The notes beneath the pieces were generated by a model. That model ran no database searches. It worked only from the letters and a program-made list of their open reading frames with translations, and was not told the origin of the DNA. This document shows, in pieces, positions 1-5,972 of a stretch of DNA of 5,972 bases. The DNA comes from Octopus sinensis. Lineage: Eukaryota. Each line of letters starts with the position of its first letter. Position 1 is the stretch's first letter. The stretch lies in assembly GCF_006345805.1 (NCBI RefSeq), contig NW_021829513.1:1-5972 (forward strand), read 5' to 3'. A program made the position numbers and the translations under genes.

Positions 1-152
1 AAGTTGTGGTGAAAGAGTACAGCAGGGATCACCCCATCCCCTGCCGGAGCCTCGTGGAGCTTAGGTGTTTCGCTCAATAAACACTCACAACGCCCGGTCT
101 GGGAATCGAAACCGCGAGTCCGCTGCCCTAACCACTGGCCTTACGCCTCCAC
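1..152 (-). mobile_element. tRNA-derived SINE, 5' part (family A); continues beyond the window edge
   Basis: Minus strand reads GTGGAGGCGTAAGGCCAGTGGTTAGG (A-box-like, 132-143), then GGTTTCGATTCC (B-box-like, 102-113), then TTGTGAGTGTTTATTGAGCGAAACACC, which resembles CORE/V-type SINE central motifs. Family name not verified. Confidence 0.8.
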
Positions 153-156
153 AACT

Positions 157-250
157 TCAATAGTAACGACCACAACAACAACAACAATTAAACAATAAGA
201 GCGATAACTAAAGTAAAAACAAGTACAACTTTAGCAACAGCATCAACAAG
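157..250. repeat. Degenerate (AAC)n-rich low-complexity tract
   Basis: cacaacaacaacaacaa followed by A/C-rich degenerate units. Confidence 0.6.
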
Positions 251-527
251 GTACTTAATTGTAACTTAATCACTGAGAAGACACAGTCGGGTGTAGAAAC
301 GGGTGGAAGAGTGGAAGGGGGGGGAATGGTTAAGAGACTAGAGTGATGACCAGGTGCATGGTGGGATAGATTAAATAAGTGTTGTAGGGGAACCTAAAGT
401 GGATAGATATGAGGTGATGATGTCGGGGTGAGAAAGAAAAAAAAGATCTTTGAAATTTTCGGTGAATGGGATGTGAGGGTGGTGCTGGTGGGGTGTATGA
501 GAAGTAGAATGTGAATTAAGACAAAGG

Positions 528-751
528 TAGTCTTTGAATTAGCTTTCACCTCTCTGGTTTTGATAAGCCTAATTTCTTAAGATTTGTATTTAAACAGTGC
601 GTTACATATCTCAGGGCCCCAATAATTACAGGTATATACCTGAACTTATAATCTGGATAGAGTAACGGCAGGTTTCTCAGTAGTTCAGCGTTAGTATTCT
701 CTCTTTTACTATCTTCAGCTTTATGTTGACATCTGCTGGGCAGCTAATCTG
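528..751 (-). mobile_element. R4/Dong-like non-LTR retrotransposon remnant, C-terminal part of the restriction-like endonuclease
   Basis: Manual minus-strand translation with a frameshift: ISCPADVNIKLKI (710-748), then AELLRNLPLLYPDYKFRYIPVIIGALRYVTHCLNTNLKKLGLSKPER*KLIQRL (IPVIIGAL at 612-635). This matches the (D/E)xxxPxD...K...Y and IPxIIGALG pattern of RLE-type LINEs. Confidence 0.85.
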
Positions 752-980
752 TTTCTTTATTAGCCACAAGGGGCTAAACACAGAGGGGACAAACAAGGAC
801 AGACAAACGGATTAAGTCGATTACATCGACCCAGTGCCTAACTGATACTTATCTAATCGACCCCGAAAGGATGAAAGGCAAAGTCGACCTCGGCGGAATT
901 TGAACTCAGAACGTAACGGCAGACGAAATGTGGCTACGCATTTCGCCCGGCGTGCTAACTATTCTGCCAGCTCGCCGCCT
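752..980 (-). mobile_element. tRNA-derived SINE, apparently full length (family B), nested in the LINE
   Basis: Head AGGCGGCGAGCTGGCAGAATAGTTAG (A box), B box GAGTTCAAATTCC (895-907), central GCCTTTCATCCTTTCGGGGTCGAT motif, A-rich end TAATAAAGAAA. Confidence 0.87.
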
Positions 981-1049
981 TTTTTTTCTCAGATTTTGTT
1001 GACTAAGTAATCACTCAAAATCAAGAGACTGAGAATAATTCATCATAGA

Positions 1050-1945
1050 TCTCTAACCCAAATCATTATATTAGGTCTGCTGTGCTTACATTTTATTGAG
1101 GTTTTTCACTGGGACATTCCACCAGTACTCCTTTTTATTATAAGTGGCTAGTGGGTTCTTATTTCTTTGTCTTGGGGTTATCCTTCCGACGGATTTCATT
1201 ATAAAGTGTTCTAACTACATTATGTTTCATCGGTAGATGATACTGTGCTAACATTCTTGGACAACTGCTTATGATGTGGATGATATCTTCGGTGTTAACT
1301 CCACGAAGTGCATCGGTTGTGAAATTTTACTGCTTTTCTTTAATATCTATCCCTTTATGCATTATGTATTTGGTTGATATTTCTTGTTCCTGGATTGCAA
1401 ACGCATACCATTCAAAGTGGGGGGTAGAAATCCGACTTTTGGTTCATGATAGACCGCTTTGATAATCAATATTACTATCATCTCGGAACTTTCTACTGAC
1501 ATATCCATGCTAGTCTTCTGTTCAAATAGGCTCATCCTTTCATCTGATGATATGTTGCGGTAGAGTCGTGCGACTTCTTTGGGCATGCATTCTAGGTTAT
1601 CAGACAAGGAATGTTGCTCAAGGAGCTGCCTTCCAAATCTTATGATATTATCAGCCTCATGTATTACAAACTTGCTCAAGGGATTCACTTTGACACTTGG
1701 TGGTTAAAAGATGCTACCGAAGGGATATGATACGATATTCAAAGGCATTTTGAGTCGATGTTAAGCCTAGGTCACCTTGTTTTTGTTTTAGGTAGAGACG
1801 GTCTACGTCACTGTCTATGCGGAAATTATGCTTGTTAGTATTTTTCTGGTTTTCACATCAATAGCTCGGATCTCGTCAAGCATCCAATTAAGCAGCCCAA
1901 ATGTTGGTATGAGTACAGGCACTCGAAACAATGCCAGTACTAATA
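1050..1945 (-). mobile_element. R4/Dong-like non-LTR retrotransposon remnant: RT thumb, linker, zinc knuckle, start of endonuclease; 5'-truncated and pseudogenised
   Basis: Minus-strand peptides across several frameshifts and stops: PVLIPTFGLLNWMLDEIRAIDVKTRKILT; SDVDRLYL (1789-1812) KQKQGDLGL; HFEWYAFAIQEQEISTKY (1366-1419); EDIIHIISSCP (1258-1290); LPMKHNVVRTLY (1201-1236); EYWWNVP (1110-1130); CKHSRPNIMIW (1058-1090). Motif order matches R4/Dong ORFs. ORF 1362..1688 is one segment of this element. Confidence 0.9.
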
Positions 1946-1977
1946 CATGTATATGTATGTATGTATGTATGTATGTA
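1945..1977. repeat. (ATGT)n microsatellite
   Basis: acatgtatatgtatgtatgtatgtatgtatgta. Confidence 0.9.
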
Positions 1978-2207
1978 TTACTCTTACTCTTACTCTTTTT
2001 CTTGTTTCAGTCATTTGACTGCGGCCATGCTGGAGCACCGCCTTTAGTCGAGTAAATCGACCCCAGGATTTATTCTTTGTAAGCCTAGAACTTATTCTAT
2101 CGGTCTCTTTTGCCGAACCGCTAAGTTACAGGGACGTAAATAAACCAGCATCGGTTGTCAAGCGATGTTGGGGGACAAACACAGACACACAAACATATAC
2201 CACACAT

Positions 2208-2244
<37 letters not shown>

Positions 2245-2417
2245 ATATATATAACGACGGGCTTCTTTCAGTTTCCGTCTACCAATCCACTCCACAGGCT
2301 TTGGTCGGCCCGAGGCTATAGTAGAAGACACTTGCCCAAGGTGCCACGCAGTGGGGACGAACCCAGAACCGTGTGGCTGGTAAGCAAGCCACTTACCACA
2401 CAGCCACTCCTACGCCT
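1978..2417 (-). mobile_element. tRNA/CORE-like SINE, apparently full length (family C), with internal (AC)n/(AT)n microsatellite
   Basis: Head AGGCGTAGGAGTGGCTGTGTGG (A box 2396-2407), B-box-like GGTTCGTCCCC (2353-2363), CORE-like CACCTTGGGCAAGTGTCTT (2325-2343), internal microsatellite about 2190-2253, tail (GAGTAA)x3 at 1978-1995. A second copy lies at 4014-4286. Confidence 0.9.
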
Positions 2418-2425
2418 ATGTATGT

Positions 2426-2840
2426 TCTAAATAGTTGATACGGAAGACAGAATGTGCTGGAAACTTTATTTATCACAACGACCGTTTCGGCATAATTCTA
2501 CTCTGCGCCCTAGTTGGTGGCGAACGATATAATGAATTTCAGTGAGCTCCACAGTGCAGAAATGCCTCATCAGGTGACATAACAGGATTCCAAGTTACAT
2601 AATTGACATTTCACTCATAGGCGCATGTGATCTGGTAGGCCCGGCGGTGATGGTGGTTGATCATCTCCCGCTCGCGATATAAACACGAGAGTTCATATGC
2701 ATCACAAGCCCATATGAAAGGTTCTTTCGTGATGACTATTACAGTATTCAGTGTTCTAACTAAACACTCACTCTTAAGTGGGGATAAATATTACCTTTCG
2801 GTTGAAATACCGCTTCTGTCGCTATTAATTAGTTTTAAAA
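2426..2840 (-). mobile_element. Probable Penelope-like element terminal repeat (pLTR) remnant or retrozyme unit carrying the hammerhead; boundaries approximate
   Basis: Non-microsatellite island with a type I hammerhead followed directly by AATAAA (2465-2470), the layout known for PLE pLTRs. No convincing RT or GIY-YIG coding sequence seen. Confidence 0.45.
2471..2579 (-). ncRNA. Type I hammerhead ribozyme (predicted)
   Basis: Minus strand: stem I 5' UGUCAC (2574-2579), CUGAUGA (2567-2573), stem II GGCAU (2562-2566) ... AUGCC (2489-2493), GAAA (2485-2488), stem III within ACGGUCGU (2478-2485), H17 = U (2477), stem I 3' GUGAUA (2471-2476). All core nucleotides are present and stems I and II pair in the correct register. 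Confidence 0.82.
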
Positions 2841-2899
2841 TATTTTAACATTTTTTTTTTTACAATTCCTAATATATCTAATTACAAAAATATAATAGG

Positions 2900-2989
2900 A
2901 TATTTTAAACATGAAATGGCAATGGTGGTCCAGTAGAGTAAAATAGAAATCAAAGGGAGCCACAGGCAAAATATGGTTGAAAAACACTG
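2900..2989 (-). mobile_element. Possible single end of a hAT-like non-autonomous DNA transposon
   Basis: Minus strand begins CAGTGTTTTTCAACC (2975-2989), resembling hAT/Charlie-type CAG-start TIRs. No matching second TIR or 8-bp TSD found. Confidence 0.3.
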
Positions 2990-3016
2990 GTGCAGAAAAA
3001 CGGACGGCTAGCTTGC

Positions 3017-3035
3017 TAGATGGACAGATAGTTAG

Positions 3036-3132
<97 letters not shown>

Positions 3133-3445
3133 CTGATTGATAGATAGACAGACACACAGACAGACAGATAGATAGATAAGTAGATAGATAGGTAGATAGA
3201 TAGATAGGTAGATAGATAGATAGATAGATAGATAGAGATAGACTGATTGATAGATAGACCGACACACAGACAGACAGATATAGATAGATACGTAGATGAA
3301 TAGGTAGATAGATAGATAGGTAGATAGATAGATAGATAGATAGATATATAGATAGATAGATAGATAGATAGATGATGATAGATAGAAACACAGATAGATA
3401 GGTAGGTAAGCAGATAGATAAGTAGATAGATAGAGAGATATAGAT

Positions 3446-3514
<69 letters not shown>

Positions 3515-3546
3515 AAGAGATTGAGAGAGAGAGGGAGAGAGAGAGA
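3017..3546. repeat. Large (GATA)n array with GACA variants, ending in (GA)n
   Basis: Directly visible; source of the YLSI-repeat ORFs. Confidence 0.97.
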
Positions 3547-3771
3547 TGAAGTCAGCGACAGAAAGAGAGAAAAGAAACTGTGAGGGTGCATGGATGGGTA
3601 GATAGAGGGAAGGATGGATGAAGGAATGGAGAGGTATATCAGCTGGGTGTTAGATGGGTATGTCAGAGTAACAGGGTTACTGAGTACGGAATATGTACTT
3701 GAAGGTGTTACTCCCCTTACCGCTGTTGTTGTTATTAGTAGCGTTGTTGTTCTTGGCACCGGCCTTGTTTC

Positions 3772-3830
3772 TGTTGTTGTTGTTTAACCCTAAGCCAGCC
3801 CCTAACAGACCTACGATCAAACGCATTCCA
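3772..3830 (-). mobile_element. Retroposon (SINE/LINE) 3'-tail fragment ending in (CAA)n
   Basis: Minus strand TGGAATGCGTTTGATCGTAGGTCTGTTAGGGGCTGGCTTAGGGTTAAACAACAACAAC. The 12-mer gttgtttaaccc recurs at 5130-5141. Confidence 0.5.
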
Positions 3831-4013
3831 TTACATCTTATTTTTAGACATAGTGTACCCATGTACCCAAGACTACCTTATCCAATTTGTCCGTCTTTTC
3901 TCTTTCTTTTTTTAAGATCACAGAGTGTATTTTATGAGAGAGTTTTCGTTGCTATTTCTAGCAGGTTGTACGACACGCACGTTGACTTATTTGCTTACTA
4001 TCATTCTTTTACG

Positions 4014-4286
4014 TGTTTCATTTATTTGACTGCGGCCATGATGGAGCACCGCCTTAAAGGGTTTTAGTCAAGGAAATGCCCCCCCCCCCGGACTTATTCT
4101 TTGTCAGCCTAGTACTGATTGTATCGGTCTCTTTTGCCGAACCGCTAAGTTACGGGGACGTAAACACACCAGCATTGGTTGTCAAGCGATGGGTGGGGGC
4201 AGACACAGACAGAAAAATACACACACACACATACATGACGGGCTTCTTTCAGTTTCACTTGCCCAAGGTGTCACGCAGTTGGACTG
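4014..4286 (-). mobile_element. Second, degraded family C SINE (head lost, internal deletion)
   Basis: Collinear with 2003-2360 (tttgactgcggccatg, atcggtctcttttgccgaaccgctaagttac, gacgggcttctttcagtttc, acttgcccaaggtg). It lacks about 54 bp relative to the first copy and stops within the B box. Confidence 0.92.
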
Positions 4287-4383
4287 GTGTGTGTGTGGTG
4301 TATGTATGTACATATGTGTATGTATGTATGTATGTATGTATGTATGTATGTATGTATGTGTGTGTGTGTGTTTATACATATAT
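4287..4383. repeat. (GT)n/(TATG)n compound microsatellite
   Basis: Directly visible. Confidence 0.92.
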
Positions 4384-4451
4384 ACGACGGGCTTCATAGA
4401 TAGATAGACATAAATATATACTTATCCTGAAAGGTGTTCAAGCTTTATCCA

Positions 4452-4600
4452 TCCTGCATCCCTCTCGTCACACATTTTGCATTTGTCGCTCTCGGTAGTG
4501 CTGTCGATTCTGCTCTACACACAGTTTGTCCTTAACGCTTGTTCTTGTGCTGCGCGCATAAATGCTTCTATCTCTATCTTCAGGTCATTCCCCCTGCTCT
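4452..4600 (-). mobile_element. Second R4/Dong-like LINE fragment (linker plus start of zinc knuckle)
   Basis: Minus-strand frame reads DLKIEIEAFMRAAQEQALRTNCV*SRIDSTTESDKCKMCDER (CKMC at 4470-4481, stop at 4515-4517). This matches the LKxETExxxxAAQEQALRT...CRxC pattern of RLE-type LINEs. Confidence 0.85.
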
Positions 4601-4603
4601 TCC

Positions 4604-4613
4604 TATTATTATC

Positions 4614-4703
<90 letters not shown>

Positions 4704-4706
4704 GTG

Positions 4707-4750
<44 letters not shown>

Positions 4751-4938
4751 TTATTATTATTATTATTATCATCGTTGTTATTATAATTTTTGTTATCATT
4801 GTTGTTGTCATTATTGTTATTATTATTGTTTTTATCATTATTGTTATTATTATTGTTGTTATTGTTATTATTCTTATTGTTGCTGTGGGTAATGGTGGTG
4901 GTGGTGGTGATGATGATAGTGTGTGTGTGTGTGTGTGT
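4604..4938. repeat. (TTA)n/(TTG)n trinucleotide array grading into (GGT)/(GAT) and (GT)n
   Basis: Directly visible; source of the poly-L/Y/I ORFs. Confidence 0.97.
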
Positions 4939-4974
4939 ATGAATAGAACAGTGTTAGTCGTGTAGAACTTGTCA

Positions 4975-5050
4975 TTGCTGTTGCTATTCAGCTCTCGGTC
5001 ATAGGTTCCTCTGGGACCTATCCTAAAAGCTGTCCAAGCCTTGATCATCC
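4975..5050 (-). mobile_element. Diverged retroposon 3'-tail fragment, possibly the same family as 3772-3830
   Basis: gacctatcctaaaagctgtcca aligns loosely to gacctacgatcaaacgcattcca (3808-3830), and is preceded by ttgctgttgct. Confidence 0.35.
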
Positions 5051-5124
5051 TGCATTCTATGCAAAATGCAATAGCGTGTCATGGACTACATTTGTATGTT
5101 GTAATTTTGTTGCTATTGTTATAG

Positions 5125-5150
5125 TAGTAGTTGTTTAACCCCTGGTCAGA
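5125..5150 (-). mobile_element. Very short retroposon 3'-tail fragment
   Basis: gttgtttaaccc (5130-5141) is identical to 3779-3790, followed by ctggtcag. Confidence 0.35.
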
Positions 5151-5466
5151 TTTGATTAGCCAGTTGTTTCGATCCTATCTCTTTATGCATAACTATTACA
5201 CTGGGTTCGTTTTAAGCAACACAGATTTGTGCAAATAGTGCCCCGTGCCAAGAGAATGCCTGCGCCAAGAGAGGACCCCTCGGACAAACTCGAGCGGGGG
5301 ACCCTATGATTAATTTTTAATATATCATTGTGGCTAAATATATGAGAGACACTAGCTTTTAAAATTTACAAAATTTGGATAAAATACCTTGCAGCATTTG
5401 TTTAGATTCTTTGCGTTCTGTTATTGACCGATGTCTAAGACTTTTTTGGACTATATCAACGGTGCG

Positions 5467-5687
5467 GAGAGAAAGAGAGAGAAAGAGAGAGAGAGAGTGG
5501 GTGAAAGAGGGAAGGAGAGAGAGAGAGAGGAGAGATATTGAAAGAAAGAGAGAGAGAGAGAGAGAGGTGAATGCATAAATGAGCAGATGGATAGATGAAT
5601 GGTTAGACAGGCAGACACAGACAGACAGAAGACAGACAGACAGAGATAGATAGATAGACAGATAGACAGATAGATAGATATATAGAT

Positions 5688-5722
<35 letters not shown>

Positions 5723-5754
5723 AAATGGATGGATATAGATACAGACAGACAGAC

Positions 5755-5805
<51 letters not shown>
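5467..5805. repeat. Compound (GA)n/(GACA)n/(GATA)n microsatellite
   Basis: Directly visible. Confidence 0.95.
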
Positions 5806-5825
5806 GGTGGGAGAAGGATAGCAGA

Positions 5826-5972
5826 CGTGGTGTTGATGTTGTTGTTGGTGGTGGTGGTGGTCCCAGAGGTGGTAGACGTGCTGGATTGGAACTAGTGGCG
5901 ATCGAGATAGTGGTAGGGTGGAGGCGGTGGTTGTGGTGCGATGGTGGTTGTGTTGCAGTTGTTGTTGTGTTG
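5826..5972. repeat. Degenerate (GGT)n/(GTT)n tract
   Basis: Directly visible; runs to the window end. Confidence 0.8.

What the first reader, a model, noticed from the sequence alone, without database searches (positions are those of the whole stretch)
2471..2579. Intact type I hammerhead ribozyme fold on the minus strand
Seen: CUGAUGA and GAAA cores joined by stem II GGCAU/AUGCC with the canonical G10.1-C11.1 pair. The 6 nt 5' of the core (UGUCAC) pair with the 6 nt after the predicted cleavage site (GUGAUA, one G:U). Predicted cleavage is after GUU, between 2477 and 2476. Known: type I hammerheads occur in Penelope-like elements and metazoan non-LTR retrozymes. Inference: this is a self-cleaving RNA module belonging to a retroelement. 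The GUU triplet precedes a G, so it may derive from GUC by CpG deamination, which would weaken this copy.
Basis: partly seen in the sequence, partly recalled or inferred. Interest (0 to 1): 0.88.

Follow-up and report, generated by a model that had tools for sequence, protein, structure and literature searches.

The report
Octopus hammerhead ribozyme with long arm
The flagged stretch is a real self-cleaving hammerhead RNA motif: it belongs to a repeat family in octopus genomes whose hammerheads carry an unusually long second helix. That makes it an expected kind of element in an unusual shape.

Summary
On the minus strand, 2579->2471 reads UGUCAC|CUGAUGA|GGCAU-(68 nt)-AUGCC|GAAA|C-GGUC-G|U-U^|GUGAUA. 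This is a complete type I hammerhead core with helices I, II and III, and cleavage is predicted between U2477 and G2476.

Rfam does not detect it, and the fold is no more stable than shuffled sequence. The motif is still not chance:
- My estimate is about 7e-7 chance matches per window.
- About 49 kb of other octopus DNA holds a second motif with the same design (O. bimaculoides, L002 4147-4252). It has the identical block CGAAACGGUCGUUGU and a 67-nt arm.
- Six of its ten helix I and II pairs are changed on both sides, and all still pair.
- Two more long-arm hammerhead families sit in the same sample. Across five sequences, 96% of cells pair and every helix I pair covaries.
- Twelve chance matches to the same boxes in prokaryotic and viral data have no helix I.

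In the other loci the ribozyme lies 40-50 nt upstream of a microsatellite, often in head-to-head inverted pairs. That pattern resembles Penelope-like elements, but no RT or endonuclease ORF was found. The window copy is solitary and is not part of the adjacent SINE or LINE.

GUU is shared by both copies, so the CpG-decay idea is not supported. Cleavage activity is untested.

The parts
2471..2579 (-). Complete type I hammerhead motif (helix I open, helices II and III closed)
   Evidence: Sequence. Descriptor scan finds a single hit. My covariance model of the family scores it 113.6 bits, which is by construction because it is a training sequence.
2574..2579 (-). Helix I, 5' strand UGUCAC
   Evidence: Pairs with 2476-2471, pair probabilities 0.82-0.93. 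All 5 counted helix I pairs covary across 5 octopus hammerheads.
2567..2573 (-). Core box C3-U4-G5-A6-U7-G8-A9 (CUGAUGA)
   Evidence: Sequence. Identical in the O. bimaculoides relative.
2562..2566 (-). Helix II base, 5' strand GGCAU (G10.1 = 2566)
   Evidence: Pairs with 2493-2489, probabilities 0.85-1.0. Three of 5 pairs are changed on both sides in the relative and all still pair.
2494..2561 (-). 68-nt arm that extends and closes helix II. A UU bulge (2495-2494) is followed by 6 bp, UUCUGC (2561-2556) with GUAGAA (2501-2496), then a branched distal part.
   Evidence: Constrained and free folds. The relative has a 67-nt arm of unrelated sequence (about 29% identity) that also folds as an extended stem.
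2489..2493 (-). Helix II base, 3' strand AUGCC (C11.1 = 2489)
2486..2488 (-). Core G12-A13-A14
   Evidence: Sequence. Invariant in all five octopus hammerheads aligned.
2478..2485 (-). Helix III: A15.1-U16.1 and C15.2-G16.2 closed by loop GGUC. The 8-mer ACGGUCGU is self-complementary, with G.U in the centre.
   Evidence: Sequence. The hairpin is not stable alone (0 kcal/mol), but a self-dimer of this region folds at -9.8 kcal/mol. A palindromic helix III/loop 3 is a hallmark of metazoan type I hammerheads (PMC4209133).
2476..2477 (-). Predicted scissile bond, between U17 (2477) and G1.1 (2476). The cleavage triplet is GUU.
   Evidence: Follows from hammerhead numbering applied to the sequence. 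GUU is listed among active NUH sites (PMC3138052). The same GUU occurs in the relative.
2471..2476 (-). Helix I, 3' strand GUGAUA
2424..2470 (-). About 47-nt tail downstream of the ribozyme, ending where the SINE begins at 2423. This is the probable 3' end of the repeat unit. The first 4 nt (2470-2467) can extend helix I by pairing with 2584-2581 past the bulged A2580.
   Evidence: Similarity to the tail of the O. bimaculoides copy is only borderline (local score 11 against 7.9 in shuffles, p about 0.05). This assignment is tentative.

Best explanation
The stretch is a genuine member of a family of type I hammerhead ribozymes found in octopus repeats. The window is octopus DNA. This family differs from the canonical metazoan hammerhead in that helix II is prolonged into a 60-80-nt arm.

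Predicted mechanism, when the minus strand is transcribed:
- The RNA forms the three-helix junction.
- The conserved core (CUGAUGA ... GAAA, with A15.1-U16.1) catalyses attack of the 2'-OH of U2477 on the next phosphate.
- The chain is cut between U2477 and G2476, leaving a 2',3'-cyclic phosphate and a 5'-OH.

Helix III has only 2 bp under a self-complementary tetraloop. Efficient cleavage therefore probably needs one of two things. Either two copies pair through ACGGUCGU, the dimer mode known from newt and Penelope-like-element hammerheads, or tertiary or protein help is required.

In related loci the ribozyme lies 40-50 nt from the 3' end of a short unit (about 150-170 nt). That unit abuts a microsatellite and often occurs as head-to-head inverted pairs. 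The module therefore most likely serves to process transcripts of a retroelement that is Penelope-like or depends on one. The window copy is a solitary copy of that unit.

What is shown and what is inferred:
- Shown: the motif, its pairing, its relatives and the covariation.
- Inferred: catalysis, dimer dependence and the identity of the retroelement.
For: Motif and coordinates.

Not chance:
- 0 hits in 20 Mb of random sequence.
- 3 hits in 54.7 kb of octopus DNA against 0.02 in shuffles.
- 12 chance matches to CTGATGAG-N60-90-CGAAACGGTCGTT in prokaryotic and viral collections have 0-1 helix I pairs and 1-4 helix II pairs. The octopus copies have 5-6.

Relative in O. bimaculoides (L002 4147-4252): same core, identical CGAAACGGUCGUUGU, and an arm of 67 against 68 nt.

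Covariation:
- Two sequences: 12 of 12 pairs formed in both, 6 changed on both sides, none in the slid controls.
- Five sequences from three families: 96% of cells paired, all 5 helix I pairs covary, covariation score 0.61 against 0.24 in shuffles (0 of 500 reach it) and at most 0.15 when slid.

Other points:
- Helices I and II dominate the ensemble.
- The helix III region is stable only as a dimer.
- Retroelement-like context appears in L002 and L003: inverted pairs of 147-170 nt, tails followed by (CAT)n, (ATT)n or (TA)n, and insertion into a SINE microsatellite.
- This matches published traits of Penelope-like elements: a hammerhead near the 3' end, inverted truncated partners and a microsatellite bias (PMC8557442; PMC4209133).
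Against: - No Rfam hammerhead model scores the motif, even at E<=10 on a 181-nt slice. The same is true of the more canonical octopus motif HHR-B, so this test has little power here. No positive control for those models was possible.
- The fold is not more stable than shuffles (z = 0.14).
- The free-energy minimum pairs core bases UGAU with GUCG and lies 4.9 kcal/mol below the hammerhead-constrained fold.
- Only about 49 kb of other octopus DNA could be sampled, and only one intact close relative was found.
- Similarity outside the ribozyme is borderline.
- Some relatives were found with structure-aware searches, which biases the pair counts towards pairing.
- No RT or GIY-YIG remnant, tandem repeat or inverted partner occurs in the window.
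- A long helix II may remove the loop-loop contact that makes natural hammerheads fast.
- No cleavage data exist.
Confidence: 0.78

Rival explanations
1. The family is real, but the hammerhead-shaped module no longer acts as a ribozyme, or never mainly did. On this view it serves as a structured 3' element of the repeat, for example a recognition hairpin for the reverse transcriptase, and this copy is catalytically inert.
For: - Metazoan Penelope-like-element hammerheads show little or no cleavage in vitro as monomers (PMC4209133).
- Helix III here is unstable alone.
- The long arm departs from the loop-loop design.
- The cleavage triplet is GUU rather than the commoner GUC.
- The copy is solitary, so no partner for a dimer is available in cis.
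Against: - All 11 core positions needed for catalysis are kept in two copies whose arms have diverged to about 29% identity. A mere protein-binding hairpin would not require that.
- G10.1-C11.1, C15.2-G16.2 and the palindromic loop 3 are kept as in active hammerheads.
Confidence: 0.15
2. The match is a chance resemblance: a CUGAUGA box and a GAAA box that happen to be flanked by complementary bases in repeat-rich DNA.
For: - There is no Rfam hit.
- The fold z-score is 0.14.
- With a free spacer of up to 120 nt, I estimate about 0.3 such matches per octopus-sized genome.
- The box pair with this spacing does occur by chance in very large collections.
Against: - The expectation per window is about 7e-7.
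- A second motif with identical loop 3, identical H17 and near-identical arm length, with 6 compensatory pairs, lies in a 21-kb locus chosen for other reasons.
- The chance matches elsewhere lack helix I.
- Three families share the design.
Confidence: 0.03
3. The motif belongs to one of the neighbouring elements: the tRNA-derived SINE (2423->1982) or the LINE remnant (1946->1058). The precedent would be the hammerhead-bearing Sm-alpha SINE of Schistosoma.
For: The motif ends 48 nt upstream of the SINE head, on the same strand. A LINE fragment follows on the same strand.
Against: - A SINE copy in O. sinensis aligns to window 1982-2423 only, and the flanks differ.
- Window 2380-3000 shows no significant match to the LINE's RT protein.
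- In L002 the hammerhead unit lies inside a SINE, interrupting it at its microsatellite. It is therefore an independent insertion.
Confidence: 0.02

Closest known systems
Canonical metazoan type I hammerheads of non-LTR retrozymes and satellite repeats (newt satellite 2, Schistosoma Sm-alpha, coral, mussel and axolotl retrozymes; Rfam Hammerhead_1)
   Same: - Type I topology and an identical 11-nt core.
- G10.1-C11.1 and C15.2-G16.2.
- Helix I of about 6 bp, followed by a bulge and a closing stem.
- Helix III of 2 bp under a self-complementary tetraloop, which implies dimer-assisted cleavage (PMC4209133, PMC7229834).
   Different: - Helix II here is 5 bp plus a 68-nt arm, not 4 bp plus a short loop.
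- No recognisable loop 1-loop 2 contact.
- GUU rather than GUC.
- No 150-450-bp tandem repeat in the window or in L002.
- No score from the Rfam models.
[quoted passage not shown]
   Same: - Mostly dispersed, solitary motifs.
- Pairs on opposite strands 100-700 bp apart.
- Location near the 3' end of the unit.
- Association with microsatellites.
- Longer-than-usual helix II.
- Palindromic 15.2-16.2 positions.
- High sequence diversity with covariation.
   Different: - The published minimal form lacks helix III and has an unpaired base between A9 and 10.1. This motif has a helix III with a tetraloop and no such base.
- Its helix II arm is far longer than 6-8 bp.
- No RT/GIY-YIG ORF was found next to any copy examined.
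Discontinuous or insertion-bearing hammerheads (for example the mammalian CLEC2 3'UTR hammerhead). This comparison rests on my own recollection and was not tested.
   Same: A large insertion is tolerated in one helix while the core is intact.
   Different: There the insertion is in helix I and separates the enzyme and substrate strands. Here it is a closed arm on helix II.

Membership tests
Hammerhead ribozyme (class) | Conserved core: C3 U4 G5 A6 N7 G8 A9, G12 A13 A14, A15.1-U16.1, and H17 not G | tested here: met
   All positions are present at 2573-2567, 2488-2485 and 2478-2477.
Hammerhead ribozyme (class) | Three helices around the core, supported by covariation | tested here: met
   Helices I and II have pair probabilities of 0.82-1.0. 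Six compensatory pairs occur between 2 sequences, and 7 pairs covary across 5 sequences. Helix III has 2 invariant pairs, so covariation says nothing about it.
Hammerhead ribozyme (class) | Site-specific self-cleavage that depends on the core | not testable with these tools
   Needs in vitro transcription and cleavage, or mapping of RNA ends.
Hammerhead ribozyme (class) | Score at or above the gathering threshold of an Rfam hammerhead model (Hammerhead_1, _3, _II, HH9, HH10) | tested here: not met
   No hammerhead match at gathering or at E<=10. A more canonical octopus motif also fails. I treat this as a limit of the models for long helix II, not as a defining feature. No positive control was run.
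Canonical extended type I hammerhead (fast, with tertiary contact) | Short helix II (about 4 bp) whose loop contacts an internal loop of helix I | tested here: not met
   Helix II continues into a 68-nt arm. Internal loops do occur after 5-6 bp in helix II and helix I of both copies and could substitute, but that is speculation.
Metazoan non-LTR retrozyme | Tandem repeats of 150-450 bp, each carrying one hammerhead | tested here: not met
   There is no second copy or repeat unit in the window. L002 and L003 show inverted pairs, not tandems.
Penelope-like element (pseudo-LTR hammerhead) | Hammerhead in direct repeats flanking an RT plus GIY-YIG ORF | tested here: not met
   The window has no long ORF. 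No Pfam match was found in the short ORFs tested or in the 430-750 nt upstream of the window and L002 copies. The only RT-related sequence is a LINE-type remnant. Truncated copies would not show this feature.
Penelope-like element (pseudo-LTR hammerhead) | Insertion signature: adjacent inverted truncated copy and microsatellite targets | tested here: inconclusive
   Seen in L002 and L003. Not seen in the window, apart from an (ACAT)n remnant at the tail end.
Hammerhead-bearing SINE (Sm-alpha type) | Hammerhead is an internal part of a pol III SINE | tested here: not met
   The SINE boundary at 2423 excludes the motif.

The most novel reading that the evidence does not exclude
Octopus genomes may carry a very abundant, lineage-specific superfamily of short (about 150-170 nt) retroelement units. 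Each would be built around a type I hammerhead whose helix II has grown into a 50-80-nt structured arm. At least three families (A, B and C here) appeared in about 49 kb of sampled DNA. The arm, rather than a loop-loop contact, would then be the functional partner of the ribozyme, for example as the handle for the mobilising reverse transcriptase or for circularisation. That would make these units a new kind of non-autonomous element, short like a SINE but hammerhead-bearing like a retrozyme, and a notable contributor to cephalopod repeat content and small RNAs.
Probability: 0.2. Interest if true: 0.6.

Novelty: new variant of a known kind. Interest (0 to 1): 0.45.

Why it matters
Hammerheads in animal retroelements are well known, so finding one in an octopus is expected. 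The form is what is new here.

- The core and helices I and III are canonical, but helix II carries a long arm. That arm recurs in three unrelated sequence families.
- One family has a conserved GUU cleavage triplet.
- Curated models miss all of these motifs.

If the family is as common as the small sample hints, current ribozyme surveys undercount cephalopod hammerheads. The arm would also offer a natural test of how much the loop-loop contact matters for hammerhead activity. Finally, the motif marks an unclassified short repeat that inserts at microsatellites in octopus genomes.

Tried and rejected
- Rfam scans of the window at gathering and at E<=10, and of a 181-nt slice, gave no hammerhead. 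The sub-threshold mir-297 and mir-3149 hits at 4217-4404 are microsatellite artefacts.
- Whole-motif folding gave an unremarkable z-score.
- Self-comparison of the window for a second copy, a tandem unit or an inverted partner found none.
- Three word-indexed protein searches found nothing: the ORF across the ribozyme, a SINE ORF and a LINE ORF. One search is a demonstrable false negative, because the exhaustive search found homologues with long identical words. therefore say nothing.
- Exact look-ups of five window ORFs found none on record. The window's own flanks and any orthologous loci could not be fetched.
- One metagenome scan gave a single hit in bacterial coding sequence without helices I or III, so it is chance.
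- Prokaryotic and viral scans gave 12 chance hits, which I used as a negative control.
- L009 comes from an unrelated organism.
- I rejected the idea that 2430-2960 is the upstream part of the LINE: there is no significant RT match.
- Pfam found nothing upstream of the ribozyme copies.
- Tail homology between the window copy and the L002 copies is only borderline, so I did not rely on it.

Full report
**What is there.** The minus strand from 2579 to 2471 reads UGUCAC CUGAUGA GGCAU (68 nt) AUGCC GAAA C GGUC G U U | GUGAUA. A descriptor scan of both strands finds this and nothing else in the window.

In hammerhead numbering:
- C3-A9 = 2573-2567.
- G10.1-C11.1 = 2566 and 2489.
- G12-A14 = 2488-2486.
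- A15.1-U16.1 = 2485 and 2478.
- C15.2-G16.2 = 2484 and 2479.
- Loop 3 = GGUC.
- H17 = U2477 and N1.1 = G2476.

Helix II is closed by a 68-nt arm rather than a short loop, and helix III has only two pairs.

**Tests that do not support it.**
- No Rfam family reaches its gathering score.
- No hammerhead model appears at E<=10 in the whole window or in a 181-nt slice.
- The 131-nt stretch folds no better than shuffles (z = 0.14).
- The unconstrained minimum pairs core bases UGAU with GUCG and lies 4.9 kcal/mol below the hammerhead-constrained fold.

In the ensemble, however, helices I and II have pair probabilities of 0.82-1.0. Helix III is not predicted, as expected for a 2-bp stem.

**Chance.**
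- Three descriptors gave no hit in 20 Mb of first-order Markov sequence.
- From base composition I estimate about 6e-11 matches per position and strand. That is about 7e-7 per window and about 0.3 per 2.7-Gb genome. This is my own calculation.
- The bare box pair does occur by chance in huge collections. One metagenome hit lies in bacterial coding sequence without helices I or III.
- Twelve hits to CTGATGAG-N60-90-CGAAACGGTCGTT in prokaryotic and viral contigs are about the number expected. They have 0-1 contiguous helix I pairs and 1-4 helix II pairs.

**Source and surroundings.** The window is non-coding and rich in repeats.
- An ORF at 1688->1365 has homologues. They include XP_052833275 of Octopus bimaculoides and XP_029654068 of O. 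sinensis. The latter has an RVT_1 domain upstream of the matching part.
- tblastn maps a LINE-type remnant to 1946->1058 on the minus strand.
- Fetching the loci of those proteins gave about 49 kb of octopus DNA.
- Against these loci, window 1982-2423 is a tRNA-derived SINE and 1050-1923 is the LINE. Nothing at that stringency matches 2424-3000.

The ribozyme is therefore not part of the SINE, whose head starts 48 nt downstream of it on the minus strand. It is not part of the LINE either: there is no RT similarity in 2380-3000. No second copy, tandem unit or inverted partner occurs in the window. No RT or GIY-YIG remnant lies upstream.

**The decisive result.** I scanned the fetched octopus loci with a relaxed descriptor. 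This found GUAC CUGAUGA GACCC (67 nt) GGGUC GAAAC GGUC GUU GUAC at L002 4147-4252, in O. bimaculoides. A sensitive BLAST found the same place independently (E = 0.011).
- It shares the core and the block CGAAACGGUCGUUGU (15 of 15).
- Its arm length is 67 nt against 68 nt, although the arm sequences are only about 29% identical.
- On a register-true alignment all 12 pairs form in both sequences. Six are changed on both sides, three in helix I and three in helix II. Slid controls show none.

A covariance model built from the two sequences and nhmmer then found more:
- An inverted copy with an internal deletion at L002 4003->3928, head-to-head with the intact one.
- A different type I hammerhead at L002 3595-3670 ('B'): CUGAAGA, U.U at 10.1/11.1, a 9-bp helix II with a 27-nt loop, and GAAAC ACGU GUA.
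- A third family ('C') in O. sinensis, as a head-to-head inverted pair: L003 7387->7300 and 7972-8059. The repeat is 170 nt at 84% identity. Each copy carries one disabling change.

The relaxed descriptor gives 3 hits in 54.7 kb against 0.02 in shuffles. Across the five full-length sequences:
- 96% of cells pair.
- All five helix I pairs covary.
- The covariation score is 0.61, against 0.24 in shuffles (0 of 500 reach it) and at most 0.15 when slid.

One caveat applies. Several of these motifs were found with structure-aware tools, which favours pairing, and the sample is small.

**How it most likely works.** The established hammerhead reaction would cut between U2477 and G2476.
- The helix III region is unstable as a hairpin (0 kcal/mol) but forms a -9.8 kcal/mol self-duplex.
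- A short, palindromic helix III is the published hallmark of metazoan type I hammerheads that cleave as dimers (PMC4209133; PMC7229834).
- A solitary copy such as this one is therefore expected to cleave poorly on its own.
- Both family A copies have an internal loop after 5-6 bp in helix II and in helix I. These loops could replace the usual loop-loop contact, but this is speculation.
- GUU is an accepted cleavage triplet (PMC3138052).

That does not fit: GUU is shared by both family A copies, while the three other CpGs in CGAAACGGUCG are intact in both.

**Which element.** In L002 and L003 each unit runs from 10-40 nt upstream of the ribozyme to 40-50 nt downstream of the cleavage site.
- Each unit then meets (CAT)n, (ATT)n or (TA)n.
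- The units occur as head-to-head inverted pairs.
- In L002 the cluster splits a SINE at its microsatellite.

Penelope-like elements are described with hammerheads near the 3' end, adjacent inverted truncated copies and a bias for microsatellites (PMC8557442). Most of their hammerheads are dispersed solitary motifs, or pairs on opposite strands (PMC4209133). That is the best fit.

It is not proven, because no ORF was found. The motif also differs from the published minimal form: it has a helix III and no extra base after A9. It is not a retrozyme in the defined sense, because there are no tandem units. Similarity between the window tail (2470-2424) and the L002 tail is only borderline (p about 0.05).

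**Comparison and novelty.** This is a hammerhead by core, topology and covariation. It departs from all curated models in its long helix II arm, a trait shared by three octopus families. A full-text search for 'hammerhead ribozyme' together with 'octopus' found no paper that describes hammerheads in octopus. I rate it a new variant of a known kind, of moderate interest.

**Verdict.** The qualifications are that the parent element is unidentified, the CpG idea is not supported, and activity is untested.

Noticed in passing
L002 3595-3670 (+), O. bimaculoides CM046628.1: A separate type I hammerhead ('B'): UGCGG CUGAAGA U-AGCUUUAUA-(27 nt)-UAUAAAGCU-U GAAAC ACGU GUA CCGCA. It has a U.U mismatch at 10.1/11.1, a perfectly palindromic helix III region, and a tail of about 55 nt followed by (TA)n. 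Rfam does not detect it either.
   Followed up: partly
L003 7256-7425 (-) and 7934-8103 (+), O. sinensis CM016860.1: A head-to-head inverted pair (170 nt, 84% identity) of a third long-arm hammerhead family ('C'). One copy has G.G at 10.1/11.1 and the other has G5->A. Each has a tail of about 40 nt, and (TA)n tracts lie at 6996-7103 and 8094-8112.
   Followed up: partly
L002 3889-4005 (-): An inverted copy of the family A unit lacking about 27 nt (helix II 3' strand, GAAA and helix III). It lies head-to-head with the intact copy across a spacer of about 105 nt. The whole cluster interrupts a SINE copy at its (CA)n/(TA)n tract.
   Followed up: partly
window 1058-1946 (-): A decayed LINE-type retrotransposon fragment from the region C-terminal to the RT domain. 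It is 84% identical at the DNA level to a copy in O. bimaculoides that is annotated as 'uncharacterized protein LOC106878562'.
   Followed up: yes
window 1982-2423 (-), 3994-4290 (-, 5'-truncated), 752-981, 1-150 (-): Several tRNA-derived octopus SINE copies and fragments. The 2423->1982 copy carries an internal (CA)n(TA)n tract and appears to have inserted into an (ACAT)n tract at the end of the hammerhead unit.
   Followed up: partly
window 3000-3560, 4217-4404, 4600-4900, 5460-5800: Long microsatellites: (GATA)n, (GT/ATGT)n, (ATT)n and (GA)n/(GATA)n. The sub-threshold Rfam hits to mir-297, mir-3149 and similar families at 4217-4404 are artefacts of these repeats.
   Followed up: yes
window 2464-2469 (-): An AAUAAA hexamer lies directly after helix I of the ribozyme, inside the tail. 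The L002 copy has AAAUUAAG at the same place, so the hexamer is not conserved.
   Followed up: no
tool behaviour: The word-indexed protein search returned nothing for an ORF whose homologues, sharing runs of more than 10 identical residues, were found by the exhaustive search. Negative results from the word-indexed tool on octopus repeat ORFs are therefore unreliable.
   Followed up: yes
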